Numbered from the stretch's first letter, positions 1 through 64,000 are shown. The stretch: 64,000 nucleotides of DNA from Desulfuromonadales bacterium (GCA_029210745.1 JARGFI010000007.1:1623-65622); one strand, 5' to 3'. The notes: generated by a model not told the origin, from the letters alone. Numbers and translations are program-made.

Positions 1-74
1 GCGAGGCTGACCAGTATCAGGGTATAGGCCAGTGCAAGGTCAGACAGACTGAGATCGACGATGGCATTATTCAT
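1..74 (-). CDS. ABC transporter permease, FetB/YbbM-like (5' part; runs off window)
   Basis: Manual translation from ATG at 74: MNNAIVDLSLSDLALAYTLILVSL..., hydrophobic; overlaps the stop of the ABC ATPase. Confidence 0.6.
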   Translation of the reverse strand, partial: MNNAIVDLSLSDLALAYTLILVSL

Positions 75-804
75 CGGCGACCTTCACTGTTTCGGGCTCG
101 GCCAGAAAGTCGCGAAGCGCGACGCTTCGCGGATGGTTCAGTAATCGCGTTGGCGGCCCGGTTTCAATCAGCTTGCCGTTTTCAAGATAGAGCAGTTGCG
201 TGGCGACACGTTCACACAGCCGCAGGTCGTGACTGATCATCACGACCGTCAGGCCGCTCTCGATCAGCAGATTCGCAAGGCGATCCGCCGTGCGCCGGTC
301 GAGGGCGCCGGTCGGTTCGTCGAGGAGCAGCACCTGTGGTTCAAGGAGCAGGGTTCGGGCGAGGGCGACACGTTGCTGTTGGCCGATTGAGAGAGTCTTG
401 GCAATTTGCCCGAGCAGCTCCGGTTCGAGCTGGCAGCGACGGAGAAGCTCGTCTTGTTGCGTATCGGTCTTTTGCGGCAGTCCGTGCAGGGCCAGGGGCA
501 TCCGCAGGTTGTCGCGGACAGTGCCGGGAAACATCAGCGGTTTTTGCGGCAGCAGGGAGACGGTACGGCGCAGCAGCAGCGGGTCGATGGTGGTGATATC
601 TTGTTCGTCGAGAAATATTTTTCCGGAGGTCGGATCGTCGAGACGGTTAAGCAGGCGCAGCAGGGTGGTCTTCCCCCCTCCGGACGGACCGATCAGAGCG
701 CTAATGGTGCCGCTCGGGATGGTCGCGGAAATATCGTCGAGAACGACCTTCAAGCCGTAAGGCAGGGGGCAGGTTTTGGAGATATTTATAAAACGCAGGG
801 TCAT
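67..804 (-). CDS. ABC transporter ATP-binding protein (FetA/YbbL/PstB-like)
   Basis: Walker A GPSGGGKT, signature LSIGQQQR, Walker B LLLDEPT, H-loop SHD. Confidence 0.9.
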   Translation of the reverse strand: MTLRFINISKTCPLPYGLKVVLDDISATIPSGTISALIGPSGGGKTTLLRLLNRLDDPTSGKIFLDEQDITTIDPLLLRRTVSLLPQKPLMFPGTVRDNLRMPLALHGLPQKTDTQQDELLRRCQLEPELLGQIAKTLSIGQQQRVALARTLLLEPQVLLLDEPTGALDRRTADRLANLLIESGLTVVMISHDLRLCERVATQLLYLENGKLIETGPPTRLLNHPRSVALRDFLAEPETVKVADE

Positions 805-1559
805 GTCAGCGGCTTATGATCTTTGTGACTGAAACGTTCTCCGTTTTCTCGCAACCGCCGCATCACCTGTTTCATGTCCTCCCAAACCTCACGTTTGGAT
901 GAGGGATTGCGCAGCAGGTACGCCGGATGAAAAGTTGGCATGAGTGGAATCCCTGCGTACTCCTCCCAATGTCCGCGTAACTGGCTGATCGGGATCGTCT
1001 TGCGCAACAAACTCTGGGCGGCAAATTTTCCCAGTGCAACAATCATCTCTGGTTGAATCGCAGCCAGTTGCCGGCGCAGAAACACTTCACACGTCGCGAT
1101 TTCTTCAGGGTGAGGATCGCGATTGCCGGGGGGGCGGCACTTGACGACATTGCAGATGTAGACCTCCGCCCGACTCAGGCCGATGGCGTCAATGATGCGG
1201 TCAAGGAGCTGTCCCGCTTCACCGACAAACGGTTCACCACGTTGATCCTCTTCGCGCCCTGGTCCCTCGCCTACAAAGACCAGCCGCGCATTCGAGTCGC
1301 CGACGCCAAAGACCAGTCTGGTGCGTTTTTCACAGAGCGGACAACGTTGACAATCACCGAGCTCAACGGCAATTTCTTCAAGCGTTTCTTGCCGACAAGG
1401 GACGCCGTTGTGAGAGATGGTTTCTCCCGGAGGGCAAGGGGCTGGTTCACGTGGTGCGGAAGCAATAAACTCAGTGACTCCGTAATCATGTAACTGGGTC
1501 AAGAGCGCCCGTGCCGCGCCGACCGCTTCATGGATATCGTTGGTGCTTTGATCGGGCAT
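801..1559 (-). CDS. Uracil-DNA glycosylase family 4 (4Fe-4S)
   Basis: CQRCPL, GEGPG, VKCRPPGNRDP and TFHPAYLL motifs. Confidence 0.92.
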   Translation of the reverse strand: MPDQSTNDIHEAVGAARALLTQLHDYGVTEFIASAPREPAPCPPGETISHNGVPCRQETLEEIAVELGDCQRCPLCEKRTRLVFGVGDSNARLVFVGEGPGREEDQRGEPFVGEAGQLLDRIIDAIGLSRAEVYICNVVKCRPPGNRDPHPEEIATCEVFLRRQLAAIQPEMIVALGKFAAQSLLRKTIPISQLRGHWEEYAGIPLMPTFHPAYLLRNPSSKREVWEDMKQVMRRLRENGERFSHKDHKPLT

Positions 1560-1794
1560 GGTCCTTTACAACTCCCGTGGGCTGAACTATTCTCTAAGGA
1601 GCTGCAAACAAATAACATGGGCATCTTGCATCTCATCTTCAGGCCACCTTGAGCCGAACTTCAATCGCCAAATCCTCGACGTAACCCTTCTACGTCTGTG
1701 GTTTGGCTCAATCAGTGCGGCCAAATCTGACCTAAATCTGAGCGCAATCTTGAACCATATTATTCATTTACAACTCCTAAGCATGAAGGGTAAC

Positions 1795-2703
1795 GTGCTG
1801 AAAATATTATTTATCCTCGTTTTACTGCTGTTCTCCCCCGACTGCGTCTGGGCCTGGGGGGTCGGTGCGCACTTGCAGTTCGGCGCGGAAATTCTCGGTG
1901 CCTTACAGGCCCTGCCTGAGGCGACGGCGGCGTTGTTGCGTGCCTGGCCGCACGATTTCCTCTATGGCTGTATCAGCGCCGATATCACCCTTGCCAAAAA
2001 ATATACCCATCATTCGAAGCATTGTCATTCGTGGCGGATGGGAAGAAAAATTCTTGCTGCCGCGAAAAACGATGCGCAACGCGCTTGTGGCTACGGCTAC
2101 CTGGCTCACCTGGCCGCCGATTCGGTTGCTCATTGCTATTTTGTGCCGTACAAACTGGTGCGGACGTACAATACCGTTATCCATCGTCATGCTTATTGGG
2201 AGATGCGCTTTGAAAGTCGGGTTCCGGCAGAAATCTGGGAGCTGGCACGCGATGTTGCCCGGCGCAAATTCCGCCAGCACGATGCGATGATGCGCATGGT
2301 GTTGTCCGATACCATTTTTTCGTTTAAAACCAATAAGCATTTATTTAACTCGTTGTTGCTGCTCAATCGTCTCCATCAGTGGCAACAGGTGTTGCGCGCG
2401 ATGGAAAGCTCCTCGCGCTGGCGAATTGCAGATGTCGATCATGAAGAATATCTGACCCATTCGGTGCAGGCAATTTTCAGTATTTTGAACGAGGGGGACG
2501 ACAGCCCTTTTTTCAAAGCTGATCCGACCGGAGAGCGGGCGTTGACCGCTGCCGCCATCCTGCGGAAAAACCTCCATCATCTGTGGCTCGAAGGGAAACT
2601 CTCCACTGAAGACGCAACACTTATTCTCGACGGGTTGAAAATCCGTTTTCGCGACGGGGTGCTCAATCCAGACGAGATTCTTGATCTGATTGCCGTCACC
2701 TGA
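1795..2703 (+). CDS. Zinc-dependent phospholipase C family protein
   Basis: Signal peptide then AWG..H; HLAADSVAH and HAYWE Zn-ligand motifs; start moved to GTG 1795 behind GAAGGG. Confidence 0.75.
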   Translation: MLKILFILVLLLFSPDCVWAWGVGAHLQFGAEILGALQALPEATAALLRAWPHDFLYGCISADITLAKKYTHHSKHCHSWRMGRKILAAAKNDAQRACGYGYLAHLAADSVAHCYFVPYKLVRTYNTVIHRHAYWEMRFESRVPAEIWELARDVARRKFRQHDAMMRMVLSDTIFSFKTNKHLFNSLLLLNRLHQWQQVLRAMESSSRWRIADVDHEEYLTHSVQAIFSILNEGDDSPFFKADPTGERALTAAAILRKNLHHLWLEGKLSTEDATLILDGLKIRFRDGVLNPDEILDLIAVT

Positions 2704-2735
2704 TCGTCGTTAGCTGTCCGCATCAACCTCACGCA

Positions 2736-3929
2736 TCACAAAGTCAAACCCAGGATTCGGTCGAGAAGCTGGTTCGCGACGGCCTCTTTCGTCATCAGAG
2801 GAAGCTCCTCAATCCGCCCGCCACGGTAAAGCAGTCGCACGATGTTGGTGTCACCATCGAAACCGGCCCCTTCCTGACTGATGTCATTGGCGACAATCAG
2901 ATCAAGATTCTTCTGCTCCAGCTTCGCGGCAGCGTTGTCGAGCAAATTTTCCGTTTCTGCGGCAAAACCGACCAGAATGGCCCGTCCTTTATCCTCGCCG
3001 ATCTCTGCCAGGATGTCGGGGGTTTTCTCCAGCGCCAAGATCATGTCGAGATCGTCGCTCTTTTTGATCTTTTGATCGGCCCGCGTTGCCGGGCGGTAAT
3101 CGGCCACCGCCGCGGCCTTGATAATGATGTCCGCCTGAGGCGCGTGGTTCAGCATCGCGGTGCGCATCTGTTGTGCCGAGGTGACGTCGATGCGCTCTAC
3201 TCCATGCGGCTGCGGCAAACAGGTCGGGCCGGAGACAAGAATGGTGCGGGCACCTCGCTGGCAGGCAGCGGCGGCGATTGCATAGCCCATTTTGCCGGAG
3301 GAGTAATTGCTGATGAAGCGCACCGGATCAATTTCCTCGCGGGTCGGTCCCGCGCTGATCAGCACCGTTCGCCCGGCCAGATCATTGGGCGTCAGCAGCT
3401 CCAGTGTCTTTGCGAAGATTGCTGCCGGTTCGGGAAGCTTGCCTTTCCCTTCCCAACCGCAGGCAAGCATTCCGCTGATCGGGTCAAGGATGCGGTAGCC
3501 GTTGTTCTGCAGCCGCTGACGATTGTCGGTACAGATCGAATTTTCCCACATATTGACGTTCATGGCCGGGGCAAGGAGAATCGGTGCCCTGGTTGCCATC
3601 AGGGTTGTGGTCAGCAGGTCGTCCGCAATGCCGCCCGCCAGTTTGCCGATGACGTTGGCGGTCGCGGGGGCAACGACGCAAATGTCGGCGCGCTCGGCAA
3701 GCGAAATATGGCTGATCTCACTCTCCTGATAAAGATTGAACAGATCCGTATGAACGGGGTTGCCACTGAGGGTCTGGAACGTCAGCGGCGTGATAAACTC
3801 TTGCGCCGCCCTGGTCATCACCACATGGACATTCGCGTTGGCCTTGATATAGAGGCGGGTCAGCTCGGCCGCTTTGTAAGCGGCAATCCCGCCGCACACA
3901 CCGAGAATGATTTCTTTGCCTTGCAGCAT
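2736..3929 (-). CDS. coaBC: Bifunctional phosphopantothenoylcysteine decarboxylase/synthetase
   Basis: GGIAAYKA, PAMNVNMW, GPTREEIDPVRFISNYSSGKMG, AAVADY, GFAAET. Confidence 0.97.
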   Translation of the reverse strand: MLQGKEIILGVCGGIAAYKAAELTRLYIKANANVHVVMTRAAQEFITPLTFQTLSGNPVHTDLFNLYQESEISHISLAERADICVVAPATANVIGKLAGGIADDLLTTTLMATRAPILLAPAMNVNMWENSICTDNRQRLQNNGYRILDPISGMLACGWEGKGKLPEPAAIFAKTLELLTPNDLAGRTVLISAGPTREEIDPVRFISNYSSGKMGYAIAAAACQRGARTILVSGPTCLPQPHGVERIDVTSAQQMRTAMLNHAPQADIIIKAAAVADYRPATRADQKIKKSDDLDMILALEKTPDILAEIGEDKGRAILVGFAAETENLLDNAAAKLEQKNLDLIVANDISQEGAGFDGDTNIVRLLYRGGRIEELPLMTKEAVANQLLDRILGLTL

Positions 3930-3938
3930 GGCGTGCTC

Positions 3939-4562
3939 CTATGGGCGTAAAAACGGATTATGTTTCCGTTCCGCGCCGATGGTGGTGTCCGGACCATGCC
4001 CCGGATGGACGATAGTGTTATCGGAAAAGGGTAACAGGCGGTGTTGAATACTGTCGATCAGGGTCTGATGATCGCCTCCCGGCAGGTCGGTACGACCGAC
4101 GGATCCGGCAAACAAGGTGTCTCCAACAAAGAGGTGACCGTGCCCGGCGAGGCAGATCCCCCCCGGAGAGTGCCCCGGGGTGTGGAGGACTGTAAACGAA
4201 AGGGTGCCAACATCAATGATATCACCATCCTTGAGCAGCCGGTTCGGTTGTGGTGACGGGTCGGTGCTCAGGCCGAAAGCGGCGGCATGTTGCGTTACGC
4301 GGTCGAGCAGGGGGCGGTCGAGCTGGTGAATCAACAGCTCAGCGCCGGTGGCTTCAGTCAGCCGCAGGTTGCCGCCAACGTGATCGAAGTGACCATGGGT
4401 ATTGACGATCAGCGTCGGCTGCCAGTCGTCTGCTGCCAGCACGCGCAAAATATCTTCGCTGTCGCCGCCGGGGTCGATCACCAGTGCGGTGCGGGTTGCC
4501 GGGCAGGCAACCAGGTAGCAATTGACTTGCAGTGGACCAACCGGCAAGGTTTTAAGTAACAT
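3939..4562 (-). CDS. MBL-fold metallo-hydrolase (glyoxalase II/YcbL-like)
   Basis: THGHFDH, HTPGHSPG, GDTLF, PGHG. Confidence 0.92.
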   Translation of the reverse strand: MLLKTLPVGPLQVNCYLVACPATRTALVIDPGGDSEDILRVLAADDWQPTLIVNTHGHFDHVGGNLRLTEATGAELLIHQLDRPLLDRVTQHAAAFGLSTDPSPQPNRLLKDGDIIDVGTLSFTVLHTPGHSPGGICLAGHGHLFVGDTLFAGSVGRTDLPGGDHQTLIDSIQHRLLPFSDNTIVHPGHGPDTTIGAERKHNPFLRP

Positions 4563-4580
4563 TCAGCACTCCTTGAAAAT

Positions 4581-5717
4581 TTATTCGTCGGTATCGAACA
4601 GACTGAGATTTTTATCCTTCAGCTGCTCGCCGAGGCTGTAGCCAAATTTTTTTTCAGGTCGACGATCTTCACTCGGGCGTTCTTCTCTTTTGCGTTCCTG
4701 CGGCAGAGACGCGGCGGTTGGCGGTGATGCGAGGATGACCGGCGGTTCACCCTGGGGGGGCTGCTGCGCCGGGAAGCCTTTAAAGAAGTAACGATCGTAG
4801 AGGCGGTGATAGGCTGTCCATGATTTTTCGCTGTCCGGCTCTTTGGCGATATGGGTGCGAATGCCGTTGATCTTTGAATCGAGATCATCAAGGTAGTTCA
4901 GGATGATCGCTTCAATCGTTTTCGGGCGTTTCGGTGAACCATATTCATACTGACCGTGGTGTGACAGGATCAGATGCTTGAGCAGCAACGCGACATCCGG
5001 TTGAAAGTCGGGCAAGGTACGGATGCGGGCTTCAATCAGTTCAACCCCGAGAACGATATGACCGAGAAGCTTGCCCGCGTCGGTGTAATCGAAGCTGCGA
5101 TTGTAATCGAGTTCGACGATTTTGCCCACATCGTGCAGCAGCGCCCCGACAACCAGCAGATCGCGATCAAGCTCCGGGTAGCGTTTGCTGACATCTGTTG
5201 CCAAGGCCACAATCGCCAGTGAATGTTCGAGTAATCCGCCGAGATAGACATGATGCATGGCTTTGGCCGCCGGTGCCTTGCAATAGCTGGCCATAAATAC
5301 TTCATCGGCGAGCAGGGCGTTCATCAAGGCGCGTAATGATTTGTTGGTCAAACTGTCGACGACACGGTGCAGTTCGGTGATCATCTCGGCGACCGGACGG
5401 GGAGCTGTGGGCAGAAAATCAGCCAGATCGACATCCTTTTCGTTGACCGGAAAAATTTCCTGCACAACCAGCTGCATCTTGCCGAGATAGACACTCGTTT
5501 TTCCGGTGACCTGAATAAAATCGTCGCGTTCAAAAAGGGCGGAGAATTGCTCCACCCGATCCCACACGCGCCCTTCGATTTCACCGCTCTTGTCCATTAA
5601 CTTCAAAGTCAGGTAAGGTTTGCCATTCTTGGCCATGGCGGTGATTTTTTCGCGCACCAGAAAGATACTGTCAACCCAGTCGCGTTCGCGAATCCGGGCA
5701 GCAAAAATAGATTTCAT
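4581..5717 (-). CDS. yhaM: 3'-5' exoribonuclease YhaM family (OB fold + HD)
   Basis: N-terminal OB fold, HH..GGLLEH, LLHDVGK, LSHHG..EYGSP. Confidence 0.85.
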   Translation of the reverse strand: MKSIFAARIRERDWVDSIFLVREKITAMAKNGKPYLTLKLMDKSGEIEGRVWDRVEQFSALFERDDFIQVTGKTSVYLGKMQLVVQEIFPVNEKDVDLADFLPTAPRPVAEMITELHRVVDSLTNKSLRALMNALLADEVFMASYCKAPAAKAMHHVYLGGLLEHSLAIVALATDVSKRYPELDRDLLVVGALLHDVGKIVELDYNRSFDYTDAGKLLGHIVLGVELIEARIRTLPDFQPDVALLLKHLILSHHGQYEYGSPKRPKTIEAIILNYLDDLDSKINGIRTHIAKEPDSEKSWTAYHRLYDRYFFKGFPAQQPPQGEPPVILASPPTAASLPQERKREERPSEDRRPEKKFGYSLGEQLKDKNLSLFDTDE

Positions 5718-7309
5718 TCAGTGGTACTCCCGTGGTTAAAACGTGCTGCAAGTCGATCGACGACGCGCAGACCGTCAAGGGCGGCACTCATGATCCCGCC
5801 AGCATATCCGGCCCCTTCGCCGACCGGGTAAAGACCGGGATGACTGACCGATTCGCCGTGTTCATCGCGCACGATTCGCAGCGGCGCCGAGGTTCGGGTT
5901 TCGACCCCGGTCAGGGTTGCTTCCCGGCTAATAAAGCCCCGCATCCGCCGCTCAAAACAGGGCAGGGCGGTGCGCAGGCCGTGGGTGATAAATGCGGGCA
6001 GCAGCGCCGCCAGATCAGCTTCGCGGATCCCTGGACGACAACTGGAATGCAATGGCCCGGTGCCGGATTCGAGAAAAGTGAGCAGATTTTGCGCCGGGGC
6101 GTGGTAGTCCCCGCCCCCCGCGATAAAGGCACTCTGTTCCAAACGCCGTTGCCAATACATCCCCGCCAGCGGGCCGGGGGGGATATCTTGCGTGACACAA
6201 TCGTGCGGAAGAACGCTGACGACCAGTGCGCTGTTGGAAAAAGGTGCCGCCCGGCGAAGTTTACTCATGCCATTGACAACGACGCCGCCGGTTTCGGAAC
6301 TGGCGACAACCACTTCACCGCCGGGGCACATGCAGAAGGAATAACAGCCGCGCCCGGTCGCCGGGTCGTTCCAGCTCAGTGCGTAGTCAGCGGCAGGCAG
6401 TTTGTCGGTATTGCTGCCGAATTGAATGCGGTTGATCAGCTCAACCGGATGTTCAATACGCAAACCGGCGGCAAAGGCTTTCGCCGCAAGTGCAACGCCC
6501 TTGGCATGGAGCATTTCGTAGGTGTCGCGAGCACTGTGGCCGGGGGCCAGCAGCAACGCATCACAGGGAACCTCCCCGCAATCGTTTACGATCCCCGCAG
6601 CGACCCGACCATGGTTGACAACGATCCCGGTCAGGGTCGCATCATAACGGATATCGACCCCTTTTTCCAGCAACTTTCGCCGAAAATTAATCAGCACCAG
6701 ACGCAAGCGATCGGTCCCGATGTGCGGTTTGGCATCGATCACAATATCCGGCGGCGCACCGCAGTCAACCAGGGTGCGCAGAATCAGGGCGATTCCGGGA
6801 TGGCGCAGGCGGGTCGTCAGTTTCCCGTCGGAAAAAGTACCGGCCCCCCCCTCGCCAAACTGGATATTGCTGCGTGGGTCGAAGTGACCCTTCTGCCAGA
6901 AATCCTGCACGTTGCGCACGCGTTGTTCCACCGGTCGCCCCCGTTCCAGCAGCGTCACCTTGAAGCCGCTGTGCGCGGCGCGCCAGGCGGCAAAAAGTCC
7001 GGCTGGCCCCATGCCGACAACAAGCAACTGGCGGGGCGCTAACAGGTGTTGCTGCGGCAGTGGCTGGTCAGGTACAACCTGCTCCAGGCGCCGATGCGAT
7101 GGTGCGGGAAGATCATCGGAAAGGTCGAACTCAACGGAGTAAATAACGTTGATTCGTGGTTTTTTTCGCGCGTCGAGACCGCGGCGGATGATCCGTACAT
7201 TGGTGACGCAAGAAGCGCAGAGCGACAGCTCAGCAGCGATTTTAAGAGGTAAAAGTTCAACCGGTTCATCCGGCAGAAGCCGCAGCTCACGAAGACAATA
7301 TCTCATCAT
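5714..7309 (-). CDS. NAD(P)/FAD-dependent oxidoreductase
   Basis: VVGMGPAGLFAA, FGEGGAGTFSDGKL, SFCMCPGG, GEGAGYAGGIMSAA. Confidence 0.9.
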   Translation of the reverse strand: MMRYCLRELRLLPDEPVELLPLKIAAELSLCASCVTNVRIIRRGLDARKKPRINVIYSVEFDLSDDLPAPSHRRLEQVVPDQPLPQQHLLAPRQLLVVGMGPAGLFAAWRAAHSGFKVTLLERGRPVEQRVRNVQDFWQKGHFDPRSNIQFGEGGAGTFSDGKLTTRLRHPGIALILRTLVDCGAPPDIVIDAKPHIGTDRLRLVLINFRRKLLEKGVDIRYDATLTGIVVNHGRVAAGIVNDCGEVPCDALLLAPGHSARDTYEMLHAKGVALAAKAFAAGLRIEHPVELINRIQFGSNTDKLPAADYALSWNDPATGRGCYSFCMCPGGEVVVASSETGGVVVNGMSKLRRAAPFSNSALVVSVLPHDCVTQDIPPGPLAGMYWQRRLEQSAFIAGGGDYHAPAQNLLTFLESGTGPLHSSCRPGIREADLAALLPAFITHGLRTALPCFERRMRGFISREATLTGVETRTSAPLRIVRDEHGESVSHPGLYPVGEGAGYAGGIMSAALDGLRVVDRLAARFNHGSTTE

Positions 7310-7342
7310 TATTGGCCAGGTCGATTCATGGTCGAAACGGAT

Positions 7343-8530
7343 TCAGGCTTGCCGGTCGTTATCGGAAAGATAAAAAGGAAACTCAAGATGGAAGGTTGTG
7401 CCGCTGCCGACCTCGCTGTGGACGGTAATGCGTCCACCGTGGTCACGGACAGAACGGTGGACAATCGATAAACCGATCCCCGTCCCTTTTTGACGCGTAC
7501 TGAAAAAGGGGTCAAAGATCCGGTTCAGGTTTTTTTCCGGGATGCCACAGCCATCGTCGCAGATCGATACGAACATCCGGGTATCATCGTGGTCAAGCTC
7601 GGCGACGATCGTGCCACCGGGATTTGTTGCATGGAGTGCATTGTTGATCAGGTTGGAAAAGATAACGGCAATTTCATTTTTCGCCGCCTGTAATGGCGGG
7701 GGCAGACGGAGGAATCGGGTGCTGACGTTGATATTCCTGGCAGCAATGCGTGCCTGATTGTCGGCAATGACCTGTTCGATGATTTCGTTGATCATGACCG
7801 GGGTGCGTTCATTGTCGGTCGGTCGTTGTAACGCCAGGAGGTTGATCAGCGTTTCATCGATGCGATCGACTTCGCGCATGATATTTTCGAGATATTCACT
7901 TTTTTCGCTGTCGTTGGCGAGTTCGGTCTGTAGCAATTGGGTAAACAGTCCGATGGCGTTCAGGGGGTTGCGAATTTCATGGGCCATGCCGGCGGAGAGA
8001 TGACCGAGGGACGCAAGTTTTTCAATCTGGAGAATTTCGGCATGGGCCTTTTCGAGTTCTCGCGATTTTTCGTCAATACGCTGTTCAAGCTCACTGTTCC
8101 AGTTCGCAATTTTGGCGATCAGTTTTTCGCGTTCCTGGCGGAGTTCGATGTTATGGAGCTCGGCCTCGCGCAAGCGCAGGACAGCTTCAATTCGATCAAT
8201 CAGATCCTGATTGGAAAATGGCTTGAGAATGTAATCGGAAGCTCCCGCTTTCATCAGTTCAACGGCAATTTTTTCACTCCCCTTGCCGGTGAACATGACG
8301 ACGTAAGTACGCGGGAACTGCTCACGGATTGTGCGCAAGGTGGTGATGCCGTCCACTTCTGGCAACATGTAGTCAAGCACAACCAGAGCCGGTTGCTCAC
8401 GAGCAACGATGGCGAGTCCTTCCATCGCGCTGTCCGCAGTAAAAACCACATGTCCCCGGTCTTTGAGAATCATGCAGGTGAGATTGAGAATAACCCTCTC
8501 ATCGTCGATGATGAGTATGCGCTCGCCCAT
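7343..8530 (-). CDS. Hybrid receiver + histidine kinase
   Basis: N-terminal REC (LIIDDE, LDYMLP, KPF); H-box AHEIRNPL; G-boxes DDGCG, GTGIGL. Confidence 0.92.
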   Translation of the reverse strand: MGERILIIDDERVILNLTCMILKDRGHVVFTADSAMEGLAIVAREQPALVVLDYMLPEVDGITTLRTIREQFPRTYVVMFTGKGSEKIAVELMKAGASDYILKPFSNQDLIDRIEAVLRLREAELHNIELRQEREKLIAKIANWNSELEQRIDEKSRELEKAHAEILQIEKLASLGHLSAGMAHEIRNPLNAIGLFTQLLQTELANDSEKSEYLENIMREVDRIDETLINLLALQRPTDNERTPVMINEIIEQVIADNQARIAARNINVSTRFLRLPPPLQAAKNEIAVIFSNLINNALHATNPGGTIVAELDHDDTRMFVSICDDGCGIPEKNLNRIFDPFFSTRQKGTGIGLSIVHRSVRDHGGRITVHSEVGSGTTFHLEFPFYLSDNDRQA

Positions 8531-8573
8531 AATCTGCCCCTGGTTGATGAATGACTAAAACCGTTTGTCGGTC

Positions 8574-8602
8574 AGCATAGTCGGCGGCGGTCTGTTTGAC
8601 AA
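8574..8602 (-). promoter_or_regulatory. Putative sigma70 promoter
   Basis: Minus strand TTGTCA-17nt-TATGCT upstream of the hybrid kinase. Confidence 0.5.
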
Positions 8603-8654
8603 GAGGGTATTCCCCTGTGAACAGGTAACGGAAAGAGAGTGGTTTTTTACAGCA

Positions 8655-9101
8655 TCAGTCACCGGTTCGAATGGTCAATACCGGGATGGTTGATTTACGG
8701 ACCACCTTTTCAGCCGTGCTGCCGAAGAGCATGTGGTCGATGCCGGTACGACCGTGGGTGCCGATGACAATCAAATCACTGTCGGTCTCAATGGCTTTAC
8801 GAATAATTTCATCGTAAGGGATGCCGGGGACGATAAATGTTTCAACGTTGGCGTAATCTTTAATATGTGTCGCACAAAAGTGTTCCATCATTTTGTGCGC
8901 CCCCGCTTCGATTTCCTCTTCAAGTTTGTCGAATGAAATATGCGGAACGTAAAAGCCGCGCAGATCGACAGGCTCGTTAATGACATGAAGCATCAGCAGG
9001 CGTGCTGAAAATTTCCTGGTCAACGCAAAAGCATGTTCAAAGGCGTGATCAGAACTTTCGGAAAAATCGGTTGCAAAGAGAATCGTACGATAATCGCTCA
9101 T
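8655..9101 (-). CDS. Universal stress protein
   Basis: ILFATDFS, IVIGTHGRTG..FGSTAEKVVR. Confidence 0.93.
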   Translation of the reverse strand: MSDYRTILFATDFSESSDHAFEHAFALTRKFSARLLMLHVINEPVDLRGFYVPHISFDKLEEEIEAGAHKMMEHFCATHIKDYANVETFIVPGIPYDEIIRKAIETDSDLIVIGTHGRTGIDHMLFGSTAEKVVRKSTIPVLTIRTGD

Positions 9102-9103
9102 GG

Positions 9104-9514
9104 TTAAGCCTCCCGTGTGTCTCCACCGGATGGAGCGGTGGAACAGTGAGTGAGTTTATGCATGACGGATGTCAGTTCTTTAATCCTCACCGGTTTGTTC
9201 AGGTATTCAGATGCTCCGAAGTTCATCGCTTCGAGGTATGAACTGATATCACCGTAGGCGGTGACCATGATGATTTTTATTTCCGGTCGAAGTTTTTGCG
9301 CTCGTTTAAGAAAATCGAGGCCGTTCATTCCCGGCATGTTGACATCACTGATAACCAGTTGATAGTTTGTCGTATGTAGCATGTCCAGAGCTTCATCGCC
9401 GTTTCCTGCACTGCTGACGTTATACCCTTCGTTCTGCAATAATTTGCACAGGACAACGCGGGAATTTTCCTCATCATCGAGAACGAGTATGTTGTGGAAT
9501 TGTAGTTGCGCCAT
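9104..9514 (-). CDS. Single-domain response regulator
   Basis: ILVLDDE, SDVNMPGMNG, VTAYG, KP; start moved to ATG 9514 behind GAAAGGGA. Confidence 0.88.
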   Translation of the reverse strand: MAQLQFHNILVLDDEENSRVVLCKLLQNEGYNVSSAGNGDEALDMLHTTNYQLVISDVNMPGMNGLDFLKRAQKLRPEIKIIMVTAYGDISSYLEAMNFGASEYLNKPVRIKELTSVMHKLTHCSTAPSGGDTREA

Positions 9515-9653
9515 GACGTCCCTTTCATGAGTGAATGGTAGCATGGCGTTGCTGTCTGTCAAGCTGATACATCCAAATAAATCACGCTATTACAGCGGGT
9601 TGGAAGAGGTCCAGGGGGCATGATCACGGTCGATTGACGGGCCGGATCTGGCA

Positions 9654-10187
9654 TCATTTCTTGAGCAGGGCCGCGACGCGTTCCCGCAGTTGCTCAGGTT
9701 TGAATGATTTTGAGGAAAAGGCGTCGGCACCGCAGTTAGCGAGTTCGGGCGTCGGGGTGTCGTTCACGATTGTGCCGCTGAGAATCAAAAAACGGGTTGC
9801 ACTCAAGGACCTGAACGATTTAATTTTTTGAACGATTACGGCGCCGCTGATGTCCGGCAGGACGAGATCCAGAATTACCAGCTGAGGATGTTCCTGGGCA
9901 ATCATTTGTAAAGCGTCGTTGCCGCTGGCTGCGGTTAAAATATTCACGTCCAGTGAAGACAAAATGTCTGACAGGATATTGCGAAATACGTTTGAGTCGT
10001 CCACGATGAGGATCTTCGGACGAGCAGCGTTGTTCGTTTCCTGGCTAGCGACGGTCGCTTTGTCGGCCAGTGAAATCGAAAAAACATGCTCACAGGCAGG
10101 GCATTTGATACTGGTTGTCAGTTTCCGGGTTTTTCCCGGCTTGACCTTGTAGCGCGCTGCGCAGGAAGGGCATTCAATCAACAGCAT
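9654..10187 (-). CDS. MJ0042-type zinc ribbon + receiver domain protein
   Basis: CPSC...CPAC then LIVDDS and LDLVLPD. Confidence 0.85.
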   Translation of the reverse strand: MLLIECPSCAARYKVKPGKTRKLTTSIKCPACEHVFSISLADKATVASQETNNAARPKILIVDDSNVFRNILSDILSSLDVNILTAASGNDALQMIAQEHPQLVILDLVLPDISGAVIVQKIKSFRSLSATRFLILSGTIVNDTPTPELANCGADAFSSKSFKPEQLRERVAALLKK

Positions 10188-10202
10188 GCGCTCCTCCGTG
10201 AA

Positions 10203-10949
10203 TCAGTTCGCCGGGCGAAAAAAGATGATATCGTGGTTGCCTTGTAACAGGATGGGCTCTTGATTAAGTTGCAGCTTAACCTGCGCAGGATCAGTAATGT
10301 GGACCGTGGCCTGAGTGTTGATTTTCCAGCGCAAACGTGAACCCTGACTCAGATTATAGCGTTGCTGAGGGCGATTGTCGATGGTCAGAACGATTTGTGT
10401 CGCCCCCGTTGCGCTCAATTGCAACACCCCCCGGCGAGCCAGCGATATTTTTATGGGGAGCGCTTGCTCCGGCTTTGCAACTTTCATCGGTAGTGCAGCG
10501 GGAGCTACAGGTGGGGACAATTCCGGCGCCGGTAAAGTGTCTGCTGGCGGTGGTGCCGTCGGTATCTGCAAAGAAGAGATTTGCTCTGATAAAAAAAACC
10601 AGTAGCCGACCAACAGCAGCGCTGATAATACGACAACGACAAAATGGATTCTCCATCGCGGCAGAACTTCTTGCCGTGGCGGGGGCACGCTGTCGGTTGC
10701 TGAGGCGTCGCGTTGGGAAATATATGCAGCCACCATCCGGTCGGCGTCAAGCCCGAGGAAATCAGCGTAATTGCGCAGAAAACCGGTGACAAATGTTGTG
10801 CCTGGAAGTTTGGTGTAGTCCTCAGCTTCAAGGGCGGCGAGATATTCCCGGCGGATGCGTGTTTTGGCAGCAATCTCGTCAAGAGACAAGCCAAGCGTTG
10901 TGCGCCGCTCTTCCAGCGTGGTTCCGATAGCGAGGTCTGTTGTCATCAT
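10203..10949 (-). CDS. rodZ: RodZ-like HTH membrane protein
   Basis: HTH (LSLDEIAAKTRIR..LE..GFLRNYA..LGLD), one TM, C-terminal beta domain; follows the TPR gene as in pilF-rodZ. Confidence 0.75.
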   Translation of the reverse strand: MMTTDLAIGTTLEERRTTLGLSLDEIAAKTRIRREYLAALEAEDYTKLPGTTFVTGFLRNYADFLGLDADRMVAAYISQRDASATDSVPPPRQEVLPRWRIHFVVVVLSALLLVGYWFFLSEQISSLQIPTAPPPADTLPAPELSPPVAPAALPMKVAKPEQALPIKISLARRGVLQLSATGATQIVLTIDNRPQQRYNLSQGSRLRWKINTQATVHITDPAQVKLQLNQEPILLQGNHDIIFFRPAN

Positions 10950-10950
10950 G

Positions 10951-11697
10951 TTACTTCAGCAGCCGCAGATAATCTTTGCTCAGACGCCCGATTTCATTGT
11001 CAGGCACAAGCGCCAGAACACGCATGAAATCAGCTCTGGCCGCTACGTTGTTTTTCAGCTTCAGATAGGTCAGTGCCCGTTTGTAATATGCTCCCGCATA
11101 AGCGGGAGAAAGATCGATGGCGTGATTTAACTGGAACAAGGCAAGATCAGGTTTGTCGAGCGCAAAATAAGTTTCACCGAGATGGTAGTAAGTTTGCGCA
11201 AAGCGCGGTGCCAGATTGATCGATTTTTCAAATTGTATAATCGCTTGAAGATATTCGCCTTTTTGGTAATAGGCGACGCCCAGCCCGGTCAGGGCTATTT
11301 CCGGGGTAGTAAAAAGCAGATTGTCAGCAGCCTGATTGAAATATTTGATCGCGGCATCCCAACGGCCCATATCGAGATAAAGTGCGGCCAGGTTGTTGGC
11401 AAATTGCGGGTTATCTTCATCCCTTCGCAAAGCAGCTTTGTAATGCTCTTCAGCTTCCTTGAACGCGCGCTTCAGCTGGTATGCCTGGCCGAGTCCGGAA
11501 TGAACTCGACCACTGTCTTCTGAATTGTACGCGATCAGAAATTCCTTCAGGGCTAACGTCGGATTGTTCTCGCGCAAGTACGATACGCCGAGAATATAGT
11601 GGACTTCCCCTGCGTCAACTTTTTCCTTTGTGGCGCTGCAGGAAATCAGCAGCAGAGTGCAAAGAACGATAGTCAATATACCTTTGACACGGGTCAC
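10951..11697 (-). CDS. TPR lipoprotein, PilF/PilW/Tgl-like pilotin
   Basis: Lipobox LISC, multiple TPR repeats, position between rlmN region and rodZ. Confidence 0.8.
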   Translation of the reverse strand: MTRVKGILTIVLCTLLLISCSATKEKVDAGEVHYILGVSYLRENNPTLALKEFLIAYNSEDSGRVHSGLGQAYQLKRAFKEAEEHYKAALRRDEDNPQFANNLAALYLDMGRWDAAIKYFNQAADNLLFTTPEIALTGLGVAYYQKGEYLQAIIQFEKSINLAPRFAQTYYHLGETYFALDKPDLALFQLNHAIDLSPAYAGAYYKRALTYLKLKNNVAARADFMRVLALVPDNEIGRLSKDYLRLLK

Positions 11698-11705
11698 ATG
11701 GGCTC

Positions 11706-12386
11706 CTAAAACGAGGCGAGTAAACGCCCGAGGTTTTCTTTCAGCGTGTTATCCGGGGAACGAGGTGTTTCTGCAGAGAGTTCATTTGCGGTCGATTCCG
11801 ATGCTGCGGGTTCCATTCTTTCCGGCGCAGATTCTGGCTCATCGTTGAGGTTGCTCTCAATGTCTTCAACCTCAACAACCTCTTCAACTTCCTCCGTTAA
11901 AGTTTCAAGCGGGAGCTCAATGACTTCAGCAGGCGGTTCATCAGGGGGTTCATTCGCCACGTCCTGAATGTCATCAATTTCTTCAGGGGTTTCGATCGCC
12001 CCCTCCGGGGGGAAGCCTTTACTGAGCGGGGACTCGGCCCATAATTTTTCCTGCAGTGATGCCGATGCGAGATGATAATCGGTGTCGGATAGCGAGAAGC
12101 CCATCGATTCTGCGTAGTCAAGGGCGTCCTGCACGAGTTCTTTGGCCGAGCGCCCGGCGATGTCATGGCGATGGAAAAAAAAAGCAATTTTATTGCTGCT
12201 CTTCAGGTGCAGGGCGACGGTTACCTTGAGGCCTGACTTGGCACTGAAAGCGCAGACGTAAGCTTTTGCTTCCTGCGAAGGAACGCCGGGGAGTGCGACC
12301 TGAACCTGGTTTTGTGATTGATGCAGTCGCAAGACCCGGTGTGCCGGAAGATCAAGATGATCGATAGCCTCTTGCCATTTGAACAC
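11706..12386 (-). CDS. Hypothetical protein with acidic low-complexity C-terminal half
   Basis: 226-aa ORF filling the operon gap; E/D/P-rich tail ending LGRLLASF. Confidence 0.7.
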   Translation of the reverse strand: MFKWQEAIDHLDLPAHRVLRLHQSQNQVQVALPGVPSQEAKAYVCAFSAKSGLKVTVALHLKSSNKIAFFFHRHDIAGRSAKELVQDALDYAESMGFSLSDTDYHLASASLQEKLWAESPLSKGFPPEGAIETPEEIDDIQDVANEPPDEPPAEVIELPLETLTEEVEEVVEVEDIESNLNDEPESAPERMEPAASESTANELSAETPRSPDNTLKENLGRLLASF

Positions 12387-12398
12387 GAAGCGATTCCT

Positions 12399-13307
12399 TT
12401 ACAGGTCGTCGAAGTGGGTCAGGAGTTTAAAGGTACGAAAGCGTTCTTCAATTTCCGACGAATTGAGAAGCCGGAGGCGGTTAAGGCTGAAGTCTTCGAC
12501 GGTGAATGAGGCCATCACACTGCCGAATACGATTGCCTGGCGCAGACAGGCTTCTGACTGATTGCGGGTTGATGCCAGGTAGCCGATGAACCCGCCAGCA
12601 AATGTGTCACCGGCTCCGGTCGGGTCAAAAACTGATTCGAGAGGGTAGGCCGGCGCGGAAAATACAGCATGCTCCGACACCATCAGTGCACCGTATTCCC
12701 CTCGCTTGACGACCAGTGTTTTCGGCCCGAAGGTGAGGATTTTACGTGCCGCCTTGATCACATTCGGTTCGTCTGCGAGCTGACGGGCTTCAGCATCATT
12801 GATGATCAGAATGTCAACATGAGGCAACGTTTTCAGCAGGGCATCGCGCTTTCCTTCAATCCAGAAGTTCATTGTATCGCAGGCGACCAGTTGCGGGTTT
12901 TTGACCTGCTTCAGGACTTCGAGCTGCAACTCCGGATCGATGTTGGCCAGAAAAACGTATTCCGCGTCCCGATAGTTTTCCGGCAGTTCAGGACGAAATG
13001 ACTCGAAGACATTGAGATGCGTTTCCAGCGTCTGCGCCTCGTTCAAATCGTACCCGTAACGACCCTTCCAACGAAATGTTTCCCCTGGCATCGTTTGCAG
13101 ACCGGAAAGATCGATATTGCGTGAACGAAGAAAATCCAGATGATCGTCCGGAAAATCTTCACCGACAACCGCCACCAGATTGACATCGGTGAAAAAGCTG
13201 GCGGAGGTGGAAAAATAGGTGGCAGAACCACCAAGAATATCTTCGACTTTTCCAAAAGGTGTTTCGACCGAATCGAAAGCAACCGACCCAATAACCAGAA
13301 TACTCAT
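12399..13307 (-). CDS. PfkB family carbohydrate/nucleoside kinase
   Basis: GSVAFD, LGGSA, DPTGAGDTFAGG. Confidence 0.93.
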   Translation of the reverse strand: MSILVIGSVAFDSVETPFGKVEDILGGSATYFSTSASFFTDVNLVAVVGEDFPDDHLDFLRSRNIDLSGLQTMPGETFRWKGRYGYDLNEAQTLETHLNVFESFRPELPENYRDAEYVFLANIDPELQLEVLKQVKNPQLVACDTMNFWIEGKRDALLKTLPHVDILIINDAEARQLADEPNVIKAARKILTFGPKTLVVKRGEYGALMVSEHAVFSAPAYPLESVFDPTGAGDTFAGGFIGYLASTRNQSEACLRQAIVFGSVMASFTVEDFSLNRLRLLNSSEIEERFRTFKLLTHFDDL

Positions 13308-13401
13308 TCAATTCTCCAGACTGTTGCAAATATTTTATGCAGCGCTTTGAATTTAACCAAATAGATCCGAAAAACGCAATAACTAAACCAGAATTACACG
13401 G

Positions 13402-14268
13402 TTATTTCAAGTATTTGCCGATGATTGGTTGCAGGTTTTTCCGGGTTGATTCTGGGATCAGATCTTTTTGGGTCATAATCGCATATTCGAGCGCTCCGCC
13501 GCAGGGACAGCCGGGTTGCTTGTCAAGGCGCCGCGCGGCGGTCTTGATTATGGTGCGGGCCGTGGCGACATTCTGCTCGATAATTGCAATCACCGCTTCA
13601 ACGGAAACATCATCGTGCGTCTCGTGCCAGCAGTCATAATCGGTCGCCAGGGCGATCGTTCCGTAACAGATTTCAGCTTCCCTTGCCAGTCGGGCTTCCG
13701 GGATATTGGTCATGCCGATGATATCAACCCCCCAGCTGCGGTAGATGTTGGATTCGGCACGGGTTGAAAAATTTGGGCCTTCAATACAGATGTAGGTTCC
13801 CCCCCGGTGCGTTATCGCGCCGCTTGCAACCGAAGAGGCATAGAGAACCTCGGCCAGATCGCTGCAAACCGGATCGGCAAACTGGACATGACCGACGATC
13901 CCGTCGCCAAAGAAGGTTGCCGCGCGTTTTCCCTGGGTCCGGTCAAAAAACTGGTCTGGAATAACGATATGTCCCGGCATGATCTCTTCCCGCATGCTGC
14001 CAACGGCAGAAACCGAAATGATTCGCTGCACGCCGAGCTTTTTCATGCCGAAAATGTTTGCGCGGTAGTTGACTTCCGAGGGGAGCAAGTGGTGCCCGCG
14101 ACCGTGGCGCGGCAAAAAAACCAGCTTGATGTTGTCCAGGGTGCCGGTCATATAGCGATCGGAAGGATCTCCGAACGGAGTTTCAACCCGGATGTCCTGT
14201 ACGTTCGTCAGTTCGTCCATCGCGTAAAGTCCGCTGCCGCCAATAACTCCAATAACTGTTTCTTCCAT
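13402..14268 (-). CDS. mtnP: S-methyl-5'-thioadenosine phosphorylase
   Basis: GVIGGSG, PRHGRGH, EGPNFSTRAES, GMT, ATDYDCW. Confidence 0.93.
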   Translation of the reverse strand: MEETVIGVIGGSGLYAMDELTNVQDIRVETPFGDPSDRYMTGTLDNIKLVFLPRHGRGHHLLPSEVNYRANIFGMKKLGVQRIISVSAVGSMREEIMPGHIVIPDQFFDRTQGKRAATFFGDGIVGHVQFADPVCSDLAEVLYASSVASGAITHRGGTYICIEGPNFSTRAESNIYRSWGVDIIGMTNIPEARLAREAEICYGTIALATDYDCWHETHDDVSVEAVIAIIEQNVATARTIIKTAARRLDKQPGCPCGGALEYAIMTQKDLIPESTRKNLQPIIGKYLK

Positions 14269-14289
14269 GGCAAATCTCCTTATTATTGA

Positions 14290-15360
14290 TCAATCCAGTT
14301 GATTCAAAGGTTTTGCTGCCAGCGGCTGGCGAAGTTCCAGGCGCCCCTTCAGTTGACCACAGGCGGCGGAAATATCCAGCCCCTTGCCAGCGCGCCGAAT
14401 AGCGACAATATCCCGGTCGAGTAAATAGCTTTGAAACGTACGGATGGTGCTTTCATCGGGGGTTCGATAGGGCGATTCCGGATGTTCGTTAAAAGGGATC
14501 AGATTGACCTTGGCACGAATGCCGTGCAGCAACTTGACCAGTCGTTTGGCATCGGCAGGGGTGTCGTTGAGGTCCCTGATTAAAATGTACTCGAAGGTAA
14601 TCCGGCGACTTGGTTTCAATGGAAAATCACGACACGCTCTCATCAACTGATCCAGTGGATAACGCCGGTTGATCGGCATGAGGCGGTTGCGGAGTTCGTC
14701 GGTGGTGGCGTTGAGAGAGATCGCCAGATTTACTTCGATGCGGCGTCCCAGTTCAGCCATTTCCGGGACAAGCCCGGAGGTTGAAAGTGTTACCCGGCGC
14801 GGGCCGTAATCAAGCCCGATCGGGAGATAGATGATATTCAATGCCTTAATGACATTGTCGAGGTTATGCAGGGGCTCGCCCATCCCCATCAGGACAATGT
14901 TATTGATCGGGCCGTCCTTGCGGGCAGCGCAAACCTGATTGACAATCTCTGCCGGAAGCAGATTGCGGGTCAGACCAAATGTGCCGGTGAGACAAAAATC
15001 ACACTGCATGGCGCAACCGACCTGGGTTGAGATGCAGAGTGTTGCGCGGCCCTCATCCATCGGGATACGAACCGTTTCGATCGATTCACCGTCCGCCAGT
15101 CTGAAAAGATATTTGCGTGTGCCGTCGATCGAGGTCTCAACCGCCTCCGGATTCCAGTCGGAAATGACGAAGCGGCGCTGTAATTCGGTGCGAAATGCTT
15201 TCGACAGGTCGGTCATGGCCGTAAAGTCCGTAACCGCGCGCGCATAAATCCACTGCATGATCTGACGGGCACGAAATTTTTCCTTGCCGAGTCCGGTGAG
15301 TAATTGCGCCAACTCGGGCAATGAAAGGTTCTTGATATCGATAAGAGGCGTTTCAGTCAT
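14290..15360 (-). CDS. rlmN: 23S rRNA m2A2503 methyltransferase (radical SAM)
   Basis: [27 protein letters not shown]. Confidence 0.96.
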
Positions 15361-15422
15361 GTTGTCTTTGTGGTCCGTAGCAGGCAGCAGTTAACCGCTC
15401 GCGGTAAAGAAAAGAAGGTTAT

Positions 15423-16535
15423 TCATTCAAAGCGAAACTGTTCAAAGATTGCCCTGGAGGCCTTCCAGCTCCAGTGGGTATCGTCGATCCAGTAGAGGTC
15501 TTTGACGCCGGTTTTCAGTTCCTGCGCCAGAATCGCATCGGTGTCGATGAGTTGATACACTTTCGGCTGCCAACGCAGGTGTTCAAAAAAAGCACTGCGG
15601 GAATAATTCTTTTCGCGTAAATAGGGGCGATAGAGCGAGTATTTGTCCGGCACCGGCATAAATACCAGGCGGATGTTTGTCTCCGCGAGGAGCGAAGCCA
15701 GACGGTTCAGATTTTCATTGATCCGGCGCACTGAGCGTTCGTCCAACGCTTTTTGTTTGTCACGATGTTTGTCCAGATCCTGATCCGAGAACAGAAGAGA
15801 ATCTCCATGTTCACCGCTGAAAAGAGGACGATCAAGCTCCTCCCGGTAAACCCTTGAGTTAAAGGCGTTGCGAGAAAAGAAATAACCGATTTTATACCAG
15901 AGCCATTTAAGGTTGGCCGGGTCCAAAAAGCGGTTACACGAAAGGTTTTCGGCACCGAGGTCGGTATCGCTGTCAAGGGGGGAGCGTGGATTGATGAGCG
16001 CATTTGTTAATTGCTCAGGAGTCAAGCTTTTCCCTAAATCGGTGGTTTCGGCGAATTTATAAATACTTTTTTCGCTGCGTTGCAGGAGGATGAAACGGGG
16101 GTTGATGCGTTCGATAAAGCCGCTGTTGACAAGGATTGCGACGCTTTCAAGTAAATTATTGGCGCAATTAATTTTTACCGGGAGGTTCAGCACGGTCAGG
16201 TTTTGCACAGATGCGATGTAGTCCTGGTAAAATCGGTTGGGGCCGTTACCGCTTCCCTGGGAGAACGAATCACCGATCGTCAGCACGTCAATTTTCTGTC
16301 CTGTGTATTGGGCATAACTTAGATGCCTGTGCGGCAGGTCGATGGTGTTGCGACGTGGTGCCGTGTGCTCATACAGATAGCCTGCTTGCGCCAGTTCTCC
16401 GATATAAACCCCCTTTTCAGGGGTCAGTAACTGACAGTTAAACAGCCGCCACGCAAGCAGATTGAATAGCAGCACCCCGGCAATAATCAGGACGGTAATC
16501 AGGCAAAAACGCTGGTAAGTGAAATTACGCTTCAT
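15423..16535 (-). CDS. SGNH-like O-acyltransferase (AlgJ/AlgX/PatB-like)
   Basis: N-terminal TM, GDSFS block I, DDTHWS (D-x-H); directly downstream of an MBOAT gene. Confidence 0.7.
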   Translation of the reverse strand: MKRNFTYQRFCLITVLIIAGVLLFNLLAWRLFNCQLLTPEKGVYIGELAQAGYLYEHTAPRRNTIDLPHRHLSYAQYTGQKIDVLTIGDSFSQGSGNGPNRFYQDYIASVQNLTVLNLPVKINCANNLLESVAILVNSGFIERINPRFILLQRSEKSIYKFAETTDLGKSLTPEQLTNALINPRSPLDSDTDLGAENLSCNRFLDPANLKWLWYKIGYFFSRNAFNSRVYREELDRPLFSGEHGDSLLFSDQDLDKHRDKQKALDERSVRRINENLNRLASLLAETNIRLVFMPVPDKYSLYRPYLREKNYSRSAFFEHLRWQPKVYQLIDTDAILAQELKTGVKDLYWIDDTHWSWKASRAIFEQFRFE

Positions 16536-16540
16536 AATCG

Positions 16541-17971
16541 TTAAAACCGCAGATAGAGGAATTCAGTCACCCGATTCAAATTGGCCAGACTTACAGCAAT
16601 GACTGTCGCAATAAATAAAGTCCAAACTAAATTCGGTCGAAAGCGTTCTTTGAGCTCCATGGAATTCGGGGCAAACACCACAACAAGAAGGACGGTAAAG
16701 ACAAGCGTCAAGGATATTGCCGGGAAGGCATCCGGCATCCCGAAGCCACTGGCCCCGATCATTCCGCGATACACCTTTAACGCATCATCCAGCGATAATG
16801 CCCGGAAAAAGACCCAGGAGGCGTTTACAAAACCGAACGTCAGCAGCCATGCCGACCAACGAGGCAGGGGCGTTTTACGCTTTTGCCAGAATCTGTGGAC
16901 AATTGAGGCTGCCCCGTGGAGCAGTCCCCAAATAAAAAAAGTCCAGCTCGCGCCGTGCCACACCCCGTACAGCACGAACACAATAAAGACCGCCTGCACC
17001 GCGCGGCAACTTGTCCGTTGGTTATGGTGGGGGATGTTTTCACGCAGCTTTGCGGATTCAGACTGACAACTGAGCGGGACGTACAGATAGTCATACAACC
17101 AGCGTGACAGGGTTATGTGCCAGCGTCTCCAGAACTCCTGGATATTGAACGCTTTGTACGGCGAATTGAAGTTTGGTGGCAAGTTGATATTGAGCATACA
17201 GGCTGAACCGATGGCCATATCCGTGTAGCCGCTGAAATCAAAGTAGAGCTGAATCGAATAACTGAGCGATGTTACCCAGGCGTTGCCAAAATTGAGGACC
17301 GTCATCTGGTCAAAACCCTGAGTTGCCCAAACCGCAAAAGTATCGGCAATAACAACTTTTTTGAACAGTCCGATGAAAAAGATCAGCAGCCCGAGAGCAA
17401 GGTTGCGATAGTTGGGCAATACGGTTCGCAAGCGCGCAAACTGCGGCATCATCTCGCCATGACGGACAATCGGTCCGGCAATCAACTGCGGAAAAAACGT
17501 AACAAACAGGCTGTAGTTGAGGAAGTTGCCTTCGCGAGTTCGTTGATAATAGCTGTCAACCAGATAGGCAACCTGCTGCAACGTAAAAAAACTGATCGCC
17601 AACGGCAGCGCCAAATGCAGCAGATCATAGGACCTGACTGGATGGGCAGTGACAGTCGTGAGAAAAAAATCTGCGTACTTGAAGTAGCCGAGGAGCAGAA
17701 TATTTAACATTATCCCGACACACAACAGTATGCGCCGGATTCTGCCCCGCTGTGCAGGACGGCCTAACAGGAGACCGAAAGTGAAATTGACGCCGATTGA
17801 CCCGGCCAGTAAGGGGATGTAAAACGGGTTCCAGAAACCGTAAAAAAAGAGCGATGCCGTCAGCAGCCAATATTTTCCCAGTTTAACCAGGTGTCTTTGG
17901 TTAAAGAAGAAATAAACCAGAAGCACAACGGGTAAAAAGAAAAATATGTAAACCGGCGAATTGAAAAGCAT
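16541..17971 (-). CDS. MBOAT family O-acyltransferase (AlgI/PatA/DltB-like)
   Basis: MLFNS, PLAISFFT, FPQLIAGPI, YFDFSGYTDMAIG, FWRRWHITLS, WHGA. Confidence 0.93.
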   Translation of the reverse strand: MLFNSPVYIFFFLPVVLLVYFFFNQRHLVKLGKYWLLTASLFFYGFWNPFYIPLLAGSIGVNFTFGLLLGRPAQRGRIRRILLCVGIMLNILLLGYFKYADFFLTTVTAHPVRSYDLLHLALPLAISFFTLQQVAYLVDSYYQRTREGNFLNYSLFVTFFPQLIAGPIVRHGEMMPQFARLRTVLPNYRNLALGLLIFFIGLFKKVVIADTFAVWATQGFDQMTVLNFGNAWVTSLSYSIQLYFDFSGYTDMAIGSACMLNINLPPNFNSPYKAFNIQEFWRRWHITLSRWLYDYLYVPLSCQSESAKLRENIPHHNQRTSCRAVQAVFIVFVLYGVWHGASWTFFIWGLLHGAASIVHRFWQKRKTPLPRWSAWLLTFGFVNASWVFFRALSLDDALKVYRGMIGASGFGMPDAFPAISLTLVFTVLLVVVFAPNSMELKERFRPNLVWTLFIATVIAVSLANLNRVTEFLYLRF

Positions 17972-18049
17972 AAGGTCTCGTTTGAAAAAGAAAAATCCCA
18001 TCGATAGTAACCGATGGGACTTGTTCCGGCAACAGTTATTCGCGTCAGA

Positions 18050-18463
18050 TCAGAGCAGTTCAAGTCCGTTGAAAAAATATCCCAATTCAAACGCGGCGGT
18101 TTCCGGTGCATCGGAACCGTGGGTCGCATTTTCACCGATCGATGTGCCGAATTCTTTACGCAACGTTCCTGTTGCTGCTTCAGCCGGGTTGGTGGCACCC
18201 ATCAAGTCGCGCCACTTGCGGATAGCATCCTTGGCTTCAAGCGCCATGACGACGCAGGGGGCACTGCTCATGAACTCGGTCAACTCGCCAAAGAACGGAC
18301 GCTCTTTATGGACATAGTAGAATCCTTCGGCTTCCACCTTGCTCATGTAGAGTTTTTTGAGTCCGACGACCGTGAATCCTTCGGCGTAGATGCGTGCGAG
18401 AATTTTCCCGGCATTACCCGCGGCGAACGCGTCAGGTTTGATAATTGCGAATGTTCTTTCCAT
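18050..18463 (-). CDS. ndk: Nucleoside diphosphate kinase
   Basis: [23 protein letters not shown]. Confidence 0.97.
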
Positions 18464-18506
18464 TGATTATACCTCCAGTTAATAGTGTCGGTCTGCATGC
18501 CGCGTT

Positions 18507-18535
18507 CTTGTAGCACCGGGATCGATAAAAGTCAA
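18507..18535 (-). promoter_or_regulatory. Putative sigma70 promoter of the ndk operon
   Basis: Minus strand TTGACT-17nt-TACAAG. Confidence 0.5.
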
Positions 18536-18613
18536 GCTGTTGGCGCCGCGTTTATCTCTGTGCCGGGCACGAAAAAATATCCACAATTTAAACAAATTTG
18601 TTATGCTACGCGC

Positions 18614-19576
18614 ATGATAACACGACATAAACTTTTTGTATTAATTACCCTCATCTTTAGTCTGTCGACCCCCAGCTTTGCTGCCGACCCACGAACCCCG
18701 GAGAATGGATATCTGGTGAACGCTGCTCGCCTGCCGGAAATGATCGCGATTCACCGGGAACATCGGGTAATGAAGGATGAAACACTGATTGAGGTTGCAC
18801 GGGTGGCGCGGATCGGTTTTGAGGCGATAAAGAACGCCAATCCCGAACTTGATGTCTGGCTTCCACCACCCGATAGCCCGGTCTTGCTGCCGTACGCGAC
18901 CCTTTTGCCAGGAGCTCCAAAAGCGGGGATTGTGGTGAATCTGGCGGAGTTCAAACTTTATTATTTGTGGACTGAAAACGGACGTTTGCGCGTCAAGTAT
19001 TATCCTGTCGGTATCGGCATTGACGGTGCCGACAGCCCGGAGGGCCGTTATCAGGTCGATAAAAAAATACGTGATCCGCGCTGGGCGGTACCGCCATCGA
19101 TTCGTAAGGAACGCCCTGAGCTGGGGCGTGTTGTTAACCCCGGGCCGGATAACCCTTTGGGAAACTATTGGCTCGGTTTGACCAAAAAAGGATACGGCAT
19201 TCATGGGACCAACGAGCCGTACGGGGTAGGTCGTCGGGTCAGCCATGGTTGTTTGCGTATGTACCCCGAGGATATTGAAGATTTATTCGGTCGGGTTGCG
19301 CTCGGCACACCGGTGCGAATAATCTACCAGCCCATCAAGGTTGGTGTTCGCAAAAGCGCTCTGTTTGTCGAAGCTCACCCGGATTTTCTCCAGCGGTTTG
19401 ACGATCCCGCAGCTGAAGCACGACGGTTGATTGGCGACCTTGGCTGGCAAGAACCATTAAATGAAACAGCGTTGATCGAAACGATCTCCGCGGCGCGTGG
19501 GTTGCCCTATATGGTCGGACGACCATCCGACAATAGCCGGTGGACATTTCGATCGGCGTCCACCGCCAAACAATAG
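18614..19576 (+). CDS. L,D-transpeptidase (ErfK/YcfS/YbiS type)
   Basis: Signal peptide from ATG 18614, LysM-like segment, catalytic GIHGT...SHGCLRM, C-terminal Ldt_C-like region. Confidence 0.92.
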   Translation: MITRHKLFVLITLIFSLSTPSFAADPRTPENGYLVNAARLPEMIAIHREHRVMKDETLIEVARVARIGFEAIKNANPELDVWLPPPDSPVLLPYATLLPGAPKAGIVVNLAEFKLYYLWTENGRLRVKYYPVGIGIDGADSPEGRYQVDKKIRDPRWAVPPSIRKERPELGRVVNPGPDNPLGNYWLGLTKKGYGIHGTNEPYGVGRRVSHGCLRMYPEDIEDLFGRVALGTPVRIIYQPIKVGVRKSALFVEAHPDFLQRFDDPAAEARRLIGDLGWQEPLNETALIETISAARGLPYMVGRPSDNSRWTFRSASTAKQ

Positions 19577-19592
19577 CAAAAAGGTTGACGAT

Positions 19593-19630
19593 GCAATAAA
19601 AAACCCGGCGATCGCCGGGTTTTTTATTGC
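19593..19630. terminator. Bidirectional intrinsic terminator
   Basis: Perfect 38-bp palindrome GCAATAAAAAACCCGGCGATCGCCGGGTTTTTTATTGC between convergent genes. Confidence 0.9.
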
Positions 19631-19659
19631 GTGATAAAGCGGAAGATTGTGGTAACCGG

Positions 19660-20004
19660 CTATTTGCGCAGCCCCATTTCAAAGACTTTTTCTGCCTTGA
19701 CCGCGCTTTCCTGAGCCATTGTCGCGGTTGATGATGCCTGCATGGCGGCCTCTTCGGCGCGTTGCGCGGCACTTGTGGCGCGGTCGGCAGCGGCTTGAGC
19801 GCGTGATGCCGCAACGTTGGTGCGGTTTGAGGTCGCTTGCGCCTCAGCAACGGCAGCTTGCGCCTGTGCGGACGCTGCTTGCGCCTGCTGCGCTGCTTCA
19901 ATGGCCTGATTCATCAGTTCTCGATCAGTTGATTGAAGTTGCCCCGCACAACCGGCCATCAACAGTCCGGTTGCAAGCAGAAGCAGAAAACTACGTAGTT
20001 TCAT
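19660..20004 (-). CDS. Lpp/OprI-like alanine-zipper lipoprotein
   Basis: Lipobox MAGC, Ala-rich coiled coil, C-terminal LRK. Confidence 0.8.
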   Translation of the reverse strand: MKLRSFLLLLATGLLMAGCAGQLQSTDRELMNQAIEAAQQAQAASAQAQAAVAEAQATSNRTNVAASRAQAAADRATSAAQRAEEAAMQASSTATMAQESAVKAEKVFEMGLRK

Positions 20005-20139
20005 GTATCGTCCTCCTGAAAAAAGTTAGCGCCGCAAGGCGACAGACAACGTGCCTATTCTATACCTGACTGCCCGTTCGGACCAAGAAAAAAAGAAAAA
20101 ACAAGATGGAACACCACCGAAGACCTTGATGCGAGTGCA

Positions 20140-20733
20140 TCAATCGTGATGAGTTAAGAAACTGATTACCTGACGTAGCGCTGCGCCCCGATGGCTGATG
20201 CGATTTTTTGTTGCTAACGACAGCTCGGCCATCGTCTTGCCGTATGCGGGGACGAGGAACAGTGGATCGTAACCGAAACCACCGTCCCCCCGGGCATCAT
20301 TCTGGATCCGTCCGGAAACCTGCCCGGCAAAAATTCGGCAGCTGTTGTCGTCCGGATCGAACAGAGCCATTCGGCACACAAAAGCGGCACTGCGTTGCTC
20401 AACCGGGACTGCCGCCAGTTCGGCAAGCAATTTGGCGTTGTTGGCAGCGTCATCCGCAGCGGGACCGGCATAACGAGCGGAGTGAACTCCCGGACGGCCA
20501 TCAAGGGCCGCAACCGTCAGTCCCGAGTCGTCAGCCAGGGTGAGCACACCGGTAATGTGGGCAACGGTTTCGGCTTTCAGCCGCGCATTGTCCTCAAATG
20601 TCGCGCCGGTTTCTTCAATCTCACCAATCTGTGGAAAGCGGTCAAGTCCGACGACCTCAATTCCGGAGGGTGCCAAAAGACGGTAAATTTCTTTGAGCTT
20701 TCCTTGATTGCGCGTTGCTACGACCAACTTCAT
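20140..20733 (-). CDS. rdgB: dITP/XTP pyrophosphatase
   Basis: MKLVVATRNQGK, ADDSGL, GFGYDP, KNRISHRG; start moved to ATG 20733. Confidence 0.95.
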   Translation of the reverse strand: MKLVVATRNQGKLKEIYRLLAPSGIEVVGLDRFPQIGEIEETGATFEDNARLKAETVAHITGVLTLADDSGLTVAALDGRPGVHSARYAGPAADDAANNAKLLAELAAVPVEQRSAAFVCRMALFDPDDNSCRIFAGQVSGRIQNDARGDGGFGYDPLFLVPAYGKTMAELSLATKNRISHRGAALRQVISFLTHHD

Positions 20734-20737
20734 GACA

Positions 20738-21466
20738 CTATTCCAACGCTTCTTTCTGCAGGATTGCCAACGTTTGACAGCCGCGAATGGCAAGGTCGCG
20801 CATTTTTTCGAGATCTGCTGCCGTGAACGGCTTTTCTTCGGCGGTGCCTTGTATCTCAACAAAATTTCCGGCGCCAGTAATGACAAAATTCATATCAACA
20901 TCAGCGGTAGAATCTTCGGTGTAGTTCAGATCCAGCAACGGAACCCCCTTGACCATACCGACACTGATTGCGGCGACACTGTCAAGTAATGGCGATTTTA
21001 TCAGATCACCATGACGAATCAGCGTTCCAATGGCATCACATAGCGCGATGTAGGCACCGCTAATCGATGCTGTCCGGGTCCCGCCGTCAGCTTGCAGAAC
21101 ATCGCAATCGATCTGAATCGTCCGTTCCCCCAGTGCATCAAGATCGGTAATCGCGCGCAGCGAGCGACCGATCAGGCGTTGAATCTCATGCGTCCGTCCG
21201 CCAATCTTGCCCCGCGTCGCCTCCCGTGGTGAACGGCTGTGGGTCGCACGGGGAAGCATCGAATATTCGGCCGTCACCCAGCCACGCCCGGAACCGCGCA
21301 TAAATGGCGGGACGTGATCTTCGACCGAAGCAGTGCAGAGCACTTTTGTGCCGCCGCAGGTGATGAGAACCGAGCCTTCTGCATAACAGGTAAAGTTGCG
21401 GTTAAAGGTGATCGGACGAAGGGCGTCGGGGGGGCGTTGGTCGATGCGGGTCGGGATCTGTGTCAT
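20738..21466 (-). CDS. rph: Ribonuclease PH
   Basis: [34 protein letters not shown]. Confidence 0.97.
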
Positions 21467-22545
21467 CAAGGGGACTCCGAGGTGGTATGGATATAAGTGT
21501 CGAGACCGGTATAGAGTGCGGCAACCATTTTGTCGCGTTCCTCCGGCGTAGTCAGCGTGGTTGCGTCTTTCGGGTTGGTAAGATAACCGAGTTCAATGAG
21601 GACTGTTGGCAGGTCGCCGCGGCCGAGCGGGACAAGCGGTGCGGAATGCACCTCATTGACATCAAATCCGGCGCGAAGCAACGCGCTCCTTAGCTCCCGC
21701 GCCAGTCTCAAGCTCTCGCTGAGGTCATCCCCCCCCATTTTTTCGGAACGTTCATCCGGGCGGACAAAGAGGTCAATGCCGTGTGTGCGTGCGTCAAATG
21801 CTGCCTGGGCGTGGAAGATCAGAAAAACGTCAACATCGGTGCGTTGGGCCGGTTTGGCGCGATCTCCCGCAGCGGGGGCGTAATCGTCATCGCGGCTTAA
21901 ATAGACCGGGATGCCGAGTTTCATTTTCGTCAGTCGGGCAAGACGAGCTGCCATCGCCAGGGTCATATCTTTTTCTTTGACCCCGGAGGCGTTGAGCGTG
22001 CCGGGATCGTTCCCGCCATGACCGGGGTCAATCGCCAGCGCGCGCATCCGGGGACGATCCGGAGAAGAATCCTTACGCGACAAAAACGAAAAAAAACCTT
22101 CCAGCGTTGCTTCTTTCGAGGTTGTGTCAGCTGTTTGCGGATTGAGATTGCGATAGTAGAGGGGATAGCCGAGCACCAGCGGCAGCTGGGTGGTGACGAA
22201 CCCCTCAGACACACGGAGCTTTCCGTCGATAAAGCGTGGTTTGTGCTCCAGTGGAATGAAGCGCTCGCCGAAGCGCACATAGTTGCTGCCAGGGGAAATG
22301 ATGGCCTTACCGTCGTGCAGATTCAGTCGGTAGACATGCTCCGTTGAATCCCATTGACCACTGAGTCCCAGAATCTTTTCCACCTCGTCGATCGGCAGAT
22401 AAGAAATCCCCTGCTGCTGGTAGACTTCCTCGATCAATACCGGGGGTTCTCCCGGCGGAGCCAATTCAACAACGGCCACAACACCGGTGGGGGTCAATGC
22501 CAAAAAGAGCAGTGTAAATAAAAAGTTTTGCAGCGCATGGTGCAT
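21466..22545 (-). CDS. N-acetylmuramoyl-L-alanine amidase (Amidase_3)
   Basis: Signal peptide, [26 protein letters not shown]. Confidence 0.85.
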
Positions 22546-22615
22546 CGCGTTTATCCTTCTACCGCTTCGACCGGTTGTCTGTGCTCCGGTTTTATACGTT
22601 ACTCTTCGCTATCTG

Positions 22616-23668
22616 TCAACGCGTTGCTCCGTGGTCATCCGGGAGCAAGCGCACCGCCGTGACAACGGGGCGTTCAAGGCTTTCCAGCAGTCGTTTCGCA
22701 AAAAGTTCAAGTAGCTCATCCAGGTTTACATCATCGGCAAGAGGTTTGATCTGCCCGCCGGCAGTCATGCCATGACCGCCGCCACTGCCGTAACCGTCGA
22801 TCGTACGGCGCATCAAACGCCCGGCGGAAAGATCGTAACTGGCGACCCGCAGTGACAAAATCCCTTCGTGCTGGTAACGACCCATGGCAAGAACACTATC
22901 CACGCCCTCTACGCGCAATAGAAAATCAGCCATTTCCGCGACTATGTCGGGGTTGTTGATCTGGCCGAGGTTGCAGGTCAACAGTGAATTATACAGCTGC
23001 GCCTTGGCCAGCGCCCGGTGAAAGAGATGAAAATACGAGCGCGGCAGTGACGGGTGGGTAATCCGGTAGAGGATCTGGTTGTTGGCCAGGTGGAGCAGAT
23101 TCAGGTAAGATGCTCGATCTGATGGCGACCATTCGCGACCGAGATCCTGGGTTTCCGTTTTGATGGCGTAAAAAAGGATTGTCGCCAGTTTGGTGCCGAT
23201 ATAAACCTTGCTGGCGAGCAGATATTCATAAAGGATCGTTGCACAGGCACCGTAATCTTCGCGAATATCATGCCAGCGGCAAAGATCGATGGACTGCTGC
23301 CGAGGATGATGGTCGATAACAATATCGATCTTGCGGTCGGCAGGGAAAGAGTTGTTGCCGGTCCCCGGCTGGGTATCGACCAGGCAGGTAATCGCATAAT
23401 CGTCAAAATTGATTCGATCTATCGGGACAGTACAGATTTCCAGCTCCCGAACCATGGTGCGGTTCTCGCCGCGACCGATAATGCCGCCGAAAGTGATGGT
23501 TGCTTCCTGCCTGGTTTCGCAGCTAAATATCTGCTGCAGAGCATACGCCGAAGCCAGCGCGTCAGGATCGGGATTATCATGCGTCACGATCAGAATGCGC
23601 CCTTTGCCGCGCACCCAGTCAATGATGGCAGAAGATATTTCGCTGGAACGGGCCGAGTCAATAAGCAT
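22616..23668 (-). CDS. DHH family phosphoesterase
   Basis: HDNPDPDA, VIDHH, GGGH. Confidence 0.9.
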   Translation of the reverse strand: MLIDSARSSEISSAIIDWVRGKGRILIVTHDNPDPDALASAYALQQIFSCETRQEATITFGGIIGRGENRTMVRELEICTVPIDRINFDDYAITCLVDTQPGTGNNSFPADRKIDIVIDHHPRQQSIDLCRWHDIREDYGACATILYEYLLASKVYIGTKLATILFYAIKTETQDLGREWSPSDRASYLNLLHLANNQILYRITHPSLPRSYFHLFHRALAKAQLYNSLLTCNLGQINNPDIVAEMADFLLRVEGVDSVLAMGRYQHEGILSLRVASYDLSAGRLMRRTIDGYGSGGGHGMTAGGQIKPLADDVNLDELLELFAKRLLESLERPVVTAVRLLPDDHGATR

Positions 23669-24132
23669 CAGTCGTCTTTCGCAACAGCGGTGAGAACGGC
23701 AGTAACAGCCTCCGCCGGAGAGGTGACGGTCAACAGACCGGCAACGTGATGTTGACAGTTGAGCGCGAAGACCGGCTTGTTGAGTTTCAAGCCGATGGCA
23801 ATTTCGGAGAGGGTACCGAGTTCCCCCTCAATGGCGATGAGTGCCTGGGCGCTGTGGGCAATAATGATATTGCGTGCGTGCCCCATGTTGGTTGCAATCG
23901 GGTAGGTGACATAGGGATTGGCGGCGGCAACGTCAGCTCCGGGAAGGATGCCCAGCACGGTGCCGCCCGCCTGCGTACAGCCGCGTGCGGCAGCGGTCAT
24001 GATGCCACCGAGACCGCCGCAGACAATTGTACACTTATGCTCGGCAAGCAGAGCCCCGACCTGCTCGGCAAGTTCACACCCCTTAACCGACGCATGTGCC
24101 GCGCCGATGATGCCGATAATCGGTTGTTGCAT
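23668..24132 (-). CDS. TIGR00725 family LOG-like protein
   Basis: CGGLGGIM..AARG, GILPG, ARN, GTLSE. Confidence 0.88.
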   Translation of the reverse strand: MQQPIIGIIGAAHASVKGCELAEQVGALLAEHKCTIVCGGLGGIMTAAARGCTQAGGTVLGILPGADVAAANPYVTYPIATNMGHARNIIIAHSAQALIAIEGELGTLSEIAIGLKLNKPVFALNCQHHVAGLLTVTSPAEAVTAVLTAVAKDD

Positions 24133-24255
24133 TAAACCTCCTCAGTATCCGAATGGGTTAATCTAGTATGTCGATGGCCGGATACAAGTGGTTTTGTCAC
24201 CAGGTTGTCTCACCAGAGAAGGCTGCGTTGCCCCGCATGTCGGGGTTTGTAAAAG

Positions 24256-24474
24256 CTATTTGGGGGAAACGCCTGAATCCCCCCTGGCCCGCAACGTAGC
24301 GACCGGAAGACCGCGAATGCCCCAGTTTTCCGGGGGGATTTCTTCAATAACGACATGTGTCGAAGCGGGGTTCTTTTTTAAAATTTTGGTGAGCAGATCA
24401 GTGATCCCCTCGATCAATTGTGCTTTCTGCTCGGCACTGGCACCGGTGGTGATTTTGACGTTAACGAACGGCAT
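24256..24474 (-). CDS. 4-oxalocrotonate tautomerase family protein
   Basis: Catalytic N-terminal Pro (MPFVNVK), EQK..LI, NWGIRG. Confidence 0.9.
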   Translation of the reverse strand: MPFVNVKITTGASAEQKAQLIEGITDLLTKILKKNPASTHVVIEEIPPENWGIRGLPVATLRARGDSGVSPK

Positions 24475-24566
24475 GAGAGTTTCCTTTCCAGAGGATTGAG
24501 ATTAGCAGTCTAACGCAATTTCTTCCCGGCCACAATTACCGACGCATATTCTGCCTCAGCAAATCG

Positions 24567-24595
24567 TTGCACTCAATGAATATTCCGCATACAAT
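24567..24595 (+). promoter_or_regulatory. Putative sigma70 promoter
   Basis: TTGCAC-17nt-TACAAT upstream of the DUF4019 gene. Confidence 0.55.
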
Positions 24596-24640
24596 GCCGA
24601 TTCAATTTCGTTGACTGGACGTAACATTCTGGAGGTTCCC

Positions 24641-25084
24641 TTGATTCCCAAGCAATTTCGTATTCATGCCGTTCTCGCTCTTGCCGTTCTGGTGATGATT
24701 ATTTTCCCGTTGTTGAGCAATAAACCTGAAGGGTATAAAGCTGAAGAAGCTACCGCTGCCGCAAGTGAGTTCCTTGCCCTGATCGATGCGGGCAGGTTTG
24801 ATCAAAGCTGGCAGGTGTCTGCACAAGTGCTGAAGGAGAAAATCACCCAGGCCGACTGGAACAAACATCTGGCCACTTCGCGTCAGCGTACCGGGGCCAT
24901 TGTTGCGCGGCAGGAACCGGATCTCAGCTATGCGTCGATGGCCGCGGACAGCACCGCCAAGGGGGAGTATATCGTGCTCCTTTACTCCTCTGACTTCGAG
25001 CAGGTAAAAGATCTTTCGGAGACGATCACGGTAATGCTTGAGGAGGACAAGGTCTGGCGCGTCGCCGGGTACTTCATCCAATAA
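24641..25084 (+). CDS. DUF4019 family protein
   Basis: TM then FL.LID.G.F..SW and C-terminal WRVAGYFIQ; TTG start behind GGAGG. Confidence 0.75.
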   Translation: MIPKQFRIHAVLALAVLVMIIFPLLSNKPEGYKAEEATAAASEFLALIDAGRFDQSWQVSAQVLKEKITQADWNKHLATSRQRTGAIVARQEPDLSYASMAADSTAKGEYIVLLYSSDFEQVKDLSETITVMLEEDKVWRVAGYFIQ

Positions 25085-25147
25085 ATAGTCGTCCGCTGCA
25101 ATCACATCAAACCGGAAATTGCGCGGATTGCGCCTTTGGCGTGATGC

Positions 25148-26533
25148 TTATTCCAGCAATTCCGCCATGATCGCCAACGCCGCCCGGCGTCCATCGGCCG
25201 CTGCCGTTACGACCAGATCAGCGCCGCGCTGACAATCACCCCCCGCAAAGACCTTGGGGTGAGAGGTTCTGCCGGTGGCGGGATCGACAAGGATTTCACC
25301 CCACGCTCCCTGTTTGATGTGTGCGTCGTCAATAAATGGCAACGGTGCAACGTCAAAACCCAGTGCCATGATCACGACATCGGCCGGAATGCAATGTTCA
25401 CTGCCACTTGTTATGCTGACGCGTCGACGCCCCGAGTCGTCCGCTTCGCCCAATGTGGTACGCATTGCATCGACGCCGACCACTGCGTCGTTTACGATAT
25501 CGATACCACAAGGGGCGGTGTGAAACATGAAATTGACCCCCTCTTCGACCGCGTTCAAATATTCTTTGCGACTCCCCGGCATATTCTCCTCATCACGTCG
25601 ATAGAGGCAGATAACACTTTCCGCCCCCTCACGCATGGCGCTGCGGACGCAGTCCATCGCCGTGTCCCCGCCGCCGATCACCACCACCCGCTTGCCCAGC
25701 ACACTGAACCGTTCCGACCAGTCCTTGCCGTAGAGGCGACGTTGCACGTTGGTCAAAAAATCCATGGCCAGGTGGACCTGCGGATGATCATCATGCGGGA
25801 GATTCGCCGCTCTGCCCTGGGTGGCACCGACTCCGAGAAAGACCGCATCGTGGGTGTCAAGCAGTTCGGTAAACGAGATGTTGTCACCGACCGCACTGTT
25901 CAGGAGCAGGGTCAGTCCGGCCTGTTTGAGAAGTGCAAAGCGCCGCCGTACCGTTTCCTTGTCCATCTTGAAGCCGGGAATGCCGTAGGTCAGCAGCCCC
26001 CCGGGAAGATCCGCGCGTTCATACGTCGTCACGCCGATTCCGGCGCGAAGCAGGAAATGGGCACAACTCATTCCCGCCGGCCCCGAACCGATCACGGCAA
26101 CCTTTTTGTTACTGGTAATGCCGGGGAAGGGGAGACGGTAGCCCGCCTTGAAGGCCAGATCGGTAATTGAGGCTTCGATCGGGCCGATGGTAATGGCGCC
26201 GTAACCATCTTCCAGGGTACAGGCGCCCTCGCAAAGGCGGTTATGGGGGCAAACCCGACCAAGAATTTCCGGAAAGGGGGAACTCTCGTTCGAGAGCAAA
26301 AAGGCTTTTTCGAGATCTTTTTCCGCAATGGCTTCGAGCCACTGCGGGATATAGTTGTGCAGCGGGCAGCCGAGCGTGGTGCAGAACGGATCGCCGCATT
26401 GGACGCAACGTTCCGCCTGCCGTGCGACGATGCGATCATTGAAAAATTGATAGATCTCGTCGAAGGTGTGCAGCCGAATGCTGACATCTTCCTTATAGGG
26501 GTCGTGGCGCTGGTGCTCGATAAATCCTTGCAT
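25148..26533 (-). CDS. gltD: Glutamate synthase small subunit
   Basis: RCVQCGDPFC..CP, LGRVCP, GSGPAG, GGGDTAMD. Confidence 0.95.
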   Translation of the reverse strand: MQGFIEHQRHDPYKEDVSIRLHTFDEIYQFFNDRIVARQAERCVQCGDPFCTTLGCPLHNYIPQWLEAIAEKDLEKAFLLSNESSPFPEILGRVCPHNRLCEGACTLEDGYGAITIGPIEASITDLAFKAGYRLPFPGITSNKKVAVIGSGPAGMSCAHFLLRAGIGVTTYERADLPGGLLTYGIPGFKMDKETVRRRFALLKQAGLTLLLNSAVGDNISFTELLDTHDAVFLGVGATQGRAANLPHDDHPQVHLAMDFLTNVQRRLYGKDWSERFSVLGKRVVVIGGGDTAMDCVRSAMREGAESVICLYRRDEENMPGSRKEYLNAVEEGVNFMFHTAPCGIDIVNDAVVGVDAMRTTLGEADDSGRRRVSITSGSEHCIPADVVIMALGFDVAPLPFIDDAHIKQGAWGEILVDPATGRTSHPKVFAGGDCQRGADLVVTAAADGRRAALAIMAELLE

Positions 26534-26536
26534 CGA

Positions 26537-29500
26537 TCAATCCCCTTCCTTGGGATTCAATGGGGCTTTCATGTTTTTCGGGGTGACCATCCAGAAATAG
26601 GCCATTTCTTCTCGAAAATCGTTGAGAATAAAGTGTGCCTTGGGGCTGCGCGTGCGATTGTGGAAGCTGGTCAGGATCTGTTTAAGGTAGAGTTTGGCCT
26701 CGCTGTCTTCGTCGACGTCAATGCGGCGCGCTTCGACCAGCTCGCGATTGAGATTATCCATGAAAGTTTTGTTGCGATCGTAGACGAAAGCCGCACCGCC
26801 AGTCATCCCGGCTCCGAAGTTGATGCCGGTTTCACCCAGCACGACCACGGTGCCGCCGGTCATATACTCACAGGGGTGATCGCCGGTGCCTTCAACCACC
26901 GCCAGGGCGCCGGAATTGCGCACGGCGAAACGTTCTCCGGCCCGCCCGGCAACGAACAGTTTACCGCCCGTCGCGCCGTAAAGACAGGTATTGCCGACGG
27001 CAGCTCCGCCTTCGGAGTAAACGCGCGGCGTGACTATAATCCGTCCGGCGCTCATCCCTTTGCCGACATAGTCGTTGGCCACGCCGGTGAGAAAAATGCT
27101 TACGCCGTGAATCAGAAATGCGCCGAGTGATTGTCCGGCAACCCCGGTGAGTTTAAAGGTGATGGCGTCTTTCGGCAACCCCGAGTCGCCGTAATATTTG
27201 GCAATTTCACCGCTGGTCAGCGCTCCGAAAGAGCGGTTGAGATTGCAGATCTCGCGTTCAACCACCAGCTCCTCGCGTGGATTACGAATGACCGCCGAGA
27301 CCTCCTTCAAGATCTCTTTTTCGAAGCTGTTGCTATCGTAGGGGTGGTTGCGGCGTTGCCAGGTGTTGATCCCGTCGATCGGTCTTAATACCTCAGAAAA
27401 GTCGAACGGCGTGGCACCTTCGTCAGTACTTTTGCGCAGCAGTTCGACGTGGCCGATGATTTCGTCGAGGGAGCGATAACCGAGTTCAGCGAGAATTTCA
27501 CGCACATCTTCAGCAACGTTCTGCAGGTAGGCAACGACCTTGTCGACGGTTCCGACGAAGTGGCTGCGTAAGGTCTGGTCTTGTGTTGCCACACCGACGG
27601 TACAGCGATTGAGGTGGCAGATACGCAACAGCTTGCAGCCCAGCATCACCAGCAGCGGGGTGCCAAAACCGAAGTATTCGGCCCCGAGAATGGCCGCCTT
27701 GACGACATCCTGGCCGATTTTAAGGCCACCGTCAGTCTGGAGTTCGACCAACTCGCGCAGGTTGTTGGCTTTGAGGCTCTGGTGCGCCTCACTCAGTCCC
27801 AGTTCCCAGGGATTCCCGGCGTGTTTGATCGAAGTGCGTGGGGCTGCGCCGGTGCCGCCGTCGGCTCCGGAGATGATGATGCGATCGGCATAGGCCTTGA
27901 CAACGCCAGCGGCGATGGTGCCGACCCCTTCACTGGAAACCAGCTTGACACTGATCCGGGCATCGGGATTGACCTGCTTAAGGTCAAAAATTAACTGCGC
28001 CAGATCTTCAATAGAGTAGATGTCGTGGTGTGGCGGAGGGGAAATCAGCGTCACTCCCGGCACCGTAAAGCGCAGTGCCGCAATCAGTGGCGAAACTTTT
28101 TCACCGGGCAGTTGCCCCCCTTCACCTGGTTTCGCCCCCTGAGCGATCTTGATCTGAATCTCCTCGGCACTGCGCAGATAGGCGGGGGTAACGCCGAAAC
28201 GGCCTGAGGCGATCTGCTTGATCTTGCTGTTCAGCGGAGAATTCAAACGTTCGGGAGCCTCGCCTCCTTCACCGCTGTTGGAACAGCCACCGAGTATGCG
28301 CATCGCCTCGGCGAGTGCCTGGTGGGCCTCGGGGGAAATTGATCCGAGCGACATTGCCGCTGAATCAAAACGTCGGGTAATCGCGGCAACCGGCTCGACC
28401 TGCTCAAGGGGAATGGGCTGACGCGACGATTGGAAATCGAGAAAATCACGGACAAAGCGCAGTCCGCGACCGGCGATCATCTCACGAAAACGCAGGTAAT
28501 CGGAGCGCATGCGGGTTTCTGCAAAATGGTGAATGGTGGTGATGACCTGCGAGTTGAAGTCGTGATATTCGCCGCCGGGATTATCACGGTTGGCGCTGCC
28601 AATCAACAGGGGATAGATCGGCAGGAGGTGGTTTTCCTTGAAAACCTGGTGATGAATTTTATTGATCCGCGCCTCAAGGGCTGCAAAATCGAGTCCTGGA
28701 AGGAGCCCGGCTGAAGCGGGAAAACAACGGTCAACAACCTCGTCGGCCAGGCCAATGATGTCAAAGAGAGCCGCATTACGGTAGCTTGAAACGGTGCTGA
28801 TGCCCATTTTCGAGATGATTTTGAGGACCCCTTTGGTCATTGCATCGTACACATTTTTCAGTCCCTGACGGGTTTCCCGATGCCCCGCATGATTGCGTTC
28901 CAGGGTGCGCAGCGCGGTGGCATAAAGCAGCCAGGGGTAGATGGCGAGGGCACCGCAGCCGACCAGGACACAGGCGTCGTGAGTGTTGGTTACTTCAGCG
29001 CTGACCGCGACCAGTGCGGTCAGATGACGCAGCTGCTCGTCGAGCAGACGCTGATTGAGATAGCCGACAGCGAGTGCCATCGGCATCAGTCGATGGTCTG
29101 CGTCCAGGCCGCGATCATCCAGAATGACGATCCTCACGCCATCATTTCGAACCGCCGCAACAACCTGATCACCAAGCTGTCGCAGTGCGCCGTCAAGATC
29201 GGTGTGGAAGGTGATCGAAAAGGTTGCGTGCCGGTAGTCGGGTTCAAAACGGGGTTTACTTGGGTCGCCGAACGAAAGGAGGGCATCAAAAATGTCACTC
29301 GACAGTAACGGGGAGATGCTCTTCAGCCGGCGACCGCGATCGGGGGTTTCGATCAACGGATTGCCGATCAGGCCAAAACCAATCGTTGACGACATTATCG
29401 CGCGCTCGCGATAGGGGTCGATGGGGGGATTGGTCACCTGGGCAAATTTCTGGCGGAAGAAATCGCTGAAATTACGCTGCACTTCAGAAAAAGCTGCCAG

Positions 29501-30982
29501 TGGAGCGTCGTCTCCCATGGATGACGTCGGTTCGCGACCGTCACGCAACATCGGTTTGATATTTTCTTCAACCGTCTCATGGGTAATGTTGTGGTAGCGT
29601 TGGAAGAGATTCAGTTGCGGCAGGTCGTCGTAGTGAATATCTCCCAGTTCCTCGAACTGATGTTCGATAAATTCCTGCAAATAACGGGTGTTGTCAGTCA
29701 GCCAATCGCTATACGGTTGTGATTCCATCAGATAGCGGTCGATATCGCTGGTCTTGAAAATCTCCCCGCTCTTCAGGTCGGCGGCAATCATTTCACCACT
29801 CTGGAGCCGTCCCCGTTCGCGGATTTTTCCCGGCGGGGTACCAAGAACGCCGTATTCGCTGGTCAGCAACAGGAGGTCATCAGTCGTCAGGACATATTTG
29901 GCCGGGCGCAGTCCGTTACGGTCAAGCATGCAGGCCACATAGCGGCCATTGGTCAGACTGACCGCCGCAGGTCCATCCCAGGGTTCCCATGCGGCAGAGA
30001 TATACTCGTAGAACGCCCGTAATTTGGCGGGCATGTTGGCGACGTTGTGGCGTGCCGGAGGGATGAGCATCCGCGCCGCCTTGAAGAAATCGACGCCGTT
30101 GACGAGCAGAAATTCGAACATATTGTCAAGATTGGCACTGTCACTCACCCCTCCCTGCAAAACCGGCAACAACCGCGCCAGCTCCTCGTCGGAAAAGATT
30201 TGACTGCGAAACGCTGCTGATTTGGCGACAGCATTGAAGCGGTTGGCGCGAATCGAGTTGATTTCGCCGTTATGGGCCAGATTGCGAAATGGTTGCGCCA
30301 GTCGCCACTGCGGCAGGGTGTTTGTTGAAAAACGCTGGTGAAAGAGGATGTAACCGGTGGTAAAAGCCGGGTCAGCAAGATCAGGATAAAGTTGGCGCAG
30401 GCGATTTGGTATCACCAGCCCCTTGTAGGAGATCAGTTCGCGGGACAGGGTCGAGATGTAAAAATCCCGTTCATCACGCAGTTCCCGTTCAATATCTTTG
30501 CGTGTCAGGTAGAGGAGTGCATCGAAGCGTTTGGTGGCGATCAGCTCACGCGGGGTGACAAAAACCTGAACAATGCGCGGCAGACGGTCGCGCGCGTAAG
30601 CGCCGAGCGCATCAAGCTCCAGCGGCACATCGCGGTGCAGCAGAAGCTGAAGGTCATTCTGTTCACAGGTCGCGGCAAAAGCGGCAAGTTGTGGTTCCGG
30701 GTTACTGAGAAAAAGCGTGCCGACGGCGAAACATGCGGGCAATGAAACGCCCATCTTTTCGGCTGCCTGGCGCATGAACTGCGTCGGCATGGCACAGAGA
30801 ATCCCGCAACCATCGCCGCTCTTGCCATCGGCAGCGATCGCGCCGCGATGCATCATCCGGCTCAGGGCGTAAATGGCGTCCTCGACAAGTTGGTGGCTTG
30901 GTTCGGCACGCAGGTGGGCCAGTAGACCGAAACCGCAATTGTCGCGGTAATCCTCGGCGGGGTTTTGATTGCGTCTATTCAT
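26537..30982 (-). CDS. gltB: Glutamate synthase large subunit
   Basis: DNCGFG Ntn Cys, HQRFSTNT, AHNGEIN, KIAQGAKPGEGGQLPG, 3Fe-4S C-x5-C-x4-C, GXGXG domain. Confidence 0.97.
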   Translation of the reverse strand: MNRRNQNPAEDYRDNCGFGLLAHLRAEPSHQLVEDAIYALSRMMHRGAIAADGKSGDGCGILCAMPTQFMRQAAEKMGVSLPACFAVGTLFLSNPEPQLAAFAATCEQNDLQLLLHRDVPLELDALGAYARDRLPRIVQVFVTPRELIATKRFDALLYLTRKDIERELRDERDFYISTLSRELISYKGLVIPNRLRQLYPDLADPAFTTGYILFHQRFSTNTLPQWRLAQPFRNLAHNGEINSIRANRFNAVAKSAAFRSQIFSDEELARLLPVLQGGVSDSANLDNMFEFLLVNGVDFFKAARMLIPPARHNVANMPAKLRAFYEYISAAWEPWDGPAAVSLTNGRYVACMLDRNGLRPAKYVLTTDDLLLLTSEYGVLGTPPGKIRERGRLQSGEMIAADLKSGEIFKTSDIDRYLMESQPYSDWLTDNTRYLQEFIEHQFEELGDIHYDDLPQLNLFQRYHNITHETVEENIKPMLRDGREPTSSMGDDAPLAAFSEVQRNFSDFFRQKFAQVTNPPIDPYRERAIMSSTIGFGLIGNPLIETPDRGRRLKSISPLLSSDIFDALLSFGDPSKPRFEPDYRHATFSITFHTDLDGALRQLGDQVVAAVRNDGVRIVILDDRGLDADHRLMPMALAVGYLNQRLLDEQLRHLTALVAVSAEVTNTHDACVLVGCGALAIYPWLLYATALRTLERNHAGHRETRQGLKNVYDAMTKGVLKIISKMGISTVSSYRNAALFDIIGLADEVVDRCFPASAGLLPGLDFAALEARINKIHHQVFKENHLLPIYPLLIGSANRDNPGGEYHDFNSQVITTIHHFAETRMRSDYLRFREMIAGRGLRFVRDFLDFQSSRQPIPLEQVEPVAAITRRFDSAAMSLGSISPEAHQALAEAMRILGGCSNSGEGGEAPERLNSPLNSKIKQIASGRFGVTPAYLRSAEEIQIKIAQGAKPGEGGQLPGEKVSPLIAALRFTVPGVTLISPPPHHDIYSIEDLAQLIFDLKQVNPDARISVKLVSSEGVGTIAAGVVKAYADRIIISGADGGTGAAPRTSIKHAGNPWELGLSEAHQSLKANNLRELVELQTDGGLKIGQDVVKAAILGAEYFGFGTPLLVMLGCKLLRICHLNRCTVGVATQDQTLRSHFVGTVDKVVAYLQNVAEDVREILAELGYRSLDEIIGHVELLRKSTDEGATPFDFSEVLRPIDGINTWQRRNHPYDSNSFEKEILKEVSAVIRNPREELVVEREICNLNRSFGALTSGEIAKYYGDSGLPKDAITFKLTGVAGQSLGAFLIHGVSIFLTGVANDYVGKGMSAGRIIVTPRVYSEGGAAVGNTCLYGATGGKLFVAGRAGERFAVRNSGALAVVEGTGDHPCEYMTGGTVVVLGETGINFGAGMTGGAAFVYDRNKTFMDNLNRELVEARRIDVDEDSEAKLYLKQILTSFHNRTRSPKAHFILNDFREEMAYFWMVTPKNMKAPLNPKEGD

Positions 30983-31328
30983 CGGGCTGATCTCTTTCGG
31001 CGTTGTTCATGAAGATGGCTCAGCCATCGAATTCTTTTTTGCGAGTACATCAATGAAGATAGAATCTTACCTGTCTTTTGCCCGGAAATAAAGGGGCGAG
31101 AAAGAAAAGTTGTGAATTGCGCCCGTGCCAGCGCACCCTGGGTGCAATCGCGGACAACAGCCTTTGCCATCGTAACGGACAGAAAACGGGGAGCGAGGTT
31201 CCGGGGATTGACTGACAAATACGTTGGCGGAGATTACTACCGATAGACGACCGGAAAAGGAACAGAAACAGGAGCACTCAGCTGGCAAAACAGACACAAG
31301 AACGCTGCATCTGCTTTTCGCCAACGAA

Positions 31329-32117
31329 TTACTTTTTCCCTGGACGGGTCGCGTAGATTAACAGTTTGCGATCGGTATAACTTTCAACTTCACCGGCAAA
31401 TGTCTCAATTTGAAAGAAATCCTGAATTTTCATCGGTGCCTCAGCGAAGAACCGGTTAAGTTGCTGAGTCGCTTCACGCTTCATTCCCGCGCGTGCCGCC
31501 CATTCGGGAAAATCATGGGTTTTGGGAATGATCCGCGTTTCGTGCAGGATCAGCCCGGAGTCATCGATCATTTTAACCCACTCATCTCGGGTGTAAGCGC
31601 GGATATGCGTCGGATCGCGCATCTTTTCCATTGTTTGATAGAACTCGACAATCTCGGGGTCTTCCGGCATCAGGGTGTCGATGATCACCATGCGTCCGTC
31701 ACGTCGCAGTACGCGATGAAATTCTTTCAACGCACGCGGCACATCGGGGAAGTGGTGCGGGGCAATGCGGCAGGTCAGTAATGTGAAAGCTCCGGCGGGG
31801 AAGGGCAGGTCCTCGGCATCGGCCTCGCGAAAGGTAACGTTGTCGACGCCACCTTCCTCGGCAACATATTCCTGGGCTTTCTTGAGCATTTGCATGGTCA
31901 AATCGGAGGCCACGACGTTGCGCACCAGCGGTGCGAAGAAGAGGGCCGTGTGTCCGCCACCGCAGGCGATGTCAAGGAGGTTATCATCCAACGTTGGCTG
32001 CAACAGTTCGCGAGCGGCAAGCAGGTCGTCACCGGTGGCAAAACCTTTATTGCGGATATAACTGTCGGCGGACTTGCCGAACTGTTCACGGACTTTATCT
32101 TTAAAGCGCTCACCCAT
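31329..32117 (-). CDS. Class I SAM-dependent methyltransferase
   Basis: LDIACGGG, ADAEDLPF, CRIAPHHF. Confidence 0.9.
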   Translation of the reverse strand: MGERFKDKVREQFGKSADSYIRNKGFATGDDLLAARELLQPTLDDNLLDIACGGGHTALFFAPLVRNVVASDLTMQMLKKAQEYVAEEGGVDNVTFREADAEDLPFPAGAFTLLTCRIAPHHFPDVPRALKEFHRVLRRDGRMVIIDTLMPEDPEIVEFYQTMEKMRDPTHIRAYTRDEWVKMIDDSGLILHETRIIPKTHDFPEWAARAGMKREATQQLNRFFAEAPMKIQDFFQIETFAGEVESYTDRKLLIYATRPGKK

Positions 32118-32458
32118 CAGTTACTCCCCGGTTTTTTGATCAACACTCAATAAGCGATAAAAAGTTCTGTTGTTCAGGCAGTTGTTCGCCTGACGAGGTG
32201 CGTCAATAATTCAGGACAGTATAGCAACCAAATAGAAAAATGTTTGTCAAAGTATGATGCACTCGCAAAAAATAACCAGCTGGCGATGCCATCAAGTATG
32301 GGCCTTATATTTTGAAAGGGCAAGAAAGAGTGGAAAAGTTCAGAAAAAACAGTATTTTGACTCAATCCTATGCGGTCAGTATTTTTTGTCTTATCCTGTC
32401 ATTGTTGTAACGGTATTTTTTTGTGTTTAATTGCCAGGCGGCGCGGTGAAAGTCGACA

Positions 32459-32474
32459 TGGTATAGCCTTTGCT
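32459..32474 (+). promoter_or_regulatory. Putative sigma54 (-24/-12) promoter of the permease
   Basis: TGGTATAGCCTTTGCT = GG-N10-GC with TTGC; long AT-rich upstream region. Confidence 0.6.
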
Positions 32475-32595
32475 AGTTAGCGACCAGTCGGACAGCGTGT
32501 TTAATGATGACGCTGTTTTGTTGATCGGTTGGGCGAAAAATTGTCTGGCGGATGCTTCGCACGACAAATTTTAATCAAATGAGGCCTCACATCTT

Positions 32596-33588
32596 ATGGA
32601 ATCTGTACTCAGTCTGTTGGCTGAACTTGGCGCGGAACTGCTGCGCGAGTTTTTGTATATCCTGCCTTATCTGGCGTTTGGCGTGTTTCTCGAAGCAGTC
32701 ATCCGGACACTCAAATGGCATGTCAAGATTCGCACAGCGTTAACCCGCTACGGGTTGCTGGCGATACCATTGGCGGCATTGCTCGGGGTGGCCAGCCCGC
32801 TCTGTGCGTGTGCGACCCTGCCGCTGGTTATCTCGCTTCTGGTGGGGGGCTTGCCCCTTGCTCCAGCCATGGCGTTGCTGGTGACGTCACCACTGATGAG
32901 TCCGGCATCGTTTACGATGCTCTCCGGCATGCTCGGGGGGGAGTGGGCGCTAACCGTGGCCGTTTGTGCGGTAGTTCTTGGCCTTTTCGCCGGTTATGTC
33001 ACGCACTTTCTCGGTCGCTACGGGTTCTCCACCGAAGTTGTCTTTCGTCAGGAACTCCCCAAAGGGAACTTTCATGATCCCGCCTATCCGGTGGAAGAGC
33101 TGCGCTGTGATTGTGGACAGCAACTCTCACATCGCGTCGATCGCTGCACCCATAACAAGTTTCTGGTCTTTGGCGCGCGGTTCTGGGAAGGCAGCCTCAA
33201 AATCGGCAAGTTTGCACTGATCGGCCTGGTGATTGAGGTGGTGGCGATGAAGTTTATCCCCAATGGCTGGATTACCGGGCTACTGGAGGGGGAGGGGATT
33301 GCACCGATTTTTACCCTGACGCTGGCAGCGATACCGTTGCATCTGCCGCAGGTCACCGCAGCTTCCATGGTGTACGGTTTTTACCTCCCCGATCCGGGGC
33401 AAACAATCCCCCTTGCGGCCGGGCCGGGAATTGCGATGCTGGTCGGTGGCCCGGTGACGGCGTTACCGGTGATGGCGGTCTTTATCTCGATGTTCAAACC
33501 ACGGGTTCTGGCTTTGTATATCACCCTCTGTGTCGGGGGAACGATTTCACTGGCGTTGCTATGGCGTCTGGTGTCGCCACTGGTGTGA
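32596..33588 (+). CDS. ArsP/DUF318 family permease
   Basis: PLCACATLP, TSPLMSP, about 8 TMs, central Cys/His loop. Confidence 0.85.
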   Translation: MESVLSLLAELGAELLREFLYILPYLAFGVFLEAVIRTLKWHVKIRTALTRYGLLAIPLAALLGVASPLCACATLPLVISLLVGGLPLAPAMALLVTSPLMSPASFTMLSGMLGGEWALTVAVCAVVLGLFAGYVTHFLGRYGFSTEVVFRQELPKGNFHDPAYPVEELRCDCGQQLSHRVDRCTHNKFLVFGARFWEGSLKIGKFALIGLVIEVVAMKFIPNGWITGLLEGEGIAPIFTLTLAAIPLHLPQVTAASMVYGFYLPDPGQTIPLAAGPGIAMLVGGPVTALPVMAVFISMFKPRVLALYITLCVGGTISLALLWRLVSPLV

Positions 33589-33630
33589 TGGCGAAGTCCT
33601 GAATTGATGATCAAGGTGAGAACAGGCCGT

Positions 33631-34674
33631 TCAGGTCATCTTGATGAGCAACCGCCCCGGTTCCGCGTTCGTGACTGCGCCGATGCCCCAGCAGCCGGTC
33701 TCTCTCGCCGTCAACTCAGCACATAATGGCGCAGCTTTCTCCGGCGCAACCGCGATCAGCAAGCCGCCGGAGGTTTGCGGGTCGCTGATGATGTCGAGGA
33801 TATCGGGCGCGATGCGGTCGGCATCGATCACTTTCCCCAGATAGTAATCACGATTATTGTAGCCACCCGCCGGGATCATGCCGATCGCCGCCATCTCCCG
33901 GACCTGCGGATAGACCGGTAGCGCGGCGCCGTCAAGCGTCAGGCCGACATTGCTGGCCAGAGCAAGTTCCAGTGCGTGGCCGAGGAGGCCGAAGCCGGTG
34001 ATGTCGGTGCAGGCATGAACCCCGATCGTCAGCATCGCCTCGGCGGCGGCGCGGTTGAGGGTATTCATCCCGGCAATCGCGGCACTGATGTCGGTTGCGG
34101 TGAGAATCTCCCCCTTGAGGGCAGTGGCGAGGATGCCGGTGCCGAGGGGCTTGGTGAGAATCAGCTGATCTCCCGGTTGCGCCCCGACCGTTGAAATCAG
34201 GTGCGCCGGGTTGACCAGTCCGGTCACCGCCAGCCCGTACTTCGGTTCGTCATCCTCGACCGTATGCCCACCGACGATGGTGGCCCCGGCATCATGGCAG
34301 GCGTCCGCCCCGCCGCGCAGAATCTCGACCAGAAGCGATCGGTCGAGGCACTTGGGAAAGCCGATCAGGTTGAGTGCGGTCAAGGGACGCGCACCCATGG
34401 CGTAGAGGTCAGAAAGCGCATTGGCGGCGGCGATGCGCCCGAACAGATAAGGGTCATCGACAATCGGCGTGAAAAAATCGACCGACTGCACCAGCGCGAG
34501 GTCGGCGGCAATACGATAGACCCCGGCATCGGCGGAGGGGATCGCGGCACTGAGGAAATTTTCATCCGGATAATTTGGTAATTGACGCAGCACCTGCGCC
34601 AACGGCTCAGGAGCCAGTTTGGCGGCTCAACCGCTGGAGCGGGACAGGCTGGTCAGCTTGATATGATCTGCCAC
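33631..34674 (-). CDS. selD: Selenide, water dikinase; selenoprotein (Sec16 encoded by UGA at 34627-34629)
   Basis: GTG 34674 behind GAAAGGAAG gives MADHIKLTSLSRSSG-U-AAKLAPEPL, in frame with DFFTPIVDDP, ANALSD, GGHT, TDITGFGLLGH, DPQTSGGLL. Confidence 0.95.
34582..34602 (-). promoter_or_regulatory. SECIS-like hairpin in selD
   Basis: UUGGCGCAG-GUG-CUGCGUCAA, 9-bp stem (one GU), G-starting loop 33 nt after the UGA. Confidence 0.7.
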
Positions 34675-34707
34675 AGACTTCCTTTCATAAAAGCGTCGCT
34701 TGATTTA

Positions 34708-36612
34708 TTAGTTCAACTGCCACGCCACGCGGACGTCGTCTTGGCGCAGAGTGTACTTTAATTCGTCGAAATGTTCCAGCAATGCCTGGGTCTGTTTGCG
34801 GGCGCTGCCGATCAGGTCGCGAAACTCTGCCAGGGTCAGGGTTTTATGCTGTGAAAAGTGCGCTCGCAGCTGGTTGAGCGCCTGCGCGTAGCTGTCACGA
34901 TGGAGAAAGCTTTCGGCGTTGAGCCGCACCAGCTCTCCCTGGGCAAAGAGGTAGCCGAACAGATCGTCGCACCCGGCCAGCTCCAGTCCCAGGCGTTCGA
35001 GCATCTCCTGGCGATTCTTTGCCTGCATGCCGTCCTCCCGGTAAAGCTGTTCAATCCGATCGATCTGTTCCTGCTGGGCAGGCGTCGGTCGGGGCGTGAA
35101 GTCAGGGAGGGCAATAGTGCCATTGGTCTCACATAATCTTCCGGTTGCGGTCAGGTCATTGAGCAGTTGATCGAAACTCTTCGGCGCCAGCTGTCTGGGC
35201 AGTGAACTTTTCAGGGTTGCGCGGGGAATGCCAGTCAGGAGCGGTTGCCGGTGGTGAAATGCGGCGGTTACATCATGCAGGCGGCGTTGCCAGGCGCGGT
35301 GCGTGGCAACGGTCAGCCATTGTTCACCGAGCTGGACAATGTGGTCCTGAGCGGCGAGTGCCTGGAGATTTTCCTGAATGCGCTCTTGCCCCAGACCGGC
35401 GAGCTGTTCCAGTTCCTTGAGCTTGCAGCAGGTCGCCTGCTCGATTTTCTGGAGCAGAAAGGCCTTCTCGCCAGATTCCAGCTCCTGCAGCGCGTGCATG
35501 ACGTCGGCACGGAAGCGGCGATGTTTGACCGGTCGCGAGTCGAGGACTTTGCCACCGCCGATGGTTGTCATCGGTGAGTAAGAGCGGATGATGAAGTGAT
35601 CTTCACGATGGGCAACCAACGGCCGGTCGAGATGAATCTGGGCGATGGCACTCTCCCCCGGTTGCAACTCATCGCGGTCAAGGAGGGCGACCAGTCCGAC
35701 CACGTGGGCGGTGCCGAGATAAAAGTGCACCGGGTCGCGAAACTTTAGCCGCCGTGGCGCGTTGGCGAGCAAGGTCAGGCGGACATCGATGCGTTCGGTC
35801 TGTTCAAAAATACCGGGGGTGGCGGCGACCGCGCCGCGCTGCAAAAGGGCGCGTTCAACGCCGGTCAGATTCAGGGCGGCGCGCTGTCCGGCGCGGGCGG
35901 CAGGAATTTTTTTGCCGTGGACCTGAACTTCCCTGACGCGGGTTTCGATCCCGCGGGGCAATAATTCCAGCGTGTCGCCAACCTGAACGGTACCGGCGAG
36001 CAGCGTTCCGGTGACGACAGTGCCGAAACCGGGGACGCTGAAATGGCGGTCAATCGGCAGCCGCAACGGCCCCTCATGATCTTTGATTGCCAGTGCCGCG
36101 GCTTCGGTTGCGATCCGAGCCTTGAGTGCAGCGATGCCGTCCCCCGTAATCGCCGAGACCCGCAGCAGTGGGGCGCCTTTCAACAAGGTGGCAGCAACCT
36201 CCTCGCGCACTTCTTCCTCGACAATATCGATCCAGTCCTCCTCGGCGAGATCACATTTGGTCAGTACGATAATGCCGCGTTCGATGTCGAGCAAGTTGAG
36301 GATCTGGAGATGTTCGCGGGTCTGCGGCATCACCCCTTCATTGACGTCGATCACCAGCAGCACCAGATCGATCCCGCCGATACCGGCGAGCATGGTGCTG
36401 ATGAAACGCTCATGACCAGGGACATCGACCACCCCGGCGAGGCTGCCATCCGGCAGGCGAAAGGGGGCGAATCCGAGTTCAATCGAAATGCCGCGTTCTT
36501 TTTCTTCGCGCAGGCGGTCGGTTTCAATCCCGGTCAGGGCGCGGATCAGTTCGGTCTTGCCGTGATCAACATGCCCGGCGGTACCGATAATTAGATGATT
36601 AACAGGATTCAT
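34708..36612 (-). CDS. selB: Selenocysteine-specific elongation factor
   Basis: [32 protein letters not shown]-terminal winged helix (SARK..ALLEHFD); ATG 36612 overlaps the selA stop. Confidence 0.97.
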
Positions 36613-38024
36613 TGCGCCGGGGACGGCAGCAATGCTGCGGCGAGAGATGTGACGAGGGCAGGTTCTTCGTCGGGGTGCAGGGTACGCAGGTGGAGCAATA
36701 AGCGCTCGTCGCGGATACAGCCGATGACCGGGGGAGCGGTGTGGCGCAGATGTTTGGCGAGGGTGTCGACCGAGCAATCGGTCGGCGCCACGGCGACGGC
36801 GTAGCCGGGGAGTTCGGTCAGGGGCAGAGCTCCCCCACCGATGGCGGCGCTGGCGGTGATCGTATCGATTCGGGCAGTGGCGCCAAGCGCTGCGGCCAGC
36901 TTGCCGGTGAGTATTGTGGCACGCTGGTGTAATGCCTCCTCCGGCGCGGTGAGCATCCGCAACGTCGGTATCTCACGTGCGGCGCGGTCACGGTCGAGGT
37001 AAAGCATCAGCGTTGCCTCAAGCGCCGCCAGCGTCATTTTGTCGATACGCAAGGCGCGCGCCAGCGGGTGCTGGCGAATCTTGTCGAGCGCCCATTTCTG
37101 GCCGACGATAATCCCCGCCTGCGGGCCGCCGAAGAGTTTGTCGCCACTACAGGTGACGACATCGAGTCCCGTCTTGACGGTGTCCGCGACCGTCGGTTCA
37201 GCGGGCAATCCGTAAGCACTGAGGTCAAAGAGCAGCCCGCTCCCCAGATCTTCCATCACCGGAACTTTGGCTTCGGCGCCGAGCTTGACCAGCTGTGCGC
37301 CGCTGACCTCGGCGGTGAAGCCGACGATGCGGTAGTTGCTGGTGTGGATTTTGAGCAGCAGTCCGGTTTCGGCGTTGAGGGCGTCGCGATAATCTTGCAG
37401 ATGGGTTTTGTTGGTGGTGCCGATTTCGCGCAAACGCACGCCGCTGGCGGCCATGACATCGGGAACCCGGAAGGAACCGCCGATCTCAATCAGTTCGCCG
37501 CGTGAGACCGGCGCTTCTTTCCCCTGTGCCAGTGCCGCCAGCGCCAGCAGCACGGCACCGGCGTTGTTGTTGACGACCGTCGCGGCTTCAGCCCCGGTGA
37601 GGCGACAGAGCAACGCCTCCACATGGCTGTAGCGGTGCCCACGGGAGCCGGTCGCCAGATCATATTCCAGATTCGAATAACTGCGTGAGATCGCGGTTGC
37701 CGCGTTAAGGGCGGCTTCGCACAGTGGTGCGCGGCCGAGATTGGTATGGAGCAGGGTGCCGGTGGCGTTGATCACCGGGCGCAACGAGGGGCGCATTTTC
37801 TGTTGCGCCAGCTGTGCCGCGCGGTGGGCGACGGCGGCAGGAGAAAGGTCGAGCGTCGCTGTCGGCGCATCAAGGAGTTCGCGGCGCAGTTGCGCCACCG
37901 TTTCGCGAGCCGCCTCGGTCAGCAAGAGCGCCGGGCAGTCCTTCGCCAACTCGGTCAGCGGCGAAGTGGCGAGGAGCCGGTCGATGGCGGGAAGATCTTT
38001 TAACCGCTGCTGGGTCAGATTCAT
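36609..38024 (-). CDS. selA: L-seryl-tRNA(Sec) selenium transferase
   Basis: VINATGTLLHTNLGRA, VNNNAGA, SRGELIEIGGSFR, EDLGSG, SGDKLFGGPQAG. Confidence 0.97.
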   Translation of the reverse strand: MNLTQQRLKDLPAIDRLLATSPLTELAKDCPALLLTEAARETVAQLRRELLDAPTATLDLSPAAVAHRAAQLAQQKMRPSLRPVINATGTLLHTNLGRAPLCEAALNAATAISRSYSNLEYDLATGSRGHRYSHVEALLCRLTGAEAATVVNNNAGAVLLALAALAQGKEAPVSRGELIEIGGSFRVPDVMAASGVRLREIGTTNKTHLQDYRDALNAETGLLLKIHTSNYRIVGFTAEVSGAQLVKLGAEAKVPVMEDLGSGLLFDLSAYGLPAEPTVADTVKTGLDVVTCSGDKLFGGPQAGIIVGQKWALDKIRQHPLARALRIDKMTLAALEATLMLYLDRDRAAREIPTLRMLTAPEEALHQRATILTGKLAAALGATARIDTITASAAIGGGALPLTELPGYAVAVAPTDCSVDTLAKHLRHTAPPVIGCIRDERLLLHLRTLHPDEEPALVTSLAAALLPSPAQ

Positions 38025-38087
38025 CGGTCGGGGCTTTCCGGGCTGGCGGGTTAAAGGCAACGCAATGACGGCGTGAAAGTATTCAGG

Positions 38088-38116
38088 AATCTACATGAAA
38101 TGGCAGTGTTTTTCAA
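38088..38116 (-). promoter_or_regulatory. Putative sigma70 promoter of selABD
   Basis: Minus strand TTGAAA-17nt-TAGATT with TG just 5' of the -10. Confidence 0.55.
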
Positions 38117-38301
38117 GCGCCGGTTCAGTGCATGAGTTTTTTGATTTTTCCGGTTCCAGAAGAGTAGCTATGCGCGGGATTTATATCAGGGGAGATTATT
38201 CAGCAGTTGACGACGCGGCAAGGCCATAGTTCAGGGATGCCGCTGAATTGGCGATCACCTGGACGGGATTCGATCCGCTCTTGTCGAGGGCTGCTGTTGA
38301 A

Positions 38302-38604
38302 TCAGCACACGTTTTTAAGCGTGAACAGGGTACCGATAATGTCGCGTGTCTGATCACAGGTGACACGATAAAACACTTCGACGCCGTCGCGGTGTCCTTC
38401 AATGATACCTTTGTTTTTAAGCAGCGCCAGGTGCTGTGAAACCGTTGCCTGAGGCAGTTCCAGACATTCCCATATTTTTTTGACGTTGCAACTTTGTGAC
38501 ATCAAGCCGGCCACAATTTTCAATCTTATCGGGTGACCAAGCACCTTGAGGATTTCCGCCTCGCGATCCAGATTGATCGTCTTGTCAAATTCGACTTCTG
38601 CCAT
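38302..38604 (-). CDS. ArsR/SmtB family regulator with four Cys
   Basis: LKVLGHPIRLKI, QATVSQHLALLK, FYRV; ends in Cys then TGA. Confidence 0.92.
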   Translation of the reverse strand: MAEVEFDKTINLDREAEILKVLGHPIRLKIVAGLMSQSCNVKKIWECLELPQATVSQHLALLKNKGIIEGHRDGVEVFYRVTCDQTRDIIGTLFTLKNVC

Positions 38605-38703
38605 GACATACCTCAATGATTATGATTATTCATATATAGTTAAAAGTTGATTATTATCGAAAGACTAATTCGTGTCGGACGGGGTTGTCAAGTGCAAATT
38701 ATT

Positions 38704-40359
38704 TCAACAGGAAGTTTCCCTGGTAACCGGCAAGGTGAAGCAAACACAGGTGCCGATGCCAGGTTTGCTGGAGATGTTGATCTCTCCGCCATGTTCTTCG
38801 ATAAAGTGTTTGACAATAGTCATCCCCAGTCCGGTGCCGCCGATTGAGGTGTGCAGTGCGCTGCCACGATAAAATTTGTCAAAAACGCGGGCCACCTGCT
38901 CCTCCGTCATGCCGATCCCCTGGTCGTGAACGGCAATCTGACATTGATCTTTGTCACCGGTGCAGACAATGCGAATCGTGCCGCCAGCGGGGGAATATTT
39001 TACCGCATTGCCAAGGATATTTTCCAAAACCTGAATGATCGCTTCGGCGTCGACATCAAGGATCGGGTCGTCAGCAAGCTCGGTTACAAACTGGTGCTGC
39101 GTACTGCTTTTGGCAAAGCCGGGAATGGTGCGATCAAGTAGAAACTGCAACGCGGTGGGCGTTTTTTTCAGGGACAATTTCTCTCCGGCTTCGATGCGGC
39201 TGATATCGAGCAGGTTGTTGACCAGATGTGACAGGCTCTGTGCCTTGTCGTGGATCATGGTGAGAAATTCGTGTTGCTCGTCGCGGGGAAATTCATCGTT
39301 GAGCATGAGTTCGGAAAAACCGATGATTGCCGTCAGCGGGGTGCGAAACTCATGTGCTGCGGTTGAAACGAATTCACTTTTCATACGCTCGATGGTCCGC
39401 TCCCGCGTGACATCGCGCAAGGCAATGACCGTCCCGCCTGATTGGGGGGTAGACCTTGGCAGCAGGGATATTTTTGTTGCCAGAACAGTTTCGTCCTTAT
39501 CCGTACCGATGGAAATATCAACAGACCCCAAAGTTTTTCCTGAGTCAATCAGCTCAAGACAAGCAGGCCAGAGACGATTGCGATGATCAAACAGCTGGTC
39601 CAGTGTTTTTCCCTGACTGGTAAGGGGGATGCGGAGGAGCTCAGCCGCCGCGTGATTCATCAACGCGATCCGACCGTCAAGGTCGGTCACCAGCAGACCA
39701 TCACCCGACGCAGAAAAGATGGCCTTGATGCGTTCCTTGGTTTCATTGGTCGTTTCGAGGGCCTGGCGCAGCGCTTGCTCATTACTGATGCGGGCGGTGA
39801 TATCACTGTAAAGGATAATGACATGGGTTAATTGTTTATTTTTATGATCGTGAATGGCTGTGCCAATGACTTCGTAGCAGCGCCCGTTCAAGGTGACTTC
39901 GTTGCGCTGTTCAACCTGGTCGTTGGCGAGGACGTTTTGCAGGACGCAGACTGGCGGGGAGTCTTTTTCATGACAGACGATCTCATGGCAAAAGGAACCA
40001 ATCAGGGGGAGACCGCCGGGGTTGAAAAATTCGTTGACTTTGTTGTTGCCGGCGACAATCCGGCCGGTCGGATCAACGACCATGATGGCTGCGCCGACCG
40101 CATTGAGAATGGCGTGGATCTCATCATGGGCCAGTGTCAGTCGTTGATTTGTTTCTTCCAGGTGGGCGAGAATATGCTTGAACGATTCGCTGACGATGCC
40201 GATCGGGTCGAGTGATATCAGCGCTTCGTTATCAAGCTCGTCTGGATTAAGGGGCAAGGTGCCGATGGTGTCGAGCAGTTGATCAACTTTTGACCGGATA
40301 TAGTGGTAAGCCCGTTCTTCGACAGGAGAGGGCTGCTGCGGTATAACAGGACTAGTCAT
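38704..40359 (-). CDS. Soluble PAS-PAS histidine kinase
   Basis: No TM; two PAS-like segments (first has CHEIVCH...C); H-box AHEFRTPL, NILGNAVKYS, DQGIG, GTGLG. Confidence 0.9.
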   Translation of the reverse strand: MTSPVIPQQPSPVEERAYHYIRSKVDQLLDTIGTLPLNPDELDNEALISLDPIGIVSESFKHILAHLEETNQRLTLAHDEIHAILNAVGAAIMVVDPTGRIVAGNNKVNEFFNPGGLPLIGSFCHEIVCHEKDSPPVCVLQNVLANDQVEQRNEVTLNGRCYEVIGTAIHDHKNKQLTHVIILYSDITARISNEQALRQALETTNETKERIKAIFSASGDGLLVTDLDGRIALMNHAAAELLRIPLTSQGKTLDQLFDHRNRLWPACLELIDSGKTLGSVDISIGTDKDETVLATKISLLPRSTPQSGGTVIALRDVTRERTIERMKSEFVSTAAHEFRTPLTAIIGFSELMLNDEFPRDEQHEFLTMIHDKAQSLSHLVNNLLDISRIEAGEKLSLKKTPTALQFLLDRTIPGFAKSSTQHQFVTELADDPILDVDAEAIIQVLENILGNAVKYSPAGGTIRIVCTGDKDQCQIAVHDQGIGMTEEQVARVFDKFYRGSALHTSIGGTGLGMTIVKHFIEEHGGEINISSKPGIGTCVCFTLPVTRETSC

Positions 40360-40600
40360 TGTTGCCCTCGACCGTAATTTGATACGTATTGTCCGTTTTG
40401 ACCACTTCACAGTGCAAACCCATGTTGATCACCGCCTGCGGAACCGTGACTGTTGCGTGGCGATTATCGGTAAGGAAGATCAGCACAATACGTCGTTCTT
40501 TGAGCTCACTCTGGCGGAGGTTGATCTCCCGTAGTGCGGTCAGCAGTGTCGATGGGCAGACCTGCCCGCGTAAGTCGAACTCACAGGTTGGAGTGTTCAT
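40352..40600 (-). CDS. TusA/SirA/YeeD family sulfur (selenium) carrier
   Basis: FDLRGQVCP motif, 82 aa. Confidence 0.88.
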   Translation of the reverse strand: MNTPTCEFDLRGQVCPSTLLTALREINLRQSELKERRIVLIFLTDNRHATVTVPQAVINMGLHCEVVKTDNTYQITVEGNND

Positions 40601-41726
40601 GGGCAACTCCCTTCATGGGGACAGTGGCAGTCAGGACGAAGCGCGTCAGCAGCAGCCCGCCCAGCCAGGCACCAGGCAGCAGGCCGACAAGGAAGAGCAG
40701 GCTTTGCAGCGCGAAGATCGGCAGCCCTCCCCACAGATGCCAGATATTGCAGCCGGGAGTGATGCGCGAACCGAGGGCCATGATGATCCCGCCGATAAAG
40801 GCTCCGAGCAATTGGCGTCGCGGCGGCCATGGAGTTAGCCGCCATTCGTTGAGGAGCAAGGCCGAAAACGCCGCCCCCCCGGTAATCCCGATCAGCAGCG
40901 GATATTGGATGGCGGCGATACCGTCGAACGCCGGGCCTGCTCCGCCGCTCAGATGAACCTTGCCGAGTGGCGCGACATAATCCAGCGGCAGTGCCTGGAA
41001 AAATGCCGTAGCTTCAACATGGGCGGGCCATAATAAATATTCCACCTGGGCGGCGACCTTGGCGTAGGCGGTGGTAATTCCTAACGGCATACCGGTCGCC
41101 ATTACCGATACGATGCCGATCAGCGCCAGCAGCAACGCCGCCTGATACGGCGTCATATGTCCTGCGGGCAAGAATGTTCGTGCTGTGGAGGCGGGTGCTT
41201 TGCGGCGATAAACAATGGTGCATGTTGCTGCTGTCAGGAGAACCAGGAAAATTTCTTCTGGCAGATGGAGCGCCTGTGGCAAGGTAATAATATCCGCTCG
41301 CCATGGTTTTGTCACCACCAGGCTTTTCCACCAGGGATGAATTTCTGCGTACAGGGCGCTGCCGCAAATCAGCCCGAACAGAGCCACGGCGGCCAGCTTG
41401 CTCCCCGCTCCAAGGCGATAAAGGGTGCCAACGACGCAACTACCGCACAAGACCATCCCGATGCCAAAGAGAATTCCGCCGATAACGTTTGTCGGTGCGG
41501 CAGCACCAAATAATGGATAAGGGGAGTCAGTGATAAAGCCGTAGCGTCGGCCCAGATAGCTGGCCAGCGCAGTAGCGGTGACCAGCAACAGCAGAGCTTG
41601 AAGCATCTTCACATGACGAAACAAAAAGAGATCACGAAATGCGCCAGTCATGCAAAAGTCAGCGCGGTGCATGACAAATCCGGACAAAATGCCCAAAATC
41701 AGTGTGATCAAAACGACGGGCCACAT
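40581..41726 (-). CDS. YeeE/YedE family sulfur/selenium transporter
   Basis: RADFC, GG.LFGIGMVL.GSC..G.L, GSRITPGCN; start moved to ATG 41726. Confidence 0.9.
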   Translation of the reverse strand: MWPVVLITLILGILSGFVMHRADFCMTGAFRDLFLFRHVKMLQALLLLVTATALASYLGRRYGFITDSPYPLFGAAAPTNVIGGILFGIGMVLCGSCVVGTLYRLGAGSKLAAVALFGLICGSALYAEIHPWWKSLVVTKPWRADIITLPQALHLPEEIFLVLLTAATCTIVYRRKAPASTARTFLPAGHMTPYQAALLLALIGIVSVMATGMPLGITTAYAKVAAQVEYLLWPAHVEATAFFQALPLDYVAPLGKVHLSGGAGPAFDGIAAIQYPLLIGITGGAAFSALLLNEWRLTPWPPRRQLLGAFIGGIIMALGSRITPGCNIWHLWGGLPIFALQSLLFLVGLLPGAWLGGLLLTRFVLTATVPMKGVAHEHSNL

Positions 41727-41844
41727 AAGATTAATCCCCCAGCCTTCGAATGATGAACATTCTCCAGTGCTTTGTAGCTTAAATTGCGTAAACATGCAAC
41801 TATTCTAACTTTGGTTGCTCTCGCCTTGCGGCAGCGGAAAGGGC

Positions 41845-41873
41845 TCGACATTCATTGGCGCAGCGACTAGAAT
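41845..41873 (+). promoter_or_regulatory. Putative sigma70 promoter of the antiporter operon
   Basis: TCGACA-17nt-TAGAAT; predicts a start near 41880. Confidence 0.65.
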
Positions 41874-41879
41874 CGCCCA

Positions 41880-41986
41880 GGATTTTCTGATCAGGGGATA
41901 GCCGTCTGTCCCGTCAAGTCATCCCCGGGCAGAGGGCAACCACGAGACAATCCGCTCTTGCTAAAGGGCGGAAGATCAATTTTTTT
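41880..41986 (+). ncRNA. Candidate cis-regulatory leader RNA (riboswitch-like, partial yybP-ykoY resemblance)
   Basis: GGATT/AATCC closing stem, TCTGTCC/GGGCAGA stem, GGGGAT/ATCCCC pairing, overlapping hairpin TCCGCTCTT/AAGGGCGGA then T7. Confidence 0.45.
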
Positions 41987-42015
41987 CGGCAACGGTAATT
42001 GCACGAGAGGCGTCA

Positions 42016-42957
42016 ATGACACTGAATATTATTCTTTTTTTCGCGGGATTGTTATTGCTCTACTATGGAGCTGAATATCTGGTTACCGGAAGTACCCACC
42101 TGGCATTGTCCTATGGAGTCAGGCCATTGGTGATTGGACTGACGGTCGTCTCTTTCGCCACCAGCATGCCGGAGTTGATGGTGTCGCTCTTTGCCTCGAT
42201 CAAGGGGTCATCGGCGATCGCCGCAGGAAATATTATTGGTTCAAACGTTGCCAACATCGGTTTGATCCTGGGGAGCGCGGCTTTGCTTTTCCCGCTACGG
42301 AGCGGGCGGGGGATCCTGTTTCGCGAATTGCCTTACATGGTGTTGGCCTCTGTTGTTGTTTACGGGTTTTCCTGGGATAGCCAGCTGACCGCCGGTGAAG
42401 GCGTTGTGCTGCTGTTTATGCTGGTGGCTTTTCTTTATTACTGCATCCGTACCGCCCGTGAGGTGGAGGTTGACACCTCTTTTGTTGACGATACCAGGGA
42501 GATCGTTGTGCCGACGCGGGGGCGCTGGGTTGTCTATGTGATCCTCGGTATCGTTGGTCTCGGTGTCGGCGCGGAGCTGATGGTGCGCTCAGCCGTAGCG
42601 ATTGCCCTCACCCTCGGTGTCTCCGAGGCGGTGATCGGCATGAGTGTCGTTGCCGTTGGAACCAGTCTGCCAGAACTGGCGGCGTCGGTAGTGAGTGCCT
42701 GGAAGGGTGAAATGGAATTGAGTATCGGCAATGTGATCGGCAGCAACATCTTTAATCTGCTCTTTGTGTTTGGTTTTTGCACGCTGATTCGCCCTGTTGA
42801 GATCGAACGATCCTTGCTTTTTTGTGAATTGCCGGTGATGCTGCTCTTCAGTATGGCCCTCTGGCCGTTGATGTACTTTGGTCATGCTCTTGATCGCAAA
42901 AAAGGATTTGGCCTGCTGGTGGCCTATGCCGGATTTATGGTAATGATCTTTCAATGA
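42016..42957 (+). CDS. Calcium/sodium antiporter (YrbG, CaCA family)
   Basis: Alpha repeats FATSMPEL..GNIIGSN and GTSLPEL..GNVIGSN. Confidence 0.93.
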   Translation: MTLNIILFFAGLLLLYYGAEYLVTGSTHLALSYGVRPLVIGLTVVSFATSMPELMVSLFASIKGSSAIAAGNIIGSNVANIGLILGSAALLFPLRSGRGILFRELPYMVLASVVVYGFSWDSQLTAGEGVVLLFMLVAFLYYCIRTAREVEVDTSFVDDTREIVVPTRGRWVVYVILGIVGLGVGAELMVRSAVAIALTLGVSEAVIGMSVVAVGTSLPELAASVVSAWKGEMELSIGNVIGSNIFNLLFVFGFCTLIRPVEIERSLLFCELPVMLLFSMALWPLMYFGHALDRKKGFGLLVAYAGFMVMIFQ

Positions 42958-43781
42958 AAACTTTTACGAAAATTTTTATCGCCCTGATAGTGCTGTGCGT
43001 CCCGACGCTGGTCATGGCCAACGCGCCAGACCGTCCACCGGCGTTCCTTAACGGGAGTCATTACCGTTACGATATTTCCTTTCTTTGGTTTGATCGCCTG
43101 GCGTCAGGGGAGCTGAGTCTTGCCGCCACGGCGATCCCTGGGCAATATCAGGCGACGCTCGAAGCGCGCACCCTGGGTGTTGCCGCCTGGTTAACCGGAA
43201 ATCGCGTGCATCGTTACGTTGCGTTGATGGAAGCAACCCCTGATGATGGCAGGCTGAGGACGCTGCGTTTTGAATCACACGTGATCAAGGGACAAGGCAA
43301 AAAACTGAAAGATCGTGCCAAGGAGTATGTTTTTAACTACGAAAAAAAGCGGGTCGATTTTCGTCGCGCCAGTAACGGTCAGTTCGGTCCGATCGAGGTG
43401 CTGCCCATGGGGGATACCCCGCTGAACGATTTTCTGACCGTCTTTACAAATTTCAGGATGGGATTTTTCGGTTCCCCCGCGCCGGGAGAAACTCTCGAAC
43501 TGGATACCTTTGAGCGTGGTCATCCTGCCAAAATAATCGTCACGGCAACGCCGTTGTCCCCTGCTGAGCACCAAACGTTTTTTCCATCAGAGGGAAAGCT
43601 TTTTCAGATCAGCATGGGGGAGGATATTCTTGATACTGGTGGCGGAAAAGTTTTTCTCTGGTTTGATTCCTTGGAACGACCAGCGCGCGCGGTGGTGGAA
43701 AACGTGATCGGGACAGGGGACGTCAAGGGCACGTTGCGTGAAGAACAGGTAGCCGGGGAGGGTGGACAGATAAAAAAATGA
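42954..43781 (+). CDS. DUF3108-like exported protein
   Basis: Signal peptide, Y.ISFLWF..LA.G; ATGA overlap with the antiporter stop. Confidence 0.65.
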   Translation: MKTFTKIFIALIVLCVPTLVMANAPDRPPAFLNGSHYRYDISFLWFDRLASGELSLAATAIPGQYQATLEARTLGVAAWLTGNRVHRYVALMEATPDDGRLRTLRFESHVIKGQGKKLKDRAKEYVFNYEKKRVDFRRASNGQFGPIEVLPMGDTPLNDFLTVFTNFRMGFFGSPAPGETLELDTFERGHPAKIIVTATPLSPAEHQTFFPSEGKLFQISMGEDILDTGGGKVFLWFDSLERPARAVVENVIGTGDVKGTLREEQVAGEGGQIKK

Positions 43782-43917
43782 CCCCATGCACGGAGGGGGG
43801 GCGCATGGGGTCGCCTCTTGCGTTATAAAAACGTTCGAGACAGTGTCACTATACAAAAATAAAATGGTGATAGCAAGAAAATTTTTCAGAATTTTGTAAG
43901 ATAATGCGCTTGCGGAT

Positions 43918-43958
43918 AAAAGCCGGGGGAAACCGATGAACGGCTTCCCCCGGCTTTT
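43918..43958. terminator. Intrinsic terminator downstream of cytochrome c3
   Basis: AAAAGCCGGGGGAA...TTCCCCCGGCTTTT. Confidence 0.85.
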
Positions 43959-43977
43959 GTTTATGGATCAAAGTGTT

Positions 43978-44292
43978 TTACTTAACGTGGCAATCTTTAC
44001 AGCCGGTCGGGCCACCGTCTTTTTTGTGGCAGTTTTTGCACAGCTTGTGGAACGCGTTTTTAGCTTTTGGCGCTTTTTTGCCGTCGTGGCAGCTGGCGCA
44101 GGCTCCGGCTTCAACACCTTTGTGGTGGCAGGTGGTGCAGTCGGCAACTGTAGCCTGGTGAGCCTGGTGCGGGAAAGTGACCGTGCCCATTTTGGCTTCG
44201 AGGGTGATCGTTTCCGGGCCATTGTTGGCGATGGCGATCGCGGCGACGCTCAAAAAGCAGACAGCGACCAGAGTGATGATAATGCGTTTCAT
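43978..44292 (-). CDS. Small periplasmic tetraheme cytochrome c3 (class III)
   Basis: Signal peptide, VTFPH..H, four CxxCH (CTTCH, CASCH, CKNCH, CKDCH); ATG behind GGAGG. Confidence 0.92.
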   Translation of the reverse strand: MKRIIITLVAVCFLSVAAIAIANNGPETITLEAKMGTVTFPHQAHQATVADCTTCHHKGVEAGACASCHDGKKAPKAKNAFHKLCKNCHKKDGGPTGCKDCHVK

Positions 44293-44429
44293 ACCTGTTA
44301 CCTCCATTGAAAAGAATGAATATGCTCGTGAAATCATTTTCACGTTGTCGCAAATATAGTCAAATTTGTTATTTGTGTATAGCCGACATCAGGCCTAGCG
44401 TCGCTAGATGTCTATAGACATTTCAAAAA

Positions 44430-44442
44430 TATCAGCATGTTA
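44430..44442 (+). promoter_or_regulatory. IHF consensus site
   Basis: TATCAGCATGTTA matches WATCARNNNNTTR. Confidence 0.45.
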
Positions 44443-44539
44443 CACGTTGTAATGTCGGGTTGTTTATATCATTATTTTTGTTGTTTGCGATTTTTTGGCG
44501 TCTTTGTTATAGTCCCTCCGATCAAGTGGAGAAATACGT

Positions 44540-45469
44540 ATGCCCCCAATTTGCAACCCGACAGTTGAACTGGATGGTGCCGCTGTTCGTCGTATTCGTG
44601 AGACGAAGCGTTTGACGCAACTGTATGTTGCCAAAGTTGTCGGGGTGACTACCGACACAATCTCACGTTGGGAAAACAACCGTTATCCATCCATCAAGCG
44701 GGAGAATCTTCTCGGGTTGGCTCAGGCGCTGGAAGTTTCTCCCGAAACTCTGATTCATGGCACCGATGCTGACGCCGAAATCTCCCCTGCACCGGCATCT
44801 CTACACCCCTCTCTGCTGCGCCGGAACCACTGGCTGTTGTGGTCAGGGATAATATTTTTTCTCTTTCTTTTTGTTTTTTATTATTTTTTTCAGGAACCTG
44901 CAATCACGTTCGTCCCCGAAATCAATGCCTGGCGCATATTGCCGACTTATGCTGCTCCGGGAGCTGTTGTTCCGGTGCGGATTACGCTGGCGGTTGATGC
45001 CTCGACCGGCGGTTTTATCGTGCGGGAACACTTTCCGGTCGGCTGGAAATTGATCGAAGCAAGCCCGCCGGCATCAAGTCTGGATAATGTCGAAGGGATG
45101 GCTCGCTGGATTGTCAAGGCAGGTGACGTGCCGCCGGTGATCTCCTATTTAATCAGGGTGAACAGTGTCGCTACAAGCGGCAACAAGGGGATATTTAAAG
45201 GGGATGTTGTCTTGCGCCAGAATAAAAATAATACCCCTGCGGTGATTAATGGTGATGACGAGGCATATATTCAGCCCTATCATTGGGCCGATGATGATGG
45301 CAATTCAGTGATCGATGATCGTGAAGTCCTGGAAGCTTTTGACGCTGTCGAAGCGATGAAAGATGTACATCTGGACTGGGACGGTCTGAGTGCTCTGTGG
45401 GATGATGGCACCTATCGTTGGGATCAAAAGAAGGGGAAGTTTGTTTCAACCCGTTCAACTTCGCAGTAA
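44540..45469 (+). CDS. Membrane-anchored XRE-HTH regulator with extracytoplasmic domain
   Basis: HTH (LTQLYVAKVVGVTTDTISRWEN), one TM, beta-rich domain, EF-hand/dockerin-like DDDGNSVIDDRE. Confidence 0.8.
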   Translation: MPPICNPTVELDGAAVRRIRETKRLTQLYVAKVVGVTTDTISRWENNRYPSIKRENLLGLAQALEVSPETLIHGTDADAEISPAPASLHPSLLRRNHWLLWSGIIFFLFLFVFYYFFQEPAITFVPEINAWRILPTYAAPGAVVPVRITLAVDASTGGFIVREHFPVGWKLIEASPPASSLDNVEGMARWIVKAGDVPPVISYLIRVNSVATSGNKGIFKGDVVLRQNKNNTPAVINGDDEAYIQPYHWADDDGNSVIDDREVLEAFDAVEAMKDVHLDWDGLSALWDDGTYRWDQKKGKFVSTRSTSQ

Positions 45470-45571
45470 CTCACTTTTTTCTTATATTAATTTTTTCATC
45501 TCTTGTTCGTTTTGCCAGGCGGGCCGTCGCTTTTCCATCAGCTATCTATTTTTTACAGTTTGATTTCGTTC

Positions 45572-45976
45572 TCAAGTTTCGTTTGAAGTAGAAACCCACA
45601 CCCTGTGGGTGTGGTGATGTGGACTGGCTACGCCGGTCCCGGATGGGTATGGCTGAAAGCCGCTCACTGTTATTCTTTTTTTCGAGTTGTGCCGCAACTT
45701 CGAAAAGAAAGGAGGAAACAGTGAGCAGCCGATTTCGTAAGTTATCACACTCGATATGGCACTGCCAGTATCACATTGTTTGGGTCCCAAAGTACCGGTT
45801 TCGGATTTTGCAAGGAAAAGTGAAAGAGGCCGTTGAGTTAGGTATTCATGCGATATGTGGTTATGCCGGGTGTGAAGTCGTGGAGTTGAATGTTCAGCCC
45901 GCCCCCTTGGGGCAGGGCCAGCCCCCCTATGGGGGGCGAACTACAAAGCCACGTCCTGTGGGCGTGGATTCTTTAC
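45572..45976 (+). mobile_element. Internally deleted IS200-family element (left boundary approximate)
   Basis: Subterminal hairpins CCACACCCTGTGGGTGTGG and CCACGTCCTGTGGGCGTGG around a truncated tnpA. Confidence 0.8.
45721..45900 (+). pseudogene. tnpA: IS200 Y1 transposase N-terminal fragment
   Basis: SRFRKLSHSIWHCQYHIVWVPKYRF...ELNVQP ends just before the expected HUH motif. Confidence 0.85.
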
Positions 45977-46256
45977 TTATCAATGATCGCTCCCCAGCGC
46001 AGAATTAAGCTTGCTTGGGGAGGGGTGTAATTCTAAGCTTCAGTGTGAAATGAAACGTAAAATAAACTCTATTATTTTTTTATATTACAGGTTATTATCT
46101 GCGGATTAGTATTGTCTTAGTGTCTTGTGGTTGGCGAGGTTTTATCCCCAGCGCTTTTTACGAGCGGAGAGTAATTCCTCATTTTGGTGATGAAACTGTT
46201 CGAGTTGCTTGATTGTGCGGTGGCCGGCGTAGTAGTCCTAGCAGGAGGTCATTTCA

Positions 46257-48635
46257 ATGTCTAAACAATGGTCCATATTCACTCTTGTGCTTCTGGCGTC
46301 TTTTCTTCTGTCGAGCTGCGGCAGTGAACAAAGTAGCGATTCTGCGACACTGACGCCGTTTTCTGCCGTCGATGCGCAGAAAAGCGGGGATTGTACATCG
46401 TGTCACGCCATCGATGTTCATACCAAAATCAACGGTATTGTCGGTGTCAATACTGATGCCGCTGGTGTTGGTCTGGGCTCAGCCATTACCCATGACTGCG
46501 AAGATTGTCACGGTGGTGGCCAATATCACCGCGGAGTGGGACCGATCCCTTATCCGTCACCTGACCTTGCGCGCTGTGCAGTCTGCCACAATAACCAGAC
46601 CACCAAAGTTATAACATCGAAACACAATGCGGCACGAACCGACAACACAGATATGCTTGTTGATTCCGGTGAGCACTATCTGCATGGCTATTGTCAGCGC
46701 TGCCATACAGCAGAAGGTTCGATTGCCTTCAAGGACGTTTATGGCACAGGTCCTCAGATTGAAGCAGCAATCGTCGATCATGGAACAGCCGTTGTCGCTC
46801 CTGCGAAATACGAAGCGCTTGTCGCCGAGGATGCCGATGGTAACGTCGTTCTTCATGAACCGGCTTGTGGTGCCTGTCACAATGCCTTGACCAAAAAAAT
46901 GGTTACTGTTGACGCCGGATGGGATCCGAACCAGAACGGAACTTCCGACCAGCTCGACCTGTGCACCAGCTGCCACAACTACAAATCAGCCGATGGCGCA
47001 GCCGTCTATGGTTCTGGCGATGAAATTGTTAACGGCGCCGCTACCGTCGAGTACTACCACAACAACTCCTGGTACCGCCAGATTCCGACCACTCACTACG
47101 ATGATCCGACAACACTTTCGGGGCAGGGTAATGAGAACTTGACAGTCGTTCCACCAATCATCAACAAAGTCGAAGGTTATGTCATCCGCGAAAACTCGGA
47201 AAACCCCTGCTTCGACTGCCATGGGCATGAACTCTTGACCAACTCGCGCTCTGCCGATGATCCAACCAAACTTACCATCCAAACTGCCTGGGCCAAGTCC
47301 GCCCACGGCGGCAAGATTCTCACCCAGGTGATGGATGCTGTTGCGGCAATCGATTGCACTACCGTCAACGGAGGCTACAACTCGCTCTCACTCTCACGCG
47401 GCAAGTGTAATGAGCAGGTGAGTGCAGCCCTGGCGGCCTACACATCAGACAGCGTGACCCCGGCCTGGACCCATTACGACTGGGACAAGACCAATGACAC
47501 CGTAGCTGGTGATCGAACCGGCCGTGCTGCTTGTCAGATGTGCCACACCGCCACCGGCGCGGCCAACTTCATGAGCGACCAGGCCAACTACAATCCAGCC
47601 AACAACGACTACTCACATCTCTCCGGCTGGAGCAATGTCGCTGGCGTGGTCACCTCTTCACCGCAGAACGAAGTCATCTACTGCTGGGCCTGCCACACCA
47701 GCGCCGAGTCCGGTGCGCTGCGCACTCCGGGTGCTATCACCCTGGCTTACCAGGCTGACGGTGCGGATATCACTCTGCCCGACATGGGTAACTCCAACGT
47801 CTGCTACAACTGTCACAGCGGTCGTGGCAACATGGACTCACTCATCGGGGCAGCAGCTGCTGACCCGGCCGGAGCCGCTGTTACCGGTGGCACCAAAACC
47901 CACTACTTCGCCAGCGGTGCCACCATCTACCAGTCGCAGACCAAGGTCGGCTACATGTATGCTGGTCAGAGCTACACCGACAAACCCTACTTTGCCCACG
48001 ACACCCTTGGCTGCGCTGAGTGTCACATGACCGGGGAAACTCCGACCGACCAGGCCAGTCATACCTTTGATGTGGTCGAGAAGGACGGTAGTGGCGTCAT
48101 CACGGCAATTGCATCGAAGAAATGCGTCGAATGCCATGATGGTGAACATGCTCTGTTCGTCTCTGATTCCCAGGTTGGCGACACACTGAATATCTGGGAT
48201 GGAAGTGCGGCTGTCCCGACTGTCGTGACGCAGTTGATGGCTGATGATGCAGCTGCCGAGATGGAGCACGAAGCCCACGGCTATCACAATGCTGTCGAGG
48301 TGCTCGGTGCAGTTCTGACTGCTGCGGGGACACCGCCACAGGCCAATTACCCCTACTTTAGTGGAACGGCTACCGATCAGGGTCACGGTGGTGCCATGCA
48401 CAACTGGAGCTACCTGCATCATGAGCCGGGCGCTTATGCTCACAACCGCTACTACGCCAAGCGCCTGATTTTTGATTCTATTGACTGGCTGACCAATGCC
48501 ACGAATGGCAGCGTTGATGCAGCCGGCAGCAGGACCCTCGACGGGGCCTTGTACCTTGATCCTGCTACCTATGGCGCAGCCATCACATGGCTGGGTGGCG
48601 ACACAACTACGGGGATTGTCAGTACCCGTCCGTAA
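46257..48635 (+). CDS. Dodecaheme outer-membrane lipoprotein cytochrome c, OmcB/OmcC-like
   Basis: Lipobox LSSC, 12 CxxCH counted, C-terminal AHNRYYAKRLIFDSIDWL; RBS AGGAGG. Confidence 0.88.
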   Translation: MSKQWSIFTLVLLASFLLSSCGSEQSSDSATLTPFSAVDAQKSGDCTSCHAIDVHTKINGIVGVNTDAAGVGLGSAITHDCEDCHGGGQYHRGVGPIPYPSPDLARCAVCHNNQTTKVITSKHNAARTDNTDMLVDSGEHYLHGYCQRCHTAEGSIAFKDVYGTGPQIEAAIVDHGTAVVAPAKYEALVAEDADGNVVLHEPACGACHNALTKKMVTVDAGWDPNQNGTSDQLDLCTSCHNYKSADGAAVYGSGDEIVNGAATVEYYHNNSWYRQIPTTHYDDPTTLSGQGNENLTVVPPIINKVEGYVIRENSENPCFDCHGHELLTNSRSADDPTKLTIQTAWAKSAHGGKILTQVMDAVAAIDCTTVNGGYNSLSLSRGKCNEQVSAALAAYTSDSVTPAWTHYDWDKTNDTVAGDRTGRAACQMCHTATGAANFMSDQANYNPANNDYSHLSGWSNVAGVVTSSPQNEVIYCWACHTSAESGALRTPGAITLAYQADGADITLPDMGNSNVCYNCHSGRGNMDSLIGAAAADPAGAAVTGGTKTHYFASGATIYQSQTKVGYMYAGQSYTDKPYFAHDTLGCAECHMTGETPTDQASHTFDVVEKDGSGVITAIASKKCVECHDGEHALFVSDSQVGDTLNIWDGSAAVPTVVTQLMADDAAAEMEHEAHGYHNAVEVLGAVLTAAGTPPQANYPYFSGTATDQGHGGAMHNWSYLHHEPGAYAHNRYYAKRLIFDSIDWLTNATNGSVDAAGSRTLDGALYLDPATYGAAITWLGGDTTTGIVSTRP

Positions 48636-48664
48636 TCTAGCTGATTATCGCTAAGCATGATATT

Positions 48665-48691
48665 GCCGGGCCCTTCGGGGCCCGGTTTTTT
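48665..48691 (+). terminator. Intrinsic terminator
   Basis: GCCGGGCCC-TTCG-GGGCCCGGT followed by a T-run. Confidence 0.9.
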
Positions 48692-48713
48692 ATTTGAAAT
48701 GATCTGAAAAGGG

Positions 48714-48856
48714 GGTAACTATTCAGCGCCTGCGAAAAGGGTGTCATTCCCGAGGGGGGTAGACGGGAATCCAGCTTTTAAGGTCATGGATCCCCGATAA
48801 AAGAATTCGGGGATGACAGAATCTCCAATGACCGATAATAGTGCTGAATAGTTACC
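48714..48856. repeat. 143-bp nested palindromic element (MITE/REP-like)
   Basis: Terminal IR GGTAACTATTCAGC/GCTGAATAGTTACC; inner TGTCATTCCCG..CGGGAATCCA and TGGATCCCCG..CGGGGATGACA. Confidence 0.75.
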
Positions 48857-48876
48857 TTCAGCCTTTGTCTATCTCC

Positions 48877-49584
48877 CTATCCCATATCCATCCCTGCCGC
48901 CTTGCCGATCCAGCCGAACATTTTCAGATGCCGATAGAGGTTGTAGCACCCCATCAATGCCACCATTGCCCCCGCAGCACGAATCATCCAGCGACGTGAT
49001 GCCGTGCCGAGACGTTGCGCGGCGGTGCCGAACAGCAACAGTGCCGGGGCGGTACCGAGGCCGAAAAAGAACATGGTCAGTGCGCCTTTGACTGGTGAGG
49101 CACTTTGTGCGGCGGTGATAAACATGGCGTAAAGAAAACCGCACGGTAAAAAACCGAAAAGCATGCCCAGCGGGAGCGCGGCAAGGGCGGGGGGCAAGTG
49201 GTTGCGCAACGAACCGACCGCTTGACTCATCGCTTGCAGTGGGCCGGGGAATTCCAGTTTCATCACATTCAGCCAGGTCAGCAGTCCGGCGGTGCCGATG
49301 CCGATGAGAATGACAAAAAGATCGGAGCCAAGGAGCAAGTAGCGGGTGATCTGCCTGAAATGGTCGGTGTAGGCCATGGCCGAGCCAACCCAGCCGACCG
49401 CCAAACCGATAACCGTGTAGGTCATTGTGCGCCCCAGGTTGTAGAGGAGGTGGAATGTTATCCCCCCGGCGCGACCGTCGTGGGACAAGGACAGCGCCCC
49501 CACCAGCCCGCCGCACATGCCAATACAGTGGCCAAAGCCAAGCAGTCCGGTCATGAATGCCATCGTGTATAAAGGGTCAATCAT
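48877..49584 (-). CDS. DsbD_2/TauE-like membrane protein of the cco operon
   Basis: HCIGMCGG, YNLGR..TY, GFLPCG..Y, FGLGT.P. Confidence 0.88.
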   Translation of the reverse strand: MIDPLYTMAFMTGLLGFGHCIGMCGGLVGALSLSHDGRAGGITFHLLYNLGRTMTYTVIGLAVGWVGSAMAYTDHFRQITRYLLLGSDLFVILIGIGTAGLLTWLNVMKLEFPGPLQAMSQAVGSLRNHLPPALAALPLGMLFGFLPCGFLYAMFITAAQSASPVKGALTMFFFGLGTAPALLLFGTAAQRLGTASRRWMIRAAGAMVALMGCYNLYRHLKMFGWIGKAAGMDMG

Positions 49585-49647
49585 CGTTGCCTCCCTGAAT
49601 CGGTTTTGTTATCGCTGGGGTATGCGTGACATTGGTGGCCCGCTGTT

Positions 49648-49794
49648 TTATTCATCGTCATCATCCAGCATCCGATGCTTCGGCCCTTCAATATCGTCAA
49701 AATCACCCCGTTTGACGGTGTGCATGAAGAACAGCCAGGCACCGAGCCCGATGCAGAACGACAGAATAATTAAAATCACGATCGATTTAAACAT
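49648..49794 (-). CDS. ccoS: cbb3 oxidase maturation protein
   Basis: 48 aa, one TM, G.FDD.EGP..RML.DD. Confidence 0.88.
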   Translation of the reverse strand: MFKSIVILIILSFCIGLGAWLFFMHTVKRGDFDDIEGPKHRMLDDDDE

Positions 49795-49796
49795 CG

Positions 49797-52193
49797 TCAG
49801 TCCTTTCTGAGCCGTTTGAGTCGCAACGAATTGGCCACGACGCAAACGGAACTGAGCGCCATGGCTGCTGCACCGTAGACCGGGGCGAGTTTGCCGCTGG
49901 CGGCGAGGGGGATGGCCACCAGGTTGTAGCTGAAGGCCCAGAGCAGATTTTGGCGAATAATGCGCACTGTCTGCCGGGCCAGACGCAAGGCGAAAGGGAT
50001 GTTCGTCAGGTCGGCACGGGCCAGAACCAGATCAGCGCTTTCAATGGCGATATCGGTTCCTCCGCTGATGGCACAACCGACGTGGGCGCTGACAAGGGCC
50101 GGTGCGTCGTTGATGCCGTCGCCAACCATCAGCGTATGTTGCCCGCTACGTTCCGCATCTTTAATCAGCGCCGCTTTGTCCGCCGGGGTCAGTTCAGCGT
50201 GATACTTGTCCAGCCGGAGGATGGTGGCGATGTACGCGGCAACACCAGTTTGATCGCCGGTCAGCAGCAGCGTCCCCATGCCCATTCTTTTCAGGGCCGC
50301 GACGGCGGTTGCAGCTTCGTCGCGGAGTTGATCGGCAAGACTGATGCAACCAATATATTTCCCGTGCAGAGCAACGTGGACTTCGCTGCGCTCGTGTTCA
50401 GTCCGCGCGGCGGTGACTCCCTGTTCATGAAGATAGCGCCAGCTCCCGGTGAGCAGCAGTCCTGCATCGGTATGCAGCGCAGTCCCGCGTCCCGGAATCG
50501 TTTGGACATGCGCTGCGGGAAGGGTGCTGACGCCGCGTTCCACAGCCGCTTGAGTAATGCCGCGCGCCAGCGGATGGGAACTTCCGGCTGCGGCGCGGGC
50601 GGCAAGTTCGAGTAAACGTTCTGCGCTGCATTCATGGGGGGAAAGGTGTGTCACCAGCGGGCGACCGTCGGTAAGCGTGCCGGTTTTGTCAAAGGCGACC
50701 AGATCGACCTGGGCGCAACCTTCAAGGATATCGCCGCCGCGAAAAAGGATGCCGTGTTCGGCGGCATTCCCGGTTGCAACCATCACCGCCATCGGCGTTG
50801 CCAGGCCCAGTGCGCAGGGGCAGGCGACGACCAGAACGGTCATCGCATGGAGCCACCCGCCGGGCTGGTCAAACCAGTAGAGCCAGGTCCCGACTGCGAC
50901 AAGCAGGACCAGCGGGATGAAGATCATGGCGACACGATCTGCCAGACGTTGCAGCGGCGCTTTGCACGCCTGAGCCTGTTCGACCAGTCGGGCGACGCGG
51001 GCAATAAACGATTCATTGGCGACCGCGGTGACCAGGATTTCGACATTCCCGCTCAAATTCAGTGTTCCGGCAACAATTTTCATGCCTGGTTCACGCACCA
51101 CCGGCAGCGGTTCGCCATTGACCGCCGCCTCGTCCACTTCGGTACATCCGCTGAGAATCTGGCCATCGACGGGGAAACGTTCCCCGGCGCCGACCAGAAT
51201 ATGGTCAGCAACCAGCAACTGATGGCTGTCGATCTCAACAACGCCCTCGCCCGTTATCCGCCGGGCACGGGAGGGTGCGAGTTGTAATAGGCGATCAATC
51301 CCCGATGAGGCCTGGCGGCGTGCCCCGCTTTCGTAAAGACGTCCGGCAAGAATCAAGGTGACAATCATCGCGGCGGTGTCAAAATAGACTTCACCCCCCC
51401 GGCTCAGGGCATACAGACTGTAACTGTAAGCGGAAACGGTGCCGAGGGTAATCAGCAGGTCCATATTCGCACTGCGGTTGCGCAGACTGAACCAGGCCCC
51501 ACGCAGAAAAGGAAATCCGCCATAGAAGACGACCGGGGTCGCGACCAGCGCCGCAAGGATTTGCAGTAACTGGCGCGTGTCGGGGTCGATGCCGCGCAGA
51601 TAGCCGCCGTAAAGGGCAATAGAAAACCCCATCAGTTGCATGGAGAGGAATGCCGCAGTGCCGAAACGCAAGAGCAGGGAACGGCGCTCGCGTTCAACCG
51701 CGCGTTGCAGCTCATCGGGGGTGTAGGGGCGAGGCAGGTAACCGATTTCGGCGAGGCGGGTGCAGATCGCAGACGGGGTCGTTCGGGTCGGGTCAAAACC
51801 GACCAGGAGCCGATGCGTCGCGAAATTAACCCGCGCGGTGATGATACCGGGATGCTCGTCGAGCAGTCGTTCAATCAGCCAGACACAGGCGGCACAATGA
51901 ATCCCTTCGATAATCAGACTGATTTCGCTCTTGTCACCAGCGTGGGTGACATATCGTTGCAGATACTCGGCATCAAATTGCCGGGTAAAAGCTTCCCGGA
52001 TAATCCCTGCCTTACGCTTACGGCGACGGTAAAATGACTCCAGCCCCGCTCCGCGGATAATCAGATAGGCCCCGCGACAGCCGTGACAACAGAAATTCAG
52101 CACGTCATCATCCACCGTTTCCGTTACCCGCTCAGCGGGGGAAAAGGGGAGATCGCAGTGGATACAGCGCAGTTGAGGGTTTTCGGCCATCAT
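49797..52193 (-). CDS. ccoI: Cu-translocating P1B ATPase
   Basis: CIHC..FCCHGC, HCAAC metal-binding domain, CPC, DKTGT, GDGINDAP. Confidence 0.93.
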   Translation of the reverse strand: MMAENPQLRCIHCDLPFSPAERVTETVDDDVLNFCCHGCRGAYLIIRGAGLESFYRRRKRKAGIIREAFTRQFDAEYLQRYVTHAGDKSEISLIIEGIHCAACVWLIERLLDEHPGIITARVNFATHRLLVGFDPTRTTPSAICTRLAEIGYLPRPYTPDELQRAVERERRSLLLRFGTAAFLSMQLMGFSIALYGGYLRGIDPDTRQLLQILAALVATPVVFYGGFPFLRGAWFSLRNRSANMDLLITLGTVSAYSYSLYALSRGGEVYFDTAAMIVTLILAGRLYESGARRQASSGIDRLLQLAPSRARRITGEGVVEIDSHQLLVADHILVGAGERFPVDGQILSGCTEVDEAAVNGEPLPVVREPGMKIVAGTLNLSGNVEILVTAVANESFIARVARLVEQAQACKAPLQRLADRVAMIFIPLVLLVAVGTWLYWFDQPGGWLHAMTVLVVACPCALGLATPMAVMVATGNAAEHGILFRGGDILEGCAQVDLVAFDKTGTLTDGRPLVTHLSPHECSAERLLELAARAAAGSSHPLARGITQAAVERGVSTLPAAHVQTIPGRGTALHTDAGLLLTGSWRYLHEQGVTAARTEHERSEVHVALHGKYIGCISLADQLRDEAATAVAALKRMGMGTLLLTGDQTGVAAYIATILRLDKYHAELTPADKAALIKDAERSGQHTLMVGDGINDAPALVSAHVGCAISGGTDIAIESADLVLARADLTNIPFALRLARQTVRIIRQNLLWAFSYNLVAIPLAASGKLAPVYGAAAMALSSVCVVANSLRLKRLRKD

Positions 52194-52639
52194 CACGCTT
52201 CCGGGAGATTAAGGAGCAATTGTCGTTCGAGGCGCGCGCCCTGATGTTCAAATTCAATCAAAACCCTGCATTCGCCATGCAGCGTAGCGGGGAGTTGCAG
52301 GATATAGCGACCGCTACGCTCCTCGGCAAGTCGATACTGCTGCACCGCCGAACCATCGTTCGGGAAGATGAGGAGCACCCCGTCAGCGGCACTGACCGGT
52401 TTCCTGCCGCTATCGAGGGCTATGGTGAGTTGTCGCCCGGTGAGGGTCGATGTGACCTGCCAGCCTAGGGTTCTTGCGGCATTTTTTTCAAGCCGGGTCT
52501 GGTTGTAACGCAACCCCTTGCTGTAATAATCAGCGTCGGTGACGCGACTCCCTTTCGTGCTCGCCTGCCAGGTGGCCCAGACGGAGAAAGCGAGGAAACA
52601 ACCGATAAGGAGCAGAATCAACTGTTGATAACGGTTCAT
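52193..52639 (-). CDS. ccoH: FixH/CcoH family protein
   Basis: TM then VTDADYYSKGLRYN; position between ccoG and ccoI. Confidence 0.75.
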   Translation of the reverse strand: MNRYQQLILLLIGCFLAFSVWATWQASTKGSRVTDADYYSKGLRYNQTRLEKNAARTLGWQVTSTLTGRQLTIALDSGRKPVSAADGVLLIFPNDGSAVQQYRLAEERSGRYILQLPATLHGECRVLIEFEHQGARLERQLLLNLPEA

Positions 52640-52691
52640 GATCTGATGTGGGTCCCCTTGAGTTGGTCGTTTCAGTACGATTGATGCGGTA

Positions 52692-53945
52692 TTACTCAGC
52701 AGGCGGCGGCAATGCAGGTAATTGCGCTGCCGCGCTGGCGACGATGGTTTCTTTGTCAACCAGGATAAATTCGATGTCTCGTCCTTGCGGAAGGGGAGAA
52801 CCGACAACGACCACATCCAGGCGCCGATTTTCTCCCGGCTTGAGAAGGATTTGCGCGACCGGCCCCTTGACGCTCAGCGGCGACGGGTCTGGGCTGCGCA
52901 CCTGCACGCGGTACATTGTGGTGAGTTTAGCGCGATTATTAACCCAGAGGTTGAAAAAAGTGGCCTGTTGACCGTCCGTGAGCAAACGACTGGCAACGGT
53001 GTGGGAGTGCGCCACTTTCAAAGTTGCGGAAGAACGATTGCCAACGGCAAACAGGAGCATGATCGTCAGGGCGAGCGTCGCGCCGGTCAGCAGCAGGCGG
53101 CGCGGGGTGATTAAAGCGCCAGCGCCTGTCGCGTGACGACCGAAACTGTAGCGGATCAAACCCGGTTCGTTGCGTCGGGCCATAACCTGGCGACAGGCAT
53201 CCAGACAGCGGCCGCAGTTGATACAGGCGATCTGCTCACCGTCGCGAATATCGATCCCCATTGGACAGGCCCGCGCACAGGCACCGCAATCGATGCAGCG
53301 CGCAATCTCAACATCGGGGCGAAGAAGAGTCAACGTAGACTGATCGGCAAGTGCGCTTTGAAATCGCCCGTAAGGGCAGAAATCACGGCACATCAAGCGG
53401 CGCAGAAATGCAAGGTCCAGGTAGACCGTCGCGGCGACGACAAGCAGCGTTCCGCTGGCAATCATATCCAGCTTGCCGTGCAGCAGCTCGCTGAAAAAGC
53501 GCGGCGGCTCGATAAAATACCAGAGAAGATTGGCCGCGACCAGCAACGACAAGGTCAGATAGATGCCGTGTAGAAGGACCTGGTGAGAAGGTGACCCGGT
53601 CAGCGAGTTCCCGTTGACTTTGAGGTGCAGACGCCGTATCAGCCATTCGGTCATATCGTTGAGGGTGGTTTGCGGACACCCCCAGCCGCACCAGACCCTG
53701 CCAAAGGTCAACGTCATCAGCAGGAAACCGAGAGTGAGCGTCAGGGTGAAGAAGAGGAACAGATAGAGTTCCTCGATTCGCAAGATTTGCCCAAACAGGT
53801 GGAGGCTGAGGGTGGGCAGATCGACCCGCACCAGACTGACTCCGTCGGGACGCACCCACGGCAGCAGCAGGATGAACAGGGTGGTTGCCCACTGCAAGGC
53901 GCGGCGGCGTGGCCCGATAAACGTCGTGAGGGGACGGTCAGTCAT
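52692..53945 (-). CDS. ccoG: cbb3 accessory 4Fe-4S protein
   Basis: GRVWCGWGCPQT, CPYGRFQ, CIDCGACARACP, CINCGRCLDAC. Confidence 0.92.
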   Translation of the reverse strand: MTDRPLTTFIGPRRRALQWATTLFILLLPWVRPDGVSLVRVDLPTLSLHLFGQILRIEELYLFLFFTLTLTLGFLLMTLTFGRVWCGWGCPQTTLNDMTEWLIRRLHLKVNGNSLTGSPSHQVLLHGIYLTLSLLVAANLLWYFIEPPRFFSELLHGKLDMIASGTLLVVAATVYLDLAFLRRLMCRDFCPYGRFQSALADQSTLTLLRPDVEIARCIDCGACARACPMGIDIRDGEQIACINCGRCLDACRQVMARRNEPGLIRYSFGRHATGAGALITPRRLLLTGATLALTIMLLFAVGNRSSATLKVAHSHTVASRLLTDGQQATFFNLWVNNRAKLTTMYRVQVRSPDPSPLSVKGPVAQILLKPGENRRLDVVVVGSPLPQGRDIEFILVDKETIVASAAAQLPALPPPAE

Positions 53946-54010
53946 GATAAGGGGTGATTGTTTCTGCGGAAACGTCGTAGGGGAGAGGCCGCCCTCTCCC
54001 CCATAGCGTA

Positions 54011-54487
54011 TCAAAGTTTGAGTAGATACTCTGCCAGGGCGGCAGCTTCTGCGGCACTGAGCTGATTGCCGAAGTTGGGCATGCCGTTCGGACGACCGGC
54101 CGTAATGCTTGCTTTAATCGCGGCGACATCTTTACCGTAAATGTAGTCGGCGCCGTTGAGGGCAGGACCGATCCCCCCCTCGCCGTGACTGCCGTGGCAC
54201 ACTGCACAGTTGTCGGCGAATAGCGTGGCCGCATCGATTGAGACGGGAGCTGTCGTGGTTGCAGCCGCTGCCGGGGCTGTCGGCTCGACTTGCGTCTTGT
54301 GCTCGGTCATTTTCTGTTGAAATTCAGCGTCGGACGACCACCCCGAAAAGAGATAATAGGCCATGAAGATGACCGCCCAGATAATCAGTCCGAAAAAGAG
54401 GATATAGAAATAGACTGGCGGACGTTGTTCGCGGTCCTCAATGATACCGTCTGCGTGCTCGTCGTGGTGCGGATCGTTGCTGCTCAT
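54011..54487 (-). CDS. ccoP: cbb3 oxidase subunit III, monoheme
   Basis: H..DGI.E...PP N-terminal motif, TM, single CAVCH and MP. Confidence 0.85.
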   Translation of the reverse strand: MSSNDPHHDEHADGIIEDREQRPPVYFYILFFGLIIWAVIFMAYYLFSGWSSDAEFQQKMTEHKTQVEPTAPAAAATTTAPVSIDAATLFADNCAVCHGSHGEGGIGPALNGADYIYGKDVAAIKASITAGRPNGMPNFGNQLSAAEAAALAEYLLKL

Positions 54488-54505
54488 AGTTTATCCTTTG
54501 GTAAA

Positions 54506-54646
54506 TTAGTCGTCTTCAAGCATGGTGTACTTGGGGGCCTCACCCGTCTCTTTATGCTTGTCGCGACAGGTGTGGATGACGATAGCGACAAAGATTGCAA
54601 AGAGACCGAAGGTCACACCAAGGTAGAGGATCGCGGCCCAATCCAT
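54506..54646 (-). CDS. ccoQ: cbb3 oxidase small subunit (not in ORF track)
   Basis: Manual translation MDWAAILYLGVTFGLFAIFVAIVIHTCRDKHKETGEAPKYTMLEDD; ATG overlaps ccoO stop (TAATG). Confidence 0.8.
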   Translation of the reverse strand: MDWAAILYLGVTFGLFAIFVAIVIHTCRDKHKETGEAPKYTMLEDD

Positions 54647-55524
54647 TACGGATGATCCTCCCCCTGAACGTAGTATTTGACGAAATTGGTGATTTTCCAG
54701 ACCTTGTTGGTTCCCAGGCTGGAAAAGGCCGGCATACCGCCATCCGGGATGCCGTTGAAGATCAGGCTGAACAACTCCTCATCGGTATAGTTTGCGCCGT
54801 CCAGATGCGGCCCGATTTCTCCCTCCAGGTGCCCCCCGTGACAAGCCGCGCAATGTTCGCTGTAAATAACTTCCCATTCCTCCATCGATCGATGCGCGGT
54901 GTCCGGGTAGGGATTTTTCAACTCACCGACAATAGTGACTTCAGCCGCTTTGCGCCACGCAATATCGCTGCCAAGTTTTTGCAGGTAGGCGACAACGGCG
55001 TCCAGCTCATTCTTGCCCTTCAGCTGGGCAAGTTGCTCCTGGGTATAGGGAAAGCCGAGAACCTTCATTTTACGTTCGCTCATGACCGGATCGAGGGTGC
55101 TTTTGCGCAGCCAGGCATAGTCGTACATGTTCGATTTCGGTACCATTGAACGGGGGGAATCCATGTGCTTGTAATGCCAGGCGTCGGGATATTTCCCGCC
55201 GATGCGGGCCAGATCGGGACCGGTGCGTTTGGACCCCCAGAGGAACGGCCGGTCGTAAACGAACTCTCCCGATTTGCTGTAATCCCCGTAACGCAATACT
55301 TCGGTGACCAGCGGACGGATCGTCTGGGTATGGCAATTGTTGCACCCTTCGCGAATGTAGATGTCGCGCCCTTCCTGTTGCAGGGGGGTATAGGGAGTCA
55401 CACTTGCAATCCGGTCCGTTTCGGTATTGACCCAGGCGAAAGGCAGAACCATGGTAATCGTTGTCCCGACCAGGATCGCGGCGGTGGCGAGAGCGATCAA
55501 CAGCAACGGTTTCTTTTCCCACAT
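54646..55524 (-). CDS. ccoO: cbb3 oxidase subunit II with extra C-terminal cytochrome c domain
   Basis: GRDIYIREGCNNCHTQ, WGSKRTGPDLAR; second CAACH...GMP domain. Confidence 0.93.
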   Translation of the reverse strand: MWEKKPLLLIALATAAILVGTTITMVLPFAWVNTETDRIASVTPYTPLQQEGRDIYIREGCNNCHTQTIRPLVTEVLRYGDYSKSGEFVYDRPFLWGSKRTGPDLARIGGKYPDAWHYKHMDSPRSMVPKSNMYDYAWLRKSTLDPVMSERKMKVLGFPYTQEQLAQLKGKNELDAVVAYLQKLGSDIAWRKAAEVTIVGELKNPYPDTAHRSMEEWEVIYSEHCAACHGGHLEGEIGPHLDGANYTDEELFSLIFNGIPDGGMPAFSSLGTNKVWKITNFVKYYVQGEDHP

Positions 55525-55526
55525 GA

Positions 55527-56942
55527 TCAGTTCCTCCCCGCAGCAGTTACGATCGGAGCAACGACATCTTTCCCTTTACGAACTGTCATGAACAGATTGT
55601 AGATGAAAATGATGATTCCGAGAAAGAAAATGAAACCGCCGGCAGCGCGCGCCCACCAGTAGGGGTACATTTCGACCATCGTTTCCATAAAGGTATAGGT
55701 CAGGCTGCCGTCGCTGTTGGTTGCATTCCACATCCCCGCCTGGAGGACACCGGCAACCCATAACGAAATGGACCAGACGAGTTGGCCGACCAGTGTCAAC
55801 CAGAAATGCATGTTGGCAAGAGGAACGCTGTACAATTCGCGGCCATAAATACGCGGGACCAGATAATAGATGGAGGCGTAACTGATCATCGAGACCCAGC
55901 CCATCGTCCCCATGTGGATGTGCGCGGGAACCCAGTCGGTGTAATGGATAAATGCTGAAAAAGAGCGAATCGCCTGCATCGGGCCTTGCAGCGTTTGCAG
56001 ACCGTAGAAAGTCAGACCGATGATCAGGAATTTGACCAGATAATTTTCTTTCATTTGATGCCACTGACCGTTCATCGACAGGTAGCCGTTAAAAACGCTC
56101 CCCCAACTGGGGGCAATCAGCATCACCGAAAAGGCCATCGCCAGCGTCTGCACCCAGTCCGGCACCGGCGTCCAGAGCAAGTGGTGGGCGCCGGTCCAGA
56201 GGTACATAAAAATCAGTGACCAGAAAGCGATGATCGACAGGCGGTGACTGTAAATCGGCACGCCGGTGGTCTTTGGCAAAAAATAGTAGAACATCGCCAG
56301 TGGCGGGGCGGTCAAGGCCATGGCGACAGCATTATGGCCGAACCACCAGTGAACATTGGCGTCGTTGGTGCCGGCGTAGGCGGAGTAAGATTTGAAGAGG
56401 GACACCGGGAGCGCCGCCGCGTTGACCAGATAGAGGATCGCCACCCCGACCAATGCCGCCATCATATACCAGAGCGAGATGTACATCTGCTCCTCTTGGC
56501 GTTTAAGAATGGTCATGAGGATGTTCACCGCGAAAACCACCCAGAGGATGACGACCATCACGTCAATCGGCCACTCCATCTCATGATATTCTTTCGAGGT
56601 GGTATAGCCGAGTAACAGGGTGATGGCTGAAGCGATAATCGTTGCGTTAAAGAACCAGAGCTGAAACTTTGCCAGTTTATTACTCCACAGCGGGGTTTTA
56701 CAGAGGCGCTGCACCATATAAATGAAGGTGGCGAAGATGACCCCGACCCCCCAGCCGTAAATACCGGCGTTGGTGTGAATCGGACGCAGCCGCCCGAAGG
56801 TCAGATAGGGGGGGAAATTCAAGTCAGGTTCGACCATTTGCAGGGAGACGATCACTCCGACCAAAATGGCAACCAGCCCCCACAGGAGACTCCAGTGGAC
56901 AAAACTTCTGACAATGTCTGTATTGTAAACAGGCTTTTCCAT
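55527..56942 (-). CDS. ccoN: cbb3 oxidase subunit I (C-family heme-copper oxidase)
   Basis: FGRLRPIHTN, WWFGHNAVA, YLWTGAHHL, H.H.G.MGW. Confidence 0.96.
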   Translation of the reverse strand: MEKPVYNTDIVRSFVHWSLLWGLVAILVGVIVSLQMVEPDLNFPPYLTFGRLRPIHTNAGIYGWGVGVIFATFIYMVQRLCKTPLWSNKLAKFQLWFFNATIIASAITLLLGYTTSKEYHEMEWPIDVMVVILWVVFAVNILMTILKRQEEQMYISLWYMMAALVGVAILYLVNAAALPVSLFKSYSAYAGTNDANVHWWFGHNAVAMALTAPPLAMFYYFLPKTTGVPIYSHRLSIIAFWSLIFMYLWTGAHHLLWTPVPDWVQTLAMAFSVMLIAPSWGSVFNGYLSMNGQWHQMKENYLVKFLIIGLTFYGLQTLQGPMQAIRSFSAFIHYTDWVPAHIHMGTMGWVSMISYASIYYLVPRIYGRELYSVPLANMHFWLTLVGQLVWSISLWVAGVLQAGMWNATNSDGSLTYTFMETMVEMYPYWWARAAGGFIFFLGIIIFIYNLFMTVRKGKDVVAPIVTAAGRN

Positions 56943-56970
56943 GGAACCTCCAGGATAAAAAATTTATTGA

Positions 56971-56998
56971 ATGATAGCCAACCTCACCTGAAAGTCAA
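56971..56998 (-). promoter_or_regulatory. Putative sigma70 promoter of the cco operon
   Basis: Minus strand TTGACT-16nt-TATCAT. Confidence 0.5.
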
Positions 56999-57215
56999 GC
57001 ATCTGGAACAACACATTTTTTAAATCCTGATTGAGAGGTGAAACGGTCAGACAGAATGGGCCGTTGAAAAATATTCGGGTGTTTGATGGCAGGATAAAAA
57101 GTGGCCAGAGGGGGTCGCAGACAAAAATGGTTGGATATTCAGAATATTCAGAAGCACCTTGCTCCGTTTAAAAAAATGTGTTTTTATCGGCTTTCAATGG
57201 TGTGACAGGATGCGC

Positions 57216-58742
57216 ATGACCCTCGGTAAAAAACTCTATCTCTATACCAGTGCGGTGCTGGTTTTGTCGTTGTTGCTGGTGCTGCTGGTGCTGGAACGAC
57301 AGCAGGCGCACATCTGGAATGACTATCTGCTGACGCGCAATGTTTCCTTTGCACGCTTTGCGACGCCAGAGCTCCTGAAAATTTTTCGCGGAAATTTTTT
57401 CCGTGACCACGAGATGACAGCGGTTTACGATTTTCTCGGCTATAATCGTGAACTCATACAATTCTCGATCATCACCTCCAGGGGGGGGCATGATTTTCTT
57501 TCCTTCCGCTTCCCTGATTTTATCGATTCTTCCTTTGATCCGCGCAGCGCGGTGAGTGTCGGGAAAGAATTTGAAACCCATGGGGTGGTGGGACGAACGT
57601 TGCGGTCGGTTGATGGAGGGCAGGTGCTGGAACTGACGGTACCGGCGTTCGGTCCGACCGGGGAACAGTTGTTGTCGGTTCGTTACTGGATTGCTTACGA
57701 CAGTGTCGATGCTCGTCTGGCTGAACTGCGACGGCAATTTTTAGCCATCGCTCTGGTGGCCGTGATCGGTGTATTAATCGTTGCTGCCGGCGTTGCACGG
57801 CGGGTAACGCGACCGCTGAAGCAGTTGACCGATGGCGTGCGGGCAGTGGGGCGGGATGAGCTGATGACCCGGATTGCGGTTGGCAGCCGTGATGAAATCG
57901 GTGCCTTGGCCACAGCTTTTAATGACATGGCTGCCAGTCTGGCGCGGAGTCGTGCTGAATTAACGACTAAAAACGAGGAGCTGTCGCGCGGCAATCAAGA
58001 GTTGCGCGGGTTACAGGAACAGCTGGTTCGCTCCACGCGACTGGCGGTTATCGGCCAACTGGCGGCGGGGGTGTCGCACGAAATTGACAACCCGGTCGGG
58101 ATCATCCTTGGCCACGCTGAGTTACTTCTTGAAGAGTTGCCGCAGGGTGATCCGCAGGCCAACGATTTACGGGCAATTATCGACGAATGCAAACGTTGCA
58201 AGCGGATCACCGGCGGATTGCTCAGTTTTGCACGCAGCGGTTCGGTGCGGCATGAAGTGGTCTACTTTGACCAGTTGGTTCGGGAAACGGTTGCGTCCTT
58301 GCAACCGCAGAAAATTTTCAAGCGCATTGCCTTCAGTTTTAAGATCGACGAAGACCTCCCGCCGATTTGGGGGGATGCCGACCAGTTGCGTCAAGTGCTG
58401 GTTAACCTGTTGCTCAACGCTGCTCAGGCCATGGACGGTGAAGGGCGGATTGATTTCACTGTGTGTACCGCCGGCGAGTCATTACTGATCGATATCGACG
58501 ACACTGGCCCGGGGATTTCCCCCGCTGAACGGGAACGTATTTTTGAGCCGTTTGTCTCAACCAAACCGCCCGGTGCCGGAACCGGGCTCGGTTTGTCAAT
58601 CTGCCGCCGTTTGATCGATGATCACGATGGACACATCCAGGTGCTGTCGGCGCCGACTGGTGGCGCACGGTTTCAGCTGATTTTTCCGTTGGTTGTCGCT
58701 GAAAAAAACTTTGACAATGGATCACCTGATTCATTAGGATAG
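57216..58742 (+). CDS. Membrane HAMP histidine kinase
   Basis: Two TMs, HAMP (DEIGALATAFN), H-box SHEIDNP, NLLLNA, DTGPG, GTGLGL. Confidence 0.92.
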   Translation: MTLGKKLYLYTSAVLVLSLLLVLLVLERQQAHIWNDYLLTRNVSFARFATPELLKIFRGNFFRDHEMTAVYDFLGYNRELIQFSIITSRGGHDFLSFRFPDFIDSSFDPRSAVSVGKEFETHGVVGRTLRSVDGGQVLELTVPAFGPTGEQLLSVRYWIAYDSVDARLAELRRQFLAIALVAVIGVLIVAAGVARRVTRPLKQLTDGVRAVGRDELMTRIAVGSRDEIGALATAFNDMAASLARSRAELTTKNEELSRGNQELRGLQEQLVRSTRLAVIGQLAAGVSHEIDNPVGIILGHAELLLEELPQGDPQANDLRAIIDECKRCKRITGGLLSFARSGSVRHEVVYFDQLVRETVASLQPQKIFKRIAFSFKIDEDLPPIWGDADQLRQVLVNLLLNAAQAMDGEGRIDFTVCTAGESLLIDIDDTGPGISPAERERIFEPFVSTKPPGAGTGLGLSICRRLIDDHDGHIQVLSAPTGGARFQLIFPLVVAEKNFDNGSPDSLG

Positions 58743-58775
58743 ACCGAATTTTCTTCCTGCGAGGCCAACTACCCG

Positions 58776-59744
58776 ATGCAAACAGTCATGGCACTGATTC
58801 GTGACGATCTGGAACAGGTCGAAGCGCAATTTAAAAAAGATCTTGATTCACAGGTATCCCTGATTCGCAAAGTCGGCGAATATGTACTGTCGAGCGGCGG
58901 CAAGCGTGTTCGGCCAATGCTGTTGTTGCTGAGTGCCCGTCTGGCCGGTTATCAAGGCTCTGCGCATGTCAGCCTGGCGGGGGTGATCGAATTCATTCAT
59001 ACCGCGACGCTGTTGCATGACGATGTGGTCGACAGCGCGGTCCTGCGCCGTGGCAATGAATCCGCCAACTCTGTGTGGGGGAATCAGGCCTCGGTTCTGG
59101 TCGGCGATTTTCTTTTGGGCCGTTCTTTTTCGGTGATGGTGGAGAACGGTGATCTGGATGTGTTGCGGGTCGTTTCCGAAGCTTCGACGCAGATGGCGGA
59201 AGGGGAGATGCTGCAACTGATCGGCTCCTGCGATATCGATATGGACGAGACGCGTTATCTTGATGTGATTCGCAATAAAACGGCCGCGTTGATTGCTGCG
59301 GCCTGTCGTTGCGGTGCGATTCTCGGGCGTCTTGATGCCGCACATGAAGAAGCGCTTTCAATGTTTGGCATGGATCTCGGCATCGCTTTTCAGATGATGG
59401 ACGATGCGCTCGATTATGTCGCTGACGAAGAGGATTTCGGCAAGACCCGTGGCCACGATCTTGCCGAAGGAAAGATGACCCTGCCACTTATCCATACGCT
59501 TCAGAACTGTTCTTCCGCCGAACGAGAGCGGGTCGAGGAGATTATTGAGCGTGGCGAACTGTCCCCGGAAGAGCTGGCGGAAGTCTGTGCTCTGATTGCC
59601 AGTTACCGCGGGATTGATTATACGCGACAGCGCGCGCGCGAGCAGATTGATTCTGCCAAAGGCCGCTTGGCACCGTTTGACAACAATGTGGCGAAAGACG
59701 CCCTGTTTTGTCTGGCCGATTATGTGGTGGAGCGCACCCGATAA
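58776..59744 (+). CDS. ispB: Octaprenyl-diphosphate synthase-like polyprenyl synthetase
   Basis: GGKRVRP, LLHDDVVD..RRG, FQMMDD, EGKMTLP. Confidence 0.9.
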   Translation: MQTVMALIRDDLEQVEAQFKKDLDSQVSLIRKVGEYVLSSGGKRVRPMLLLLSARLAGYQGSAHVSLAGVIEFIHTATLLHDDVVDSAVLRRGNESANSVWGNQASVLVGDFLLGRSFSVMVENGDLDVLRVVSEASTQMAEGEMLQLIGSCDIDMDETRYLDVIRNKTAALIAAACRCGAILGRLDAAHEEALSMFGMDLGIAFQMMDDALDYVADEEDFGKTRGHDLAEGKMTLPLIHTLQNCSSAERERVEEIIERGELSPEELAEVCALIASYRGIDYTRQRAREQIDSAKGRLAPFDNNVAKDALFCLADYVVERTR

Positions 59745-59816
59745 ACCTCTCACCCTCCTGACGCAGCTTCTGATTTATCTTTTCCCCGCCTTATCCGCAT
59801 CTGCTATAGTGCAGCG

Positions 59817-62318
59817 ATGATCAATTTTAATCTGAATTTGCGGCAGAAGGTCCTTTACGCTTTTTTTGCCCTTTCGTTGATCCCGTTATTGATTCTGGCC
59901 TTTATGTCGAGTCATAGTTTGCGGCTGGTGGAAGCTATCCTGCATGACGCGACAACCGCAGCGCTCAATGTTCAGGCAGCGCGTGCCCTTGAGATGCGTG
60001 CCGAGCTGACCGCACGCAGTGTCTCCGATTTTCTGCGCAGTATTGAGGCGGATCTGGGTGAGTTTGCTCGACTGCAACCGACCCCTGAAAATTATTTATC
60101 GTTCAGTGCCGGGCACCAACGGGAAATCTGGTATCGTGCCGGAACCAACGCCACACCGTCCGAGGTTCGCGAGCCGGTGCCGCTCTACAGTGAGCTTGCT
60201 TTTATCGACCGCAACGGCAATGAACTGTTGCGCGTGGTTGACGGCAGCCTGACGACCGCGTTGCGTAATGTCGCCGATCCGTCCGCTACGACTTATCGCA
60301 GCGAGACCTACTTTCGTGATGCGCTGGCTTTGCCGCCGGGGGAGATTTACGTTTCCCATGTCACCGGGTGGCATGTCGGCAAGGCGGATCAGCTGCGTGG
60401 TGCATCAACGCCGGAAGGTGCGGTTGAGGGAGCAACTTTTCAGGGTGTTGTCCGTTTTGCCGTCGCGACGCGCAATCCCCACGGGGAGATAACCGGGGTG
60501 GTTGTTCTTTCCTGCGATCACCGTCACCTGATGGAATTTACCCAGCATATCGACCCGACCGATAAGCGCTGGGCTGTCTTCCCCTCCTACGACAGTGGCA
60601 ATTACGCGTTCATGTTCGATAATGAGGGGTGGATCATCACCCATCCGAAATTCTGGGATATTCGCGGCGTTGATGCGCAGGGCCGATTGGTGCCGCCCTA
60701 TACGGCACATTCAACCCCGGAGGATATTGCTGCCGGGTTGATCCCCTATAATCTGCTTCATGCCGGTTTTATTCATCCCAACTATCCAGTGGTCGCCGAT
60801 GCTGTTCTTGCCGGACGTGCCGGGGTTGTCGATGTGACCAACGTTGGCGGTTCAGAGAAAATCATGGCGTTTGCACCAATTTTCTTTGCGGCGGGGAGCT
60901 ATGCCGAAAGTGGAGTGTTCGGCGGGATTACGATCGGCGCCGAACTGCGCCATTTTCACAAGGCGGCATTGTCAACTTCCGCCCTGATCACGCTTGAATT
61001 TACGCGCTTTGTCAGCCAGTCCTGGTTGCTGATCATAATGACCGCACTGCTTGTCCTGCTTGCGGCCACGTGGCTGGCGCGAAGTATCACCGGGCCGTTA
61101 TTGCAACTTATTGAGGGAACCAGGGAGATGGCGCGCGGCAATCCTGCTCCGGCGGTGCAGGTCAAGTCTCACGATGAAGTCGGCACCCTGGCCAAGTCGT
61201 TCAGTGCGATGGCGACCGAATTGCACATCCGTCGTGAACGACTGATGAAAACACTTGAGGATTTGCGGCGTTCGCGACAGGAGATCTTGCGCGAGAAAAA
61301 CTTTAAAAAGACCATCGTCGAGAATATTGATATCGGCATCCTGACTCTTTCCGCAACAGGTGAAATCAGTTCAATGAACGGTCCAGCGCGACGTATTCTG
61401 GATCTGGAGGGGGCTGAACAGTTGCACTATCGCCAGATTCTGCAATTCTGGCCGGAGGTTTTGGGAATGATTGAAGCCCCGCTGAACCTGCCCGCGCCAA
61501 AGCTGTGGAGTGATAGTGTTGAATTACGCCGCGGGGAGAAATCGCTGACCTTTCGTCTGGTTCTGTTACCGCTGGGTACGCGTGCCGCCGGAGGGTTTAT
61601 CCTGACCATTGGCGATATTACCGAACGGGTTCAGCTGCGCAACCGGGTTGAACGGATGCAGCGACTGGCGTCACTCGGACGGCTCGCGGCAGGGGTGGCA
61701 CACGAAATTCGGAATCCGTTAACCGGCGTCAATCTGCTGCTTGACGAGTTACACGACCGACTGCTCAACCACCCTGCCGATCAGCTGTTGATTCGTCGTG
61801 CGTTGGAGGAAATTGAGCGATTGGAGGGGCTGGTTAACGAACTCCTTAATTTTGCCACCTTGCCGCAGTCAAGGTTGCAGGTTGGTGACCTGGGCGGGGT
61901 GCTGATTGACACTCTCTTTCTGATTCAGAAACAGTGTCAGAAAACACACGTTGAGCTGGAGTACGATGTGCCTGAAAATCTGCCGCCATTGCAGATCGAC
62001 AAGGATAAACTGAAACAGGCATTCCTGAATATTTTGACTAATGCTCTCGATGCCATGCCGAACGGAGGGCGATTACGGGTCTGTGTTGTCACCATGGAGG
62101 ATGCTCTTCAAGTGGTTATTGAGGACAGCGGCGAGGGGATGACGGAGGAGCGGATTGCTTTAATTTTTGAACCGTTCTACACCGCCAAGGATGGTGGTAT
62201 CGGTCTCGGGCTGTCGATCACGCACAATATTATCTCCGGACACGGTGGCCGGATCGAGGTGTCCAGCCAGCCCGACAGGGGAACCACCTTTACCCTCTGG
62301 TTTCCGTTACGGCAATGA
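59817..62318 (+). CDS. Sensor histidine kinase (large periplasmic Cache-like domain, HAMP, PAS)
   Basis: TM-periplasmic-TM, HDEVGTLA, H-box AHEIRNPL, GIGLGL. Confidence 0.92.
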   Translation: MINFNLNLRQKVLYAFFALSLIPLLILAFMSSHSLRLVEAILHDATTAALNVQAARALEMRAELTARSVSDFLRSIEADLGEFARLQPTPENYLSFSAGHQREIWYRAGTNATPSEVREPVPLYSELAFIDRNGNELLRVVDGSLTTALRNVADPSATTYRSETYFRDALALPPGEIYVSHVTGWHVGKADQLRGASTPEGAVEGATFQGVVRFAVATRNPHGEITGVVVLSCDHRHLMEFTQHIDPTDKRWAVFPSYDSGNYAFMFDNEGWIITHPKFWDIRGVDAQGRLVPPYTAHSTPEDIAAGLIPYNLLHAGFIHPNYPVVADAVLAGRAGVVDVTNVGGSEKIMAFAPIFFAAGSYAESGVFGGITIGAELRHFHKAALSTSALITLEFTRFVSQSWLLIIMTALLVLLAATWLARSITGPLLQLIEGTREMARGNPAPAVQVKSHDEVGTLAKSFSAMATELHIRRERLMKTLEDLRRSRQEILREKNFKKTIVENIDIGILTLSATGEISSMNGPARRILDLEGAEQLHYRQILQFWPEVLGMIEAPLNLPAPKLWSDSVELRRGEKSLTFRLVLLPLGTRAAGGFILTIGDITERVQLRNRVERMQRLASLGRLAAGVAHEIRNPLTGVNLLLDELHDRLLNHPADQLLIRRALEEIERLEGLVNELLNFATLPQSRLQVGDLGGVLIDTLFLIQKQCQKTHVELEYDVPENLPPLQIDKDKLKQAFLNILTNALDAMPNGGRLRVCVVTMEDALQVVIEDSGEGMTEERIALIFEPFYTAKDGGIGLGLSITHNIISGHGGRIEVSSQPDRGTTFTLWFPLRQ

Positions 62319-62409
62319 AATTCTTTCGTGGCCAAAAGTTGCCATCTGGGGTATTCTTCCCCCATCGAACAACCCTCTTTCACGCGATGTCACCCATGAC
62401 TGCTGGCTG

Positions 62410-63792
62410 ATGGAAAAAATTCTGATCGTCGATGATGAATCGTTTATCCGTGAAAATATTGAGCGGATCCTCACCGAAGATGGCTATCGGCCATTTTCTT
62501 GTGATAATGGTCAGCAGGCTGTTGCGTTAGTCAGCGATGAGGAAATCGATCTGGTTTTGCTTGACCTGAATCTGGGCAGCAAGAGCGGTCTCGATGTACT
62601 GCGCGAACTCAAGGATATCGATCCGGAAGTTCTGGTGATCATTATTACCGGTTACGGAACGGTCGAAAGTGCGGTCAAGGCTCTTAAAATGGGGGCCTAT
62701 GACTATATTAAAAAACCGTTTAAAGCAGATGCCATTCGTCTGATTGTCCGGCTGGCGCTCGAAACAAAGAGCCTCAAGCGGGAATTGCGAAAGCTGCGCC
62801 GCGATGATCGCGAGCAGTTTAATTCCACCGAAATGATCGGGACAAGTTTGGCGCTGTGCGAAGTTTATCGACAGATTTGTGAAGTCGCCAAACACGAGCA
62901 TGCCACGGTGCTGATTACGGGTGAAAGTGGCACCGGCAAGGAACTTGCGGCACGCGCGGTGCACAATTTATCAGCGCGCAAAGATCGGCCCTTTATCGAG
63001 ATAAACTGCGGGTCGTTACCGCATAATCTTCTTGAGAGCGAACTGTTCGGTCATGAGCGTGGTGCCTTTACCGATGCAAAAACCCGTAAAATCGGGCTGT
63101 TTGAAGAAGCTGACGGGGGGACAATATTCCTCGATGAAATTGGCGAAATGGATATTGGTCTGCAAGTCAAGCTGCTGCGGGTGCTGGAGGATCGCAAAAT
63201 TCGTCGCCTTGGAGGCGTTCGGAATATTGATATCGATGTGCGCGTTGTCTCGGCGACCAATACCAACTTAAAGGAAGCCATCGTCGCCCGCACATTTCGC
63301 GAAGATCTCTACTATCGGCTCAATGTATTCCCTTTGCACATGCCCCCGTTGCGCGAGCGCAGCGAGGATATACCGCGTCTCCTCGATCACTTTCTGCAGC
63401 GCTTTTGCCGTGAATTCAATAAACCTCCCCGCGAAATTTCCCGCGAGGCTCTCGATCTGCTGATGCACTACTCCTGGCCTGGCAATGTGCGTGAATTACG
63501 CAATCTTGTCGAACGGATCTGCATCATGTACGATGTTGCGGTGATTGGTCCCAAGTGTTTGCCGAAAGAATTGTTCACTGAAGCCGAAACCGCCGATTTC
63601 GTTCCGGCGACAGATATTCCTCCGGGTGGAATTGTTCTTGAAGAAGTCATGGCACGGCTGGAAAAGGAACTTATCGTTCGAGCAGTGGAAATTACCGGCG
63701 GCAACATTGCAAAGTCAGCGCGCTTGCTGAATATTCCGCGCGGAACCTTGCGTTATAAACTGAGAAAATACGACCATGGCAAAAGCTCCTGA
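62410..63792 (+). CDS. Sigma54-dependent response regulator (NtrC family)
   Basis: REC, GESGTGKE, GAFTDA, WPGNVREL, Fis HTH; start moved to ATG 62410. Confidence 0.95.
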   Translation: MEKILIVDDESFIRENIERILTEDGYRPFSCDNGQQAVALVSDEEIDLVLLDLNLGSKSGLDVLRELKDIDPEVLVIIITGYGTVESAVKALKMGAYDYIKKPFKADAIRLIVRLALETKSLKRELRKLRRDDREQFNSTEMIGTSLALCEVYRQICEVAKHEHATVLITGESGTGKELAARAVHNLSARKDRPFIEINCGSLPHNLLESELFGHERGAFTDAKTRKIGLFEEADGGTIFLDEIGEMDIGLQVKLLRVLEDRKIRRLGGVRNIDIDVRVVSATNTNLKEAIVARTFREDLYYRLNVFPLHMPPLRERSEDIPRLLDHFLQRFCREFNKPPREISREALDLLMHYSWPGNVRELRNLVERICIMYDVAVIGPKCLPKELFTEAETADFVPATDIPPGGIVLEEVMARLEKELIVRAVEITGGNIAKSARLLNIPRGTLRYKLRKYDHGKSS

Positions 63793-63875
63793 CACGCCTT
63801 GAACCGTTTTAATTTTGCAATCGATTCAGTCGTGCTGTTTTTTGTTTTTACTGATAACAGGGGGTGGACGAGACG

Positions 63876-64000
63876 ATGGGTAAACGAATTCTGGTAGCCG
63901 ATGACTCCCGGACAGTGCTGCGTATTTTGCGTTTGTCGCTGGAAAAGAGTGTCTATGAAATTTGCGCGGTTGAAAACGGGCTTGATGCTTTTAATCTTTT
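63876..64000 (+). CDS. Receiver-domain protein (5' part; runs off window)
   Basis: MGKRILVADDSRTVLRILRLSLE... Confidence 0.8.
   Translation, partial: MGKRILVADDSRTVLRILRLSLEKSVYEICAVENGLDAFNL

Follow-up and report, generated by a model that had tools for sequence, protein, structure and literature searches.

YedE/YedF-type pairs, in which a membrane protein is matched with a TusA-like protein, are linked to selenium. The related TsuA and TsuB proteins (YeeE and YeeD; S. thermophila, 6LEO and 8J4C) form a thiosulfate import system in which the gene for the TusA-like partner lies next to that for the channel (PMC11582611). In Hyphomicrobium denitrificans, the YeeE-like proteins SoxT1A and SoxT1B, which have three cysteines, are proposed to import sulfur for signalling, and TusA is suggested to be the carrier to a cysteine-bearing regulator in SoxR/sHdrR signalling (Li et al. 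2024, PMC11582611). The receiver described there is an ArsR-type repressor with two cysteines, and the article does not use the words kinase or two-component. We found no description of a trio of YeeE, TusA and a sensor in open-access full texts and bioRxiv.

Here we analyzed 64,000 nucleotides from a Desulfuromonadales bacterium (GCA_029210745.1 JARGFI010000007.1:1623-65622), a stretch that we call the window and whose positions are counted from its first letter. An earlier note on this DNA had read its yeeE-like, tusA-like, kinase and arsR genes, together with selA, selB and selD, as an integrated selenium island. The comparison with other genomes gives a different picture, in which yeeE, tusA and the sensor gene form a unit of their own.

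Gene content of the locus

The seven co-oriented minus-strand genes (33631-41726) and the convergent ArsP_1 permease listed in the earlier note are all present, and all eight lie where it had placed them (Table 1). Its statement that the accessory proteins carry cysteine motifs holds, as judged from conservation in alignments, for YeeE, TusA, the PAS domain of the kinase and ArsR. Among the same-order loci compared, the permease is found in such a context only in the same-genus genome, and nothing that we found connects it with the other genes. No Rfam match was obtained between 31000 and 43000 (E ≤ 0.1), and no tRNA genes were found within the window.

Table 1. Features of the locus, with positions in the window
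Feature	Position	Strand	Basis
YeeE/TsuA-like membrane channel (Sulf_transp), trio gene 1	40581..41726	-	PF04143, 164.7 bits
TusA-like sulfur carrier	40352..40600	-	PF01206, 36.2 bits vs cut-off 28.6
Soluble sensor histidine kinase, PAS-PAS-HisKA-HATPase_c	38704..40362	-	Pfam domains
Sensor N-terminal helical domain, residues 13-88, predicted TusA docking site	40099..40326	-	conserved motif, AF2 model
Sensor first PAS domain, C125 + C130 + C139 (C-x4-C-x8-C)	39802..40092	-	PAS_4 match
arsR promoter region with operator-like motif at 38627-38642	38617..38703	-	promoter-like site
ArsR/SmtB-family regulator	38302..38604	-	NF033788, 77 bits vs cut-off 55
selA, L-seryl-tRNA(Sec) selenium transferase	36609..38024	-	TIGR00474
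selB, ORF as listed	34708..36777	-	TIGR00475
selD with selenocysteine codon TGA	33631..34674	-	TIGR00476
Convergent ArsP_1-family permease	32596..33588	+	PF03773, 98.6 bits
CaCA antiporter	42016-42957	+	TIGR00367, 247.7 bits
hyp275, secreted	42954-43781	+	CaCA neighbour

The sel genes resemble the canonical bacterial selA-selB-selD machinery, and we found nothing unusual in the set: all three products score well above the equivalog cut-offs (SelA, 601.2 bits vs 267.9; SelB, 377.8 vs 242.25; SelD, 344.8 vs 125), and SelD carries selenocysteine. The start codon of selA, read in the sequence, is ATG, with a promoter-like site upstream at 38116-38088. Position 1 of the SelB model aligns to residue 62 of the listed ORF, and the true start of selB is probably near 36600. 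The selD gene has a GTG start with a ribosome-binding site (34672-34674); codon 16 from this start is an in-frame TGA (34627-34629), and read-through translation gives SSG-U-AAK, at what we take to be the active-site Cys/Sec position in the N-terminal glycine-rich loop, by comparison with the E. coli motif. Judged from this reading frame, SelD is the selenoprotein form. A hairpin (-25.7 kcal/mol, z -2.1) is predicted 3' of the TGA. Genes for tRNA-Sec are present on two other contigs (C22 and C97), i.e. selC is not adjacent to selABD.

yeeE, tusA and the sensor gene form a conserved unit

The first protein of the trio belongs to the YeeE/YedE superfamily. It has a full-length Sulf_transp domain (profile positions 1-310 of 310) and three channel cysteines that align with the TsuA cysteines of S. 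thermophila YeeE (PDB 6LEO) and are also conserved in its orthologues, which are 43-52% identical across the order. A longer ORF reaching 41795 is over-extended, as the same-genus genome has a TGA at this place and orthologue alignments begin at residue 27. Several orthologue matches were marked as containing one TGA, and we rejected the idea that YeeE is a selenoprotein because each of these TGAs is either the stop codon or 5' of the actual start. Although the protein shares its Pfam family, the three cysteines and a neighbouring gene for a TusA-like partner with TsuA, its best PDB match has an E value of 1e-17 and it stays far below the cut-offs of the TsuA/YeeE thiosulfate transporter models (73.6 vs 645 for NF041049 and 97.1 vs 400 for NF052577). 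It also misses the models for the selenium-type YedE/FdhT (56.5 vs 200 for TIGR04112 and 115.5 vs 350 for NF033796), and a bona fide transporter of this type is encoded elsewhere in the genome (contig C30, 385.9 bits).

The second protein is a member of the TusA family with a Cys-Pro loop, C15-P16, that is invariant in 89 of 89 aligned sequences. It had no PDB sequence match at E ≤ 0.01 and reached 15.8 against a cut-off of 79 for the selenium-metabolism protein YedF (NF008242). The window pair resembles YedE/FdhT with YedF/FdhU in its superfamily, in the pairing with a TusA-like protein and, here, in its position near sel genes, but differs in scoring below all of the respective cut-offs. The yeeE and tusA frames overlap by 20 nt, and the tusA stop codon overlaps the ATG of the kinase gene (11 nt, ATGACTAG).

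We recognized the trio by the order yeeE, tusA, sensor and by the sensor motif YIRxK...EELD...DPIGI, all present in the window. TusA and the sensor are encoded in 17 of 17 same-order orthologous loci with downstream sequence, and 19 of the 41 genomes of the order have the trio. A wider set of 80 loci was collected through the sensor N-terminus, so that the sensor is present in them by construction; TusA is encoded upstream of it in all 80 and YeeE in 77. Two of the three loci without YeeE are at contig ends, and the third (L111) has TusA and the sensor with no YeeE within 3.2 kb. By their titles, the source records belong to Desulfuromonadales, Geobacteraceae, Desulfobulbales, Nitrospirota, Chromatiales and Deferrisomatales. 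The yeeE-tusA-sensor group is thus a tightly conserved unit that is widespread across phyla.

The sensor and its predicted complex with TusA

The third protein is a two-component histidine kinase with HisKA (77 bits) and HATPase_c (105.6 bits) domains. A scan of 13 proteins encoded between 31329 and 45469 revealed no receiver domain, and the kinase gene has no response regulator gene next to it; some orthologues have a fused REC domain or an adjacent sigma-54 response regulator. Sensors of this kind occur with HK, HK plus REC or GGDEF-EAL outputs. The 85 complete sensor ORFs (five duplicate contigs included) comprise 34 HK forms, 27 HK forms with a C-terminal tail (REC in three of three checked), 18 GGDEF-EAL forms and six with other outputs. 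The N-terminal domain and the cysteine-bearing PAS domain are kept while the output varies. The interchange is not recurrent, because the sensor-domain tree needs only one change from HK to GGDEF-EAL.

The N-terminal domain has the invariant motif YIRxK...GTxxLxxEELD...DPIGI..F, and the window sensor carries all invariant columns of both sensor alignments. It has no Pfam or NCBIfam match and no PDB sequence match at E ≤ 1. An AF2 model places helices at residues 13-32, 45-51 and 53-88, and a structure search with the sensor N-terminus returned generic PAS/LOV matches, with none for the helical domain. In the PAS domain, C130 and C139 are at least 90% conserved (89 sequences), and two or three cysteines lie in a loop between the modelled helices 125-129 and 140-147. 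The most distant trio sensors, those of L035 and L036, have no PAS cysteines, though they keep the N-terminal domain and the trio.

When TusA was modelled together with sensor residues 1-205, the predicted complex scored 0.66, and the best of three controls scored 0.00. Of 157 solved complexes, 116 attain the mark used for such scores, as do 2 of 215 mismatched pairs; these counts hold only roughly here because author-built alignments were used. The runs agree in 100% of contacts, with partner pLDDT of at least 87. It is unlikely that the score reflects memory of a solved complex, because the N-terminal domain has no PDB sequence relative at E ≤ 1. The predicted interface comprises sensor residues 30-67 and TusA residues 14-20, 23-30 and 48-61, and takes in nine of the 14 TusA columns, and nine sensor columns, that are invariant or nearly so; the PAS cysteines lie outside it. 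The helical domain of the sensor is thus predicted to dock the cysteine loop of TusA.

arsR and the sel genes are separate from the trio

Orthologues of arsR are present in 41 of 41 genomes of the order, with 69-83% identity. The gene is divergently adjacent to CaCA/hyp275 in 14 of 18 loci and in five of six 20-kb regions, none of which contains the trio or sel genes. Because these neighbours of arsR pair with it elsewhere, the trio appears to have been inserted between arsR and CaCA/hyp275 in this genus. ArsR is encoded near the trio in none of the 80 wider loci and, among same-order loci, only in this genus and, as a paralogue, in L035 and L036. Hence, arsR belongs to a separate, order-wide unit that faces CaCA/hyp275.

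The regulator is a member of the ArsR/SmtB metalloregulators. C39 and C47, which lie in one helix, are invariant in 20 of 20 sequences, and a C-terminal cysteine is found in 16 of 20. With the persulfide-sensing repressors BigR and SqrR it shares the ArsR/SmtB fold and the C-terminal cysteine, and BigR (3PQJ) is its second-best PDB match. It differs in that its invariant cysteines are C39 and C47 and not at the N-terminal sensing position, presumably the one that is alanine in the window protein in the 3PQJ alignment; together with a score of 61.9 against a cut-off of 155 (NF040642), this led us to reject an identity as a BigR/SqrR persulfide sensor. A promoter-like site (CCGACA-17-AATAAT, 38678-38650) precedes arsR, and the upstream regions of its orthologues have TTGACA and a -10 element followed by a ATTCATATAT-like sequence, in a consensus read by eye. 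The operator-like motif matches nowhere in the window except at arsR. No operator shared among the upstream regions of arsR, selA and yeeE was found, and a repeat search around arsR and selA gave short pairs only, compatible with chance.

The sel genes are likewise not partners of the trio beyond this genus. Among the 17 same-order loci, only that of the same-genus genome has them next to the trio, and the 80 wider loci contain no SelA and no credible SelB. The only wider locus with SelD (L070) encodes it on the opposite strand, 1.8 kb from the trio. Matches near other trios that resemble SelD (29-30%) or SelB (26-36%) were not counted as sel genes; one that was checked with Pfam is RF3. arsR lies upstream of selA in two of 30 selA loci, both from this genus. 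Within the order, profiling is uninformative because SelA is nearly universal (39 of 41 genomes); one 100% complete genome with the trio (G028) gave no SelA hit. The earlier note had named a location of the module away from sel genes as one finding that would speak against its single circuit of trio, arsR and selABD, and this is where synteny placed the trio clade. Of the import-relay-sense circuit that it had proposed, yeeE-tusA-kinase stands as a real unit, with synteny across phyla, overlapping frames and a predicted TusA-sensor complex, whereas its extension to one selenium circuit with arsR and selABD is not supported, the linkage not being kept outside the genus. The evidence gives neither the trio nor arsR as a regulator or supplier of selABD.

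Discussion

We consider it fairly probable that the trio, arsR and selABD are three independent units that lie together only in this genus. For the trio itself, with about even confidence, we propose an undescribed transport-coupled sensor, in which a sulfur carrier, loaded by a channel of its own, is the ligand of a new helical domain that controls kinase or c-di-GMP output in sulfur-cycling anaerobes from several phyla. The YeeE-type channel would sample the surroundings by importing some of a sulfur compound, perhaps thiosulfate, polysulfide or zero-valent sulfur, and the TusA-like carrier would receive the sulfur on Cys15, by analogy with TsuA/TsuB. The cysteine loop of TusA would then dock onto the N-terminal helical domain of the sensor, as the model predicts, and docking would alter the output of the kinase, possibly, and more speculatively, with transfer of sulfur to the PAS cysteine pair. 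This transfer is the weakest step, because the PAS cysteines lie outside the predicted interface and are missing from the sensors of L035 and L036. The trio probably reports sulfur supply. We favor sulfur over selenium as the putative ligand because of the TsuA-like cysteines, the failure of the YedE models and the presumed sulfur-cycling lifestyles of the taxa named above. In the remaining part of the locus, arsR would be a core regulator, autoregulated from its own conserved promoter and ancestrally facing CaCA-hyp275, and selA-selB-selD(Sec) would be ordinary selenocysteine machinery.

The match of the three channel cysteines to solved TsuA, and the TusA-like partner encoded next door as TsuB is to TsuA (PMC11582611), could also mean that the trio serves chiefly in assimilatory thiosulfate import of the TsuA/TsuB type, with the kinase as a mere neighbour that regulates something else. 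We regard this as unlikely, since a sensor with the same N-terminal domain follows tusA in every same-order locus (17/17) and, by construction, in every wider one, with TusA preceding the sensor in all 80, and since the frames overlap, the predicted interface falls on conserved residues and the TsuA equivalog scores are far below the cut-offs. The constant attachment of a sensor gene and the lack of a PDB sequence match for the window TusA (E ≤ 0.01) also set the trio apart from TsuA-TsuB. The PAS loop with its two or three cysteines invites another reading, in which this domain senses redox state through a bound metal or iron-sulfur cofactor, and TusA and YeeE serve only to build or repair it. 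PAS kinases with cysteine-ligated Fe-S are known, for example NreB, but here only two cysteines per chain are nearly invariant, L035 and L036 retain the trio and a sensor with the N-terminal domain but not these cysteines, and the predicted TusA contact is with the N-terminal domain and not with the PAS domain, which makes a cofactor sensor very improbable.

Selenium enters most directly if YeeE imports a selenium (or sulfur) oxyanion, TusA passes it on to SelD, and selABD expression is adjusted by the kinase and ArsR. All seven genes point the same way with little space between them, a second genome of the genus has the same arrangement, L070 has SelD near its trio, and YedE/YedF-type pairs are tied to selenium in the literature (PMC11582611). 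Selenium as the ligand of the trio is conceivable since four of the five trio-bearing genomes tested have SelD, and read-through from the trio into arsR-selABD could occur since a search of the minus strand from the kinase gene through arsR to selA showed nothing resembling a terminator. Against such a circuit, sel genes accompany the trio only in this genus among the same-order loci and SelA is absent from the wider ones, arsR is missing upstream of selA in 28 of 28 loci outside the genus and has CaCA/hyp275 as its partner, SelA and the trio differ in distribution (39 vs 19 of 41 genomes, with a trio in G028 without a SelA hit), and the YedE models were missed while a true YedE is encoded on another contig. 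We therefore judge the selenium circuit to be very unlikely, and it is equally doubtful that, in this genus, read-through into arsR-selABD ties selenocysteine synthesis to the supply of chalcogen. The outcome is negative as regards selenium biology, and control of sel genes by the kinase or ArsR should not be inferred from this locus.

The transport-coupled sensor that we favor is closest in concept to SoxT1A/SoxT1B-TusA-SoxR/sHdrR signalling (Li et al. 2024, PMC11582611). There the receiver is a repressor, whereas the trio would address a soluble PAS kinase or GGDEF-EAL enzyme through an N-terminal docking domain. The window ArsR belongs to a type other than SoxR/BigR, and its linkage to the trio does not extend beyond the genus; we rejected a SoxT-TusA-ArsR-type signalling unit, as a conserved YeeE-ArsR linkage has no support beyond this genus. 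The trio is a candidate for the way in which anaerobes sense external sulfur compounds, and the predicted interface names residues to mutate. With a sensor input domain that has no Pfam, NCBIfam or PDB sequence match, the channel, the carrier and the soluble sensor make up a compact and testable trio.

Gene content of the region

The gene string described in an earlier note on this DNA was borne out by ORF listing and family scans. The reading frames of yeeE and tusA share 20 nt, and those of tusA and the kinase gene share 11 nt. The yeeE ORF start at 41795 is over-extended, judging from the sister genome, which has a TGA at the matching position, and from the orthologues, which align from residue 27. 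selD starts with GTG, has a ribosome-binding site and contains an in-frame TGA (34627-34629) within SSG-U-AAK, with a hairpin 3' of this codon. The selD region is flanked by a UbiE/ArsM-like methyltransferase (31329-32117) and the ArsP_1 permease, the synteny of both being confined to the genus. No tRNA genes were found within the window; the draft genome carrying it has two tRNA-Sec genes (ARAGORN), on contigs C22 (7856-7951, complement) and C97 (624-719).

Features of the region, in window positions
Feature	Position	Strand	Basis
CaCA antiporter and hyp275 (secreted protein)	42016-43781		
YeeE-like, Sulf_transp	40581-41726	-	ORF listing and family scans
TusA-like	40352-40600	-	ORF listing and family scans
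PAS-PAS-HisKA-HATPase kinase	38704-40362	-	ORF listing and family scans
ArsR/SmtB regulator	38302-38604	-	ORF listing and family scans
selA	36609-38024	-	ORF listing and family scans
selB (ORF extent)	34708-36777	-	ORF listing and family scans
selD	33631-34674	-	ORF listing and family scans
ArsP_1 permease, convergent	32596-33588	+	ORF listing and family scans

Conservation of the yeeE-tusA-sensor trio

The yeeE-tusA-sensor trio is a conserved unit. Of 41 genomes belonging to the same order, 19 have a strong YeeE orthologue (E <= 1e-50). Regions of up to 20 kb surrounding 18 of these 19 were retrieved; one contig stops inside yeeE. In all 17 loci with downstream sequence, tusA follows, and then a gene for a protein sharing the N-terminal 230 residues of the kinase. 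A wider search, in which a single GTDB genome for each species was queried with an alignment of the sensor N-terminal region, resulted in 204 confirmed stretches, the best 80 of which were analyzed (5 lie on the same contigs as loci of the first set). Among these best 80 of 204, TusA is encoded directly upstream of the sensor in every locus and YeeE is present upstream in 77; two of the three misses are at contig ends, and the third locus, L111, truly has no YeeE within 3.2 kb. Record titles of these 80 name Desulfuromonadales, Geobacteraceae, Desulfobulbales, Nitrospirota, Chromatiales/Ectothiorhodospiraceae, and Deferrisomatales. A divergent variant of the trio (L035, 7286-11493; L036, 6765-11745) is followed by genes for a sigma-54 response regulator, a C_GCAxxG_C_C redox protein, and an ArsR paralogue.

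Sensor architecture and predicted docking of TusA

Residues 13-88 of the sensor are helical in the AF2 model (helices 13-32, 45-51, and 53-88; mean pLDDT 89.8), and searches of Pfam, NCBIfam, and PDB sequences gave no match for this element. Its invariant motif comprises Y21, R23, T35, L38, E42, L43, D52, P53, G55, I56, and F61. In the PAS domain that follows, cysteine is the majority residue at position 125, and conservation is at least 90% for C130 and C139; L035 and L036, which have the most distant sensors, lack the PAS cysteines.

The output domains vary among the 85 complete sensor ORFs, with HisKA-HATPase in 34, a kinase with a tail of ∼145 residues in 27 (a receiver domain in all three tails checked), and GGDEF-EAL in 18. 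The other six are three stand-alone sensors, one HisKA_2 kinase, and two probably broken ORFs. The stand-alone sensors (L068, L072, and L107, from Geobacteraceae) have ∼300 residues, consisting of the N-terminal domain and two PAS domains without an output domain. A quick IQ-TREE analysis of the sensor region (89 rows, with duplicates taken out) placed these stand-alone sensors as sister to the GGDEF-EAL sensors, which form one clade (1 change, SH-aLRT 96); hence, the swap from kinase to c-di-GMP output occurred once in this sample and not repeatedly. The kinase forms with and without receiver require 3-4 changes.

The complex between TusA and sensor residues 1-205 was predicted in three runs and with three controls, both partners being given as alignments. 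The complex scored 0.66 in three runs versus 0.00 for the best control; 116 of 157 solved complexes attained the score mark, as did 2 of 215 mismatched pairs, counts that hold only roughly because our own alignments were used as input. The runs agreed in 100% of contacts, with partner pLDDT of at least 87. The predicted interface involves sensor residues 30-67, including L30, G34, T35, L38, E42, L43, D44, P53, and I56, and TusA residues 14-20, 23-30, and 48-61, including C15-P16 and 9 of 14 invariant or nearly invariant TusA columns. The PAS cysteines lie outside it. The modelled complex supports, but does not show, binding of TusA to the sensor.

Relation of the trio to selenium genes

The earlier note had proposed an integrated selenium island with uptake, carrier, kinase, and repressor upstream of selA-selB-selD. 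Synteny does not support this, as the trio occurs mostly away from sel genes: among the same-order loci, sel genes lie beside it only in the genome carrying the window and a second genome of the genus. The best 80 of 204 wider loci contain no SelA and no credible SelB, and the only SelD by a trio among them is a homologue in an uncultured bacterium (L070; 45% identity, 9436-10392, opposite strand, 1.8 kb downstream). SelA is present in 39 of the 41 order genomes versus 19 for the trio; the two genomes in which no SelA was found are G010 (86% complete) and G028 (100% complete), the latter of which carries the trio. SelD was above the cut-off in four of five trio-bearing genomes checked, the fifth being a MAG of unknown completeness. 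The sel genes of the window are ordinary. The import-relay-sensing core is supported as the conserved yeeE-tusA-sensor unit; the selenium-island reading of the gene string is not supported.

The window YeeE failed both selenium-type models (56.5 versus 200 and 115.5 versus 350) and likewise both TsuA models; its three channel cysteines align with those of solved TsuA. A bona fide YedE is encoded on contig C30 of the same genome (TIGR04112, 385.9 bits versus a cut-off of 200), between genes for a PhnD-like binding protein and a GeoRSP PqqD and radical SAM/SPASM pair (33112-37107, L149). Three genomes from two other families (G037, G019, and G040; L134, L142, and L143) carry, immediately upstream of selA and co-oriented with it, a histidine-kinase-like gene that is 33-34% identical to the HisKA/HATPase part.

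arsR belongs to another unit

arsR belongs to a unit other than the trio or the sel genes. An ArsR orthologue is present in all 41 order genomes with 69-83% identity, a conservation exceeding that of SelA (47-68% identity) and YeeE, and arsR is upstream of selA in only 2 of 30 selA loci, both of the window's genus. Outside the genus, hyp275 and/or the CaCA antiporter are neighbours in 14 of 18 loci (±1.5 kb). In five of six regions of ∼20 kb, arsR faces hyp275, with or without CaCA, across 200-310 nt, and none of these regions holds the trio or a sel gene. In the window, the 3.3-kb trio lies between this pair and arsR, suggesting that in the window's genus it would have been inserted into the divergent intergenic region; another rearrangement could have had the same outcome.

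The shared elements upstream of arsR are TTGACA, a -10 element, and then a ATTCATATAT-like motif (consensus read by eye). This operator-like motif has a single match in the window (38627-38642; chance expectation 0.11). C39 and C47 of ArsR are invariant (20 of 20), and a C-terminal cysteine is present in 16 of 20. Membership of BigR/SqrR was ruled out by family score and structure-sequence comparison. arsR is an order-wide core gene that forms a divergent pair with hyp275, which is of no known family, with or without CaCA (38302-38703, 42016-43781; L154-L177).

Promoter-like sites are present upstream of arsR and of selA. Read-through coupling of the trio to arsR-selABD in the window's genus is possible, because the minus strand between the kinase gene, arsR, and selA showed no terminator-like site, but it is unsupported.

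Nearest known system

A search of open-access full texts and bioRxiv turned up no account of a YeeE-TusA-kinase or YeeE-TusA-c-di-GMP unit. Closest among described systems is SoxT1B-TusA-SoxR/sHdrR of Hyphomicrobium denitrificans (PMC11582611), in which a YeeE-like channel is proposed to pass a signal on to repressors of the ArsR type. The trio has a sensor kinase, whereas that paper mentions none. We favor sulfur as the putative ligand of the trio.
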